NCBI GenBank assembly: GCA_963826115.1
Contig: CAWGVS010000010.1
Location: 512,001 to 576,000 of the forward strand
Length of the DNA: 64,000 nucleotides
Source of the DNA: an uncultured Candidatus Rokubacteria bacterium
GTDB taxonomy: Bacteria; Methylomirabilota; Methylomirabilia; Rokubacteriales; DASRDR01
Direction: 5' to 3'
Shown here one piece after another: positions 1 through 64,000 of the stretch. Both the position numbers and the translations under genes were made by a program. Under the pieces are notes generated by a model. The model had not been told where the DNA came from. It did not search any database and worked only from the letters and a program-made list of their open reading frames with translations. The first letter of the stretch is position 1. The number at the start of each line of letters is the position of its first letter.

Positions 1-447
1 GCCGACGTGTTCATCGGGCTCTCCGGGCCGGGCGTCGCCATTCGGCGCGACATCCGCCGGATGGCCCGGAGTCCCATCGTGTTCGCGATGGCGAATCCCA
101 CCCCGGAGGTCATGCCGGAAGAGGTTCGCGGCATCGTCAAGGTCATGGCGACCGGACGGTCCGACTATCCGAACCAGATCAACAACGTGCTCTGCTTCCC
201 GGGATTCTTCCGGGGGCTCCTGGACGTGCGCGCCCGCGGGGTCAACGAGGAGATGAAGATCGCGGCCGCCCGGGCGATCGCATCGATCATCCAGCCGAGC
301 GAGATCGCGGAGGACTACGTCATCCCGTCCGTGTTCGATCGGCGCGTCGTGGAAGCGGTCGCTGACGGCGTGGCCGAGGCGGCGGCACGAACCGGCATCG
401 CGCGCCGCCGTCGCCGGCCGGCTCCGGCGGTCGCGGCGGAGGCGTGA
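1..447 (+). CDS. NAD(P)-dependent malic enzyme, C-terminal part (5' end outside window)
   Basis: DVFIGLSGPG, FAMANPTPE, ATGRSDYPNQINNVLCFPG motifs of the malic enzyme NAD-binding domain. Confidence 0.93.
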   Translation, partial: ADVFIGLSGPGVAIRRDIRRMARSPIVFAMANPTPEVMPEEVRGIVKVMATGRSDYPNQINNVLCFPGFFRGLLDVRARGVNEEMKIAAARAIASIIQPSEIAEDYVIPSVFDRRVVEAVADGVAEAAARTGIARRRRRPAPAVAAEA

Positions 448-584
448 GGGCCGGCGCGGCGACCTCGCCGGCCGGGCGTGTGCGCGTCAGACGAGCCCGC
501 GCCGGGTCGCGCCCCGGTGACCGTTGGAGAGTCCGGCGAGGTGACTGTCACGATCACGATGGCAGGTGCAGGAGGATCGGTGAG

Positions 585-1520
585 GTGAACATAGCAAACG
601 TCCTGGCCAGCAAGGGCGGGGCGGTGGCCACCATCGGGCCCGACCAGACGGTGAGGGAAGCCCTGGAGCTCTTCGCCAAGCGAAACATCGGCGCGCTCGT
701 CGTGGTGGACGACGCCCACCGGCCGGTGGGGATGATCACGGAGCGAGGCATCCTTCGCTCAGCGCTGACGAACGACCACGTGCTCGTCGTGACCGTCGGG
801 GTGGTGATGACGAGAGATGTTGTCCTGGGACACCCCAGCGACGATCTCATGTCTGTTGCGCACACCATGATCGAGAAGCGAATCCGCCATCTACCCGTGA
901 TGGAGCATGGGAAGCTGGTCGGGATCGTGTCGCTCGGTGATCTCGTCAAGGCGCAGCGGGACCACTACGAGGGGCAGGTCGTGACCCTGGAGACCGCCTC
1001 TCGGATTGACAAGTCCTCGAACCGGAGATCCCTTCCATTTCCAGGGGCCAGGACGCTGGCGCGCGTCGCCAACCCGGCGGCCCGGATCCGCGGGACGGCC
1101 GGCCTCGCCGAGAGGAGCACGGCGCGCCCCACACGGGACGGGCGGCTTGCCAGGCCGCACCTTCCAGGTGGGACGGTGCCGGGCGGTCGTCAGGCCATGC
1201 CGACGCGCTTGGCGCCTCGGCGGAACAGCGCCGCGCCGTTCGGATCGAACCGGAAGGCTGCCAGGAAGTCCTTGATGCCGTACCCGGGATGCGCGCGCCG
1301 CAGCGTGGCGGCCCATGCGCGCGCCTGGTCGAGCGAGCCCGCGAGCGCCAGGCTGAAGGCGGCGATCGCGAGGATGTGCGGGTGCGCGTTGGGGCGGGAG
1401 GCGGCTTTGACCGCCCAGCCGGCGGCCTCCTCGAACCGGCCGAGGCGGACGAGCGCCATGGCCCGCGCGCCGAGCATGCCGAACAGGAGAGGGTCGAACG
1501 GGCTCAGCCGGCGCGAGTGA
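585..1520 (+). CDS. CBS-pair domain protein; the frame runs on without a stop into the opposite-strand gene
   Basis: GTG at 585 after GGAGG/GAGG; NIGALVVVD, GMITERGI, RIRHLPV, GIVSLGDLVK; similarity seems to end near 1000. Confidence 0.75.
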   Translation: MNIANVLASKGGAVATIGPDQTVREALELFAKRNIGALVVVDDAHRPVGMITERGILRSALTNDHVLVVTVGVVMTRDVVLGHPSDDLMSVAHTMIEKRIRHLPVMEHGKLVGIVSLGDLVKAQRDHYEGQVVTLETASRIDKSSNRRSLPFPGARTLARVANPAARIRGTAGLAERSTARPTRDGRLARPHLPGGTVPGGRQAMPTRLAPRRNSAAPFGSNRKAARKSLMPYPGCARRSVAAHARAWSSEPASARLKAAIARMCGCALGREAALTAQPAASSNRPRRTSAMARAPSMPNRRGSNGLSRRE

Positions 1521-3238
1521 TCGGAGGCCGCGATCGCGGCGTTCGCGTCGCCGGTCTGCGAGTTGACGAAGGCGAGCGTGTAGTGACCCAGCGCGAAGTT
1601 GGGGCTCAGGTCGATGGCTTGTTCGAGCTCGCCGACGGACTGGTCGTCCTGGCCGCGCAGCCAGAGCGCGCGGCCCATGGCCCAGTGGGCGGCCGGGTCG
1701 CGATCGTCGGCCATCAGGCTCTGCGTGGCGGCGTCGAAGGCCCGGTCGATCGCCGGCTCGCGCTTCGCCCAGCCCTGGAAGGCGCTCTGGAAGTGGGTGA
1801 AGGACAGGCCGGCGTAGGCGCGCGCGAAGGTCGGGTCGAGGCGCACCGCGGTCTCGAAGAATCGGCGGGCGCGGTCGTTGTCGGCCTTGCTGAACCGGTA
1901 CATGTGCCAGAGACCCCGGTGGTGCGCCCCCCACGCGTCCAGCGAGCTCGGCGGGCGCAGGATCGCGCGATTGCGCTCGATCGTCTCGATCTCGCTCGCG
2001 ACCGAGGCGACGATCCGGTTGCCGATCTCCTCGATGACGACGAACGCGTCGTCCAGCTTGTGCTTCAAGACCTCCGCCCAGACGATCCGGGCGGTCCGTG
2101 TCTCGGTCAGCTCGACCGTCACCGTGAGGCGCTTCCCGTCGCGCTGGATGGCGCCGCTCACGATGTAGTCCACGTTCAGCATCCGGCCGGCTTCCTCGGG
2201 GCCGACGTGTCGGGCGTGCAAGGCGAACACGGTCCCCTCGGCGATGACGAAGAGGATGCGCAGCTTGGCGAGCCGGGTGATGACGTCGTGCGCCAGCGCG
2301 TCGGCGACCCCACCGCGCGGGTCGGCCATGGCGGACCGGTCGACGAACGGCATCACCGCGACGGACGCGCGACGAGACGCCGGGATGACGACGGTGTCGT
2401 TGCCGGCGGGGGACGCCGAGGGCGCGGAGACCTGGACGCCCGGCGCGGCGGCCGCCCGCGCCCGCGCCGCCCGCCAGGCGTCGCGAATCGGCGCGACGTC
2501 GAGGCCCTCGCCCTCGAACAGCCGGGCGGCCGCGGCCAGGTGCTCCTCGCCTTCCCGGATCTGGCCCCGCCGGGCGAGCGCGCCCAGCAGGAGCTCGTGG
2601 ACGCGGGGGTCGAAGGGCGCGAGCTGGAGCCACTGCTCGAGGTGCGGCACCGCCTCGGCGTCCGGCACGCGCTTGACGAGCTGCTCCAGCAGGGTGACGT
2701 GCCAGCCGCGGAATCGCCGACGCTGGGCGGTCAGCCACCCCTCGAAGACCGGGCTGCGGCCAATCTCGAGGCCCTCCAGGAGCTCGCCGCCGTACAGCGC
2801 GGCCAGCGCGCGCTGCCGGTCCGGCGGGAGCTTCTCGATGCCGTCGCCAGCCGCGCGGGTGATCTCCACCGCGTCGACGAGGCAGTCCGATAGGTCGAGC
2901 CAGACGGTGTCGCCGCGGGTCTGGACCCGGCGGCGCCCGCGCTGATCGACGAGGTTCCGGACCTTGCTGAGGCACCACCGGAGCTCGCCGCGCGGATCGT
3001 TCGGGACGTCCCAGAGGAGCTCGCACAGCTGGCTCCGCGTCGCCGGCCGCGGCGCCAGGGCCAGGTAGGCGAGGAGCGCCCGCACCTTGCGGGACGCCGG
3101 CAGCGTGACGAGCGCGCTCCCGCGCCAGATCGTCAGGCGCCCGAGCATCCGGACGTGGATGGCGGCCGTCTGACCCGGCCGGCCGAGCCCGACGAATTCC
3201 TCGGGAATTCCCACGGCGGCTACCACGGTGGCTCCCAC
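1190..3238 (-). CDS. SARP/BTAD-type transcriptional regulator with TolB-N-like domain and TPRs
   Basis: RKVRALLAYLAL...RSQLCELLW...LRWCLSK winged HTH; FEGWLTAQRRR BTAD; SVAVMPF...DVITRLAKLR TolB-N-like; C-terminal TPRs; start uncertain. Confidence 0.85.
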   Translation of the reverse strand: MGATVVAAVGIPEEFVGLGRPGQTAAIHVRMLGRLTIWRGSALVTLPASRKVRALLAYLALAPRPATRSQLCELLWDVPNDPRGELRWCLSKVRNLVDQRGRRRVQTRGDTVWLDLSDCLVDAVEITRAAGDGIEKLPPDRQRALAALYGGELLEGLEIGRSPVFEGWLTAQRRRFRGWHVTLLEQLVKRVPDAEAVPHLEQWLQLAPFDPRVHELLLGALARRGQIREGEEHLAAAARLFEGEGLDVAPIRDAWRAARARAAAAPGVQVSAPSASPAGNDTVVIPASRRASVAVMPFVDRSAMADPRGGVADALAHDVITRLAKLRILFVIAEGTVFALHARHVGPEEAGRMLNVDYIVSGAIQRDGKRLTVTVELTETRTARIVWAEVLKHKLDDAFVVIEEIGNRIVASVASEIETIERNRAILRPPSSLDAWGAHHRGLWHMYRFSKADNDRARRFFETAVRLDPTFARAYAGLSFTHFQSAFQGWAKREPAIDRAFDAATQSLMADDRDPAAHWAMGRALWLRGQDDQSVGELEQAIDLSPNFALGHYTLAFVNSQTGDANAAIAASDHSRRLSPFDPLLFGMLGARAMALVRLGRFEEAAGWAVKAASRPNAHPHILAIAAFSLALAGSLDQARAWAATLRRAHPGYGIKDFLAAFRFDPNGAALFRRGAKRVGMA

Positions 3239-3252
3239 GCCCGGGCACTACG
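3194..3252. promoter_or_regulatory. Candidate operator: GAATTCC-N3-GGAATTC inverted repeat plus CCACG direct repeats at 12-bp period
   Basis: IR 3194-3210; CCACG at 3211, 3223, 3235; located between the divergent regulator and methyltransferase. Confidence 0.5.
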
Positions 3253-3349
3253 CTCGCGATCGACGGTCACGGTCCGCAGACGCGCGGGCTCGGACGACCG
3301 CCGTGGCCGATGCGAGACGAGACAGCGAAGGACGACGAGGAGAGCTGAC

Positions 3350-4189
3350 ATGGACGCAAGCACCGTAGCCATGACCCGGACCGTGGAGCCCGCGCTCGAG
3401 GCGCTCAAGGCGCGCCAGCGGGCCGCCTGGTCCTCGGGCGATTATGCCATCGTCGGGACGACCCTGCAGATCGTCGGCGAGGAGCTGTGCGAGGCCGTCG
3501 ACGTCCGCGCGGGGCAGAAGGTGCTGGACGTCGCCGCGGGCAACGGCAACGCCTCGCTCGCGGCCGCGCGCCGATGGTGCCACGTGGTCGCCTCCGACTA
3601 CGTGCCCGCGCTGCTCGAGCGCGCCCGGGAGCGCGCCGCCGCCGAGCGGCTCGACATCGAGTTCCGCGAGGCCGACGCCGAGGCGCTTCCGTTTCCGAGC
3701 GAGAGCTTCGACGTCGTCGTGTCGACGTTCGGGGTGATGTTCACCCCCGACCAGGAAATGGCGGCGAGCGAGATGCTCCGCGTCGTGAAGTCCGGCGGCA
3801 AGATCGGGCTCGCCAACTGGACGCCCGAGGGCTTCATCGGCCAGGTCTTCAAGACGATCGGCCGCCACCTCCCGCCGCCTCCGGGCGCCAGGTCGCCGGC
3901 GCTCTGGGGCACCCGGGCGCGGATCGCCGAGCTGTTCGGGCTCCACGCCGCCGCGATCTCGACGGCGCAGCGGACCTTCGCGTTCCGCTACCGCTCGCCG
4001 GCGCACTGGCTCGAGGTCTTCGGGAGCTACTACGGCCCGCTCCTCAAGGCCTTCGCCGCACTCGAGCCGGCGTCGCGCGCGGCGCTCGAGCGCGATCTCG
4101 CGGGGCTGATCGACCAGTTCAACCGCGCGCGGGACGGCTCCGTGGTCGTGCCCGGCGAGTACCTCGAGATCGTCGTCACCAGAGACTGA
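3350..4189 (+). CDS. Class I SAM-dependent methyltransferase (UbiE/Methyltransf_11-like)
   Basis: VLDVAAGNGN motif I, ADAEALPF, FDVVVSTFGVMF; GAGGAG RBS upstream. Confidence 0.92.
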   Translation: MDASTVAMTRTVEPALEALKARQRAAWSSGDYAIVGTTLQIVGEELCEAVDVRAGQKVLDVAAGNGNASLAAARRWCHVVASDYVPALLERARERAAAERLDIEFREADAEALPFPSESFDVVVSTFGVMFTPDQEMAASEMLRVVKSGGKIGLANWTPEGFIGQVFKTIGRHLPPPPGARSPALWGTRARIAELFGLHAAAISTAQRTFAFRYRSPAHWLEVFGSYYGPLLKAFAALEPASRAALERDLAGLIDQFNRARDGSVVVPGEYLEIVVTRD

Positions 4190-4226
4190 CGAGCGTGGGC
4201 CTGAGCCCACAGGAAAGGAAGAAGCC

Positions 4227-4724
4227 ATGAACCATGCTGGACGTTCCCTGGGAGTCATCCGCATCACCGCCGTGGCGCTGGGCCTCGGCGCCACCCTCGC
4301 CTTCGCGCCGTCGCCGGACGCCGGTGAGATGCACCACACGGTCGTGCCCGCCGACGCGGTCAAGTGGGGCCCGGCCCCGCCGTCCCTGCCGACGGGCGCG
4401 CAGGCCGCTGTCCTTCTGGGCAGCCCGGCGAAGGAGGGGCCCTTCGTGCTCCGGCTGAAGTTCCCGGCCGGCTACGCCGTGCCGCCGCACCGCCACTCGA
4501 AGGACGAGATCCTCACCGTGATCGCGGGAGGCTTCGCGGTCGCGTCCGGGGAGAAGCTGGACCGCACGGCGAGCCCGTTCCTGGCGCCGGCGAGCTTCGT
4601 CCGCCTCCCGGCCGGGATGCCGCACTACGCCTGGGTCGAGACGGAGACGGTCGTCCAGATCAACGGCGTCGGTCCGTTCGACGTGACGTACGTCGATCCC
4701 AAGGACGACCCGCGCAACAAGTAG
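4227..4724 (+). CDS. Secreted cupin-domain protein (DUF4437-like)
   Basis: Signal peptide; PPHRHSKDE and PAGMPHYA cupin motifs; AGGAAAGGA RBS. Confidence 0.85.
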   Translation: MNHAGRSLGVIRITAVALGLGATLAFAPSPDAGEMHHTVVPADAVKWGPAPPSLPTGAQAAVLLGSPAKEGPFVLRLKFPAGYAVPPHRHSKDEILTVIAGGFAVASGEKLDRTASPFLAPASFVRLPAGMPHYAWVETETVVQINGVGPFDVTYVDPKDDPRNK

Positions 4725-4875
4725 GAGACCGGCGAGACCCGGGGACCGTCACCGTCGACGCGTGCGGCGGAGCGGTGATCGGTCCCCGGGTACCTCGGGA
4801 AGGCACCGCCGTTCCGATCGACACGCACGAGGCGTCAGCCGGGGTCCCCGGCCGATGAGGCATAATGGCCAGCGG

Positions 4876-5937
4876 ATGACGCTCGCGACGCGGCCGAAGC
4901 GCCTGGGGTTCTTCACGCGCCTCCTCGACGAGGCGGACCCCGCCGAGCGATACCGGCTGGCGACCGCGCAGATCGTCCACGCCGAACGGGTCGGCTTCGA
5001 CTCGGCCTGGATCGCCCAGCATCACTTCCACGAGGACGAGGGCGGTCTTCCCGCGCCGCTCGTCTTCCTGGCCCAGGTCGCCGCCCGGACCTCCCGGATC
5101 CGCCTCGGGACGGGGATCGTGACGCTGCCGCTGGAGCTGCCGGTCCGGGTGGCCGAGGACGCCGCCGTGCTCGACCTCATGTGCGGTGGCCGCCTGGAAG
5201 TCGGCGTCGGCAGCGGAGGCAACCTGTCCGCGTACGCGGCATTCGGCCAGGACGGCGCGGAGCGCGGGAAGGTGCTGGCCGCGCACCTCCAGGTGCTGCG
5301 CGACGCCTGGGCGGGGCGGCCGCTGCCCGGCGGCGGGGACCGGCTGTATCCGCCGAACCCGAGCCTGCTCGAGCGCGTCTGGCAGGCGACGTTCTCGGTG
5401 GACGGCGCCCGGCGAGCCGGCGCCGCGGGGGACGGCCTCATGCTGTCGCGCACGCAGCCCCGGCCGGCCGACGCGCCCGACCTGTCGCTGGCCGAGATCC
5501 AGAACCCGATGATCGACGCCTACCTGGCGGCCCTGCCCGCTGGCCGGGCGCCTCGCATCCTCGCCTCGCGCACGGTGTTCGTGGCCGACGACGGTGGGGA
5601 GGCCCGGCGCCTCGCCGCGATTGGGCTCAGGCGGCATCAGGCGTACCTGGCCGGGATCGGCCGCGGTCTCGGCGTCGACTCGCTGGACGCGATGATCGCC
5701 GCCATGGACGCGCATCTCGGCACGGCGGACGACGTGATCGACTCACTGCAGGCGGACAGCGCGCTTGCGCGGGCGACGGACGTGGCGGTCCAGGTGCACT
5801 CGATCGATCCGCCCCATCCCTTCATCCTGAGATCGATCGAGCTGATCGCCGCGTCGGTGGCGCCGATGCTCGGCTGGGGGCGCGAGACGGAGCGCCTCCG
5901 GCCGTATGGCGTGACCACCGAGCCGACGGGACGCTGA
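4876..5937 (+). CDS. FMN-dependent luciferase-like monooxygenase (KPN_01858-like family)
   Basis: GFDSAWIAQHHF, RIRLGTGIVTLP, VAEDAAVLD, GRLEVGVGSG; adjacent CMD/AhpD genes. Confidence 0.88.
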   Translation: MTLATRPKRLGFFTRLLDEADPAERYRLATAQIVHAERVGFDSAWIAQHHFHEDEGGLPAPLVFLAQVAARTSRIRLGTGIVTLPLELPVRVAEDAAVLDLMCGGRLEVGVGSGGNLSAYAAFGQDGAERGKVLAAHLQVLRDAWAGRPLPGGGDRLYPPNPSLLERVWQATFSVDGARRAGAAGDGLMLSRTQPRPADAPDLSLAEIQNPMIDAYLAALPAGRAPRILASRTVFVADDGGEARRLAAIGLRRHQAYLAGIGRGLGVDSLDAMIAAMDAHLGTADDVIDSLQADSALARATDVAVQVHSIDPPHPFILRSIELIAASVAPMLGWGRETERLRPYGVTTEPTGR

Positions 5938-5939
5938 GG

Positions 5940-6542
5940 ATGGCCGGGACGGACGCCGACGTCATCGACGAGCTGGTCGGGATCACGCCGGGATCCCCGC
6001 TGGCCGCCATCCGCGCCCGGAGACCCGATGCGCGACTCCACGCGCAGGCGACGTACCGCGCGCTGTTCGAGCCGGCGTCGCCGGGCAGCTTCGCCGTCGA
6101 GGAGCGGTTTGCGGTGGGCATGTTCGTCGCCGGGCTCCACCGCGCCGCGGCGGTCTCGGATCACCTCGCCGCGCGGCTCGTCCGGAGCGGTGCTCCCGCG
6201 GCGAGCCGAGCGGCCGTCGACGCCGCCGTCGCGGTGGCCGCGGCCGCCGGGCCCTACGGGCGCTACCCGACCGGGCCGCTGAGCCGCGAGGACGCCGCCG
6301 GTCCTCGCTATCGCGCGGGGGCTGACGTCCGTCGAGTGCTCGGTCCGCGCCTGGCCGCGGCGTTCGAGCACGCGCACCTGCTCGTGTTCCACCCGCGCGA
6401 CGCCGCGCCGGCGGATCTCCAGGCGCTGCTGGACGCCGGCTGGTCCACGACCGACGTCGTGACCCTCTCCCAGCTCGTCGCCTTTCTGTCCTTCCAGATC
6501 CGGGTCGTCGCCGGACTGCGTACCCTCGACGGCCGTCCGTGA
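5940..6542 (+). CDS. CMD-domain protein (Avi_7170-like)
   Basis: DVIDELVG, GPYGRYP, HAHLLVFHP, VTLSQLVAFLSFQIRVVAGL; ATG 2 nt after the LLM stop. Confidence 0.82.
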   Translation: MAGTDADVIDELVGITPGSPLAAIRARRPDARLHAQATYRALFEPASPGSFAVEERFAVGMFVAGLHRAAAVSDHLAARLVRSGAPAASRAAVDAAVAVAAAAGPYGRYPTGPLSREDAAGPRYRAGADVRRVLGPRLAAAFEHAHLLVFHPRDAAPADLQALLDAGWSTTDVVTLSQLVAFLSFQIRVVAGLRTLDGRP

Positions 6543-6558
6543 CGCGGGAGGCCCCGGC

Positions 6559-7167
6559 ATGAGCGACAAGGTCCTGGCGCCCCGGCCCCACGCGGCCCCG
6601 ACCGCGTTCACGCAGGCCCAGCTCGACTGGATTCCGTGGCTCGAGCCGCTGGCGGTCGAGGCATTGACCCCGCGCCACCTCGCCAGCCTGGTGGACGCCG
6701 CGCGCGTGAAGTCGCCGTACTTCCGGCTCCTGGCCCGCGACCCCGACGCGCTGGAGGCCCGGACGCGGACCGACAAGGACATCTTCCACAATCCCGACGC
6801 CGGTCTGCCGCGAGCCGAGCGCGAGCTGGCCGCCACCGCGGCGTCCCGCCTCAACGGCTGCCTCTACTGCGCCTCCGTGCACGCGCGCCACGCCGCGACC
6901 TACTCGAAGCGCGAGGCCGACGTCGAGCGCCTGCTCGACGACGGTGTCGCCGCCGACCTCGGCGAGCGCTGGAACGCCATCGTCGCGGCATCGGTGGCCC
7001 TGACCGCGACGCCGAGCGCATTCGGGCCGGAGCACGTCGATCGCCTGCGCCGCGCGGGTCTCGACGACCTGGCGATCGCCGACGTCGTCCACGCCGCGGC
7101 CTTCTTCGGCTGGGCGAACCGCCTGATGCTCTCGCTCGGCGAGCCGGCGGTCCCGACCGGGACCTAG
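6559..7167 (+). CDS. Alkylhydroperoxidase (AhpD-like) domain protein (Avi_7169-like)
   Basis: ERELAATAASRLNGCLYCASVH AhpD core motif; WANRLMLSLG. Confidence 0.88.
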   Translation: MSDKVLAPRPHAAPTAFTQAQLDWIPWLEPLAVEALTPRHLASLVDAARVKSPYFRLLARDPDALEARTRTDKDIFHNPDAGLPRAERELAATAASRLNGCLYCASVHARHAATYSKREADVERLLDDGVAADLGERWNAIVAASVALTATPSAFGPEHVDRLRRAGLDDLAIADVVHAAAFFGWANRLMLSLGEPAVPTGT

Positions 7168-7353
7168 GCGCGGCCCGCCGCCGCGCGGGCGTCCGCGGCG
7201 TGGCCCCGCTCAGGCTCCGAGCTCACGACGCCATTGGCACCCGACCCGGAAGCGGCTGCGTTGGAAAGTGAGGACCATGGCCTCGCAGTAGCGCCTTACC
7301 CCGAAGTCGCCTGAGCGGCCTGCCCGGGTCCGTGAGCACGGCGGGGCTTCGAG

Positions 7354-10300
7354 CTACGCGCCTCGGACCGTGCCCTCGCCTTGGGAGTCCGGCCGGTACG
7401 CCTCCAGCTCCTCGGCGACCACCGCGCTCACCGTTGCCTCTCCGGTGTCCCGGTCCTGGTGGGTCGCGACGGCCGCCATGATCCGCTCGACAGGCTCGCG
7501 CTGGAGCGGCGGCAGAGGCGCGCCGATCGCCGCCCGCTCGACGGCGGCAGCTCCGAGCAGCCGGGCGGCTCGCGCGTGCTGCGCGCGGGCGAATGCGGCC
7601 TCGCCGAGCACCTCCAGGCAGCACGCGATCCCGAGGCGATCGGCGAGATCCGACCGGATGCCGAGGCTTTCGCGGCCGAGGTGCTCCGCCCGGTCGAGAT
7701 CGCCTCCCCAGAGGGCCACCGAGGCCAGCGCGAAGAGCGAGGCGCCGATGCCGCGCCGGTCTCCCAGATCCCGGCGGAGCGCCAGGGCTTCCTCCGCCAG
7801 CTGGCGGGCGTCGTCGAGCGCGCCGGTCACGCCGAGCAGCAGCGCGAGACCGTTGAGCGCCACGCCCATCCCCCGACGGTCACCGACCAGCCGGCGGAGG
7901 CGGAGGCTCTCCTCGTACATGGGCCGCGCCCCCGCCACGTCGCCCTGGTAGTGAGCGGCATTGGCCAGGTTGTTGAGCTCCTGGGCCGTGCCCCAGGCGT
8001 GATCGTTGGCCCGGAACAGCGCCAGCGCCTCCTGACCCAGGACCACGGCCCGCTCGAAGTCGCCCTGGAACCGCCGGGTGCGCCCGAGGTTGTTGAGGGT
8101 CAGGGCGAGTCCCTCGTCGTCACCGGCCGCGCGCCAGGAGGGGATGGCCTCCGAGAAGAACGCTTCGGCATCCGCGTAGCGCGCCTGATCGTGGGCGATG
8201 ACGCCGAGATTGTTCAGGCTGCGGGCGATATCCCGGGGATCGCCGATCTGCCGCCGGAGCCCGAGCGCCTCGGTGTGATGCGCCGCCGCGCTCCGGTAGT
8301 CCCCCACGTCGCGCGCGAGGTTGCCGGCGCCATTCAGCGCACGTGCGCGCTCCGCCGGCGCCTCGTGACCCGCGTCGGCCAGGATCGCCCCGAGCCACTT
8401 GAGTCCCTCGCGGAGCCCGCCGCGCACTTCCCAGAAGCGCCAGAGCGCCGCGCCGAGCCGGAGACGGAGCACGTCACTCGCCCGGTCCTGGTCGCGCCAG
8501 CTCAGCGCGGCCTGAAGGTTGTCGTACTCGGTCTCGAGGCGATCGAGCCACGCGATCTGCTCGGGTCCGCGGCTCCGGCGCTCGGCTTCCTCGGCCAGCG
8601 CCAGGAACCACTGCTGGTGCCGGCCGCGGAGCCATGCGACCTCGCCGGCCGCCTGCGCCCGCTCCTGGCAGTACTCCCGGATCGACTCGAGCAGCCGATA
8701 CCGGGCGACCGCGGCCCCGGAGTCGCCGGTCTCGACGAGGACCATGGACTTGTCCACGAGCTGGGCCAGGAGGTCGAGCGCCTGGGAGGCGTCGAGCTCG
8801 GGTCCGGCAGAGATGCCCTCGACCGCCTCGAGGGTGAACCCACCCGCGAACACCGACAGGCGCCGGAGCAGCGTCTGCTCCGGCTTGGAGAGGAGGTCGT
8901 GGCTCCAGTCCAGCGCGGCGCGCAGCGTCTGCTGGCGCGGCTCGACTGTCCGGCTGCCTCCCGTGAGGAGCCGGAACCGGTCGTTCAGCCGCGCCACGAT
9001 CTGCTCGACGCGGAGGACGCGCACGCGGGCCGCCGCCAGCTCGATGGCGAGCGGGAGGCCGTCGAGCCGCCGGCAGAGCTCGGCGACCGAGGCGGCATTC
9101 GCGGCCGTGATGGCGAAGGTCGGCGCCACCAGCCGGGCGCGCTCGACGAAAAGCCGGACGGCCTCGGACCTCGCCAGGCGATCGGGCGCCACCTCGCGCT
9201 CGTCGGGCACGGCGAGCGACGGCACCTGGAACGTGCTCTCGCCCGGGATGTTGAGGCGCTCGCGGCTGGTCGCCAGCACCGCGAGCCGGGGACACGCGCG
9301 GAGCAGCGCCTCGACGAGCGCAGCGCACGTCTCCACGACGTGCTCGCAGTTGTCGAGGATCAGGAGCGCCTGGCGGCGGGCGAGCGCGGTGGCCAGGAGC
9401 TCGCGGGGCGGCCGGGCGGCGTCCTCGTGGAGACCCAGGGCGGCCGCGACGGCCTGCGCCACCAGGGCCGCGTCCGGCACGGTGCCGAGCTCGACGAACC
9501 AGACGCCGTCCGGGTAGCGCTCCCGGAGCTGCGGGCCCGCCGTGAGGGCGAGCCGGGTCTTGCCGACGCCGCCGGTGCCGAGGAGCGTCACCACCCGGTG
9601 GGCGCCGAGGAGGCGGTCGACGTTGCGCAGCTCCTGCTCCCGGCCGATCAGGCTCGTCACGGGAAGGGGCAGCGTGACCGGCGCGCGCTCCGCCGACGCA
9701 TCGGTCGGGCCCACGGGCTCCGTCGCGCCGGGCGCCCGCTCCGGGGCCAGGCCGTGCTTGTCGATGCGATACCGGAGCTGGCTGCGACTCAGACCCAGAC
9801 GGGCCGCGGCGCGCGAGACGTTCCACCCCGTGTCACGCAGGACCTGTTCGACCCGTTCCGGTCCGATCTCGCCCGCGGCATCCGGCTCCGCCTCTGCCGC
9901 GTCTGCGGCGCGCCCCTTCGAGCGGGCGGGGGACGGGGAGAGCTCCAGGGCCGCCGCCGGCAGCTCGGACGCCTCGGTGAGGAGCACGGCGCGGGTGATG
10001 ACGTTCTTCAGCTCGCGGATGTTGCCGGGCCACTCGTGACCGCGGAGCGCGGCGCGCGCGTCCGCCGTCAGCGTCTTCGGCGGCCGCGCGGTCCCGGCGG
10101 ACGCCTCGCGCAGAAAGCGCTCGGCGAGGGGCAGGATGTCGTCCGGCCGATCGCGGAGGGCCGGCAGCCGCACCGTGATCACCGCCAGGCGGTGGTAGAG
10201 GTCCGAGCGGAACCGGCGCTCGCGGGCGGCGACCTCCAGGTCCTCGCTGGTCGCCGCGATGATCCACACGTCGACCGGCTCACCGCGCGTCGCCCCCAGG

Positions 10301-10713
10301 CGTCGCACCGTGCCTTCCTCGAGGACCGTCAGGAGCTTGGCCTGGGACTCCGTCGGCAGGAGCGCGACCTCGTCGAGGAACAACGTGCCGCCGCCCGCCT
10401 CCTGCACGAGCCCGGGCTTGGCGTGCTTCGCGTCCGTGAACGCGCCACGCTCGAAGCCGAACAGCTCGGCTTCCAGGAGGTTCGACGGGATCGCCGCGCA
10501 GTTGACGTCGACGAAGGCGCCCTCGGCCCTTGGACCGGCCCGGTGGAGCAGGCGGGCCACCATGCTCTTCCCGACCCCCGTCTCGCCCAGGAGGAGGACC
10601 GACGCAGGCCGCCGGGCCTGGGCCTGGCCGACGAGGAGGCGCCGGAGCGTCTCGCGGACGCCCGCCATCGCCGAGCTCTCCCCGATGAGCTCGCCCAGGC
10701 GGTCGATGTCCAC
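7354..10713 (-). CDS. Sigma54 enhancer-binding AAA+/Fis-HTH fused to a STAND NTPase and TPRs
   Basis: GETGVGKS, GAFTDA, TLFLDEV, RFRSDLYHRL, WPGNIREL, HTH NVSRAAARLGLSRSQLRYR; second P-loop GTGGVGKT, LILDNCEH, GLPLAIELAA; TPRs; GTG start at 10713 inferred. Confidence 0.88.
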   Translation of the reverse strand: MDIDRLGELIGESSAMAGVRETLRRLLVGQAQARRPASVLLLGETGVGKSMVARLLHRAGPRAEGAFVDVNCAAIPSNLLEAELFGFERGAFTDAKHAKPGLVQEAGGGTLFLDEVALLPTESQAKLLTVLEEGTVRRLGATRGEPVDVWIIAATSEDLEVAARERRFRSDLYHRLAVITVRLPALRDRPDDILPLAERFLREASAGTARPPKTLTADARAALRGHEWPGNIRELKNVITRAVLLTEASELPAAALELSPSPARSKGRAADAAEAEPDAAGEIGPERVEQVLRDTGWNVSRAAARLGLSRSQLRYRIDKHGLAPERAPGATEPVGPTDASAERAPVTLPLPVTSLIGREQELRNVDRLLGAHRVVTLLGTGGVGKTRLALTAGPQLRERYPDGVWFVELGTVPDAALVAQAVAAALGLHEDAARPPRELLATALARRQALLILDNCEHVVETCAALVEALLRACPRLAVLATSRERLNIPGESTFQVPSLAVPDEREVAPDRLARSEAVRLFVERARLVAPTFAITAANAASVAELCRRLDGLPLAIELAAARVRVLRVEQIVARLNDRFRLLTGGSRTVEPRQQTLRAALDWSHDLLSKPEQTLLRRLSVFAGGFTLEAVEGISAGPELDASQALDLLAQLVDKSMVLVETGDSGAAVARYRLLESIREYCQERAQAAGEVAWLRGRHQQWFLALAEEAERRSRGPEQIAWLDRLETEYDNLQAALSWRDQDRASDVLRLRLGAALWRFWEVRGGLREGLKWLGAILADAGHEAPAERARALNGAGNLARDVGDYRSAAAHHTEALGLRRQIGDPRDIARSLNNLGVIAHDQARYADAEAFFSEAIPSWRAAGDDEGLALTLNNLGRTRRFQGDFERAVVLGQEALALFRANDHAWGTAQELNNLANAAHYQGDVAGARPMYEESLRLRRLVGDRRGMGVALNGLALLLGVTGALDDARQLAEEALALRRDLGDRRGIGASLFALASVALWGGDLDRAEHLGRESLGIRSDLADRLGIACCLEVLGEAAFARAQHARAARLLGAAAVERAAIGAPLPPLQREPVERIMAAVATHQDRDTGEATVSAVVAEELEAYRPDSQGEGTVRGA

Positions 10714-10759
10714 GATGGCGTCCCCCGTTTCCTCGGCCCGGTCCCTGGAAGGTCTCGCG

Positions 10760-10818
10760 GCGGGGCGTCGACGCCCCGCGGCCATTGGCTAGCCAGTGGC
10801 TGACCAGCGGCTGACCCG
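10760..10818. repeat. 20-bp perfect palindrome followed by three tandem 11-bp repeats (candidate enhancer/UAS)
   Basis: GCGGGGCGTCGACGCCCCGC at 10760-10779; TGGCTAGCCAG/TGGCTGACCAG/CGGCTGACCCG at 10786, 10797, 10808. Confidence 0.65.
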
Positions 10819-10896
10819 CGTCGCGCCCGAGTCGGGCCCGCCCGAGATCCTCGCCATCCTACCGATTATTCAGGCGAAACACCAACGCAGACGCCC

Positions 10897-10911
10897 TGGC
10901 ACTGCCCTTGC
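10897..10911 (+). promoter_or_regulatory. Sigma54 (-24/-12) promoter
   Basis: TGGCACtgcccTTGC with exact GG-N10-GC spacing, divergent from a bEBP gene, about 110 nt upstream of ATG 11019. Confidence 0.8.
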
Positions 10912-11018
10912 CCTAGCGTGTCCCCGTGACGTCGCGCTCGAGACCGAGCCCGACGGTCGAGAGAGGCACACAACGGGCCGGTCCTCCTCGCAGGAGGACG
11001 GCAACCCAGGAGGTCGCC

Positions 11019-12059
11019 ATGAAGCTTCCACCGAGCCCGCCGCTGTCGAGCCTGCTGGTCGCCGCGTTTCTGGCCGTCGTGGGATGGCTGGCCTTCACGG
11101 CATTCGCCGGCCCCCAGACCCCGATCGACGGGGCCGTGTCCGACCCCGCGCCGGTCATCGTGCCCCAGGCCGGGCATCAGCACGCGCCGCTCCCGGCTGG
11201 CGCTCCGGCCGCCGCGGTGGCGCCCAAGGCCGGCGCCGACGCGCCTCGGGCCGCCGCCCCGGCCGGCCGGGTGCTGGGCGCGGAGAGCGAGATCGGGAAG
11301 GGGACCGTCTCGACGTACACGGAGATCAGCGCGCAGGGCGAGCTCCGGACGATCGGCATCGTCTTCTCGCCGGGCGCCCTGGACGGCCTGCCCACGGACG
11401 GCTCGGACTTCCACCACTGCTTCGACAAGAACCAGGACGGCGCCGTGGACCGGGCGACCGAGTGCCTCCACAGCTTCGAGCACGTGCTGCCGCTCCCGGA
11501 TGCCGTGGCGCGGCGCAAGGACGTGCCGTTCAAGTGGGTGCTGCTCAACTGGAACCCGCACGGCCACATGCCGCCCGGCATCTACGACCTGCCGCACTTC
11601 GACGTGCACTTCTTCATGGAGCCGATCGCGAAGATCTTCGCGCTCCAGGCCGGCCCGTGCGGGCCGGAGCTGATGCGCTGCGATCAGTTCGAGGTGGCGA
11701 AGCAGCCGGTGCCGTCGAACTACATCCACCCCGACTTCAAGGACGTGGACGGCGTGGTGCCGGCGATGGGCAACCACCTCGTGGACCTGACGGGCCCGGA
11801 GTTCCAGAAGCAGCCCTTCACGCGGAGCTGGATCTTCGGGTCATACGGCGGGCGGATCATCTTCTACGAGGAGATGGTGGCCCACCGGACCCTCGTCAAC
11901 ACGACCCAGTCATGCTCGCCGATCAAGCAGCCGAAGGGCGTGGCGACGGCCGGTTACTACCCGACCCTCTCGTGCCTCCGCCACGACGCGACGACGGGCG
12001 ACACCACGGTGTCGCTCGAGCAGTTCGTCTTCCGCGCCGCCAGCGCCCCGGAGCCCTGA
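11019..12059 (+). CDS. Secreted His/Cys-rich protein (DUF5602/TTHB210-like)
   Basis: AGGAGG RBS; hydrophobic N-terminus; NWNPHGH, YDLPHFDVHF, VPAMGNH, IFYEEM; DKNQDG Ca-binding-like loop. Confidence 0.7.
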   Translation: MKLPPSPPLSSLLVAAFLAVVGWLAFTAFAGPQTPIDGAVSDPAPVIVPQAGHQHAPLPAGAPAAAVAPKAGADAPRAAAPAGRVLGAESEIGKGTVSTYTEISAQGELRTIGIVFSPGALDGLPTDGSDFHHCFDKNQDGAVDRATECLHSFEHVLPLPDAVARRKDVPFKWVLLNWNPHGHMPPGIYDLPHFDVHFFMEPIAKIFALQAGPCGPELMRCDQFEVAKQPVPSNYIHPDFKDVDGVVPAMGNHLVDLTGPEFQKQPFTRSWIFGSYGGRIIFYEEMVAHRTLVNTTQSCSPIKQPKGVATAGYYPTLSCLRHDATTGDTTVSLEQFVFRAASAPEP

Positions 12060-12141
12060 GCGGCGGCCTGACGGGCCGGCGCCCGCTCGCGCGCGATCCA
12101 GGTCGCGACCGCGAGCGGGCGCCGCCGCGCTTCCGCAGCCT

Positions 12142-12834
12142 CTATCGGCGCGGGGCCGGCTTCTTCCGCGACGTGGCCCGACCCTTCCGGGCCGCGGAGG
12201 CTCGCCGGGGCCGGCGGACGGCCCGCACCTTCCCGGTGCCGCCACTTCCGCAGAAGAACCGGTCGCCGCCGTCGGACTCGAGCCCCGAGACGTTCACGCC
12301 CGGCGGCATCGCGAGTCGCTCCAGGACCTTTCCCGTCCGGGGATCGACCCGCCGCAGCTCGCTCTCGTCGTCCTCCCAGGTGCCGTGCCAGAGCTCGCCG
12401 TCGACCCAGGTGACTCCGGTGACGAAGCGGTTCGACTTGATGGTGCGAAGGATCGCCCCGGTCTCGGGATCGATCTGATGGATCTTCCGGTCCCGGTACT
12501 GCCCCACCCAGAGTGTTCCCTCGGCCCACGCGAGCCCCGAGTCGCCGCCGTCGCCCGGCGCCGGGATCGTGGCGAGCACCCGGCCGGTCTTCGGATCGAT
12601 CTTCTGGATGCGACGCTCGGCGAGCTGGAACAGATGGCGGCCGTCGAAGGCCGTTCCGGCATCGCCGGCGACGTCGAGCGAGCGCACCGTCTTCCCGCTC
12701 GCCGGATCGAGGGCCTTCAGCGTGGCTCCGGCGGCGAACCAGACGCGCTTCCCGTCATAGGTGACGCCGCCGACGGCGTCGACACCCGGAAAGGGTCCGT
12801 ACTCCCGGACGATCTCGGCCGCGGTTGGTTTCAT
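12142..12834 (-). CDS. Glutamine cyclotransferase-like beta-propeller protein
   Basis: Repeated blades GVTYDG.W, GTAFDG, GLAWAEG.LW, GVTWVDGELW, SGLESDG. Confidence 0.8.
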   Translation of the reverse strand: MKPTAAEIVREYGPFPGVDAVGGVTYDGKRVWFAAGATLKALDPASGKTVRSLDVAGDAGTAFDGRHLFQLAERRIQKIDPKTGRVLATIPAPGDGGDSGLAWAEGTLWVGQYRDRKIHQIDPETGAILRTIKSNRFVTGVTWVDGELWHGTWEDDESELRRVDPRTGKVLERLAMPPGVNVSGLESDGGDRFFCGSGGTGKVRAVRRPRRASAARKGRATSRKKPAPRR

Positions 12835-12843
12835 GCATTCATC

Positions 12844-14064
12844 CTAGCCACTCGGGAGTGGCGCGGGGAGTAACAAGAGCGTCGTGAATCCCGGCACGGG
12901 CGGGGTCATCCAGCGCCGCGCCCGGCCGCGGCCGAGCGGCTGGACCTTGCCGGCGGCCGCGAGCGAGTCGAGCGCCCGCTGCACGGTGCGCTGGCTGGCT
13001 CCGAGCGCGAGGGCCAGGGCCGAGCTCGACCACGATTCGCCGTCGGCGAGGAGGGCGAGCATCGCCCCGCGCTCGCCTTCGACGGGCGGCGCCAGCACGG
13101 CCACCTCGCGGGCGCGTCTCGGCTCGAGCGCGAACCCGCGCTTCGTCGCGCTGACGCCGCCGAGCGTCCGGAGCGCCGCGCGCAGCCGTCCGACCTCGAC
13201 GCGCAGCCGCGCCCGAAACGAGGTATCGGCGAGCGGGGCGCCGAACGCCCGCGCGACGAGCGTGTCCCGCGACACGTCGCCGGGCCACGCCTCGCCCAGC
13301 GCCCGGGCCAGCTCGAAGAGCACCGGACGCCGGGCGAGCGAGACCACCGTGCGCGCATCGCGCACGGCCCGGCGGCACGCGTCCACGACCAGCGTCCTCG
13401 ACGTCAGCAGGGCCTCGACCTCCTCGAGCCGGAGGGGGCGCTCCTCGCCCCTCGCGATCAGGCGCGCCGCCGGCGCGCCCAGGACGAGGGCGGCGCCGTC
13501 GACCTCCGCCGCCAGGGCGGGAATGCGCGCGTCACGCGCGGCGCGCTCGGCACGGGCGAGCGCCGCGCGCGCCGCCTTCGGCCGGAGCCGGCGCAGCGCG
13601 ATCCCCGCGGCCACCAGCTCGTGGACCGCCCGGTGCGCGGACGGGAGGGCCGAGGGGTCGAGCCCGGCGAGCGCGCGCTCCGCCTCGTCGACGTGGCCGA
13701 TCAGGAGGAGTCGCCGGATGCCCAGGTACCGGGCGTACGCGGCGTTCACCCGGTCGCCGTGCTCCTCCAGCGTCGCCCGCGCGGCCTCGAGCGCTCGCGC
13801 GCGCCAGCCCAGATCGCGCGAGACGAGGGCCACCTCGGCCTCGGCGACGACGCACCGCGCGCGGGCCACCGCCTCGCCCGGACCGAAGGCCCGCGCCGCG
13901 CGGCGCAGGAGCGTCCTCGACCGGGCGTGATCGCCGAGCTGCGCCATCGCGATGCCCCGGAGCGCGAGCGCGGGGGCGTCGTCGCGCAGGGCGACCCGCT
14001 TCAGCGCGGCGAGGGGATCGCCGGCGGCGAGGGCGCGCGCGGCGGCGGTGATCAGGGAGTCCAT
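12844..14064 (-). CDS. Putative transcriptional regulator (helical N-terminus, C-terminal HTH domains)
   Basis: MDSLITAAARALAAGDPL start; RARLRVEVGRLR; WSSSALALALGASQRTVQRAL HTH. Confidence 0.8.
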   Translation of the reverse strand: MDSLITAAARALAAGDPLAALKRVALRDDAPALALRGIAMAQLGDHARSRTLLRRAARAFGPGEAVARARCVVAEAEVALVSRDLGWRARALEAARATLEEHGDRVNAAYARYLGIRRLLLIGHVDEAERALAGLDPSALPSAHRAVHELVAAGIALRRLRPKAARAALARAERAARDARIPALAAEVDGAALVLGAPAARLIARGEERPLRLEEVEALLTSRTLVVDACRRAVRDARTVVSLARRPVLFELARALGEAWPGDVSRDTLVARAFGAPLADTSFRARLRVEVGRLRAALRTLGGVSATKRGFALEPRRAREVAVLAPPVEGERGAMLALLADGESWSSSALALALGASQRTVQRALDSLAAAGKVQPLGRGRARRWMTPPVPGFTTLLLLPAPLPSG

Positions 14065-14188
14065 CGGAATCCCGCCACACTTGTCACTCCCATGGTTCCG
14101 CCATCCGGCGTCAAGTGTATCGCGTGGCCAGGAGCCACGGAGACGTGGCGAGAACCGAACCGACACCCGAGAGAAGGAGACAGGCACC

Positions 14189-14968
14189 ATGACGAAGCAC
14201 AAGACCGGAACCCGCCAGGAGTGGCTCGCGGCGCGGCTCAAGCTGCTCGACGCGGAGAAGAAGCTCACGCGGAAGAGCGACGAGCTGGCGCAGCGGCGCC
14301 AGGAGCTGCCGTGGGTCCGGATCGACGAGAAGTACGGGTTCGAGACGGAGGAGGGGAGCGCCTCGCTGGCCGACCTCTTCCGGGGCCGCTCGCAGCTCCT
14401 CGTCTACCACTTCATGTTTGGACCCGACTACGCCGCCGGCTGCCCGTCCTGCTCGATGATCGCCGACGGCTTCAACGGGTTCGCCGTGCACCTGGCCAAC
14501 CACGACGTGATGCTCTGGGCCGTGTCGCGGGCGCCGCTCGCGAAGCTCGAGGCCTACAAGCGGCGGATGGGGTGGACGTTCCCCTGGGCGTCCTCGTTCG
14601 GCAGCAGCTTCAACGCCGACTTCGCCGTGGGGTTCACCGAGAAGCAGCAGCGCGAGGGTGGCATCGAGTACAACTACCGGCGCGAGGCGGCGTGGCAGTG
14701 GCGCGAGGGCTCGGAGCGCGGCGGCGAGGGGCCCGTCGCCGAGTTCGCGGCCATGACCGGGACCGACGTGCCCACGTACATCCGGGAGCGGCCGGGCGTG
14801 AGCGCGTTCGCCCTCGACGACGGCGTCGTCTACCACACGTACTCCGCCTATGCGCGCGGACTGGACGGCCTCTGGGGCAGCTACCAGTGGCTCGACCGCG
14901 CCCCCCGGGGACGCAACGAGGAGTCGGGCGTGTGGTGGCGCCGCCACGACGAGTACGGGAAGCGCTGA
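14189..14968 (+). CDS. DUF899 thioredoxin-like protein
   Basis: RRQELPWV, LADLFRGRSQLLVYHFMFGP, GCPSCS, WLDRAPRGRNE; AAGGAG RBS. Confidence 0.9.
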   Translation: MTKHKTGTRQEWLAARLKLLDAEKKLTRKSDELAQRRQELPWVRIDEKYGFETEEGSASLADLFRGRSQLLVYHFMFGPDYAAGCPSCSMIADGFNGFAVHLANHDVMLWAVSRAPLAKLEAYKRRMGWTFPWASSFGSSFNADFAVGFTEKQQREGGIEYNYRREAAWQWREGSERGGEGPVAEFAAMTGTDVPTYIRERPGVSAFALDDGVVYHTYSAYARGLDGLWGSYQWLDRAPRGRNEESGVWWRRHDEYGKR

Positions 14969-14976
14969 GGGACGCC

Positions 14977-15813
14977 ATGGTGACCGCGGCGCAGACTGCG
15001 AGACCGGAGATCTCTCGACGCATGGCGTCCGAGCGAACGTCCCGCCACGCGTTCCTCGGCGTCTCGGCGGTGCTCTTCGCGGCCAGCGCCGCGGTCACGA
15101 TCCGGTGGTGCCTGTCCATGTCCGAGATGGGGGAGATGCCGATGCCCGGCGGCTGGACGATGTCGATGGCGTGGATGCGGCGGCCCGGGCAGACGTGGCC
15201 CGGAGCCGCCGTGTCGTTCCTCGGCATGTGGGTCGTCATGATGACGGCGATGATGCTGCCGTCGCTGGTCCCGGTGCTGTGGCGCTACCGGCAGTCGATC
15301 GCCCGGACGGGGGAAACGCGCCTCGGCGGGCGGACCGCGCTCGTGGGCGCGGGCTACTTCCTCGTGTGGGCCCTGATCGGCATGGCCGTGTTTCCGCTGG
15401 GCGTCACCCTCGCGGCGGCCGAGATGGGCCAGCCGGCGCTCGCGCGCGCCGTGCCGATGGCGATCGGTGTGGTCGTCCTGCTCGCCGGCGCGCTCCAGTT
15501 CACCGCGTGGAAGGCGCGTCACCTGGCCTGCTGTCGGAGGGCGCGCGGACGCGAGCGAGCGTCGCCCGAGGACGCCCGCGCCGCCTGGCGTCACGGCCTC
15601 CGCCTGGGCCTCCACTGCAGCAGTTCCACCGCCGGCCTGACGGCGATCCTGCTGGCCGTGGGAGTCATGGATCTTCGGGCGATGGCCGTCGTGACGGCGC
15701 TCGTCACCGTCGAGCGGCTCGCGCCGGCCGGGGCGCGCGTCGCGCGAGCCATCGGGGCCGTCCTGGTGGGGGCCGGGGCGCTGCTGGTCGTGCGAGCGGC
15801 CGGCCTCGGATGA
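14977..15813 (+). CDS. DUF2182 predicted metal-binding integral membrane protein
   Basis: Met-rich MPMPGGWTMSM, MWVVMMTAMMLPS, QFTAWK..LACCR; multiple TM segments. Confidence 0.85.
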   Translation: MVTAAQTARPEISRRMASERTSRHAFLGVSAVLFAASAAVTIRWCLSMSEMGEMPMPGGWTMSMAWMRRPGQTWPGAAVSFLGMWVVMMTAMMLPSLVPVLWRYRQSIARTGETRLGGRTALVGAGYFLVWALIGMAVFPLGVTLAAAEMGQPALARAVPMAIGVVVLLAGALQFTAWKARHLACCRRARGRERASPEDARAAWRHGLRLGLHCSSSTAGLTAILLAVGVMDLRAMAVVTALVTVERLAPAGARVARAIGAVLVGAGALLVVRAAGLG

Positions 15814-15883
15814 GACCGGCCGCGTGGTCTACCGGGAGGGCGCGGCGCGGGTGGCCGCTCGGACCACCCGCGCCGCCCGGGAG

Positions 15884-18797
<2,914 letters not shown>

Positions 18798-18818
<21 letters not shown>

Positions 18819-18855
18819 GTAACAGGACGTTACGGGTGCGCGACGTCCGTGTCAA
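18798..18855 (-). promoter_or_regulatory. Sigma70-type promoter of fur-katG with a Fur-box-like operator
   Basis: TTGACA (18855-18850), 17 nt, TAACGT (18832-18827); GGGAATGAGAATCACTCCC (18816-18798) matches 13/19 of GATAATGATAATCATTATC. Confidence 0.7.
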
Positions 18856-18996
18856 GACGGAGGGCAGGCGATCACGGGCGGCCGTCGTAGCAACCGGACG
18901 GCCTGCGAGTTGCCGCACGGGGGCGCCACCTTGCCCGGCGCGCGGCGCCCGATCGGTTCGGGACGAGACCGGGCCAGCGCGTGGCCGGCCGGGCGG

Positions 18997-23196
<4,200 letters not shown>

Positions 23197-23379
23197 CGGG
23201 GCCATCGTACCCGCCGAGCGACCCCTGTCATAGCCGGTCGCGCGCGCCGTCTCCGAGCCGCCGCCCGGCCCTGCGGCCCTTGACACCCTCGTCGGCCGCC
23301 CGGCACGATCGGAGGCGGTGCACGCCTGGTTCCGTGGCTCCTCGGTCGGCCGGACGGCGGCCGCGCCGGCGTCGAGACG

Positions 23380-24501
23380 ATGAGCCGCCCGAGCCGCCTG
23401 CCGAGCTGGGTCGTTGCCGCGTCGCTCGCCGTCGTCTCGACGCTCGTCTCCCTCGCGCTCGCCGAGGCGCTTCTTCGAAGGGTGTACCGGCTCGAGGATC
23501 TCTTCGCCCAGCGGCAGTACGAGCCGGCCGTCGCCTCCGAGGGCTGGCAGCGCGCTTTCGTGCGCGACTACGGGCGGCTCCGGAAGACGGGCCGGCTGGG
23601 CACCGACCTCGGCGGCTACGTGCACGACCCCGAGCTCGGGTGGGACACGCCGAACCACGTCCGCGGACCCCGCGGCTACCCGGTGGAGCGCCAACCGGGC
23701 GTGTTTCGCGTGGCCGTCGTCGGCGATTCGTTCGCCTACGGCGCCGAGGTGGGCGACGACGAGACCTTCCCGCATCGCCTCGAGACACGCCTCGCGCGGG
23801 GCGAGGTCCTGAACCTGGGCGTGCGCGCCTACGGGATCGACCAGATGGTCCTGAAGTACCTGAAGCGCGGCCGGGCCTATCGCCCGGACCTCCTGATCGT
23901 GGCGATCTGGACCCTCGACTACACGCGCACGCCGCTCACCTTCTACCGCTTCGCCAAGCCGCTCTACGTGCTGGACCGGGACACGCGGGCGCTGGCCCTG
24001 ACGCGGACGCCGATCCCGCCGCCGGACGAGGTGTACGCGACCCTCCGGCGCGAGCTCGGGTTCCTCTCCTACACCTACACCCTGGTCCGCGAGCGGCTCG
24101 GCGGCCGGCCCGACGCCGAGACGTACTTCCGGCGGTGGGACCCGCTGGTCCGCGCGGTCCTCGGCCGGCTCGTCGAGACGGCGAGGGCGGACGGCACGCC
24201 CGTGCTGTTCCTGCTCATCGAGCACGGCCTCGAGCTCGCGAGCGACGAGGGCGTCGTCACGATGTGCTGCGAGCGGAAGCACCTCCTCGACATCTTCCAC
24301 GGCCTGGGCGTCGACGCGATCGACGTCGGCGTGGCGCTCTCGAAGCGGCACTCGCGCGCGACGGTATATGACCGCCTGTACATCCACCATCGCGGGGTGC
24401 CCAGCGGGCACTTCACGCCGCTCGGCAACGACGCCGTCGCCCGAGAGCTCGCGGACTACATCCGCGGCAAGTTCGGCGCGACCGTCGTCGGCCCGGGCTG
24501 A
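23380..24501 (+). CDS. Membrane-anchored SGNH/GDSL hydrolase-like protein
   Basis: N-terminal TM ending LAEALLR; VGDSFAYG block I; VLNLGVRAYG; SGHFTPLGN block V. Confidence 0.85.
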   Translation: MSRPSRLPSWVVAASLAVVSTLVSLALAEALLRRVYRLEDLFAQRQYEPAVASEGWQRAFVRDYGRLRKTGRLGTDLGGYVHDPELGWDTPNHVRGPRGYPVERQPGVFRVAVVGDSFAYGAEVGDDETFPHRLETRLARGEVLNLGVRAYGIDQMVLKYLKRGRAYRPDLLIVAIWTLDYTRTPLTFYRFAKPLYVLDRDTRALALTRTPIPPPDEVYATLRRELGFLSYTYTLVRERLGGRPDAETYFRRWDPLVRAVLGRLVETARADGTPVLFLLIEHGLELASDEGVVTMCCERKHLLDIFHGLGVDAIDVGVALSKRHSRATVYDRLYIHHRGVPSGHFTPLGNDAVARELADYIRGKFGATVVGPG

Positions 24502-24516
24502 GGTGGCCGGGCGAGC

Positions 24517-25860
24517 ATGACGGGGCGAGGGCCGCTCGCGCGCCTTCGGGTGCCGCCGTGGCGGAAGGTCGCCGCCGGCCTCTGGAACCGGCTCCCGCTC
24601 CCGTTCGAGCGGATGGCGGTCCGGATCGACGACGACGCGCCCGGCCGGTCGCCCGTCGATGGCCCACCGCTCAACAAGATCCTCGATCGCGCCGACTGGG
24701 AGCATCCGGCCTGGCGCCGCGCGCTGGAGGACCTCGGCTACTCCGCCGACCCGGCCCGCCTCCACCGGAAGGAGTGGGAGTTCGCCCAGGGCGTGTACGG
24801 GCTCCGGAAGCTCGGCTGCCTGTCGCCGCGCGCCGCCGCCCTCGGGCTCGGCGCCGGCGCCGAGCCCATCATCTTCTTCCTGGCCGGCCGCCTGGCGCGG
24901 GTGGTCGCCACCGACCTCTACGCGGGGGAGTTCAGCGCCCAGGAGGCGGACCCGCGCATGCTCCGCGATCCGGAGGCGTTCGCCCCGTTCTCGTACCATC
25001 GCGACCGCCTCGAGGTGCGCCGCATGGATGCGACGGCGATCGACTACTCGCCGGAGTCGTTCGACGTCGTCTTCTCGTTCTCGTCCATCGAGCACTTCGG
25101 CACCCGCCGCGCCCAGCGCGCGTGCTTGGCGTCGATCTTCCGGGTCCTCCGGCCGGGCGGCGTGGCGGTGCTGACGACCGAGGTGATCCTGAACGCGTGG
25201 GGCCGGCACGGCGACTACTTCCGCGTGGAGGAGCTCCTCGACGACCTGATCCCGGGGGCCGGGTTCCGTCTCGCCGGCGGCGATTTCTCCTTCGCCACGA
25301 GCCGGGCGACCCTCGACGGCCTGGTGCGGCTGCCGCACGAGATCGACCGGCGCCCGCACCTGGTCCTGCGCCGCTGGCGGACCTACTTCACCTCGGCGGC
25401 GTGCTTTCTCGAGAAGCCCGCGCCGCCGGGAACGCCGCCGACGCGCCGGGCGGTGCGCGGCGAGGAGGTCCCGGTGGGGCTCCCGCCCCTCCTGCGGGCG
25501 CGGCTCGACGCGACGCCGGAAGCGCTGTCCGTCCGGCGCGCGGCGCCGTACGCGCTGACCGCGCGCGTCGAGAACACGGGCCACGCGCCGTGGCCCGCGT
25601 CGTCGCCGGACGGATTCGGCCACGTCCGGCTGGGCGCCCACCTGATCGCCGACGGAAGCGCCCCGGCGGTCCAGGACTACGGCCGGGCCAGCCTGCCGCG
25701 GGACCTCGCGCCGGGCGCGTCGGCGACCGTCACGATCGAGCTCCGCGCGCCCGACGAGCCCGGGCGCTACCGGGTGGCGCTGGACATGGTCCGGGAAGGC
25801 GTCGCGTGGTTCTCGAGCCGTGAGCCGTCGAGCGTCACGGTGTCCCTGACCGTGACGTGA
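24517..25860 (+). CDS. SAM-dependent methyltransferase with C-terminal Ig-like domain
   Basis: HRKEWE, LGLGAGAE, FDVVFSFSSIEH, RVLRPGG; C-terminal VENTG..W...LAPG...APDEPGRY...DMVREG.AWF. Confidence 0.8.
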   Translation: MTGRGPLARLRVPPWRKVAAGLWNRLPLPFERMAVRIDDDAPGRSPVDGPPLNKILDRADWEHPAWRRALEDLGYSADPARLHRKEWEFAQGVYGLRKLGCLSPRAAALGLGAGAEPIIFFLAGRLARVVATDLYAGEFSAQEADPRMLRDPEAFAPFSYHRDRLEVRRMDATAIDYSPESFDVVFSFSSIEHFGTRRAQRACLASIFRVLRPGGVAVLTTEVILNAWGRHGDYFRVEELLDDLIPGAGFRLAGGDFSFATSRATLDGLVRLPHEIDRRPHLVLRRWRTYFTSAACFLEKPAPPGTPPTRRAVRGEEVPVGLPPLLRARLDATPEALSVRRAAPYALTARVENTGHAPWPASSPDGFGHVRLGAHLIADGSAPAVQDYGRASLPRDLAPGASATVTIELRAPDEPGRYRVALDMVREGVAWFSSREPSSVTVSLTVT

Positions 25861-25873
25861 TCCGTCCGGCCGC

Positions 25874-27943
25874 CTAGACTCGCTCGACCTCCACGCGGTT
25901 GTCGTGGAAGACCGCCCCGCCGCCCATGTCCGAGTCCCGCTCGTCCACGGTGACGTTGACGGTCGCGTCGCCCTTCACGTGGCGCGGCCAGCGGCCCTTG
26001 GTGCTGGCCACCAGGCCCCGGCGGACGCGGTCGGACACCTCGACGCGCGCGACGAACGCGCCGCGGTCGTTGAAGACGCGCGCCTCCTGCCCGGTCTCGA
26101 GACCGCGCGCCGTCGCGTCCTCCGGGTGGATCCGGACGATCGGCGGCCCCGACCGCTTCATCTGGTCGCCGACGTTGGCGAACAGGGAGTTCAGGAAGTA
26201 GTGGTCGGCCCCGGCGATCAGCGCCAGCGGGTAGCGCGCGGCGAGCGGGGTGTCCCGCTGGGCCGCCTCGTGCGGCGGGGTATACCCGGCCAGCGGGTCG
26301 AGGCCCGCCTTCACCATGCGCTCGGTCCGGAACTCGAGCTTGCCGGACGGGGTGGGGAAGCCGTGGGCGAACGGCACGAACGGCTCGGGGTACTTGACCC
26401 GCATCCAGCCGCGCGCCTTCAGCGCCTCGAGGGTGATCCCGTCTAGCGCCGGATGCCCGGAGCCGAGGACCTGGCGCGCCAGGTCGTCGTCGCTGTCGTA
26501 CAGCGCGGGCGCGTCGAGCCCGAGGCGCTTCGCCAGCCGCCGGAAGATCTCGGTCGACGAGAGACACTCGCCCGGCGGCGGCACGGCCGGCTCGTTCCAG
26601 GAGATGTAGAGGTGCCCGTAGGCGATCTGGAGGTCGGCGTGCTCGAGCTGCATGGTCGACGGCAGGACGATGTCGGCGTACTCGACGGTGTCCGTCCGGA
26701 AGTGCTCGACCACCACGGTGAAGAGATCGGGCCGCTCCAGGCCGCGCCGGATCTTCGACTGGTGGGGCACGCTGGCGAGCGGGTTGCTGGCGGAGACGAA
26801 CAGCGCCTTGACCGGCGGGTTGTCGAGATCGAGGAGCCCCTCGCCGAGCCGCGTCATCGTCAGGACGCGCGTGCCGGGGCGCCGCAGGTCGTCGCGGTAC
26901 AGGGCCGGCCAGTCGACCCCGAAGAACCCGCGGGTGTCGTACCCGGCCCCACCGCCGGGATAGCGCCAGTCGCCCGTGACGCCGGGAATGCACGTGATGG
27001 TGCGGACGGCCATGCCGCCGCCGCCGTGTCGCTGAAGCCCCATGGTCAGCCGGATCCCGGTGGGCCGCGTGTGGGCGATCCGCTTCCCGAGGTCGACGAT
27101 CGCCTCGACCGGGAGGCCGCAGATGTCGGCGACGCGGTCCGGCGGGTACTCGAGGATGCGCGCGCGGAACTCGTCCCAGCCCAGCGTGTGCTGGCCGATG
27201 AACTCCTTGTCCTCCGCGCCCTCGGCGAGCACGACGTGGAGGAGGCCGAGCGCCAGCGCGGCGTCGGTCCCGGGGATCGGCGCCAGGTGGGTGTCGGCGG
27301 CGTCCGCGGTGCGGGTCCGGATCGGGTCGATGACGACGAGGCGGGCGCCCTGCTGGCGCGCCATGGTGATGCTGCGCCAGAGGTGGAGGTTGGTGCTCAG
27401 CGTGTTGCTGCCCCAGAGGACGATGAGCTTCGAGAACCGGAGCGTCTCCGGGTCCATCCCGACGCGGTTGTCGCCGAGGGTGTAGCCGGTGCCGACGCCG
27501 CCGGCGATCGTGCAGATCGTCATCACGTGCTGCGACGTCCCGAGCACGTTCCACAGCCGGCGCCCCGCGGCGTAGCAGCCCTGGAGGAGGCCCATGCTGC
27601 CGGAGCCGAGGTAGGGCCAGATGGCCTCCGCGCCGAACTCCCGAATGATGCGGTCGAGCCGCTCGGCGATCTCGTCGAGCGCGTCGTCCCAGGAGATGCG
27701 CTGGAAGGTTCCGTGCCCCTTGGGGCCGACGCGTCGGAGCGGATGGAGGAGGCGGTCCGGCGACTGGCTGTAGGCGACGTAGCCGTTCACCTTGTTGCAG
27801 AGCACGCCGCGCGTGAAGGGATGGTCGGGGTCGCCCCGGAGGTCGACCGCCCGACCGTCCTTGACGGTGACGATCCAGCTGCAGGTGTCCGGGCAGTCCA
27901 GCGGGCACGCCCCCAGGACCCGTCGCGATCCGTCCCCCGCCAT
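25874..27943 (-). CDS. Molybdopterin oxidoreductase (DMSO reductase superfamily) with N-terminal 4Fe-4S
   Basis: CPLDCPDTC...C, RLLHPLRR, ISWDDALD, TICTIAG, ADIVLPST, C-terminal MGD-binding domain; AGGAGG RBS. Confidence 0.92.
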   Translation of the reverse strand: MAGDGSRRVLGACPLDCPDTCSWIVTVKDGRAVDLRGDPDHPFTRGVLCNKVNGYVAYSQSPDRLLHPLRRVGPKGHGTFQRISWDDALDEIAERLDRIIREFGAEAIWPYLGSGSMGLLQGCYAAGRRLWNVLGTSQHVMTICTIAGGVGTGYTLGDNRVGMDPETLRFSKLIVLWGSNTLSTNLHLWRSITMARQQGARLVVIDPIRTRTADAADTHLAPIPGTDAALALGLLHVVLAEGAEDKEFIGQHTLGWDEFRARILEYPPDRVADICGLPVEAIVDLGKRIAHTRPTGIRLTMGLQRHGGGGMAVRTITCIPGVTGDWRYPGGGAGYDTRGFFGVDWPALYRDDLRRPGTRVLTMTRLGEGLLDLDNPPVKALFVSASNPLASVPHQSKIRRGLERPDLFTVVVEHFRTDTVEYADIVLPSTMQLEHADLQIAYGHLYISWNEPAVPPPGECLSSTEIFRRLAKRLGLDAPALYDSDDDLARQVLGSGHPALDGITLEALKARGWMRVKYPEPFVPFAHGFPTPSGKLEFRTERMVKAGLDPLAGYTPPHEAAQRDTPLAARYPLALIAGADHYFLNSLFANVGDQMKRSGPPIVRIHPEDATARGLETGQEARVFNDRGAFVARVEVSDRVRRGLVASTKGRWPRHVKGDATVNVTVDERDSDMGGGAVFHDNRVEVERV

Positions 27944-28133
27944 GGCGCCGTCCCTCCTGAAACTATGCTCCACACCGCGCCCTCGCGGATCAATTACCTG
28001 GGAGGTAAGGGCCCGGCGGGCGGCCGGGGCGCTATCATGAAAGGACTCATGGACCGGCTGATGGTCGTTCGAGTCGGGGCGTGGCGGCTCTCGCGGCCGT
28101 CCAGCCAGCCGCCGGCCCGCTGCGGGTAGCCGG

Positions 28134-29207
28134 ATGGGACGGGCGCGGCTCCGCGACCTCGGCCTTCGCACCGGGCAGCTCCCGCCCGGGCCGCTCAACG
28201 CCATCACCGACGTCGCCGACGTACGCGTCGGCCACGCGACCGTCGTCCACGACACCCCCTCCGTCGCGCGCACCGGCGTGACCGCGATCTGGCCGACGGA
28301 TGCGGACGTCTGGACCCATCCCGTGGCCGCCGGGTACCACTCCTTCAACGGCAACGGCGAGATGACCGGCGCGCTCTGGCTCGACGAGCAGGGGCTGCTG
28401 GCGACGCCCGTGTGCCTCACCAACACCCACTCGGTCGGCGTGGTCCGGGACGCCGTCGTCGCCTACGCCGTGCGGGAGCGCGTGCCGCAGCCGTGGCTCC
28501 TGCCGGTCGTGGCCGAGACCCACGACGGCTGGCTCAGCGAGGCGGACCGGTTCCCGGTCACGGCGGCCCACACCTTCGCGGCGCTCGACGTCGCCGCGGG
28601 CGGCGCGGTGGCGGAGGGGTGTGTGGGGGGCGGCACGGGCATGATCTGCCACGAGTTCAAGGGCGGGATCGGCACGGCGTCGCGCCGGGTCGCGGCCGCC
28701 GGCGCGAGCTGGACCGTGGGCGCGCTCGTGCAGGCGAACTACGGCTCGCGGGACCTCCTGCGCGTCGACGGCGTGCCGGTGGGGCTCGAGATCGGCCGCG
28801 ACGAGGTGCCGTCGCACCGCGGCATTCCGGCCCACGAGGGATCGATCATCGTGGTGCTGGCGACCGACGCGCCGCTCTTGCCGATCCAGTGCCGGCGGCT
28901 CGCCCAGCGGGCGACGGTGGGCCTCGCCTGGGTCGGCGGCATCGGCGCGAACGGAAGCGGCGACATCTTCCTCGCGTTCTCGACCAGCAACCGCGTGGCG
29001 CTCGCCGCCCCCCGGTCACGGCTCGAGATGGTCGCGCCGGACGAGATGACCCCGCTCTTCCAGGCGGCGGCGGAGGCGACCGAGGAAGCGATCCTCAACG
29101 CGCTGACCGCGGCCGAGACGACCACCGGCCGGTCCGGACGCACGGTCCACGCGCTGCCGCTCGACCGGCTGCGTGAGGTCATGCGCCACTACCGGCGCGC
29201 CGACTAG
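28134..29207 (+). CDS. dmpA: P1/S58 family peptidase (DmpA-like L-aminopeptidase/D-esterase)
   Basis: NAITDVADVRVGH, RTGVTAI, NGNGEMTG, GGGTGM, EGSIIVV, GSGDIF. Confidence 0.92.
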   Translation: MGRARLRDLGLRTGQLPPGPLNAITDVADVRVGHATVVHDTPSVARTGVTAIWPTDADVWTHPVAAGYHSFNGNGEMTGALWLDEQGLLATPVCLTNTHSVGVVRDAVVAYAVRERVPQPWLLPVVAETHDGWLSEADRFPVTAAHTFAALDVAAGGAVAEGCVGGGTGMICHEFKGGIGTASRRVAAAGASWTVGALVQANYGSRDLLRVDGVPVGLEIGRDEVPSHRGIPAHEGSIIVVLATDAPLLPIQCRRLAQRATVGLAWVGGIGANGSGDIFLAFSTSNRVALAAPRSRLEMVAPDEMTPLFQAAAEATEEAILNALTAAETTTGRSGRTVHALPLDRLREVMRHYRRAD

Positions 29208-29221
29208 CCGACGGAACGGAG

Positions 29222-29632
29222 ATGACGTTCGCGATCAAGGCCGAGGTGCGCAATGCGCGGGCGAAGGCGTTCGCCTTCGCCGCGCAGAAGACGATGTATG
29301 GCGGCAAGCGCATCGCCAAGGGCGACGCGATCTTCGTGTTCGCGAGCGAGAACGAGAGCGGCCAGGGCCTGATCGCGCGCGGGGTGGTCACCTCGGCCGA
29401 GGCGGTCGCGAGGGAGCCCGGCCTCGCCCGGCAGACGCCGCGCGTGAGCATCAGGGTCAGGCGCACGGCGCTCGCGACGCGCCGTCTCGGACGGCGCGAG
29501 CTCAAGCCCTTCACGAGCTGGAACGACGGCGGCTCCCGAACGGAGCTCAACTTCAAGTTCTACCGCCAGGCGACGAACAAGATCGTGGGCATCTCGGACC
29601 GAGCGGCGACATTCCTCGACGGCTACTTCTGA
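29222..29632 (+). CDS. Conserved hypothetical protein (possible PUA/EVE-like fold)
   Basis: GGAG RBS; genome-like codon use; KTMYGGK.I.KGD.IFVF...GLIARG.V pattern. Confidence 0.65.
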   Translation: MTFAIKAEVRNARAKAFAFAAQKTMYGGKRIAKGDAIFVFASENESGQGLIARGVVTSAEAVAREPGLARQTPRVSIRVRRTALATRRLGRRELKPFTSWNDGGSRTELNFKFYRQATNKIVGISDRAATFLDGYF

Positions 29633-29711
29633 CCGTAGGGTGGTCAGGAGGGGTCGCGCCCAAGCGCGCGCGAGTCGCTCCTGACCGCGGAGTCGAGCGC
29701 GGCTCTCGGGG

Positions 29712-29870
29712 TCAGTCGATGACCTCGTCGATGCGGGCCAAGAGGGACGGTGGCACCTCGAGGCCCGGTGTCTTGGCCCTCTTCTGGTTGACCACGAACT
29801 GGTTGACCACGAACTCGAACCGGCTCGACTGTCCGACCGGACGGTCGGCGGGCTTGGCGCCCTTGAGAAT
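29712..29870 (-). pseudogene. C-terminal remnant of an ABC_sub_bind-family substrate-binding protein
   Basis: [52 protein letters not shown]; 15-bp tandem duplication at 29784-29813; no 5' part. Confidence 0.8.
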
Positions 29871-29888
29871 CCGCCCGGCATTCCGAGC

Positions 29889-29935
29889 TTGACACCGGCA
29901 GAGCCATTGACGTAACTAACTAATGGGTTAACTAG
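29889..29935 (+). promoter_or_regulatory. AT-rich promoter/operator patch upstream of the ThDP-TRAP operon
   Basis: TTGACA at 29889, TTGACG at 29907, imperfect palindrome TAACTAATGGGTTA at 29917-29930. Confidence 0.5.
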
Positions 29936-30057
29936 AGCGCGGCACCGGCAGACCGGGAGCGGCTGATCGGGCCCCCCTCCTGGGCTGCCGCCCCATCGAC
30001 GGAGCCCGGGACGGCGGCGAGCGGACGCCGCGGACGCGAAGCAGGGAGGACCCACCG

Positions 30058-31809
30058 ATGACCGGAGCCGAGTTCGTCGCGGAGTGCCTCAGCCGGGAGG
30101 GCGTCTCGAAGGTCTTCGGCCAGTGCGGCCACACGAACCTCGCCCTGATCGACGCCCTCCCCAAGGTGGGGATCGACTTCGTATCCTTCCGGCACGAGCA
30201 GCTGGCCGCGCACGCCGCCGACGCGTACTTCCGCGTGTCGCACAAGCTCGCGGTCGTTCTGGTGCACCTCTCCCCGGGCCTCACGAACGCCCTCACCGGC
30301 GTGGTGACGGCCGCCGCGGATCTGACGCCGATGGTCGTGATCTCGGGTAACACGCCGGCGTACAACCACGCCCGCGACGGGCACCAGTGCATCCGCTTCC
30401 ACGCGGACGCCTCGCAGGGCGACATCTTCCGGCCGCTCTGCAAGCGGGTGTGGCGGGTGGACGACCCCGAGCTCCTGCCCGACGTGATGCCGCGCGCGCT
30501 GAACCTCGCCCAGAGCGGGCGGCCCGGGGCGGTGCTGATCGACGTGCCGATGGACGTCTTCTCGCGCCAGGTGAAGGGCCGCGTGCCGGACTTGCGGAGC
30601 CGGCGGCCGGGCCGGCACCGGGCGGCCGGGGCCGACGCCGCGATCGCCGAGGCCGCCGACCTCTTGCTCCAGGCGACCCGTCCCGTGATCTTCGCCGGTA
30701 ACGGCGTCCACCTCTCGGAGGCCTGGAGCGAGCTCAGGGATCTCGCCGAGCACGCCGGCATCCCGGTGGCGACGACGCTCATGGGGAAAGGCGCCTTTCC
30801 GGAGGACCACCCGCTGTCGGTCGGCATGACCGGCATCTGGGGCACGCGGCTCGCCAACGAGACGACCCGGGGCGCGGACGTCATCCTGGCGGTCGGCACC
30901 GGATTCGGCGAGGCCGACTGCAGCTCCTGGAACCCCCAGTACACCTTCGCGATCCCACCGTCCCGCCTGATCCAGATCGACGCCGATCCGCCCGAGATCG
31001 GCAAGACCTACCCAGTCGAGGTGGGCATCGTGGGCGACGCGAAGGCGAGCCTGGCCAAGCTCCTGGAGCGGATCCGGGCGCGGACGCCGCGCGTCGACTG
31101 GCAAGGGTCACGCCGGGCCGCCGAGCTCGAGACGGTGCGGAAGGGGTGGCTCGGCGACCTCGCGGAGAGCCAGCGTGACGGCGGCCGACCCATCCACCCG
31201 GCGCGGCTCCTCGCCGAGCTGAACCGGGCCCTCCCGGAGGACGCCATCGTCGTCACCGACGTCGGCTGGAACAAGAACGGCGCGGGCCAGCAGCTCGTGA
31301 CGCGGCGGCCGCTCACCTTCATCACGAGCGGCGGCATGGCGACCATGGGGTACGCGCCGGCGGCCGCGATCGGGGCCAAGATCGCCTGTCCGCGCCAGCC
31401 GGTCGTCGCGCTGGTCGGGGACGGCGGCTTCATGTCCACCTGCGGCGCGCTCGCGACCGCGGTGGAGCTGGGGACGCCGGTCGTGTGGGTGCTCTTCAAC
31501 AACTACTGCTTCTCGACGATCCGCACGATGGGCGAGGCCTACTTCAAGAGCACGTACGGCACCGAGTTCACGACGCCCGACGGCCAGCCGTACAACCCCG
31601 ACTTCCAGCTCCTGGCGAAGGCCCACGGCATCGAGGCGCGACTGGTCGAGGATCCCGACGAGCTCCCGCGCGTCCTGCGGGAGTGCCTCGCCCTCAATGC
31701 GCCCTGCGTGCTCGAGGTCCGGACGCGGGGCGACCTGCCGATGCCCAGGACCGGTTACTGGGACATCGCCGAGTTCCTCACGCCCGACCGGGCGGGCATC
31801 GGCGACTGA
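30058..31809 (+). CDS. Thiamine diphosphate-dependent enzyme (AHAS large-subunit superfamily)
   Basis: RHEQ catalytic Glu, PGLTN, GRPGAVLIDVP, GDGGF...NN ThDP motif. Confidence 0.92.
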   Translation: MTGAEFVAECLSREGVSKVFGQCGHTNLALIDALPKVGIDFVSFRHEQLAAHAADAYFRVSHKLAVVLVHLSPGLTNALTGVVTAAADLTPMVVISGNTPAYNHARDGHQCIRFHADASQGDIFRPLCKRVWRVDDPELLPDVMPRALNLAQSGRPGAVLIDVPMDVFSRQVKGRVPDLRSRRPGRHRAAGADAAIAEAADLLLQATRPVIFAGNGVHLSEAWSELRDLAEHAGIPVATTLMGKGAFPEDHPLSVGMTGIWGTRLANETTRGADVILAVGTGFGEADCSSWNPQYTFAIPPSRLIQIDADPPEIGKTYPVEVGIVGDAKASLAKLLERIRARTPRVDWQGSRRAAELETVRKGWLGDLAESQRDGGRPIHPARLLAELNRALPEDAIVVTDVGWNKNGAGQQLVTRRPLTFITSGGMATMGYAPAAAIGAKIACPRQPVVALVGDGGFMSTCGALATAVELGTPVVWVLFNNYCFSTIRTMGEAYFKSTYGTEFTTPDGQPYNPDFQLLAKAHGIEARLVEDPDELPRVLRECLALNAPCVLEVRTRGDLPMPRTGYWDIAEFLTPDRAGIGD

Positions 31810-31811
31810 CC

Positions 31812-32852
31812 ATGCAGGCGTTCGTGAAGACGGCCCCGGGCAAGGGGAACATGGAGCTCCGGGACGTGCCCATCCCCGTGCCTCTGGCCGGCGAGGCGCT
31901 CGTCGAGGTCGTCCGGTCCGGCGTGTGCGGGACGGAGGTGCTCGTCCACGACGATCTGTACCGGGGACGGAACCGGCCGATGCCGTTCCCCCTCATCGTC
32001 GGGCACGAGGCGTCCGGACTCGTCGTGGAGCTCGGCCCCGGGACGGCCGGTCCCCGGCCCGGCACGCGCGTCGCCCTGGAAGGCGTCAGTGGCTGCGGCG
32101 CGTGCTTCCACTGTCTGCGGGGGAGCTACAACCTCTGCCAGGACTGGCACCACATCGGCCTCACGCGGGCCGGGGCGCTCGCCGAGTTCGCGACGGTGCC
32201 CGTCTCGTCGCTGGTCCCGGTCCCCGATGACGTGTCGCTCGAGAGCGCCGCCATGCTGGAGCCGTTCTCGAACGCGATGCACACGCTCGAGCGCCTCAAG
32301 CCGGCGCCCGGCCAGCCGGCCGCCATCATCGGCCCCGGCCCGCTGGGGCTCCTCAATCTCCTGGTGCTCCGGGCGGCCGGCGCGGCGCCGCTCGTCGTCC
32401 TCGGGCGGCGAGGGGACGAGCCGCGCCTGGAGCTGGCCCGGGCGCTGGGGGCCGACGTCGCCGTCGTCGCGGACCGGAAGGCGGCCCAGGAGCGCGTCGC
32501 CGAGCTCACGGGGGGGATCGGCATGGCGATCGTGGTCGAGGCCGGGGGAACCTCGGAGGCCGTCCAGACCGCGCTCGACATCGTGGCCGGCAACGGATTC
32601 CTGGTGACCCTCGGGCTCGCGCGGTCCACGGAGATCGACGCGCTCACGGTCGTGCGGAAGAACCTCGTGTGGCTCGGCGTCGTGGCGGCGGTCCGGCGGC
32701 ACTACGCCGAGGCCATCCGGCTGATCCAGAGCGGCAAGGTCGAGCTCGAGCGCCTCATCACGCACCGCATGCCCCTCGCCGAAGCGGCGTCGGCCGTCCC
32801 GGCGATGCGCAGCGGGGACGCGGTCAAGATCATGTTCGCGCCGGGAGCCTGA
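31812..32852 (+). CDS. Zn-dependent medium-chain dehydrogenase
   Basis: GVCGTE, GHE.SG, CGACFHC..G.YNLC, GPGPLG. Confidence 0.92.
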   Translation: MQAFVKTAPGKGNMELRDVPIPVPLAGEALVEVVRSGVCGTEVLVHDDLYRGRNRPMPFPLIVGHEASGLVVELGPGTAGPRPGTRVALEGVSGCGACFHCLRGSYNLCQDWHHIGLTRAGALAEFATVPVSSLVPVPDDVSLESAAMLEPFSNAMHTLERLKPAPGQPAAIIGPGPLGLLNLLVLRAAGAAPLVVLGRRGDEPRLELARALGADVAVVADRKAAQERVAELTGGIGMAIVVEAGGTSEAVQTALDIVAGNGFLVTLGLARSTEIDALTVVRKNLVWLGVVAAVRRHYAEAIRLIQSGKVELERLITHRMPLAEAASAVPAMRSGDAVKIMFAPGA

Positions 32853-32856
32853 CGGC

Positions 32857-33942
32857 GTGCTCGCGCTGGTCAAGGGCCGCGACGCTGCGGAGGCACCGGA
32901 GGTGACGGACCTGCCGGTCCCGAGCCCCGGGCCGGGCGAGGTCCTCGTGAAGATGGGGGCGGCCGGCCTCTGCTACAGCGACGTGATGATCCTGAAGAAC
33001 CAGTACACCGGCCGCGTCCCGGTGCCGGTCCCGGTGGTGATGGGTCACGAGGGTGCGGGCGTCGTCGCCGCGGTGGGCCCGGGGGTCACGAGCCTCCGGG
33101 AGGGCGACCGGGTCGGGCTGAATCCGTCCTGGGGGTGCGGCCAGTGCTCGCACTGCATGGACGGCAGCCCGAACATGTGTCAGAGCTGGCGGCACCTCGG
33201 CATCACGCGCGACGGCACGTTTTCCGAGTATCGCGTCGTGCCCGCGTTCGCGGCCTGCAAGCTGCCCGACGGCGTCTCGATGGCCGAGGCCGCGGTGCTC
33301 GAGCCCGTCATGCTCGCCGTCCGGACGCTCGAGCATCTGCGCCCGCGCGTCGGGGATTCGGTGGCGATCATCGGCCCGGGCTCCATCGGCCTGTTCCACC
33401 TGCAGGCGTTCAAGGCGGCCGGCGCCTCCCTCGTCATCGTCATCGGGCTCGACCAGGACTCCGCACGGCTCGAGATCGCCCGGAGGCTGGGGGCCGACCA
33501 CATCGTCAACGCGAGCCGCGAGGACGTGGTGCAGCGGGTCCGCGAGCTCACCGGGGGCCTCGGGTGCGACATCGTGGTGGAGGCGGCCAACCATCCCTCC
33601 ACGGTCGGGCAGGCCATCGACCTCGCCAGCGCCTACGGGCGGGTGATGCTCTTCGGACTCTATCGCGAGGCGACCGTCAGCCCCCTGACCCTCATGCGCA
33701 AGGGGGTCACCGTGATGGGAGACGTCGCGGGAACGCTCCGCTGGTACCAGCGGGCCATCCGGTGGGTGCAGTACAAGAAGATCGCGGTCGAGCCCCTGAT
33801 CACCGAGCGATTCCGCCTCGACCAGGCGAAGCAGGCCTTCGACGCGTTCCGGGAGCATCGGAGCGTGAAGGTGCTCTTCTCCATGTCGGAGACCGAGGAG
33901 GCGGCCCGACACCGACCCGCGCCCCATCCGTCGGTGACCTGA
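32857..33942 (+). CDS. Zn-dependent medium-chain dehydrogenase (second paralogue)
   Basis: GLCYSD, GHEGAG, CGQCSHC..G.PNMC, GPGSIG. Confidence 0.92.
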   Translation: MLALVKGRDAAEAPEVTDLPVPSPGPGEVLVKMGAAGLCYSDVMILKNQYTGRVPVPVPVVMGHEGAGVVAAVGPGVTSLREGDRVGLNPSWGCGQCSHCMDGSPNMCQSWRHLGITRDGTFSEYRVVPAFAACKLPDGVSMAEAAVLEPVMLAVRTLEHLRPRVGDSVAIIGPGSIGLFHLQAFKAAGASLVIVIGLDQDSARLEIARRLGADHIVNASREDVVQRVRELTGGLGCDIVVEAANHPSTVGQAIDLASAYGRVMLFGLYREATVSPLTLMRKGVTVMGDVAGTLRWYQRAIRWVQYKKIAVEPLITERFRLDQAKQAFDAFREHRSVKVLFSMSETEEAARHRPAPHPSVT

Positions 33943-33980
33943 TCGATCCATCCCCGCGCACCCTCAAAGAGGAGGACAGC

Positions 33981-34976
33981 ATGCACTCTGACCTCGCGAT
34001 GACCCGCCGCTCGGCCCTCAAGGCCGGGGCCGCCCTCGCCGCCGCGTACGCCCTGCCGGCCTGGGCGCAGGCCAAGCCCACCCTCCGCTTCGCGGCGGTG
34101 TTCTCGGACAAGGACATCCGCGCCGGCATGATCGAGAGGCTGGTGAAGGACGTCGAGGGCGACTTCAAGATCGAGCCCTTCTACAACGGCTCGCTGTTCA
34201 AGCAGGGGACGGAGCTGGTCGCTCTCCAGCGCAACAACCTGGAGCTCGGCAACATCGCGCCGCAGGACATCTCCAACCAGCTCCCGGCGTGGTCGATCCT
34301 GACCTCGGCCTACCTCTTCCGGGACGCCGACCACCTGAACGCCTTCTTCGCGAGCGACATCGGCGCGCAGATGAAGAAGATGGTCGAGGACGAGCTCAAG
34401 GTGAGGATCCTGGGACCGACCTTCTTCGGCACCCGGCAAGTCGGGCTCAAGCCGAAGAAGAAGATCACGACGCCGGCGGACATGGCCGGCATCAAGCTCC
34501 GCATGCCCGGTGGCGACGCCTGGCAGTTCCTCGGCCGGTCGCTCGGCGCGAACCCCACGCCCATGGCCTACGCCGAGGTCTACACGGGGCTCCAGAGCGG
34601 CGCGATCGACGGCCAGGACAACCCGCTGCCGAACGTCCAGAACATGAAGTTCTACGAGGTGATGTCGCAGATCGTGCTGACCTCGCACCTGGTCGGCTTC
34701 GACCTGCTGACGATCAACCTGAAGACCTGGCAGGGCATGTCGCCCGCCCAGCAGAAGTCCTTCCAGGCCGCGGCCGACAAGGCGATCGCCTGGAGCGCGA
34801 GCGAGCACCTGAAGCGCGAGGCGGAGCTCGCCGACTTCCTCAAGAAGCAGGGCCTCGAGATCTACACCCCCGACGTCAAGGCATTCCGCGAGTACGCCCA
34901 GAAGATGTACATGGGCTCGGACCAGGCGAAGACCTGGCCGGCCGGCATGCTCGACAAGATCAACGCGCTGAAGTAG
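33981..34976 (+). CDS. dctP: TRAP transporter substrate-binding protein
   Basis: Tat-like TRRSALK signal; GIKLRMP, GANPTPMAYAEVYTGLQSGAIDGQDNP; GAGGAGG RBS. Confidence 0.93.
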   Translation: MHSDLAMTRRSALKAGAALAAAYALPAWAQAKPTLRFAAVFSDKDIRAGMIERLVKDVEGDFKIEPFYNGSLFKQGTELVALQRNNLELGNIAPQDISNQLPAWSILTSAYLFRDADHLNAFFASDIGAQMKKMVEDELKVRILGPTFFGTRQVGLKPKKKITTPADMAGIKLRMPGGDAWQFLGRSLGANPTPMAYAEVYTGLQSGAIDGQDNPLPNVQNMKFYEVMSQIVLTSHLVGFDLLTINLKTWQGMSPAQQKSFQAAADKAIAWSASEHLKREAELADFLKKQGLEIYTPDVKAFREYAQKMYMGSDQAKTWPAGMLDKINALK

Positions 34977-35052
34977 GTCCGCGCGCCTGCCGCCGGCCCT
35001 CCGGGCGGCGGCAGGCGTACCCACTCCGCGGTCCCCGGGAGCGACGACTCTC

Positions 35053-35574
35053 GTGACGCATCCATCGATGAAGCGGGCCGGCGGCTGGCTGCGGCGCCGG
35101 GCCGAGAACGTCCTGGCCGCCATGCTCGCGGTCATGTTCGTGGCCTTCATCGTCCAGATCGTGTTCCGGTATCTCCTGAACTTCCCGATCGGCTGGTCGT
35201 CCGAGCTGACGGTCATCACCTGGCTCTGGGGCGTGCTCTGGGGCGCGGCCTTCGTCCTGAAGGAGAGCGAGGAGATCCGCTTCGACATCGTCCACGGCGC
35301 GGTCGGCCCCCGCGCCCGCCGCGCGATGGGCGTGGTCACCGGGATCGCGATCCTGGCGCTGTACGTCCTGTCGTTGAAGCCGAGCTTCGAGTACGTGCGG
35401 TTCATGAAGGTCGAGAAGACGGCCTACCTCAAGATTCGCTTCGACTACCTGTACTCCATCTACCTCCTCTTCGCCGTCGCGGTGATCGTCCGGTACGCGT
35501 GGATCCTCTGGGGCTTGCTGCGCGGCAATCAGCCGGCCGCGCCGCCGTCGGACGGCGTGAGCTCCGGCCTGTGA
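35053..35574 (+). CDS. dctQ: TRAP transporter small permease
   Basis: QIVFRY, WSSEL, EIRFD; 4 TM segments. Confidence 0.9.
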   Translation: MTHPSMKRAGGWLRRRAENVLAAMLAVMFVAFIVQIVFRYLLNFPIGWSSELTVITWLWGVLWGAAFVLKESEEIRFDIVHGAVGPRARRAMGVVTGIAILALYVLSLKPSFEYVRFMKVEKTAYLKIRFDYLYSIYLLFAVAVIVRYAWILWGLLRGNQPAAPPSDGVSSGL

Positions 35575-36872
35575 GCCCGGCCAGCCCGTTCTCCCTGTGC
35601 CTGATGGCGATCGTGGCCTTGAGCCTGCTCGGGCTGCCGATCGGGCACGCGATGATCGGCGCCTCGGTGCTGTACCTCTACCTGGCCGGCCTCGACGTGG
35701 GCACCGCCGCCGAGCAGCTGCTGAACGGCATGTACCGGAGCGACGTGCTTCTGGCGATCCCGCTGTTCATCCTGGCCGCCGAGTTCATGAACATCGGGAG
35801 CATCACCGAGCGGCTCCTCCGATTCTGCGACGCGCTGGTGGGCCGCTTCCGGGGCGGACTCGCCCACGTCAACGTCGTGCAGAGCATCATCTTCGCCGGC
35901 ATGTCGGGCTCGGCCCTCGCGGACGCCGCGGCCTCCGGGAAGCTGATGCAGCGGATGATGACGCAGGACGGGAAGTACCCGGCGAGCTTCGCCGCCGCCC
36001 TGACGGCGGCGTCGTCGGTCATCGGCCCCATCATCCCGCCGTCGATCCCGATGGTGATCTACGCGCTGGTGTCCGACACCTCCGTCGGCTACCTCTTCCT
36101 CGGCGGCGTCGTCCCCGGCCTGCTCCTGGGCCTCTCGCAGATGGGACTGGTCGCGGTCACCGCCCGGAGGCGGAACTTTCCGGTCGAGGCGCCGGTCCCG
36201 CTCCGTGCGCTGCCCGGGATCACGTGGCGGTCCTTGCCCGCGCTGATGATGCCCGTCGTGCTGCTGGGCGGGATCTACAGCGGGGTGACCACGCCCACGG
36301 AGGCCGCGGCGGTCGCCGCCGCGTACGCCCTGCTCGTGTCGGCCGCGCTCGACCGCAGCATCGGCTGGCGTGACCTGTACCTCGCGGTGCTGAACAGCGC
36401 GCGGATGACCGCGTCGATCGGCATCCTGATCGCCGCCGCCCTCGTCTTCAACTACGTCGTCACGGTGGAGAACGTCCCCAAGGCGCTCGCCGCGATGCTG
36501 CAGGGCGTCCAGTTCTCGCCGCTGATGTTCCTGCTGGCGGTCAACGTCATCCTGCTGGTTCTCGGCTGCTTTCTGGAGGGCACGACGATCATCCTGATCA
36601 TCGTGCCGGTCCTGCTCCCCACCGCCCGGGCGCTGGGGATCGACCCCGTGCACCTCGGGGTCGTCGCGGTGGTGAACATCATGCTCGGCCTGATCACGCC
36701 GCCCTACGGCCTCCTGCTCTTCCTCATGGTGAAGATCGCCGAGGTGCCGCTGAAGAACCTGGTGCGCGACGTCCTGCCGTTTCTCGGCGCCATGGCCATG
36801 GTGCTCCTGCTGATCACCGTCTTCCCGGATCTTGTACTCTATTTGCCCCGGCTCCTGGGCTACACGGGCTGA
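35571..36872 (+). CDS. dctM: TRAP transporter large permease
   Basis: LAIPLFILA, GMSGSALAD, IIPPSIPM, TPTEAA, ITPPYG; GTGA overlap with dctQ. Confidence 0.93.
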   Translation: MSPASPFSLCLMAIVALSLLGLPIGHAMIGASVLYLYLAGLDVGTAAEQLLNGMYRSDVLLAIPLFILAAEFMNIGSITERLLRFCDALVGRFRGGLAHVNVVQSIIFAGMSGSALADAAASGKLMQRMMTQDGKYPASFAAALTAASSVIGPIIPPSIPMVIYALVSDTSVGYLFLGGVVPGLLLGLSQMGLVAVTARRRNFPVEAPVPLRALPGITWRSLPALMMPVVLLGGIYSGVTTPTEAAAVAAAYALLVSAALDRSIGWRDLYLAVLNSARMTASIGILIAAALVFNYVVTVENVPKALAAMLQGVQFSPLMFLLAVNVILLVLGCFLEGTTIILIIVPVLLPTARALGIDPVHLGVVAVVNIMLGLITPPYGLLLFLMVKIAEVPLKNLVRDVLPFLGAMAMVLLLITVFPDLVLYLPRLLGYTG

Positions 36873-36895
36873 GCGGGCCGGGAGAAGGGACGGCG

Positions 36896-37330
36896 ATGAC
36901 CAAGCCGATCTACGTCCTCAACGGACCGAACCTGAACCGGCTCGGGAAGCGGGAGCCGGAGATCTACGGCACGACGACGCTCGCCGAGATCGAGGCGATG
37001 TGCCGGAAGGCGGCGGGCGACCGCCCGATCGAGTTCCGGCAGTCGAACGCCGAGCACGAGATCGTCGACTGGATCCACGAGGCGATCGACCGGGGGGCCG
37101 GGATCGTCATCAATCCCGCGGGCCTCACGTTCCGGTCGATCCCGATCCTCGACGCGCTGAAGATGTTTCCGGGGCCGATCTTCGAGCTGCACATCTCGAA
37201 CATCCACCGGCGCGAGGAGATCTACCAGCACTCGCTGATGTCTCGCGCGGTGACCGCGGTCCTCATGGGGCTGGGCGCGGACGGCTATCCCACGGCGGTG
37301 GCCGCCATGGTCCGGCTCCTCGGGAAGTAG
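36896..37330 (+). CDS. aroQ: Type II 3-dehydroquinate dehydratase
   Basis: NGPNLNRLGKREPEIYG, QSNAE, INPAGLT, ELHISNIHRRE. Confidence 0.95.
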   Translation: MTKPIYVLNGPNLNRLGKREPEIYGTTTLAEIEAMCRKAAGDRPIEFRQSNAEHEIVDWIHEAIDRGAGIVINPAGLTFRSIPILDALKMFPGPIFELHISNIHRREEIYQHSLMSRAVTAVLMGLGADGYPTAVAAMVRLLGK

Positions 37331-37477
37331 GGACGCGGTCGCACGGCCGGTGGGGCGTGCCGGATCGTGGCATCGCCGCCGGGGATTGCGTCGCGGCCGG
37401 TGGGGTACCATCGGGGCGGCCGAGGGAAGCCGGGACGCGGAGACGATTCGGAGCGCGCGGCGCGAGGACCGGGAGAG

Positions 37478-38131
37478 ATGAGAGCCAAGGATCGGCAAGG
37501 CCTGCCTCCGGCGCCCCGGCGGCGGAACGCCGAGCGCACGCGGGCCGAGATCCTCGCGGCGGCGATCCGGGAGTTCTCCGAGCGCGGCCTGAACGGCGCC
37601 CGCGTCGACAGCATCGCCGCCCGTACCCGCACCAACAAGCGGATGATCTACTACTACTTCAAGAGCAAGCGGCAGCTCTTCATCGCCGTGCTCGAGGACG
37701 CGTACCGGCGGATCCGCGATGCGGAGCGCGCCCTTCGCCTCGACGACCTGCCGCCGCTCATGGCCATGCGGCTCCTGGTCGAGTTCACGTGCGACTACCA
37801 CTGGAAGAACCCGGAGTTCGCCAAGCTGGTGGCGATCGAGAACGTCCAGAAGGGGCGAAACATCGCCCGCGCGGGGTCGATCATCGGGCTCAACACCTCG
37901 ATCGTCGACGCGACGGCGAAGGTCCTCCGGCGGGGCGCGGACGAGGGGGTGTTCCGCGAGGGCATCGACTCGGTGGAGCTCCACATGACCATCAGCGCGC
38001 TGCCGCTGTTCCACATCACCAACCGCTACACGTTCGGCACGATCTTCCGCCACGACATGTCGTCGCCGGAGGCACTGGCCGCGCGCCGGCGGGAGATCGT
38101 GGACATCGTCCTCAGATACGTGAGTGCCTGA
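37478..38131 (+). CDS. TetR-family transcriptional regulator
   Basis: ILAAAIREFSERG..GARVDSIA......KRMIYYYFKSK HTH. Confidence 0.93.
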   Translation: MRAKDRQGLPPAPRRRNAERTRAEILAAAIREFSERGLNGARVDSIAARTRTNKRMIYYYFKSKRQLFIAVLEDAYRRIRDAERALRLDDLPPLMAMRLLVEFTCDYHWKNPEFAKLVAIENVQKGRNIARAGSIIGLNTSIVDATAKVLRRGADEGVFREGIDSVELHMTISALPLFHITNRYTFGTIFRHDMSSPEALAARRREIVDIVLRYVSA

Positions 38132-38135
38132 CGCC

Positions 38136-39443
38136 ATGCCCCCGCCCGGCGCGGGCGAGGCCGTCGCCGTGACCCGCGTCGGTGAGGCGGGCCAGCGCGG
38201 CGCGCGCGCGCGCTCGGACTGCTGGGTGCGCGTGGAGATCCGCGACGGGGGCGGGCTCGACCTCGCCGTCCGCTCGAAGGTCGAGGCGATGTACGGCGAG
38301 GCCGTCCGGCGGACGTGCCGCCGGGTGCTGGACGCCCTCGCGGTGCGGCACGCCGCGGTGACGGTCGAGGACCAGGGCGCCCTCGACTACGTGCTGGCGG
38401 CGCGCGTCGAGGCCGCCGTCCGGCGCGCCGGCGCGGGCGGTGGCGCCACGTTCCTGCCCGACCCGGGACCGGGCTGGGAGGCGCGGACCGCGCGCGAGCG
38501 CCTCCGGCGCTCCCGCCTCTACCTCCCGGGCGGGGAGCCGCGGCACTTCGTGAACGCGCGGCTCCACCAGCCGGACGCGATCATCCTCGACCTGGAAGAC
38601 GCGGTGGCGCCGAGCGAGAAGGACGCGGCGCGCATCCTGGTCCGGAACGCCCTCCGGGCCGTCGATTTCCGGCCGTGCGAGCGGATGGTCCGCATCAACC
38701 AGGGCGACCTCGGCCTCCAGGACGTGGACGCCGTGGCGCGCTTCAACGTCCACGCGATCCTGATTCCCAAGGCGGAGTCGGCCGAGCAGGTGAGGGCGGT
38801 GGACGCGCGGGCCGAGGCCGCGCGCCGGGCGGCCGGGCTCCCGGAGCCGTGCTTCCTCGTGCCCATCGTCGAGACGGCCCTCGGCTGCTTCAACGCGCTC
38901 GCGATCGCCTCCGCGAGCCCGAACGTGGTCGCGCTCACCATCGGCCTGGAGGACTACACGGCCGACCTGGGCGTCGAGCGGACGGCCGAGGGCCGCGAGT
39001 CGCTCTGGGCCCGTCAGACCGTGGTCAACGCCGCGCGGGCCGCGGGGGTGGCGCCGAGCGACTCGGTGTTCTCCGACGTCGCCGACCTGGACGGCCTCCG
39101 GGCGGCGGTCCTCGAGGCGAAGGCGCTCGGGTTCGAGGGGAAGGGGTGCATCCACCCACGGCAGATCCCGGTCGTCCACGCGGCCTTCGCGCCGACGCCG
39201 GACGAGATCGCGCGAGCCCAGCGGATCGTGCTCGCCTTCGAGGACGCGACCGCGCGCGGGATCGGCGTGGTCGCGGTGGGCTCCAGGATGGTGGATCCGC
39301 CCGTCGTGAAGCGGGCGCTCCGCACGCTCCGGACGTCGGAGGAGCTCGCGCTCGTTCCGCCGGACTGGCGCGAGACCGCGCGAGTCGCGGGCGCGGCCGA
39401 CGGCTCGCGGACGGAGCCGGCGGAGCGGGGCGGCGCGGAATGA
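38136..39443 (+). CDS. citE: Fused citrate lyase ACP (CitD-like) and citryl-CoA lyase (CitE-like)
   Basis: N-terminal RSDC...SKVEAMYG...DQGALDYVLAARV (CitD); RRSRLYLPG, DLEDAVAP.EK, IPKAE, IVETA, GKGCIHPRQI (CitE). Confidence 0.88.
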   Translation: MPPPGAGEAVAVTRVGEAGQRGARARSDCWVRVEIRDGGGLDLAVRSKVEAMYGEAVRRTCRRVLDALAVRHAAVTVEDQGALDYVLAARVEAAVRRAGAGGGATFLPDPGPGWEARTARERLRRSRLYLPGGEPRHFVNARLHQPDAIILDLEDAVAPSEKDAARILVRNALRAVDFRPCERMVRINQGDLGLQDVDAVARFNVHAILIPKAESAEQVRAVDARAEAARRAAGLPEPCFLVPIVETALGCFNALAIASASPNVVALTIGLEDYTADLGVERTAEGRESLWARQTVVNAARAAGVAPSDSVFSDVADLDGLRAAVLEAKALGFEGKGCIHPRQIPVVHAAFAPTPDEIARAQRIVLAFEDATARGIGVVAVGSRMVDPPVVKRALRTLRTSEELALVPPDWRETARVAGAADGSRTEPAERGGAE

Positions 39444-40996
39444 CTCGCGTGAGCCCGAACGTCCTCGGGCGCCTGGTCCCCGACGTCGTGAACGGCCGGC
39501 GACAGGTGCCGTTCCAGGGCGTGCACGGGTACCGGGCCGACGGGCGCCGCGCGGCGCCCCCGATCCGGAGCGCGGCCGACTACCCGCCGAGCGGCGACAA
39601 GCGCATCGGCTCGCTCGTCGAGGCGCTCGAGGCGTGCGGGCTCCGGGACGGCATGACCCTCTCCACCCATCATCACTTCCGGAACGGCGACCTCGTGGGC
39701 AACATGCTCTTCGACGCGTGCGCGAAGCTCGGGCGCCGGGACCTCACGTGGTTCCCCTCGGCGTCCTTTCCCTGCCACGCGCCGATCATGGGCCACATGG
39801 ACGCCGGCGTGGTGCACCACGTCGAGGGCTCGCTGAACGGGCCGCTCGGGGACTACTGCACGGGCGGCCGCATGCGCGGGCTCGGCGTCCTCCGGTCCCA
39901 CGGCGGCCGCTGGCAGGCGATCCAGGACGGCGAGGTCCACGTCGACGTCGCCGTCATCGCGGCGCCGTGCGCCGACCCGTTCGGGAACGCGAACGGGGTC
40001 CATGGCCCGGCGGCCTGCGGGTCCCTCTACTTCGCGCTGGCCGACTCGCTCTACGCCGACCGCGTCATCGTCGTCACCGACCACCTCGTCCCGTTTCCCG
40101 CGGTCCCCTGGCAGATCCAGGGCAACAACGTGGACCACGTGGTGTGCGTGGAGCGGATCGGCGATCCGGCCCGGATCGTCTCGGGGACGACCGAGATCAC
40201 CCGGAGCCCCGACCGCCTCCTCGTGGCCGAGTGGACGGCCCGATTCGTGCGGGACGCGGGGCTCATGCGGGACGGGTTCTCCTTCCAGGCCGGCGCCGGC
40301 GGGATCACGCTCGCCTTCGCGCTCTACCTGAAGGAGATGATGAAGCAGGCGGGCGTGCGCGCCCGGTTCGTCCGCGGCGGCTCGACGAAGTACCTGGTCG
40401 AGATGCTGCAGGAAGGCCTGACCGACTACCTCCTGGACGGCCAGACGTTCGACCTGGACGGGGTGGCCTCCATGCGGGACGACCCGCGCCACCAGGCGAC
40501 CAGCCCGTTCACGTCGTACAACTACCACGGCAAGGGGTTCTTCGGGACGTTCGTGGACGTCGCCGTCCTGGGCGCCACCGAGGTGGACGTGAACTTCAAC
40601 GCCAACGTGGTGACCCATTCCGACGGCCGGCTGCTCCACGGGATCGGCGGGTGGCAGAATTGCCTCTTCGCGAAGTGTGCGATCCTGGCCGTGCCCGCGA
40701 TGCGGGATCGCATCCCGGTGATCGTGGACGAGGTCACGACGCTGGCGGGGCCGGGGGAGCTCGTCGACGTGGTGGTCACCGAGCGGGGGATCGCCATCAA
40801 TCCCCGCCGGGCCGACCTGCTGGACGCGGTGAAGGGGACGGGCCTCCCCGTCCGGGACATCCGCGACATCCAGCGGGACGTGGAGCAGATCTGCGGCGGC
40901 AAGCCCACGCCGCCCCGGCGGAGCGACCAGGTCGTCGCCGCGGTGAAGTGGGTCGACGGAACGGTGCTCGACTCCGTCTGGAAGGTCGAGCCGTAG
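39440..40996 (+). CDS. citF: Citrate lyase alpha subunit / citrate CoA-transferase
   Basis: GLRDGMTLSTHHHFRNGD, RSHGGR, FQAGAGG, LGATEVDVNFNANV, DVVVTERGIAINP; ATGA overlap. Confidence 0.92.
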   Translation: MTRVSPNVLGRLVPDVVNGRRQVPFQGVHGYRADGRRAAPPIRSAADYPPSGDKRIGSLVEALEACGLRDGMTLSTHHHFRNGDLVGNMLFDACAKLGRRDLTWFPSASFPCHAPIMGHMDAGVVHHVEGSLNGPLGDYCTGGRMRGLGVLRSHGGRWQAIQDGEVHVDVAVIAAPCADPFGNANGVHGPAACGSLYFALADSLYADRVIVVTDHLVPFPAVPWQIQGNNVDHVVCVERIGDPARIVSGTTEITRSPDRLLVAEWTARFVRDAGLMRDGFSFQAGAGGITLAFALYLKEMMKQAGVRARFVRGGSTKYLVEMLQEGLTDYLLDGQTFDLDGVASMRDDPRHQATSPFTSYNYHGKGFFGTFVDVAVLGATEVDVNFNANVVTHSDGRLLHGIGGWQNCLFAKCAILAVPAMRDRIPVIVDEVTTLAGPGELVDVVVTERGIAINPRRADLLDAVKGTGLPVRDIRDIQRDVEQICGGKPTPPRRSDQVVAAVKWVDGTVLDSVWKVEP

Positions 40997-41220
40997 GGCG
41001 GAAGACGCCGCCGATGACGGCTAGTCTGCGGATGTTCATGGTACCGTGACACGCGGACGGCCGCGATTACTTCAACGAGTCTCGGCCTACCCATAAGCCC
41101 GGCAACTTCGGCCTCGATCGGGTGATGCAAGTGCTCCGGAGCGTCGCGCCGAGCGGAAGCCAGTAGGCGTTGGGGATATCACCGGCGATCGTGCCGTTCA
41201 GGGAGAAGGGGCGACCATCC

Positions 41221-43566
41221 ATGAAGCGAGTCGCAATTCTGGCTAGTCTTGGCCTCGCGCTGACCGTCGCCGCCGCCACGGCGTCGGCCCAGGCGAAGCT
41301 CGATCGCGCGGTCCTGCCGATCGCGGAGCCCAAGCCCCCGACCTACACCGAGCTCGACGCGCGGAAGGCCAAGCCGCCGGCGCGGTTCGAGGTCAAGGCG
41401 CCCAAGGGTGCCCCCAACGTCGTCATCGTGCTCATCGACGACATCGGCTTCGGCGGGCCCAGCACGTTCGGTGGTCCGATCCGCACGCCGACGATGGACC
41501 AGCTGGCTCAGGGTGGCCTGCGGTTCAACAACTTCCACACCACGGCGCTCTGCTCGCCGACGCGCAACGCGCTCAAGACCGGGCGGAACCACCACACCGT
41601 CAATACCGGCTCGATCATGGAGAGCTCGACGGCGTTCCCCGGCAACACCGGGCAGAACCCGAACAGCGTGGCGCCCCTGGCGGAGATGCTGCGACTGAAC
41701 GGCTACAGCACCGGCGCCTTCGGCAAGTGGCACGAGACCGCGCCATGGGAGACCAGCGTATCGGGCCCCTTCGACCGCTGGCCCACACACCAGGGGTTCG
41801 ACAAGTTCTACGGATTCATCGGCGGCGAGACGGATCAGTGGTATCCGCTCATCTACGACGGCCTGATCAAGGTCGATCCGCCCCCGATGAAGGACTACCA
41901 CTTCACCGTCGACATGACCAACCAGGCCATCAACTGGGTGAAGGCCCAGCAGTCGATGACGCCGGACAAGCCGTTCTTCGTCTACTACGCGACCGGCGCC
42001 GTCCATGCGCCGCACCACGTGCCGAAGGCGTGGGCGGACAAGTACAAGGGCCAGTTCGACCGGGGCTGGGACCAGGTCCGGAACGAGACGCTCGCCCGCC
42101 AGAAGCAGCTGGGGGTGATCCCGGCGAGCACCCGGCTGGGGGACCGGCCGAAGGACATCGTGGCGTGGGACTCGCTGCCGGCGGAGCAGCGACGTCTCTT
42201 CGCCCGCCAGGCCGAGGTCTTCGCCGGCTTCCTCGAGCACACCGATGACCAGATCGGCCGCTTCAAGAAGGCGCTCGAGGACATCGGCGTGATGGACAAC
42301 ACCCTGTTCATCTACATCGCCGGCGACAACGGCACCAGCGCCGAGGGCGGCTTCGTCGGCATGTACAACGAGATGACGTACTTCAACGGCGTGGCCGAGA
42401 AGGTGGAAGACCTCATTCCGCTGATCGACCAGTGGGGTGGCCCGACGACCTTCCCGCACATGTCCGCCGGCTGGGCGGTGGCGTTCGACGCGCCCTTCAC
42501 CTGGACCAAGCAGGTGGCATCCGACTTCGGCGGCACCCGCAATGGCACGGTCGTCCACTGGCCGAAGGGCATCAAGGAGAAAGGCGGCCTGCGGAGCCAG
42601 TTCTCGCACGTCATCGACGTCGCCCCCACGATCCTGGAGGCGGCGGGCTTGCCGCAGCCCAAGAGCGTCAACGGCACCGTGCAGACGCCGATCGAGGGCA
42701 CGAGCATGCTCTACGCCTTCAACAACGCGAAGGCGCCAGATCGGCACAAGACGCAGTACTTCGAGATGTTCGGGAACCGCGCGATCTATCACGACGGCTG
42801 GCTCGCCCGGACGATCCACCGCGCGCCCTGGCAAACGAGCAACCTGCCGCCGCTCACCACGGACGTCTGGGATCTCTACGACGTCCGGAGCGATTTCAGT
42901 CTCACCAAGAACCTGGCGGCCCAGCAGCCCGCGAAGCTGAAGGAGCTGCAGGCCCTGTTCATGAAGGAAGCCGAGAAGTACCACGTGCTGCCCATCGACG
43001 ACCGCACCATCGAGCGCATGAACCCGGCGCTCGCGGGCCGCCCGGATGTCATGGGCAATCGCACGTCCCTCACGCTCTACGAGGGGATGCAGGGGATGCT
43101 GGAGAACACCTTCATGAACATCAAGAATCGGTCGAGCAAGATCACGGCCGAGCTCGACATCCCGGCCGGCGGTGCCAGCGGCGCGATTTTGTCGCAGGGC
43201 GGCCGCTTCGGTGGCTGGTCGCTGTACATGAAGGATGGCAAGCCGGCGTACGTGTACAACTTCCTCGGGTTGGAGCGCTACACCGTGGCCGCTCCGGAAT
43301 CGCTGCCAGCGGGCCCGGCGACGGTCACCCTCGACTTTGCCTATGACGGTGGCGGCATGGGCAAGGGTGGCAAAGCGACCCTCTCCGTGAATGGAAAGCC
43401 CGTCGCCGAGGGACGGGTCGAGAAGACTCAGCCCAACGTCTTTTCGGCGGACGAGACGGCGGACGTCGGCATCGACAACCAGACACCCGTCGCCGAGGGC
43501 ATCGGCATCGGTCCCGAGACGCGGTTCACAGGCAAGATCAACAGGATCACCCTCGAGGTGAAGTAG
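41221..43566 (+). CDS. Secreted arylsulfatase (formylglycine-dependent) with C-terminal LamG-like domain
   Basis: Signal peptide; PNVVIVLIDD, LCSPTR, GKWHE, HAPHH, GDNG. Confidence 0.95.
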   Translation: MKRVAILASLGLALTVAAATASAQAKLDRAVLPIAEPKPPTYTELDARKAKPPARFEVKAPKGAPNVVIVLIDDIGFGGPSTFGGPIRTPTMDQLAQGGLRFNNFHTTALCSPTRNALKTGRNHHTVNTGSIMESSTAFPGNTGQNPNSVAPLAEMLRLNGYSTGAFGKWHETAPWETSVSGPFDRWPTHQGFDKFYGFIGGETDQWYPLIYDGLIKVDPPPMKDYHFTVDMTNQAINWVKAQQSMTPDKPFFVYYATGAVHAPHHVPKAWADKYKGQFDRGWDQVRNETLARQKQLGVIPASTRLGDRPKDIVAWDSLPAEQRRLFARQAEVFAGFLEHTDDQIGRFKKALEDIGVMDNTLFIYIAGDNGTSAEGGFVGMYNEMTYFNGVAEKVEDLIPLIDQWGGPTTFPHMSAGWAVAFDAPFTWTKQVASDFGGTRNGTVVHWPKGIKEKGGLRSQFSHVIDVAPTILEAAGLPQPKSVNGTVQTPIEGTSMLYAFNNAKAPDRHKTQYFEMFGNRAIYHDGWLARTIHRAPWQTSNLPPLTTDVWDLYDVRSDFSLTKNLAAQQPAKLKELQALFMKEAEKYHVLPIDDRTIERMNPALAGRPDVMGNRTSLTLYEGMQGMLENTFMNIKNRSSKITAELDIPAGGASGAILSQGGRFGGWSLYMKDGKPAYVYNFLGLERYTVAAPESLPAGPATVTLDFAYDGGGMGKGGKATLSVNGKPVAEGRVEKTQPNVFSADETADVGIDNQTPVAEGIGIGPETRFTGKINRITLEVK

Positions 43567-43627
43567 GGCGACAGGGCGCTCCCGGCGCGAGCCGGGCGAC
43601 GGGTGGCCGGGGCGGAAGGAGCCACGG

Positions 43628-44740
43628 ATGACGGTCAAGCTGGGCATGTTCATGATGCCGTTCCACCCCTACGACCGGGACTACGGGGCCGTCCTCGCGG
43701 AGGACCAGGAGGCGATCGTCCTCGCGGACCGCCTCGGCTTCACCGAGGCCTTCGTGGGCGAGCACTTCTCGTCCCTCAGCGAGCCCATCACGTCGCCGCT
43801 GATCTTCCTGGCCACGCTCGCGTCGCGCACCGAGCGCATCGTCTTCGGGACCGGCGTGCTGAATCTTCCCCAGATGCACCCGGCCGCAGTGGCGGGCTAC
43901 GCGGCGATGTTCGACCACCTGTGCCGCGGGCGCTTCATCATGGGCATCGGTCCCGGGGGCCTCGTGAGCGACTTCGAGCTCTTCGAGGTCGGCCAGGCCG
44001 AGCTCCGGCCCCAGATGATGCAGGAGTCGGTCGACGCGATCCTCCGGCTCTGGACCGAGGACCCGCCCTACGACATCCCGGGGCGGTTCTGGAACATCTC
44101 GCTCAAGAACCACGTGTACCCCGACTTCGGCGTCGGGCGCATCCCGCGGCCGCTCCAGCGGCCGCACCCGCCCATCGCGCTCTCCCTCCTCACGCCGAAC
44201 TCCGCGAGCGCGAAGACGGCCGGCGAGCGCGGATGGATCCCGATCTCGGGGCAGTTCTTCCACCGGCGCTACCTGCGTGGCCACTGGGAGAAGTACGCGG
44301 AGGGCTGCGAGGCGGCGGGCCGGCGGCCGGACCCCGACGTCTGGCGCGTCTCGCGGAGCGTGCTCGTGACGGACACCGACGCGGAGGCCGAGGACTACCT
44401 CGCCGACCCCGCGGGCGGGCTCAACTACTACTACAAGTGGTTCCTGTTCTCCTTCGGGACGCTCCGGAAGGCCCTGTTCATGGTGAAGGCCCAGCTCGAG
44501 ATGCCGGACGAGGACGTGACGGTGGACGCGATCAAGCGGACCCTGATCATCGCCGGCGGCCCGCGCCGGGTCCTGGACCAGCTCGTGGCGCTCCGCGAGG
44601 AGACGGGCCACTTCGGGACGCTCCTGATGGGCGGCCACGACTGGGACCGACCCGCGCTCTGGCGCCGCTCGATGGAGCTCCTGGCGACCGAGGTGATGCC
44701 GAAGTTCTCGCGTCACGCCGCCGCGCGCCGGGCGACCTGA
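43628..44740 (+). CDS. LLM-class flavin-dependent oxidoreductase
   Basis: KLGMFMMPFHP, GFTEAFVGEH, FGTGVLNLP, GRFIMGIGPG. Confidence 0.92.
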   Translation: MTVKLGMFMMPFHPYDRDYGAVLAEDQEAIVLADRLGFTEAFVGEHFSSLSEPITSPLIFLATLASRTERIVFGTGVLNLPQMHPAAVAGYAAMFDHLCRGRFIMGIGPGGLVSDFELFEVGQAELRPQMMQESVDAILRLWTEDPPYDIPGRFWNISLKNHVYPDFGVGRIPRPLQRPHPPIALSLLTPNSASAKTAGERGWIPISGQFFHRRYLRGHWEKYAEGCEAAGRRPDPDVWRVSRSVLVTDTDAEAEDYLADPAGGLNYYYKWFLFSFGTLRKALFMVKAQLEMPDEDVTVDAIKRTLIIAGGPRRVLDQLVALREETGHFGTLLMGGHDWDRPALWRRSMELLATEVMPKFSRHAAARRAT

Positions 44741-44960
44741 CGCGCCGGCTGATCGCGGCCCTCGCGGGGCGGCTGGCGGCCCGGCACCGTGGGATCACGC
44801 TCACGCCCGTGCTGCTCCGGCGTCACACGGCCGGCGACGGCGCGGCCCCGGACGGCCGCGTCGCATCCGCCGGGACCCGCGAGTCGATGAGCCGCGGGGC
44901 CGGACGTCGCTATCATAGGAGCGTGATCGCGCGACGCCGTCGCATCGTTCCGGCCGGATC

Positions 44961-47900
44961 GTGTACCTAGATCGCGAGCTCTGGCAGTTCACCGCGGGAG
45001 TCCGGACCCGCATCTTCGCCACCGTTCTCCTGGGCCTCCTGGCCGTGTCCGCCGGGATCGCGCGGCTCGCCCTCTTGGGCTGGCTCCTCGGGCGCGTGCT
45101 GGCGGGCACCCCGCTGCCCGCCCTGATCGGACCGGTCTCCGCAGTGGCGCTCGCGATCGGCCTCCGGGGCGGGCTCGACTACGCGCGCGCGATGGTCGCC
45201 CACGGCACGGCGGCCCGGGTCCAGGCCCGCCTGCGGGAGATGGTGCACGCGCACGTCCTCGGTGTGGGCCCGGCGCACTTCACGGCCACGCGGACCGGTG
45301 ACGTCATCCTGTCCGTGGTCGAGGGGGTGCAGCAGCTCGAGGTGTACTTCGGCCAGTACCTGCCCCAGCTGGGCGTGGCCGCGCTGACGCCGGTGCTGAT
45401 CTTCGCCTGCATGGCGTGGCTCGACTTGCCGATCGCGCTCGTCCTGCTCGGCGCCGCGCTGGTGACGCTCCTGGCGCCGGGTTTCTGGCACCGGTGGGAC
45501 AGCTCCCGCAGTCTCGCCCGGCAGCGCGCCTACAGCCGGTTCGGGGCCGAGTTCCTGGACGCGCTCCAGGGGCTGGGCACGCTGAAGGCGTTCGGCCAGA
45601 GCGGCGCCCGCGCCGAGCTCCTGGCCCGGCGGAGCAGCGAGCTGTTTCGCGCGACGATGGGCGTCCTCGGGACGAACACGCTGGCACGCGGCATCACGGA
45701 CGTGGGCATCGCCCTCGGCGCGGCCGTTGCGCTCAGCTGGGGCGTGTATCGCGTTCGCGCGGGCGTCATGCCCCTCGAGACCTTGCTGGTGATCCTCATG
45801 CTGGGCGTCGAGGTGTTTCGCCCGCTGCGGGACCTCCGCGTGCTGCTCCATCAGGGCATGCTGGGGCTCTCGGCCGCGCGCGGCGTCATGGGCCTGCTGG
45901 CGATCCGGGCGACGGTCCGTGACGGGCCGGGCGTCGGCGCCGGCGCCACCACGGCCCCGACGGTGGCGTTCGAGGACGTGACGTTTGGCTATCCGGGAGG
46001 CCGGAGACCGACGCACGAGCGCCTTGCCTTCGCCGTGGGCGCGGGTGAGCGGGTCGCCATCGTCGGACCGAGCGGCTCGGGGAAGTCGACCGTGGCCCGG
46101 CTCCTGCTGCGCTTCCACGATCCCCAGCGGGGCCGCGTCGTCGTGGGCGGCCGGGACATCCGGGACTTGCCGCTGGCCGACCTGCGCGCGCTCATGGCGG
46201 TCGTCCACCAGGACACGTATCTGTTCCACGGCACCGTGGCCGAGAACCTGCGCATGGGCCGGCCGGAGGCGACCGTCGCCGAGCTCGAGGCGGCGGCGCG
46301 GGAGGCTCACGCCCACGAATTCATCGTCCGGCTGCCGCAGGGCTACGAGACCGTCGTCGGGGAGCGCGGCGTGCGGCTGTCGGGCGGGCAACGGCAGCGC
46401 ATCGCCATCGCCCGGGCTCTCCTGCGCGGCGCGCCGATCCTGATCCTCGACGAGGCGCTGTCGTCCGTCGATACCGAGAGCGAGGCCCTCATCCAGACCG
46501 CGCTCGACCGGCTCATGGCCGGCCGCACCACCTTGATCTTCGCGCACCGCCTGTCGAGCGTCATCGGCGCCGACCGGATCCTCGTGCTGGAGGACGGCCG
46601 CATCGTCGAGAGCGGACGACACGCCGAGTTGCTCGGGCTCGGGGGCGCCTACTGGCGGCTGATGGCCGGGCAGGTGGGCGAGCGCGGTGCGGACGAGGAG
46701 CGGATCGAGCCGCGAACGGCCGCGTCGGCGCCGGCGGCGCCCGACGGGGCGGAGACGCGGTCCGGGCCCGCCGAGGACATCGTGCCCGCCGGAGGCGTCC
46801 TCGGATGGGCGCGCGTGCTGTCCACCCTCCTGGGTTTGAGCCGCGGCTACCGCGGGCGCCTGGTGGTCACGTTCCTCCTCGGGGTGGCGCGGGTGGCGGC
46901 GCTGATCGGGGTCGGCGTAGTGAGCGCCCTCGCCGTGCTCGCCGTCAGGCGTGGCGCGCCGGTGGGCGGATGGATCGCGGCCCTCCTCGTCGTCGCGCCC
47001 CTGGCCGGGCTCCTGCACTGGCTCGAGTCGTGGCTCGCCCATGACGTCGCGTACCGCCTCCTGGCCGACATGCGGCTCCGGCTCTTCTCCGCGCTCGACG
47101 CCCTGGCGCCCGCGTACCTGACGCGCCGGCGGACGGGGGACCTCGTCGGGGTGGCGACGCACGACGTCGAGCTCGTCGAGTACTTCTTTGCGCACACGAT
47201 CGCGCCCGCCTTTGTCGGGGTCCTCGTGCCCGCGGTGGTGCTGGGCGTGCTCCTGGCCTACGGGTGGCCGATGGCCCTCGTCCTGGCGCCGTTCCTCGTC
47301 TACGTCGCGCTCGGCCCGGTGTTGGCGCGCGCCCGCATCGACCGGCTGGGCGCGCAGGCGCGGGAAGCGGCCGGATCGCTCAACGCGCACGCCGTCGACT
47401 CGATCCAGGGGCTCGCGGAAGTGGCCGCGTTCCAGCAGGAGGCGCGCCGCGACCGGGAGTTCGCGTCGCGCGCTCGCGCCTACGCGCAGGCCCGGATGCC
47501 GTTCCTCCGGGACCTCGCGCGGCAGGGCGCCCTGCAGGAGATCGCGACCGGGCTGGGCGGTCTCGCCGTCGCGGTCACGGGAGCGGCGCTGGCCGGGCGC
47601 GGCGCGCTCGAACCGGGGATCGTGCCCCTGCTCACGCTCCTCGCGCTGTCCGCGTTCGTCCCGGTGTGGGAGATCGCCCAGGTCGGCCGCCAGCTCGCGG
47701 ACACGTTCGCCGCGACCCAGCGACTGCACGCCATCCACGCGGAGCCGGTCACCGTCACCGACGGACCGGGCGTGTCGCCGGCCGTGACGGACCCGCCCGC
47801 GCCGGCCCTCGAGATGGCCCACGTGCGCTTCACGTACCCCGGCCGCCGCCGGCCGGCGCTCGATGGCGTGTCCCTGTCCGTGCCCGCCGGCGGCACCGTC

Positions 47901-48548
47901 GCGCTCGTCGGACCGTCGGGCGCGGGGAAGACGACCGTCGCGAGCCTCTTCCTGCGGTTCTGGGACCCGACCGTGGGCGTGGTCCGTCTCTTCGGCCACG
48001 ACCTCCGGCAGTACCGGCTCGACGAGCTGCGGAGCCGGATCGCGCTCGTCGCCCAGGACACCTACCTGTTCAACGACACGCTCGGCGCGAACATCCGGCT
48101 GGCCCGTCCGGCCGCCTCCGACGCCGAGGTTGCGGCGGCCGTGGAGCGCGCGGCGCTCCGGGAGTTCGTCGCGTCGCTGCCCGACGGCCTGGACACGGTG
48201 GTGGGGGAGCGCGGCGCGCAGCTCTCGGGAGGGCAGCGCCAGCGCGTGGCCATCGCCCGCGCGTTCCTCAAGGACGCGCCGGTCCTCATTCTCGACGAAG
48301 CGACCTCCCACCTCGACGCGGTCAGCGAGCACGCCGTCCGCAGCGCGCTCGCCCGCCTGGCGCAGGGGCGGACCACCGTGGTCATCGCGCATCGCCTCTC
48401 GACCGTGCGGGACGCCGATCAGATCCTGGTCTTCGACGAGGGTCGCCTCGTCGACGCCGGGACGCACCAAGATCTGATGGCGAAGAGCGCGCTGTACCGG
48501 CGCCTCGTCGCCCGCCAGGGCGGCGCGGCCCTCGTCGCTCGCAGCTGA
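44961..48548 (+). CDS. Single-chain type IV ABC transporter (TMD-NBD-TMD-NBD; CydDC/IrtAB-like halves)
   Basis: Two TMDs; NBD1 GPSGSGKS/LSGGQRQR/ILDEA; NBD2 GPSGAGKT/LSGGQRQR/ILDEATS; Ala/Pro-rich linker. Confidence 0.92.
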   Translation: MYLDRELWQFTAGVRTRIFATVLLGLLAVSAGIARLALLGWLLGRVLAGTPLPALIGPVSAVALAIGLRGGLDYARAMVAHGTAARVQARLREMVHAHVLGVGPAHFTATRTGDVILSVVEGVQQLEVYFGQYLPQLGVAALTPVLIFACMAWLDLPIALVLLGAALVTLLAPGFWHRWDSSRSLARQRAYSRFGAEFLDALQGLGTLKAFGQSGARAELLARRSSELFRATMGVLGTNTLARGITDVGIALGAAVALSWGVYRVRAGVMPLETLLVILMLGVEVFRPLRDLRVLLHQGMLGLSAARGVMGLLAIRATVRDGPGVGAGATTAPTVAFEDVTFGYPGGRRPTHERLAFAVGAGERVAIVGPSGSGKSTVARLLLRFHDPQRGRVVVGGRDIRDLPLADLRALMAVVHQDTYLFHGTVAENLRMGRPEATVAELEAAAREAHAHEFIVRLPQGYETVVGERGVRLSGGQRQRIAIARALLRGAPILILDEALSSVDTESEALIQTALDRLMAGRTTLIFAHRLSSVIGADRILVLEDGRIVESGRHAELLGLGGAYWRLMAGQVGERGADEERIEPRTAASAPAAPDGAETRSGPAEDIVPAGGVLGWARVLSTLLGLSRGYRGRLVVTFLLGVARVAALIGVGVVSALAVLAVRRGAPVGGWIAALLVVAPLAGLLHWLESWLAHDVAYRLLADMRLRLFSALDALAPAYLTRRRTGDLVGVATHDVELVEYFFAHTIAPAFVGVLVPAVVLGVLLAYGWPMALVLAPFLVYVALGPVLARARIDRLGAQAREAAGSLNAHAVDSIQGLAEVAAFQQEARRDREFASRARAYAQARMPFLRDLARQGALQEIATGLGGLAVAVTGAALAGRGALEPGIVPLLTLLALSAFVPVWEIAQVGRQLADTFAATQRLHAIHAEPVTVTDGPGVSPAVTDPPAPALEMAHVRFTYPGRRRPALDGVSLSVPAGGTVALVGPSGAGKTTVASLFLRFWDPTVGVVRLFGHDLRQYRLDELRSRIALVAQDTYLFNDTLGANIRLARPAASDAEVAAAVERAALREFVASLPDGLDTVVGERGAQLSGGQRQRVAIARAFLKDAPVLILDEATSHLDAVSEHAVRSALARLAQGRTTVVIAHRLSTVRDADQILVFDEGRLVDAGTHQDLMAKSALYRRLVARQGGAALVARS

Positions 48549-48753
48549 CCGGAGTCCCGCGCGCCGCTGCCGCCTCGCGAGGCCGGCGATGTGCCCGGAC
48601 GCCTCGGTTCAGCGTGCCGCTCCTGACGCCGGGGACGCGATCGGGCTAGAGATTTCGGGCTGGGGCTCTCGAGACGCACGCCGGAAGCGCGGAAGGCCCG
48701 ACGGACTCGGGGCGGTCATGCGCCGAGATCGGGCCGCCGGCTGGAGGCGACGG

Positions 48754-49923
48754 TCAGGGCGCGGGACCAGTGCGGCGGCCGGCGCTCCTCCGGGCGATGC
48801 GCCGCCAGGCCGCCATCGAGAGCCGCGACAGTTGCCCGCGAACGAGCCAGCTCGCCCCGAGCTGCGCCTCGAGCGCGATGACGCGACGGCGCTCCGACTC
48901 GAGCCGAGCCGACGTCTCCAGGAGCGCGCGTTGCAGGACGTCCTTCGCGGGCTCGGCGTTGGCGGCAGTGTCCTTGCCCGCTTCCTCCGCCGCCACGTCG
49001 AGATGCCGCAGGATCCCGCCGATGTCCTTCGGCGAGAAGCAGTTCCGCCCGAGGAAGTACGCGAGATAGCGGTCGACGAGATCGACGTCGTGCTCGTGCG
49101 ACGGGGCGAATGCCGCTGCGATGTCGTCCAGCGTCTGGAGCCGACGCGTGACCGTCTCGTACTCGCTGCCGCCGAACGTGTAGACCGGCCGATGATGGAT
49201 CAGCGCCTCGAACCCCACGCCGGAGTTCGCCACGAGTACAGCGTCGCACGCGGGGAGGATCGCGTGTATCGACGCGTCCGTCCGCCGGACGTATTCGTTG
49301 CCGGCAACGACCCGCGCGATGGCCTCGGTGACCCGCTCGTTCGTGCACTGGGGATGGCGCTTGATGACGAGACACTTCCGCGCGCTCCGGGCGAGGGAGC
49401 TCGCCTTCTCGAGGACGTCGAGCGTGGGGAGCCGCTGCAGCGCGACGACGGTGTCGTCGAGAAGCTGGAGGGGAAAGAAGACGAAGGGTCCCGGTGGCGC
49501 GAAGGCCTGGCCGGCCTGCCGGTGCTTCGAGATGTTTCCTGCGACGAGCGTTCGGCGAAGCTCGTGGACGAATGAACGCGCGACATCGACGTCGACCTGG
49601 CCGATCGACGCACTGAAGCGGGCAGGATGGCGGCCGATCTCCGCCCAGCCGGAGAAGCCGTTGCGGTCGAACAGGTAGTACCCGGGGATGGCCGCGTCCT
49701 TCACGCGCCAGACGTTGGGTTCCTCGCCGACGGAGTGCCACGCGATCCGAAATCCGGAGCGCGGCGACCGTCGCGCCGCGAAGGTAGCCCGCGTCGACGA
49801 GGGCTCGAAGGCCACGTCGAGATCACGCTGCGCGAGAGCCTCGCACAGACGCGCGAGCATGTAGGGGTAGGTGTCCCGATGATTCTCGATCTCCCAGGGA
49901 TCCACCTCCAGAGTGACCTTCAT
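48754..49923 (-). CDS. Capsular polysaccharide synthesis protein (KpsS/KpsC-like glycosyltransferase)
   Basis: ISKHRQ, FVFFPLQLLDD, LVIKRHP, VANSGVGFEAL..RPVYTFG; coiled-coil C-terminus; start inferred. Confidence 0.75.
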   Translation of the reverse strand: MKVTLEVDPWEIENHRDTYPYMLARLCEALAQRDLDVAFEPSSTRATFAARRSPRSGFRIAWHSVGEEPNVWRVKDAAIPGYYLFDRNGFSGWAEIGRHPARFSASIGQVDVDVARSFVHELRRTLVAGNISKHRQAGQAFAPPGPFVFFPLQLLDDTVVALQRLPTLDVLEKASSLARSARKCLVIKRHPQCTNERVTEAIARVVAGNEYVRRTDASIHAILPACDAVLVANSGVGFEALIHHRPVYTFGGSEYETVTRRLQTLDDIAAAFAPSHEHDVDLVDRYLAYFLGRNCFSPKDIGGILRHLDVAAEEAGKDTAANAEPAKDVLQRALLETSARLESERRRVIALEAQLGASWLVRGQLSRLSMAAWRRIARRSAGRRTGPAP

Positions 49924-50160
49924 GCCCGGGGCTCGGTGGTGGCCCCGGTGGGCACCCAGGGAGGACCGGAGCGGCCGGGCCCGACACCGGGCCACGTCAT
50001 CGGCGACCTCGCCGCGTGGGATCACACATTGGGGTATCCACTCCGATGGAGAGTGGGGACGCAACATGATAGCTGGCGGGGCCTCACGGCGGAAGCCGAA
50101 ACGGCCGGGGCGAGATCGACTCGCGGTGGCTCGTGCCGAGGCCCAGCACGAGCCGGCCCG

Positions 50161-50289
50161 GTCGCGCCCGACTGGCGAGAGGCGCTCGACCGGATGCGCG
50201 GCTCGGTGGTCTTCTACGCCGGCTTCTTCACGCGCTACAACCGGCCGCTGGCCGAGAGCGGGTTTGCCGACGCCTCGCGCGCCATGGAT
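50161..50289 (+). pseudogene. Short internal fragment resembling an LLM/F420-dependent oxidoreductase
   Basis: VAPDWREALDRMRGSVVFYAGFFTRYNRPLAESGFADA, without start or flanking homology. Confidence 0.4.
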
Positions 50290-50359
50290 GGCGTGTGCCC
50301 CGGAATTGCGGTACAAGAATCCTCGTGGAAGCCCCCGGGCGTCTTCCTGAGGTCTAGCC

Positions 50360-51190
50360 ATGGCGCGCATCATCGGCGGGATCGGCACGTCGCACGTCCC
50401 CACCATCGCGATGGCCTTCGACCGGGGGAAGCAGGAGGACCCGGACTGGCAGCCCCTGTTCCAGGGCTACGCGCCGGTGGCGAGGTGGCTCGCCGAGAAG
50501 AAGCCGGACGTCCTCTTCTTCTGCTTCAACGACCATGCCACGACGTTCTTCTTCGACCACTACCCGACGTTCGCGCTCGGCGTGAGCGACGAGTACCGCA
50601 TCGCGGACGAGGGCACGGGGGTGCGCAAGATCCCGCCGCTCCGGGGCCACGCGGCGCTCTCGCGGCACATCGCGCGGTCCCTGGTCGACGACGAGTTCGA
50701 CCTGACCATCTTCCAGGACCTGCCGCTCGATCACGGCCTCCACTCGCCGCTCACGATGATGTGGCCGTCCCAGCCCGACTGGCCGGGGCGCGTCGTGCCG
50801 CTGGTGGTGAACGTGCTCCAGCATCCGCTGCCCAAGCCGAGCCGCTGCTACAAGCTCGGCAAGGCCATCGGCAAGGCGATCCGGTCCTATCCCGAGGACC
50901 TCACGGTGGCGATGGTCGGGACCGGAGGCCTCTCGCACCAGATGATCGGCGAGCGCGCCGGCTTCAACGACGAGGCATGGGACCGGGAGTTCCTCGACCT
51001 GATCGACCGCGACCCGGAGCGCCTGGCGCGAATGAGCGTCGAGGACTTCGCGCGCCGGGGCGGCAACGAGGGCGCCGAGGTGATCATGTGGCTCGTCATG
51101 CGCGGCGCGCTGGACGACGGCGCGCGCAAGGTGCACGAGAACTACTACCTTCCCATGACCACCGCGATGGCGGTCGCCCTGTTCGAATGA
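50360..51190 (+). CDS. ligB: LigB-type extradiol dioxygenase catalytic subunit (gallate/protocatechuate 4,5-dioxygenase beta-like)
   Basis: GTSHVPTI, FNDH, LDHG, GTGGLSHQ, GNEGAEVIMW. Confidence 0.9.
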   Translation: MARIIGGIGTSHVPTIAMAFDRGKQEDPDWQPLFQGYAPVARWLAEKKPDVLFFCFNDHATTFFFDHYPTFALGVSDEYRIADEGTGVRKIPPLRGHAALSRHIARSLVDDEFDLTIFQDLPLDHGLHSPLTMMWPSQPDWPGRVVPLVVNVLQHPLPKPSRCYKLGKAIGKAIRSYPEDLTVAMVGTGGLSHQMIGERAGFNDEAWDREFLDLIDRDPERLARMSVEDFARRGGNEGAEVIMWLVMRGALDDGARKVHENYYLPMTTAMAVALFE

Positions 51191-51504
51191 GGTACGTGTT
51201 CGACCTGGAGCGAAGCGGCCGGGGGCTCCGGCTCAACCGCTTCCTTCACGACCTGGTCGTGAGCGAGAAGCGCAAGGCGTTCCTGGAGGACCCCGAGTCC
51301 GCCATGCGGAGCCTGACCGACGAGGAGAAGGACATGGTGCGCCGCCTGGACTGGAAGGCGCTGCAGGACTACGGCGCGAGCTTCTTCTGCCTGGAGAAGC
51401 TTGCGCGCACCCGGGGCGTGTCGAACCCCGAGATGGTGGCGGCGTTCCGCGGGGAGACGCTCGAGGAGTTCCTGAAGACCCGCCGGGTCCCCGGAGCGCG
51501 CTGA
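51187..51504 (+). CDS. ligA: LigA-like small subunit (resembles the gallate dioxygenase C-terminal domain)
   Basis: ATGA overlap; FDLERS..LRLNRFL, LTDEEK, GASFFCLEKL, AFRGETLEEFLKTR. Confidence 0.82.
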   Translation: MRYVFDLERSGRGLRLNRFLHDLVVSEKRKAFLEDPESAMRSLTDEEKDMVRRLDWKALQDYGASFFCLEKLARTRGVSNPEMVAAFRGETLEEFLKTRRVPGAR

Positions 51505-51505
51505 G

Positions 51506-52195
51506 ATGAACGGGACGGTGGTCCGGAGCATCCATCGGACGGAGGCGGCGACCATCGCCACCCTCGAGCGCCTCGGCGTGGCGACGGTGCACGAGGCCCA
51601 GGGTCGTACCGGTCTGATGCAGCCGTACATGCGCCCGGTGTGGCGCGGCGCGCGGGTCGCCGGCAGCGCGGTCACCGCGCTGTGCCATCCCGGCGACAAC
51701 TGGATGATCCACGTCGCCTGCGAGGTGCTGAAGCCGGGCGACGTGCTGGTCGTCGCGTGCTCCAGCGAGAACACCGACGGCGGGTTCGGCGAGCTGCTGG
51801 CCACCTCCGTCAAGGCGCGCGGCGCCCGGGGCGTGATCCTCGACATGGGCTGCCGCGACGCCGCCGACATCGGCGCGATGAAGTTCCCGGCGTGGTCGCG
51901 CGCGATCTCCGCCAAGGGCACCGTCAAGGCGAGCCTCGGCTGGGTGAACCTGCCGGTGGTGTGCGCCGGCGTGGGCGTGCGCCCGGGCGACGTGGTGGTG
52001 GCGGACGACGACGGCGTGGTGGTCGTGCCCCGCCTCGACGCCGCCAAGGTCGCCAAGGCCGGCGAGGAGCGGGAGAAGAAGGAAGCGGCCAACCGCGCCC
52101 GTCTCGAGAAGGGCGAGCTCGGCCTCGACCTCTACGACATGCGCAAGGGCCTGGCCGAGAAGGGACTCAAGTACATCGACGGTCCGCTGGATTGA
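51506..52195 (+). CDS. ligK: 4-carboxy-4-hydroxy-2-oxoadipate (HMG/CHA) aldolase
   Basis: GVATVHEAQGR, PGDNWMIHVA, FGELLATS, GCRD, GTVKA, ADDDGVV, GELGLD.Y.MR. Confidence 0.93.
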   Translation: MNGTVVRSIHRTEAATIATLERLGVATVHEAQGRTGLMQPYMRPVWRGARVAGSAVTALCHPGDNWMIHVACEVLKPGDVLVVACSSENTDGGFGELLATSVKARGARGVILDMGCRDAADIGAMKFPAWSRAISAKGTVKASLGWVNLPVVCAGVGVRPGDVVVADDDGVVVVPRLDAAKVAKAGEEREKKEAANRARLEKGELGLDLYDMRKGLAEKGLKYIDGPLD

Positions 52196-52998
52196 AAGCG
52201 CTCCTCGGAGACTACCCCGTCACCCGGCAGTTCAAGCAGCGGTCGTCGCTCGAGTTCGCCGACGTCAGGGTCCCCAACACCGCGTTCAAGCGCGTGGTCC
52301 GGGACCTGGAGTTCGACGTCGCCGAGCTGGCGCTCATGACCTTCCTCCTCGCGAAGGCCCACGGGAAGCCCTACCGCCTCCTGCCCGCGGTGCTGACGGC
52401 GCGCTTCCAGCACGCGACGCTCGCCTACAACCCGGCGCGCGGCCCGCTCTCGCCCGACCACCTCGCCGGGAAGCGGGTGGGGATGCGCTCCTACTCGGTG
52501 ACCACCGCGACCTGGGTGCGGGGCATCCTCGCCGACGACTACGGCGTCGACCTGGGGAAGGTCCGCTGGGTGACCCTCGAGGACCCCCATGTCGCGGAGT
52601 TCCGGGACCCGCCGAGCGCGACGCGCCTGCCGCCGGGCACGGACCTGACGACGATGCTGCTGGCCGGCGAGCTCGACGCCGCCATCCTCGCCGAGCCACC
52701 GAAGGAGGGGCCGCTGCGGACCCTGATCCCCGATCCGGCGGCGGCGGCCGCCGCCTGGAAGGCGAAGCACGGCGCCATCCAGATCAACCACATGGTCACG
52801 CTCAAGAGCACGGTCTCCGACTCCCAGGCGCAGCACATCTACGCGGAGCTCGAGCGGAGCCGGGAAGCGGCGGGGAGCCCCGAGATGAACCCGTTCGGGC
52901 TCGAGGCGAACCGCCGGAACCTCGAGGTGGCGATCGACTGCATGTGCCGCCAGGCGATGCTCCCGCGGCGCTTCGCGGTGGAGGAGCTGTTCCGATGA
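52192..52998 (+). CDS. 4,5-dihydroxyphthalate decarboxylase-like (PBP2-fold) protein
   Basis: TTG start overlapping the ligK stop; FDVAELAL, RFQH, GKRVGMRSYSVTT..WVRGIL..YGV, INHMV, PFGLEAN. Confidence 0.72.
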   Translation: MKALLGDYPVTRQFKQRSSLEFADVRVPNTAFKRVVRDLEFDVAELALMTFLLAKAHGKPYRLLPAVLTARFQHATLAYNPARGPLSPDHLAGKRVGMRSYSVTTATWVRGILADDYGVDLGKVRWVTLEDPHVAEFRDPPSATRLPPGTDLTTMLLAGELDAAILAEPPKEGPLRTLIPDPAAAAAAWKAKHGAIQINHMVTLKSTVSDSQAQHIYAELERSREAAGSPEMNPFGLEANRRNLEVAIDCMCRQAMLPRRFAVEELFR

Positions 52999-53984
52999 TC
53001 GTCGACTGCCACGGCCACTACACCACGGCGCCGCAGGCCCTGTGGGACTGGCGGAAGCGCCAGGCGTCCGGCGAGAAGATCTCCGAGGCCGCCCTCCGGA
53101 TCAGCGACGACGACATCCGCCAGAGCCTGGAGGGCGCGCAGCTCAAGCTCCAGCGCGAGCGGGGCAGCGACGTCACGTTCTTCTCGCCGCGGGCGGGCTC
53201 GATGGAGCACCACGTCGGCGACGCCGCGATCAGCGCGCAGTGGGCGCGCGCGCAGAACGACCTGATCCACCGAGTCTGCGCGCTGTATCCGAGGAACTTC
53301 GCGCCGGTGTGCATGCTGCCCCAGTCGCCGGGCGTCTCGCCGGCGAACTGCGTCGCCGAGCTCGAGCGCTGCGTGCGCGAGCTGGGATTCATCGGCTGCA
53401 ACCTGAACCCCGATCCGTCGGGCGGCTGGTGGAAGGAGCCGCCGCTCACGGACCGGTGGTGGTATCCGATCTACGAGAAGATGGTCGAGCTCGACGTGCC
53501 CGCGATGGTGCACGTGAGCTCCTCGTGCAATCCGGCGTTCCACTTCACCGGCGCGCACTACATCAACGCCGACACCACCGCGTTCATGCAGCTCGTCCAG
53601 GGAGACCTCTTCAAGGACTTCCCTCAGCTCAAGCTCGTCGTCCCGCACGGCGGGGGCGCGGTGCCGTACCACTGGGGGCGCTACCGCGGGCTCGCGCAGG
53701 ACATGAAGCGGCCGCTGCTCCGTGACCACGTGCTGAGGAACGTCTACTTCGACACCTGCGTCTACCACCAGCCGGGCATCGACCTCTTGCTCAAGGTGAT
53801 CCCGGTGGACAACGTCCTGTTCGCCTCCGAGATGGTCGGCGCGGTGCGCGGGATCGACCCGGAGACCGGCCACTACTTCGACGACACCAAGCGGTACATC
53901 GACGCGAGCGGGCTCGGCGCGGCCGACAAGCGCCGGATCTTCGAGGACAACGCCCGGAAGGTCTACTCGCGCTGGCGGGGCTGA
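52995..53984 (+). CDS. ligJ: 4-oxalomesaconate hydratase (amidohydrolase family)
   Basis: MIVDCHGHYTTAP, FSPRAGSM.HH, NLNPDPSGG, HYINADT, PHGGGAVPYHWGR, FASEMVGA. Confidence 0.93.
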   Translation: MIVDCHGHYTTAPQALWDWRKRQASGEKISEAALRISDDDIRQSLEGAQLKLQRERGSDVTFFSPRAGSMEHHVGDAAISAQWARAQNDLIHRVCALYPRNFAPVCMLPQSPGVSPANCVAELERCVRELGFIGCNLNPDPSGGWWKEPPLTDRWWYPIYEKMVELDVPAMVHVSSSCNPAFHFTGAHYINADTTAFMQLVQGDLFKDFPQLKLVVPHGGGAVPYHWGRYRGLAQDMKRPLLRDHVLRNVYFDTCVYHQPGIDLLLKVIPVDNVLFASEMVGAVRGIDPETGHYFDDTKRYIDASGLGAADKRRIFEDNARKVYSRWRG

Positions 53985-54170
53985 GCGCGCAGCGGCCCCG
54001 CGCTCGCTCCCCACATCCGATCCGCGACGCTGCCATCGTGCCCGTGGAGGTGGGCCATCCCGCCCCACGGGCCACGCGGCGGACGGTTCGTCGCGGATGA
54101 CCGCCTCTCTCCGTGCGACACGCGCCAACGAGTGCCGGCGAGCGCCGTGGGACCGCTTTGCTGACGACGC

Positions 54171-54332
54171 TCATGGGCTGCGGCGCGGATCGGCCGTGGG
54201 ATCCACGTACCGCGTCGACGACGGTCCGGCCCCGGTGATCTGGACGATGAACGTCGAGGGCAGGGAGGGCTGCGCGATCGCAGCGCTCGCGAAGAGGACG
54301 ACGCCGAGCGTGGTCGGGAGGGTCCATCGCAT
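54171..54332 (-). pseudogene. Short signal-peptide-bearing ORF fragment next to an IS end
   Basis: MRWTLPTTLGVVLFASAAIAQ signal-like start 8 nt from the IS630 end; early stop. Confidence 0.3.
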
Positions 54333-54340
54333 GTCGCCAG

Positions 54341-54373
54341 TACCGTGTCCCACAAGTTCGACCCCAGGGTAGC
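54341..54373 (+). mobile_element. Isolated IS630-family left end (33 bp)
   Basis: TACCGTGTCCCACAAGTTCGACCCCAGGGTAGC is the exact reverse complement of 57313-57345. Confidence 0.85.
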
Positions 54374-54549
54374 GTCCGCCGGGCCCATGTCGCGGTCGTC
54401 GTTGAACTGGAACGGCACGCTGATCAGCGCCGCGACCGGATTGGAGAACTGTTGGGCGAGCTCATACTCGGTGGCGGCGACGGCCGGGTGGTGCCAATGG
54501 TCGTCGGCGCCGACATGATGGCGCTAAGCGCCCCGACCACTCTCGACAT
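54374..54549 (-). pseudogene. Truncated, frameshifted N-terminus of a putative outer-membrane channel protein
   Basis: ELAQQFSNPVAALISVPFQFNDDRDMGPAD, cut at the IS end. Confidence 0.6.
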
Positions 54550-54560
54550 CCTGGACACAG

Positions 54561-56654
54561 TCAGTCGCTATCGAGAAGGCTGCCGACCTCAAACGGCTTC
54601 GGAGCCTTCGCTGGAGCCTTGGCGGCGGTTCCCGGCAGGATCTCGAAGTCGGGGGTGAATCCGACGAGGCTCGTGCGCAACTGGTCGAACCCCTTGCGGT
54701 CGCCATCGAACTTCGCCTTGCCGGCCGCGATCAGATCGTCGAACGACGACAGTCCCATCATCACCTGGTTCAGATCCGCGCGGTTGACGGTGATCGTGAG
54801 ATCCGGCTTCGGCGCCAGAAAGCCCTCGATGTTGGTCAGCGTCGCGTTGGAGACCTCGATTGCGTACTTCTCGCCGTTGTCGGGCGTGACGAGGTTGATG
54901 GAGGTCCTGATTCCCGCGGCCTTCGTCGGATCCAAGCTGATGCCCACGAAGTCGAGAAACTGGCCCGTGGTCATGGCGCGCACCACGTCCGGTCCAGTCG
55001 ACCGTGCCGCTACGCCGCCCGACAGACCGGAGCGCAGTTCGAACGCCCCCATCAGGAAGGCGTTGCGCACGCTCGTGCTTTCCGACTGGTATCCAAGCTG
55101 CTCGTAGGCGTCGGCCAGCAGATCGCGGGCTGGCCGGTTCTGATGCTCGGCAAGCACGAGCCGGTTGAGAATCTCGACAGCGGCAAGGTACTTTCCCTGG
55201 TCCATCAAGTCCCGGCCCTTCGTCATGATCTTCGCGGAGCCACCCATCATCTCGACGTACAGCGGCGCCGCGTCCTGCGGCGAGAGCGGGACCAGGTTGG
55301 CCGGATTGCCGTCCCAGTGGCCGAGGAAGCGGTTGACCACGCCACGCACGTTGTTGCGCACATCGCCGTGGTAGCTGCGGGCGGCCCATTGCTGCTGGAG
55401 GCTCTCGGGCACTGTGTAGACGTTGTGGATCTCGTTGATCGTCACGCCCTGATTGACGTAGTGCAGGGTCTGGTTGTTGAGGTTGGCGTAGGTGTCGCGC
55501 TGCGTGCGCAGCACCTCTTGGATGCGCGCGTTGCCCCAGCGCGGCCAGCTGTGCGAGGCGAACATCACCTCGGCTTCCTGGCCAAACACGTAGAGCGCGA
55601 TGTTGAGCTCCTTGGACCAGTTGAGCGCATCGCGTACGCGCGCGCCGCGCAACGTGTAGATGTTGTGGATCGTCCCGGTGAGGTTCTCCGCCGTCCACAA
55701 CGCCTTGAACTGCGGGAAGTAAGTGTGCGCCGCGGAGGGCGCCTCGGTGTCCGGCGTGTCCTGGAACACCATCCTGACGCCATCGAGTGTGATCTCCTCG
55801 AACCGCTTCGAGATCACATGGTTCGGCGCGATCAGCCCGACATGGCCGGCGGGCGTGTTCTTGCCGATCGCCTGGTCCACGTGACCGAATGGGTTACGAT
55901 CCAGCAACACGGCGAACTGCCACTGCGAGCGTCGCGTCATTGCGTTGCCGGCAAAGACGTTTTCCGCAACCGCCGCCTGCATAAAGTTCGATGGCGCGAT
56001 CACCTTGACCTTGCCGCTCAGCACGTCGGCCTCGTCCACCACGCCGCGCACGCCGCCGAAGTGGTCGACGTGCGAATGCGAGTAGATGACGCCCACGACC
56101 GGACGTGTGCCGAGCTTCTCATTGATGAAGGCAAGCGCCGCGCGCGAGGTTTCCGTCGCCGTCCCCGGATCCATGACGATCCAGCCGGTGTCAGACTTGA
56201 CGAAGGTGATGTTGGTGATGTCGAAGCCACGAACCTGGTAGAGGCGGTCGGGCACGACTTCGTACAGACCGAAGGCCATGTTGAGGATGGCCTGGCGCTG
56301 CAGCGAGGGGTGGATGCTCTCGAAGTCATTGCCCGTGAGCAGCCACTGATAGGCCTCCATGTCCCACGCGACGTTGCCAGCATCGGCCATGATCTTCTTG
56401 AACGGCGGCACCGCGATCAAGCCGCGCTTGTTTTCCTCGAGATCCCGCTCGTCCTGGAACGGCAGCGACGCCTTGAGGCCGTTGCGAAGCGCAAGCGTGA
56501 ACGTGGACGGCGGCTTGCCCCTCGGGTCGAAGTGGCCGGCGGGCGCCGCCGGCTGCTGAGCGAGCGCGTTGTTCGTCATGGCAAAGGAAACGCCAACCGC
56601 GACGGCGACGCCGGTGGCGGCCAGTCGTTTCGTGAACGAGCGTCTTGCGTTCAT
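54561..56654 (-). CDS. Alkyl sulfatase (SdsA1/BDS1 family: MBL fold, dimerisation and SCP2 domains)
   Basis: NARRSF Tat-like signal; HPSLQRQA, YQVRGFD, YSHSHVDHFGG, HNIYTLRGA.VRDAL.W, SHSWP; GAGG RBS. Confidence 0.93.
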   Translation of the reverse strand: MNARRSFTKRLAATGVAVAVGVSFAMTNNALAQQPAAPAGHFDPRGKPPSTFTLALRNGLKASLPFQDERDLEENKRGLIAVPPFKKIMADAGNVAWDMEAYQWLLTGNDFESIHPSLQRQAILNMAFGLYEVVPDRLYQVRGFDITNITFVKSDTGWIVMDPGTATETSRAALAFINEKLGTRPVVGVIYSHSHVDHFGGVRGVVDEADVLSGKVKVIAPSNFMQAAVAENVFAGNAMTRRSQWQFAVLLDRNPFGHVDQAIGKNTPAGHVGLIAPNHVISKRFEEITLDGVRMVFQDTPDTEAPSAAHTYFPQFKALWTAENLTGTIHNIYTLRGARVRDALNWSKELNIALYVFGQEAEVMFASHSWPRWGNARIQEVLRTQRDTYANLNNQTLHYVNQGVTINEIHNVYTVPESLQQQWAARSYHGDVRNNVRGVVNRFLGHWDGNPANLVPLSPQDAAPLYVEMMGGSAKIMTKGRDLMDQGKYLAAVEILNRLVLAEHQNRPARDLLADAYEQLGYQSESTSVRNAFLMGAFELRSGLSGGVAARSTGPDVVRAMTTGQFLDFVGISLDPTKAAGIRTSINLVTPDNGEKYAIEVSNATLTNIEGFLAPKPDLTITVNRADLNQVMMGLSSFDDLIAAGKAKFDGDRKGFDQLRTSLVGFTPDFEILPGTAAKAPAKAPKPFEVGSLLDSD

Positions 56655-56953
56655 CGTCTTTTCCTCGGAGGCCTTGTGCGGCCTTGTTCGTCTGTGGGAG
56701 CCGACTGCCGCGGACTCCACTGTCAATGATTCCCCCAAGAGGGGCCGTCTCCCGTTTCCCAGGGGGGGGGGCCCTCCGTAGGCGCCAGGCGATGATCGTG
56801 AGCCAATTGAGCCTTCGCTCCTCCGACCCCGCGGCACCGGCCGCCGGCGACCGGGAACAGCCGCACGATGAAGGTCAGGGGCCGGGGCGGTCATCTTGTC
56901 TCCGCCCGAGGTATCGGATGGCCGGCGTCAAAACTGGCGTCAAAGGGCGCTAG

Positions 56954-57345
56954 TACCGTGTCCCAGAAAGTCCACCCCACCTTACCGGTGCAAGGGGTAG
57001 CCCTTGAAGGTCCACCGGAAGGGGCGGCTGGTACGGTTCCAATGACGGACGAAGCGGACGATCCGCTCGGCTCGGGCCTCGTAGGTCGCATCGCTGGCCG
57101 GGGCGAGGGCCTGCCGCTCGAGGATGCTGAACCAGATCTCGACCTGATTGAGCCACGAAGCGTGCAGCGGCAGAAGCTCGAACTGGACCCGGCCATCCTG
57201 GGCCGCGACCCACGCTCGCACCGCCGTGGCCGTATGGATCGAGAGATTGTCCAGGATGATGACCAGCCGGCCGCGGGGCCATACCCGATCTTCCACGCGT
57301 TCTCACGGCTGAGCTACCCTGGGGTCGAACTTGTGGGACACGGTA
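56954..57345 (-). mobile_element. Internally deleted IS630-family element (392 bp including flanking TA)
   Basis: Ends TA-CCGTGTCCCAGAAAGT and TA-CCGTGTCCCACAAGT inverted; carries only the transposase 3' part. Confidence 0.88.
56982..57296 (-). pseudogene. IS630 transposase C-terminal fragment
   Basis: IILDNLSIH, LP.HASWLNQVEIWFS, PFRWT; HTH and first catalytic Asp missing. Confidence 0.88.
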
Positions 57346-57531
57346 GTCCTCGTGCTCGATCGTGTGGATCTGGGTTGGATGCTCGCGGGACCGGCCCGAG
57401 CGGGGTTCAGGGGATCGCGAAGCGCGCGGCCCATTCCGCGAACGCCTTCAGGAATGTCGCGAGAAGGCCGCGCGGGGTCTCGTAGCCCTCCGGTCCGCCG
57501 CCGGGACGCGGCCGGCGCCCCTGATGGCGCA

Positions 57532-59185
57532 TCAGCGCCTCTCCGTCGGAGCGTCCGCGAGCACGGTGTGGAGCTGTGGCACCACCGCGGCGCCCTCGCC
57601 GATCGCCCCGCCCACTCGCTTCGCGGACCCGGCAGCGGACGTCGCCGATCGCGAACACGCCCGGGATGCTGGACTCGAGCGGTAGCGGGCGAGGCTGGTG
57701 GTCGTCCGCTCCCGTCCGGACGAAGCCCTCCGTGTCCAGCGCGATCCCGCACTCCCGGAGCCAGCCCGTCGCCGGCTCGACGCCCACGAAGAGGAAGACG
57801 TGTCGGATCGGGAGCTCGGTCTCGTCGCCCGTCGTGTCGCGGCGCCAGCGCACCTGGGCGAGATGGGATCCTGGTCCGGGAGTCAGCCGGGTCATCTCGG
57901 TCCGGGGCAGGACCTCGATGTTGGTCGTCGCCTCGATGCGGTCGACGAGATAGCGCGACATGCTCGTGTCGAGGGACTCGTGCCGGACCAGGACCGACAC
58001 CTTCGCGGCGAAGCCGGACAGGAACACCGCCGCCTGGCCGGCCGAGTTGCCGCCCCCGACCAGCGCCACGTGCTCCCCGCGGCAGAGACGCGCCTCGACC
58101 GGCGAGGCCCCGTACCAGACGCCGCGGCCCTCGACGGCCTCGAGGCCGGGAATGGGCGGCCGCCGGTAGCGCGCCCCGCAGGCCACGACGATCGTCCGGG
58201 CCCTGACGCGGCGCCCGTCCGTCGTCTCGAGAGTGAACGGAAACGTCGCGCAGTCCAGTCGCGCGACGGGGCTCGGGATCACGATCTCGGCTCCGAACTT
58301 CTGCGCCTGCACGAAGGCCCGGCCGGTGAGGTCCTGGCCTGAGATGCCCTCCGGGAAGCCCAGATAGTTCTCGATGCGCGAGCTCGCCCCCGCCTGGCCG
58401 CCGAACGACCGGCTCTCGAGCACGATCACCGACAGTCCCTCGGAGGCGGCATACACGGCCGTCGCGAGCCCCGCCGGCCCCGCGCCGACCACCGCGACGT
58501 CGTACGTCCGGTCGAGATGATCGACGCGCACCATGCCGAGGGCGCGAGCGAGATCGACCTCGGTCGGGTTCCTGAGCACCGATCCGTCGGGGCAGACCAC
58601 GACCGGCAGATCGGCGTCGTTCGCCGCGTGGTGCTCGAGCAGGGCCGCCGCCTCCCGATCGACGGCGGGATCGACCACGCGATGCGGGCCGGCATTGCGG
58701 GCGAGGAACCCCTGGAGACGGACGACGTCCGGATGGACGGCTGGCCCGATCAGGACGGGGCCGCCCCCACCGGTCTCGATCAGGCCGACCCGGCGCAGGA
58801 GTAGCGCGCGCATGATCCGCTCGCCGAGCTCGGCCTCCGCGATCAGCACGGTGCGCAGCCCGTCGGCGGGGATGACGAGCACGTCGGCGTCGCGCGTGGC
58901 TCGCGCGTCCACGAGGCGGGGCTGGCCCGCCAGCATGCCGGTCTCGGCCAGGAAGCCGCCGGCGCCGAGCTCGATGATCGGGACGACCTGGCCCAGACCG
59001 CCCCGGGCGCTGACGTCGACGGTGCCGGAGAGGAGCACGAACATGCCGGAGCCGACGTCGCCGGTCGTGACGACCGGCTCGCCGGCCGCGTAGCGGCGGA
59101 CCGTCCCGAAACGCCGAAGTCGGTCGATGTCCTCCGGGCCGAGGCTCGGAAACATCTGGCCGAGGCGAGGGTCAGGGTCGGGCAC
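57532..59185 (-). CDS. cNMP-binding domain + thioredoxin reductase-like FAD oxidoreductase, frameshifted near the C-terminus
   Basis: MFPSL cNMP domain; VVGAGPAGL, GGQAGASSRIENYLGFP, VGGGNSAGQAA; one extra base at 57634 splits GDVR from AGSAKRVGGAIGEG. Confidence 0.85.
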
Positions 59186-59194
59186 GGTCCAGGC

Positions 59195-60193
59195 TCACGC
59201 GGGTCGTGCCTCGCCCGAGGGTTGCCCGCTCTCGAGCGCCGGGATCGCCGGCGGTGTCACGCCGCGGACCGGGAAGCCCAGAGACATCCACCGCGCGACG
59301 CCCCCCTCGAGGGGGTGGACGCGCGTGATCCCTCGTCGCTCGAGCAGGAGCGCCACCCGGGCGCTCGTGGCTTCGTTGGGTCAGGCGCAGTAGAGCACCA
59401 GCTCGCGATCCCGCGGGACGTCCGCCAGGTGCTCGTCGAGCGCCTCGGCCTTGATCCAGCGGCTGCCCGGGATCGCGAACGGGGTGGCGACCACGTCGAG
59501 CGCGGTGCGGACATCGAGGATGGCCACGTCCTCCCCGGCGTCGAGCTTCTGCTTGAGCTCGTAGGGCGAGATCCGGGCGATCCGGAGCCGATGGAGGAAG
59601 AGGCGGCGCCGCACGTACTTGAGCAGCACGTAGCCGACGAGAGCCGCCACAACCAGGACTCCCGCGGTGCGCCCCAGGGAGGCGACGCGCTGGGCCACCA
59701 CCTCGATGGTCTCGCTGAAGACGTAGCCCAGCCCCGCCCAGAGCCCCGCCCAGAGGAGCACGCCGGCGAGGTCGTAGAGCACGAAGCGGAGGCGGGACAC
59801 GCCGAAGATCCCCGCGAGGGGCGGCATGACGGTGGTCAGGCCCGGCAGGAACTTCGCCACGAGCAGCGCGCGGACGCCGTGGCGCAGGAAAAGGTTTTCC
59901 GTCCGGCGGACGCACACGTCGGGCTCGAGCGACAGCCGGCAGAGCCCCGAGAGCACGCGCGCTCCGCGCCGGCGGCCCAGCTCGTGCCAGACGAGGTCGA
60001 CGGGCAGGGTGACCACCGCGATCGCGCCGAGCACCAGCGGCAGGCTGACGCGGTCCTGCGCCGCGAGGGCGCCGACCGCCAGGAGCGCCGGGACCGCGGG
60101 GAGCGGCACCCCGACCTGCTCGGCGACGACGAGGATCGGCAAGATGACGAAGCTGTACCGCTCGAGGAGCTGCACGCTATCGGCGAGGTTCAT
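59195..60193 (-). CDS. DedA/VTT-rhodanese fusion, predicted selenoprotein (in-frame TGA at 59383-59381)
   Basis: DedA motifs EQVGVPLP, VAKFLPG; rhodanese ILDVR, IPGS, VLYCA-TGA-PNEATSARVA...VHPLEGG..RW; 332 aa with readthrough. Confidence 0.85.
59348..59366 (-). promoter_or_regulatory. Putative bacterial SECIS hairpin
   Basis: GAGCGCC-CGGGU-GGCGCUC starting 15 nt 3' of the UGA; G at the second loop position. Confidence 0.7.
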
Positions 60194-60287
60194 GCCGAGG
60201 CTCCGCGGGAGCGATCCCGCTCAGACGGGGAACGCGACGACTTCCAGGCCGGCCCGGCTCGTGGTCTCGTCCGTCGAGGGCATCGGC

Positions 60288-61124
60288 CTACGACTTGATG
60301 AACGCCAGGAGGTCGGCGTTGATCACGTCGTGGTGCGTCGTGGCCATCCCGTGAGGCAGGCCCTTGTAGACCTTGAGCTGGGCCTTCCGGACCCGCTTGC
60401 TGGAGAGCATCGCGCTGGCGCCGATCGGGACGACCTGATCGTCGTCGCCGTGCATGACGAGCGTCGGCGCGTCGATCCGCTCGAGGTCTTCGGTGAAATC
60501 CGTCTCGCTGAACGCCTTGATGCAGTCGTAGGCGGCCTTGACGCCGCACATCATCCCCTGGCGCCACCAGTTGTCGATGAGTCCCGGCGAGACCTTCGCC
60601 CCGGGGCGGTTGAAGCCGTAGAACGGGCCCGTCGGAACGTCCCGGAAGAACTGCGCCCGGTCGGCCAGCAGCGCGGCGCGGAAGTCGTCGAAGACCGCGA
60701 GGGGCAGCCCGCCCGGGTTGTTTGCGGTCTTGACCATGATCGGCGGCACGGCACCCACCAGGACCGCCTTGGCGACCCGGCCCCTCGCTCGCCCGGCGCC
60801 GTGGCGGCCGATGTAGCGCGCGACCTCGCCGCCGCCCGTGGAGTGGCCGACGTGGACGGCGTTCCTCAGATCGAGCTTCTCGGTGAGCGTCACGAGATCG
60901 TCCGCGTACGTGTCCATCTCGTTGCCGTCCCACGTCTGGGTCGAGCGCCCGTGTCCGCGGCGGTCGTGGGCGATGCACCGGAAGCCGCGCGACGCGAAGA
61001 AGATCATCTGGGCGTCCCAGTCGTCCGCGCTGAGCGGCCAGCCGTGGCTGAAGACGATGGGCTGCCCGGTGCCCCAGTCCTTGTAGAAGATCTGCGCGCC
61101 GTCCTTCGTCGTGACCGTGCTCAT
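60288..61124 (-). CDS. cpo: Non-heme chloroperoxidase/perhydrolase (alpha/beta hydrolase)
   Basis: [44 protein letters not shown]; GGAGG RBS. Confidence 0.93.
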
Positions 61125-61856
61125 GCGGTGCGTGCCTCCATGGCATCCAGGGCGGATGCCGTTCCAGCGCCGCCAGGCGAGCCGTCAACCTCGCCGATGG
61201 CGGCATATCGGGTCCGGTCGCCTGGTCGATCCTGCTCGGCCTTCGGGGGTCCTTTCGCGTCGCGGTGGAGGGCGGGGGACCGGTCAGTCGGTCGCTCCAC
61301 CTCCCGTGGCCTCGCGACCGTTGCAGGATACACCGGAATGGGACGAGGAGATCTCGCCGCTCGTCACGGACGCGACTCTCGAGCGCCCGCGAGGCGCGTG
61401 GCCGCGGTCTCGTCGGCCTGCTCGCTCGATGATGTGGTTGACCACTGATCGACCGGAGGACATGATCCCCTCGGTGAGCGCCTGGGAGTCGGCGTGAACC
61501 CGTCGGATCCGCGCCCATCAGAGCTGTGGGATGGAGAGCGCCCTCCGGCCGGTGAAGTCTCGTGCAGCCACCCCCACTCTCTTAGGGCCGCCGAGAGGCG
61601 TGTCGCCCTGTTACCATAGGACGGGAGTGCTCTGAGGAGACGAACGAGGCCACGCGGGCCAGCCTAGCCCTGGCATCCAGGCTTCGAGCGGTTCCTGAAT
61701 CGTCAGGCTCGACGGCGAGGGGTTGGTGACCTCGCGACAGACTTCGACGGTCAACGCGCCCTGGCGTTGACGCACATCGTGGTGCCGGTGAGGCTGGGGT
61801 CCGAATCCAGCCGCTCGAGACGTGATTGAACCCCCTGCGTAGAAGGAAAGGGACCC

Positions 61857-62009
61857 ATGACGGAATTGCCGAAGTGTCCGACGTCGCGCTGCCAGGACAA
61901 GGGAAAGCCCATGCAGCTTGCGGGCCCCCGTCGACACGACAAAGACCGCAAGATCACGCGGTACAAGTGCCAGACGTGCGGGCAGGAGATCAGCCAGCGG
62001 GCGGCCTGA
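61857..62009 (+). CDS. 50-aa zinc-ribbon microprotein
   Basis: AAGGAAAGGGA RBS; MTELPKCPTSRCQ...RYKCQTCGQEISQRAA*; below the ORF-track cut-off. Confidence 0.7.
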   Translation: MTELPKCPTSRCQDKGKPMQLAGPRRHDKDRKITRYKCQTCGQEISQRAA

Positions 62010-62455
62010 GCGTTTCAAGCTGACCACTGGCCGGCCATGTGTATCCAGCGGGGGCCTCACCCGGGAGTCTTTGGCGACTGCGGCCGGGGAGCCCCTTGCC
62101 GGCATTGACTGGCTGATCGAACCGAATCTCCCCGCATGCACGGGCCCGGGGTGTTCCACGAGCCGGGCGTTCTGACGGAACGCTCCGCGTGGCCTCAGGC
62201 CTGAGGCCGCGACGACTGCCGGGATTCTCTTTGGCATGTCATTGCCCTGAAGAGCTTGGGGCCCTGGCACGCGAAGGGTAGCTCACCCCTCCGCACGGGC
62301 GCCTGGCCGGGCGTCCCCCGTTCGGTCCCTCCAGAAACCGACACGCCCGCGCTGGCGAAGAGCACGTCGCCGGCGCCCGGATTGACCACACGCCGTCGTG
62401 ACCGACGCTGGGGGAGTCGTCGCCCCGCTGGGGGGGGGTTGTCCTTGGCGTATTG

Positions 62456-62477
62456 CTGTACTAGTATGCTAGTACAG
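62456..62477. promoter_or_regulatory. GntR/YtrA-type operator palindrome
   Basis: CTGTACTAG-TATG-CTAGTACAG perfect 9-bp inverted repeat immediately before ATG 62479. Confidence 0.7.
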
Positions 62478-62478
62478 T

Positions 62479-62748
62479 ATGAGAATCTCGATCGACCCTC
62501 GGATCGGTGCGCACGGCTGGATCCCTAGGCCCGGGCCGGGGGCAGAGCCCTGCGCGGACCTCAACGAGCGAGCCGGTCTCCCGCGGGTTCCTGCGCTGCC
62601 GAGGGAACTGGACGGGGTCGGCGTCACTCCGGACCCGGTCGCGCGCGCCATCGAGGATCTCAAGCGGAGCGGGTACCGGCCGCTGCACGCGCGCCGGGCC
62701 ACGCCGGAGCTCCCGCGGGGGCGCGTCGCCCCAGGGCGCGACGTGTGA
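62479..62748 (+). pseudogene. Degenerate GntR (YtrA-like) winged-HTH gene
   Basis: MRISIDPR start; LPRVPALPREL..GVTPDPVARAIEDLKRSGY echoes the GntR HTH. Confidence 0.55.
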
Positions 62749-62800
62749 GGCGGAGAAGCGGAAGCGAGCGGGGAGGCATACCCCAGTGGAGGAGAACGTC

Positions 62801-63079
62801 ATGACGCCCGCCATGGAGGGGACGTGGGTGCTCGTCGGGCTGCTGGTGGGCCTGGTGGCGGGGCTCGTCACGAAAGCGGGAGGCTACGGGCGGAGGTGGG
62901 ACGTTCTCCTCGCGCTCGCCGGGAGCGTCGCGGGGAGCGGGATCGCTTGACTACCGGGGATCGCTCTCGACGCGGAGATGGTCGCGGTGGTGATCGTCGC
63001 GTTCGCCGGCGCAGCGATCCTGATCGTCGCCCAGCGGAGGATCTGGCCGCTCATTGCAGTGCCGCGAGGGCACGCCTGA
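62801..63079 (+). pseudogene. GlsB/YeaQ/YmgE-like small membrane protein with internal TGA
   Basis: GGAGGAG RBS; WVLVGLLVGLVAG...GGYG..WD.LL.LAGSV; TGA at 62948, hydrophobic frame continues to 63079. Confidence 0.65.
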
Positions 63080-63185
63080 CCGGATCCGATCACGATGGGA
63101 CTGGCCACCGCGAGCTCGTGGCCGCTCCGATGTGGACCCGCCCCGAGATGGGCGCCTGAAGCCGGTACGGAGGGAGATCGAATCG

Positions 63186-63503
63186 ATGGACGCACGTGGT
63201 GCCGCGGTCATGGTCGCGCCAGCGCGCCGCGCCGAGCAGGTGCCGGAGATCCCGCAGATTGAGTGCCGCTGGCCCACGATGACGATCAGAGAGCTGACGA
63301 TGGCCGCGGCCGACACCGCCCTCGCCGCCGACCCCCTCTTCCATCTCGGCCCGGGAGGCCACGTGGGCCGGGTCGCGGTGCGCTACTGGCACTTTCGTCC
63401 TGAGCTGAAGTACCTGACCTGTCAGGCATGCGCCGAAGGCGACGGCCGGTCCGTCGTTGAGCTCGAGGAAGTGGCCTGCCAACACCGGATCCCCACGCGC
63501 TGA
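63186..63503 (+). CDS. Hypothetical protein with CxxC
   Basis: GGAGGGAG RBS; LTCQAC; no recognised family. Confidence 0.45.
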   Translation: MDARGAAVMVAPARRAEQVPEIPQIECRWPTMTIRELTMAAADTALAADPLFHLGPGGHVGRVAVRYWHFRPELKYLTCQACAEGDGRSVVELEEVACQHRIPTR

Positions 63504-63550
63504 TGCCCGTGCGCGTCAGTCAGCTCCGTGGTGGTGCGATTGGCGGCCGG

Positions 63551-63850
63551 ATGGAGTCCAAACCGGCGATGAGCTGGACGGATCCGCCCCCCAAGCCGAC
63601 GCTGTGGATGAACGGGACCAGGGATGCGCGCTGGGCACAAGGCCTTCTCGAGAAGTACGGGATCGACTTCGAGGAGCGTCAGAGTTCCGATCCGTTCGTG
63701 TCCCTGTACTGGAACGGGACGACCTATACCGATTTTTCCGGGATCGCGGACTTTCTGATGTTCGCGGCGAGGCTGTCGCTGCCGGGGATGAGAACGCGAG
63801 ACCGCACCGAGGACGGCGAGCTCCCTGGTTCGCGGATACCCCTCTCGTGA
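63551..63850 (+). CDS. Hypothetical protein, possible Cys-less glutaredoxin-like fold
   Basis: AQGLLEKYGIDFEE...P..SLYWNGTTY..FSGIADFL pattern; start uncertain. Confidence 0.45.
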   Translation: MESKPAMSWTDPPPKPTLWMNGTRDARWAQGLLEKYGIDFEERQSSDPFVSLYWNGTTYTDFSGIADFLMFAARLSLPGMRTRDRTEDGELPGSRIPLS

Positions 63851-64000
63851 TCTGTCGCCAAGCGTCCCTGGGCGTGGGGAGGGGCGCGCGGTCTCTGCTG
63901 GGACAGACCGGTCGAGCGCCGCGGCACGATGAAAGTCGGCGCGGGCCAGGGGGGGACGTGAAGCTCCGGCGCTGTCGTGAGCGGCTCTTCCAGAGCCAGC

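Follow-up and report, generated by a model that had tools for sequence, protein, structure and literature searches.

The window, i.e. the whole stretch of 64,000 nucleotides analysed here, carries a gene for a 332-residue inner-membrane protein in which a DedA domain is followed by a rhodanese domain. Judged from sequence comparison, this protein is almost certainly made by decoding an in-frame UGA as selenocysteine (Sec) via the SelA/B/C/D route, with an in-frame SECIS element 3' of the codon. It represents a real and widespread selenoprotein gene that is routinely truncated in annotation. Both the recoding and the Sec domain are known; the fresh points are the fusion to DedA, a dithiol in the DedA domain and the presence of the same module on three architectures. 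The features are listed in Table 1.

Table 1. Features of the dedA-rhodanese locus, its surroundings and related loci
Feature	Position	Strand	Basis or remark
dedA-rhodanese selenoprotein gene	59195..60193	-	332 aa with U271; true stop TGA 59197-59195
In-frame TGA, U271 (Sec271)	59381..59383	-	shared codon, Cys alignment, selB co-occurrence, pN/pS
Bacterial SECIS-like hairpin GAGCGCC-CGGGU-GGCGCUC	59348..59366	-	starts at nt +15 past the TGA
DedA/VTT membrane domain, residues ~1-200	59594..60193	-	Pfam VTT_dom; alignment with canonical DedA
C85-x8-C94 pair on helix-turn-helix, predicted cytoplasmic face	59912..59941	-	alignments, K/R content, AlphaFold
Rhodanese domain, residues ~203-309, loop C269-A-U271-P-N-E-A-T	59267..59587	-	Pfam PF00581, NF041203, fold
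Alpha/beta hydrolase gene, upstream, co-directional	60288..61124	-	Pfam Abhydrolase_1
cNMP-binding / thioredoxin-reductase-like gene, downstream	57407..59185	-	starts 10 nt past the dedA-rhodanese stop
DDE_3 transposase fragment	56982-57296	-	Pfam; downstream of the cluster
Alkyl-sulfatase-family gene	54561-56894	-	downstream of the cluster
Second DedA-rhodanese paralogue, 52% identical	C6:1155478-1156404	+	same TGA and identical 7-bp hairpin
Example protease fusion	L147:1126-2712	-	Pfam confirms domains; 8 loci read
Example cyclase fusion	L155:1432-2433	-	Pfam confirms domains; 4 loci read

A selenocysteine codon inside the reading frame

Under translation table 11, the open reading frame 60193-59381 (-) ends with VLYCA*. 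With the TGA read as Sec (U), the frame goes on as PNEATSARVALLLERRGITRVHPLEGGVARW, adding 61 more residues up to the terminal TGA. The initial annotation had proposed that the frame past VLYCA* completes a rhodanese fold. This was borne out by Pfam, in which the Rhodanese match (residues 209-303) spans the TGA; the VTT_dom match covers residues 94-157. An AlphaFold model calculated with Cys at position 271 reached a mean pLDDT of 88.8 and a pTM of 0.80. In structure searches, where the matches returned were to the rhodanese domain throughout, residues 205-312 resembled solved rhodaneses with Z values of up to 16.7 (3gk5, rmsd 1.7 over 100 residues; GlpE, Z 14.6).

The genome possesses the genes needed for Sec insertion. 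A cluster of selA, selB and the tRNA-Sec gene is located on contig C8, and selD, with an in-frame TGA of its own, on contig C5. All four genes (selA, selB, selC, selD) score above their cut-offs and the tRNA-SeC has the anticodon tca. Nor is the TGA peculiar to this strain. It occupies column 271 in 28 of 29 relatives' loci, the remaining one having TCA (30 best loci, the window included, among 61 genomes searched), and it recurs in two further phyla, where 24 of 40 loci have TGA and 16 have Cys. A scan of genome contigs with a Cys-containing pattern, several of whose loci repeat those of the 30-loci set, gave Cys at this column in 69 of 80 loci and TGA in 11; YCACPNE in the 69 loci agrees with the Cys motif that the initial annotation had given for DedA-rhodanese homologues. 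Because the genomes counted are related to one another, these tallies cannot be treated as independent. Across 11 orthologue pairs, pN/pS was 0.25-0.50 after the TGA (codons +12 to +39) and 0.24-0.58 in the 60 codons before it, which points to purifying selection going on past the TGA. In a short-read run (X1) that may be the source sample, a contig matched positions 59356-59521 with 0 differences, and contigs of other organisms also pile up over the TGA and the hairpin. Thus the selenoprotein reading of the initial annotation was upheld by the sel genes, the common TGA, the Cys alignment, the coding tail and the conserved hairpin.

In the two other phyla the codon tracks selB, which was found in 28 of 29 genomes with TGA (column 271 was inspected in 24 of these 29) versus 3 of 18 genomes without it. 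The sole TGA genome lacking a selB match has a TGA-containing selD. Among the 61 close relatives, eight have no selB match and seven of these eight have a TGA-containing match of the gene. Five of the seven were examined, giving a TGA-containing selD in 5/5, selA in 2/5 and tRNA-Sec in 1/5; the selB gaps fit assembly gaps, without proving them. One relative, G014, whose genome is 99% complete, has selA and tRNA-Sec (C21 near 225523-228224) and no selB at E <= 1e-60; its selB is perhaps frameshifted in the assembly.

If the TGA were a genuine stop or a sequencing error, the product would be a 270-residue truncated protein or a pseudogene. Databases do carry the truncated form, and a frameshift in the adjoining gene reveals that the assembly is not error-free. 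Against this stand the sharing of the TGA by three phyla, its association with selB, the identical short-read contig, the purifying selection downstream and the frozen hairpin. We regard this explanation as very improbable and largely refuted already. The truncated entries are numerous, as the initial annotation had anticipated: of the 120 homologues listed, 90 terminate at YC[S/A] when that of the window is counted (89 of 119 without it). In the remaining 30 the column is Cys (14), Ser (12) or neither (4). Among clusters at 50% identity, 32 of 150 end at the TGA codon. The database names are 'membrane protein DedA with SNARE-associated domain' or 'VTT domain-containing protein'.

The SECIS hairpin and its conservation

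The hairpin following the TGA consists of a 7-bp stem closed by a 5-nt loop, in which position 2 is G and position 3 is G or U; UGA and loop are 21 nt apart. Compared with the bacterial SECIS model of Zhang and Gladyshev, as given with four geometry constraints in Fig. 2 of PMC13188914, it agrees in all four, including a hairpin 16-37 nt downstream and G[G/U] in the loop, and shows no substantive difference from this consensus. The folding energy of the hairpin alone is -12.1 kcal/mol. For the 96-nt region the folding energy was unremarkable (z = -0.87), and folding energy was dropped as support for a SECIS element because of this value. A search of Rfam yielded no match. Following random TGA triplets of this genome, a 7-bp bSECIS-like hairpin occurred in 315 of 5643 cases in any register and in 8 of 5643 in the register seen here. 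By itself, the hairpin is no better than chance; it is its conservation that raises it above chance. The SECIS-like hairpin of the initial annotation hence stood with respect to position, loop G, fit to the model and conservation, but is unremarkable taken alone.

The conservation is evident from the codons. In 32 distinct TGA sequences, Ser+6 was AGC in 32/32, Ala+7 GCC in 31/32, Val+9 GTG in 28/28 and Ala+10 GCG in 32/32. Arg+8 was solely CGG, CGT or AGG, so that G[G/U] is retained in the loop. The mean synonymous entropy was 0.05 bits at the stem codons +6, +7, +9 and +10, compared with 1.33 bits (minimum 0.70) at 25 other columns, and the 6-bp core was paired in 32 of 32 TGA sequences versus 4 of 70 non-TGA sequences; these values come from the first set of loci, which are kin, with stem columns chosen from the window's hairpin. 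A two-sided change from C-G to U-A at synonymous positions was present in 4/4 cyclase fusions (see below) and, counted by eye, in seven among the 150 pattern matches listed. None of these 150 had a mismatched pair, although the pattern tolerated one; 105 further matches exist. Taken from such comparisons, the hairpin appears to be under selection at the RNA level. In the other two phyla, a 5-bp core was found in 12 of 24 TGA loci and loop G[G/U] in 24/24, while the Cys loci gave 2 of 16 and 8 of 16, respectively, suggesting that the SECIS stem is often shorter outside the window's phylum.

Known relatives, distribution and genomic context

The best NCBIfam match of the rhodanese domain was NF041203 (rhodanese_LYCAU) with 83.6 bits against a cut-off of 115; the relatives scored 66-85 bits. 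In the 2026 inventory of 119 families (PMC13188914), NF041203 is the 'form 3' (CxU) Sec rhodanese, with predicted status and without experimental verification. Its representative TKB26178.1 is a stand-alone protein with the motif LYCAUPNE (PMC12013277 supplement), and its hydrophobic N-terminus looks like a signal peptide. The window rhodanese has the LYC-x-U-P loop of this family and shares loop and Sec position in the form LYCAUPNE-x-T-SAR. It differs in architecture: the family consists of stand-alone proteins of ~126-150 aa, the representative having about 150, whereas in the 332-residue window protein a DedA domain of 200 residues precedes the rhodanese, for which a cytoplasmic orientation is predicted. 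The window protein would work like a form 3 Sec rhodanese, though it misses both the cut-off and the architecture of NF041203. Sec rhodaneses are thus known, as the initial annotation had said, and the C-x-U form is catalogued with a nearly identical motif, so that novelty is confined to the DedA fusion.

Fusions of the Cys type have also been described, and the role of their rhodanese is called unclear in PMC9881974/PMC10127716 and PMC12893004. Pseudomonas aeruginosa PA1209 and the Collimonas/Herbaspirillum proteins have the same architecture (PF09335 + PF00581). The Collimonas protein is 44% identical over 302 aa, with C85, C94, C269 and C271 all present. Unlike in these proteins, Sec replaces the second loop Cys in the window protein, accompanied by a SECIS element. 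DedA, VTT and SNARE are absent from the main text of PMC13188914, from the four supplements of PMC12013277 and from the main text of PMC9312934. A literature search by title and start of abstract returned nothing on a Sec DedA-rhodanese, though supplements outside that search could list the fusion; the view that this protein is functionally uncharacterised agrees with the literature searched.

The catalytic residue of the loop may be either C269 or U271: among solved structures, the loop Cys aligns with C269 in 3tp9, 5ve3, 6pfz and 3nhv, and with position 271 in 6mxv and 3iwh. Counted from C269 the loop has eight residues (ungapped with BH2092, 3nhv), counted from U271 six. A six-residue loop ending with Arg, Thr or Ser is described for active rhodaneses in PMC8533005. 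For a Sec rhodanese family, PMC1976440 reports a UxU form, so both loop positions can be redox-active; we infer that this family is the same as the one treated here.

The pattern C-x-TGA-P plus hairpin occurred in 168 of 251 genomes of the phylum (reversed control: 0), counting every architecture, DedA fusions among them. The full-length gene was present in 37 of 200 genomes of a sample centred on Blastocatellia records, one unpublished genome being left out (25 with internal TGA), and in 10 of 121 genomes of a sample centred on Nitrospirales records (4 with internal TGA). In a tree of 128 rows, the Sec rows are interspersed with several groups that have Cys and with one clade that has Ser/Ala (14 rows, support 98), a pattern suggestive of repeated Sec loss in the family. 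The tree gives a hint only: it was built with a quick method and midpoint root, predates the loci of the two other phyla, and contains L037 and L067, whose N-termini are probably spoiled by frameshifts. The clade with Ser at 271 comprises L036 (TCA, hairpin still intact), the proteins P0056, P0068 and P0074, and others. The Cys forms L065 and L066 retain the hairpin, too. The Ser clade and these Cys forms probably represent recent losses of Sec.

Further fusions carry the C-x-U module. In L145-L151 and L156, a trypsin-like protease is followed by a membrane helix and, at the C-terminus, by a rhodanese that carries YC[T/S]-TGA-PDE and has its SECIS core in common with the DedA fusion. This protease fusion, searched with a query lacking the last 27 residues, had matches in 36 of 61 genomes, 26 of them with internal TGA and none in the window's family; within family f2 they were found in 36 of 37 genomes. 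In L152-L155, an N-terminal rhodanese with YCS-TGA-PGE and again this SECIS core is fused to an adenylate/guanylate (class III) cyclase-like domain, and 10 full-length TGA matches of this kind occur among the 251 genomes. At L041:1266-2811 (+), the DedA-rhodanese frame continues stop-free into another rhodanese, which has a C-A-TGA-P and a hairpin of its own; this may be a protein with two Sec residues, or the stop ahead of a stand-alone gene may have been lost. In the genome of the window, two more rhodanese-like stretches with an in-frame stop in the loop region were seen at C5:920606-920896 and C5:319143-319289 (VVLY*ACP, CWDSA*D).

The upstream hydrolase gene has counterparts near the locus in close relatives only (G002, G003, G011, G012, G014, partly G008). 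A gene similar to the downstream cNMP/TrxB-like one adjoins the homologue in L051, L063 and L070/L072. In the window, this downstream gene is frameshifted close to the 3' end, so that the tail to be expected lies in another frame, and no CxxC was seen where thioredoxin reductases usually have it. It is in frame with the dedA-rhodanese gene, separated by a single TGA stop. Read-through of this second TGA into the TrxB-like gene was considered and rejected, as the tail is not conserved, no hairpin lies in SECIS register and the two genes are in different frames in L063; the shared frame is probably due to chance. Among the shared-neighbour clusters, one gene is presumably Dps-like, and no conserved operon was detected beyond close kin. 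The scan for promoters and terminators yielded nothing informative.

The membrane dithiol and possible functions

The two cysteines C85-x8-C94 of the DedA domain were invariant in 48 of 48 aligned rows and the C-x8-C pair was found in 120/120 close homologues; each cysteine was present in 140 of 150 cluster representatives. In the AlphaFold model, the pair lies on a helix-turn-helix made of helices 78-87 and 91-113. The mean numbers of K/R were 6.9 in segment 71-107, 5.2 in segment 192-206 and 1.5 in segment 158-176. By the positive-inside rule, the K/R-rich segments 71-107 and 192-206 place both the dithiol and the rhodanese probably on the cytoplasmic side. A restriction of C85/C94 to rhodanese fusions was considered and rejected: 4 of 6 DedA-only paralogues examined keep the pair, which is hence independent of a fused rhodanese. 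The DedA-only proteins L159-L162, having the C-x8-C pair, possibly form a cysteine-bearing DedA subfamily.

Four residues, Glu39, Asp51, Arg130 and Arg136, are tied to the flipping of UndP in PMC10127716. The window protein shares with the COG0586 flippases (YghB, YqjA, UptA) the DedA/VTT domain and, among the re-entrant residues, one that is acidic, E25 (kept in 76 of 150 representatives), and one that is basic, K114 (K/R in 143 of 150). Unlike UndP flippases of COG0586, it has no equivalents of Asp51 and Arg136, so that acidic pair (Glu39/Asp51) and basic pair (Arg130/Arg136) are each incomplete. In the 150 representatives, the Asp51-equivalent column (V34) contains no conserved acid and the Arg136-equivalent column 120 (T120 here) is S/A/N/G/T. 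The residues were mapped via the canonical DedA of this genome, C8:91886, on the basis of a flippase motif whose identity we partly assume. The canonical protein has all four residues and no Cys pair, which sets it apart from the window protein.

Because evolution has placed selenium at this site, the C269-x-U271 loop is probably redox-active. Our leading proposal, to which we give somewhat less than an even chance, is a switch built on selenium, of the redox or sulfane-sulfur type, in exchange with the dithiol of the DedA domain. The cytoplasmic loop C269-A-U271 would act as a thiol/selenol pair and react with sulfane sulfur or another oxidant, yielding a persulfide or selenenylsulfide. This oxidised state may then be exchanged with the dithiol C85/C94, predicted to lie on that side of the DedA domain, and the exchange would switch or load a DedA-type transporter other than a standard undecaprenyl-phosphate flippase. 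Selenium would accelerate the chemistry and not be essential, as Cys and Ser forms persist. In favour of this mechanism, 235 of 274 aligned homologues (effective number ~190) have C85, C94 and C269 as well as Cys/TGA271; C269 without Cys/TGA at 271 was found in 19 of the 274 rows and the reverse in 3. The occurrence of the module on a protease and on a cyclase-like domain, a sensor-like pattern, counts for it, as do the stress and redox genes in the neighbourhood (pirin in 20 loci, TrxB-like, presumably Dps-like). The 14-member Ser/Ala clade, which has kept the protein and lost the residue at position 271, counts against it, and so do the C-x8-C pair in DedA-only paralogues and a neighbourhood conserved in close kin only.

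We ranked this switch above three other explanations. It is possible, though doubtful, that the protein is a transport-coupled transferase whose DedA domain imports selenite or a sulfur oxyanion while the rhodanese traps persulfide or perselenide for cytoplasmic acceptors, Sec being catalytic and not sensory. The rhodanese fold is indeed nearest to single-domain sulfurtransferases, and a loop counted as U271-P-N-E-A-T would have six residues with Thr as the last, of the kind described in PMC8533005. Yet no gene of sulfur or selenium metabolism appeared in the 24 shared-neighbour clusters scanned, of 45 listed, and a module carried by a protease and a cyclase-like domain is ill-suited to a delivery role. 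Less probable still is binding of a soft metal or metalloid (Zn, Cu, Hg, As) by the four thiol/selenol groups in a metal-gated or metal-handling transporter. Four co-conserved Cys/Sec residues on one predicted face would suit such a site, NCBIfam gave a weak match to ChrE, a rhodanese of chromate resistance (34.9 bits against a cut-off of 120), and a DedA has been linked to indium extrusion (PMC8679861); however, the annotated shared neighbours include no metal-resistance genes, and the C85/C94 pair is also found where the rhodanese is missing.

The least likely of these functional readings is that of an ordinary undecaprenyl-phosphate flippase of COG0586 which carries the rhodanese as an accessory. 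COG0586 does include rhodanese fusions, as stated in PMC10127716, and the residues at E25 and K/R114 are retained to the extent given above. The columns equivalent to Asp51 and Arg136 are not conserved as acid or base, though, the UptA and DedA equivalogs score 30-46 bits against cut-offs of 236-300, and the genome encodes its canonical DedA elsewhere.

Beyond the DedA fusion, the C-x-U rhodanese might serve soil bacteria as a portable sensor module based on selenium, with one cassette of Sec codon and SECIS element attached to a DedA transporter that has a cytoplasmic dithiol of its own, to a membrane-anchored trypsin-like protease and to an adenylate-cyclase-like domain; we consider this broader idea rather unlikely on present evidence. 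If true, sulfane-sulfur, redox or selenium status would be coupled to transport, proteolysis and second-messenger output, and selenocysteine would serve signal transduction instead of catalysis.

For the family itself, the gene corrects a common mis-annotation in which truncated entries lose the active-site loop, and it extends a small stand-alone form of Sec rhodanese to a fusion with a membrane domain that occurs in three or more phyla. It offers a handle on a point of DedA biology, the role of rhodanese fusions, which PMC10127716 describes as unclear, and the conserved dithiol of the membrane domain is a testable partner of the loop. Since the cultured genera Collimonas and Herbaspirillum have Cys versions, the mechanism could be tested without growing Rokubacteriales.
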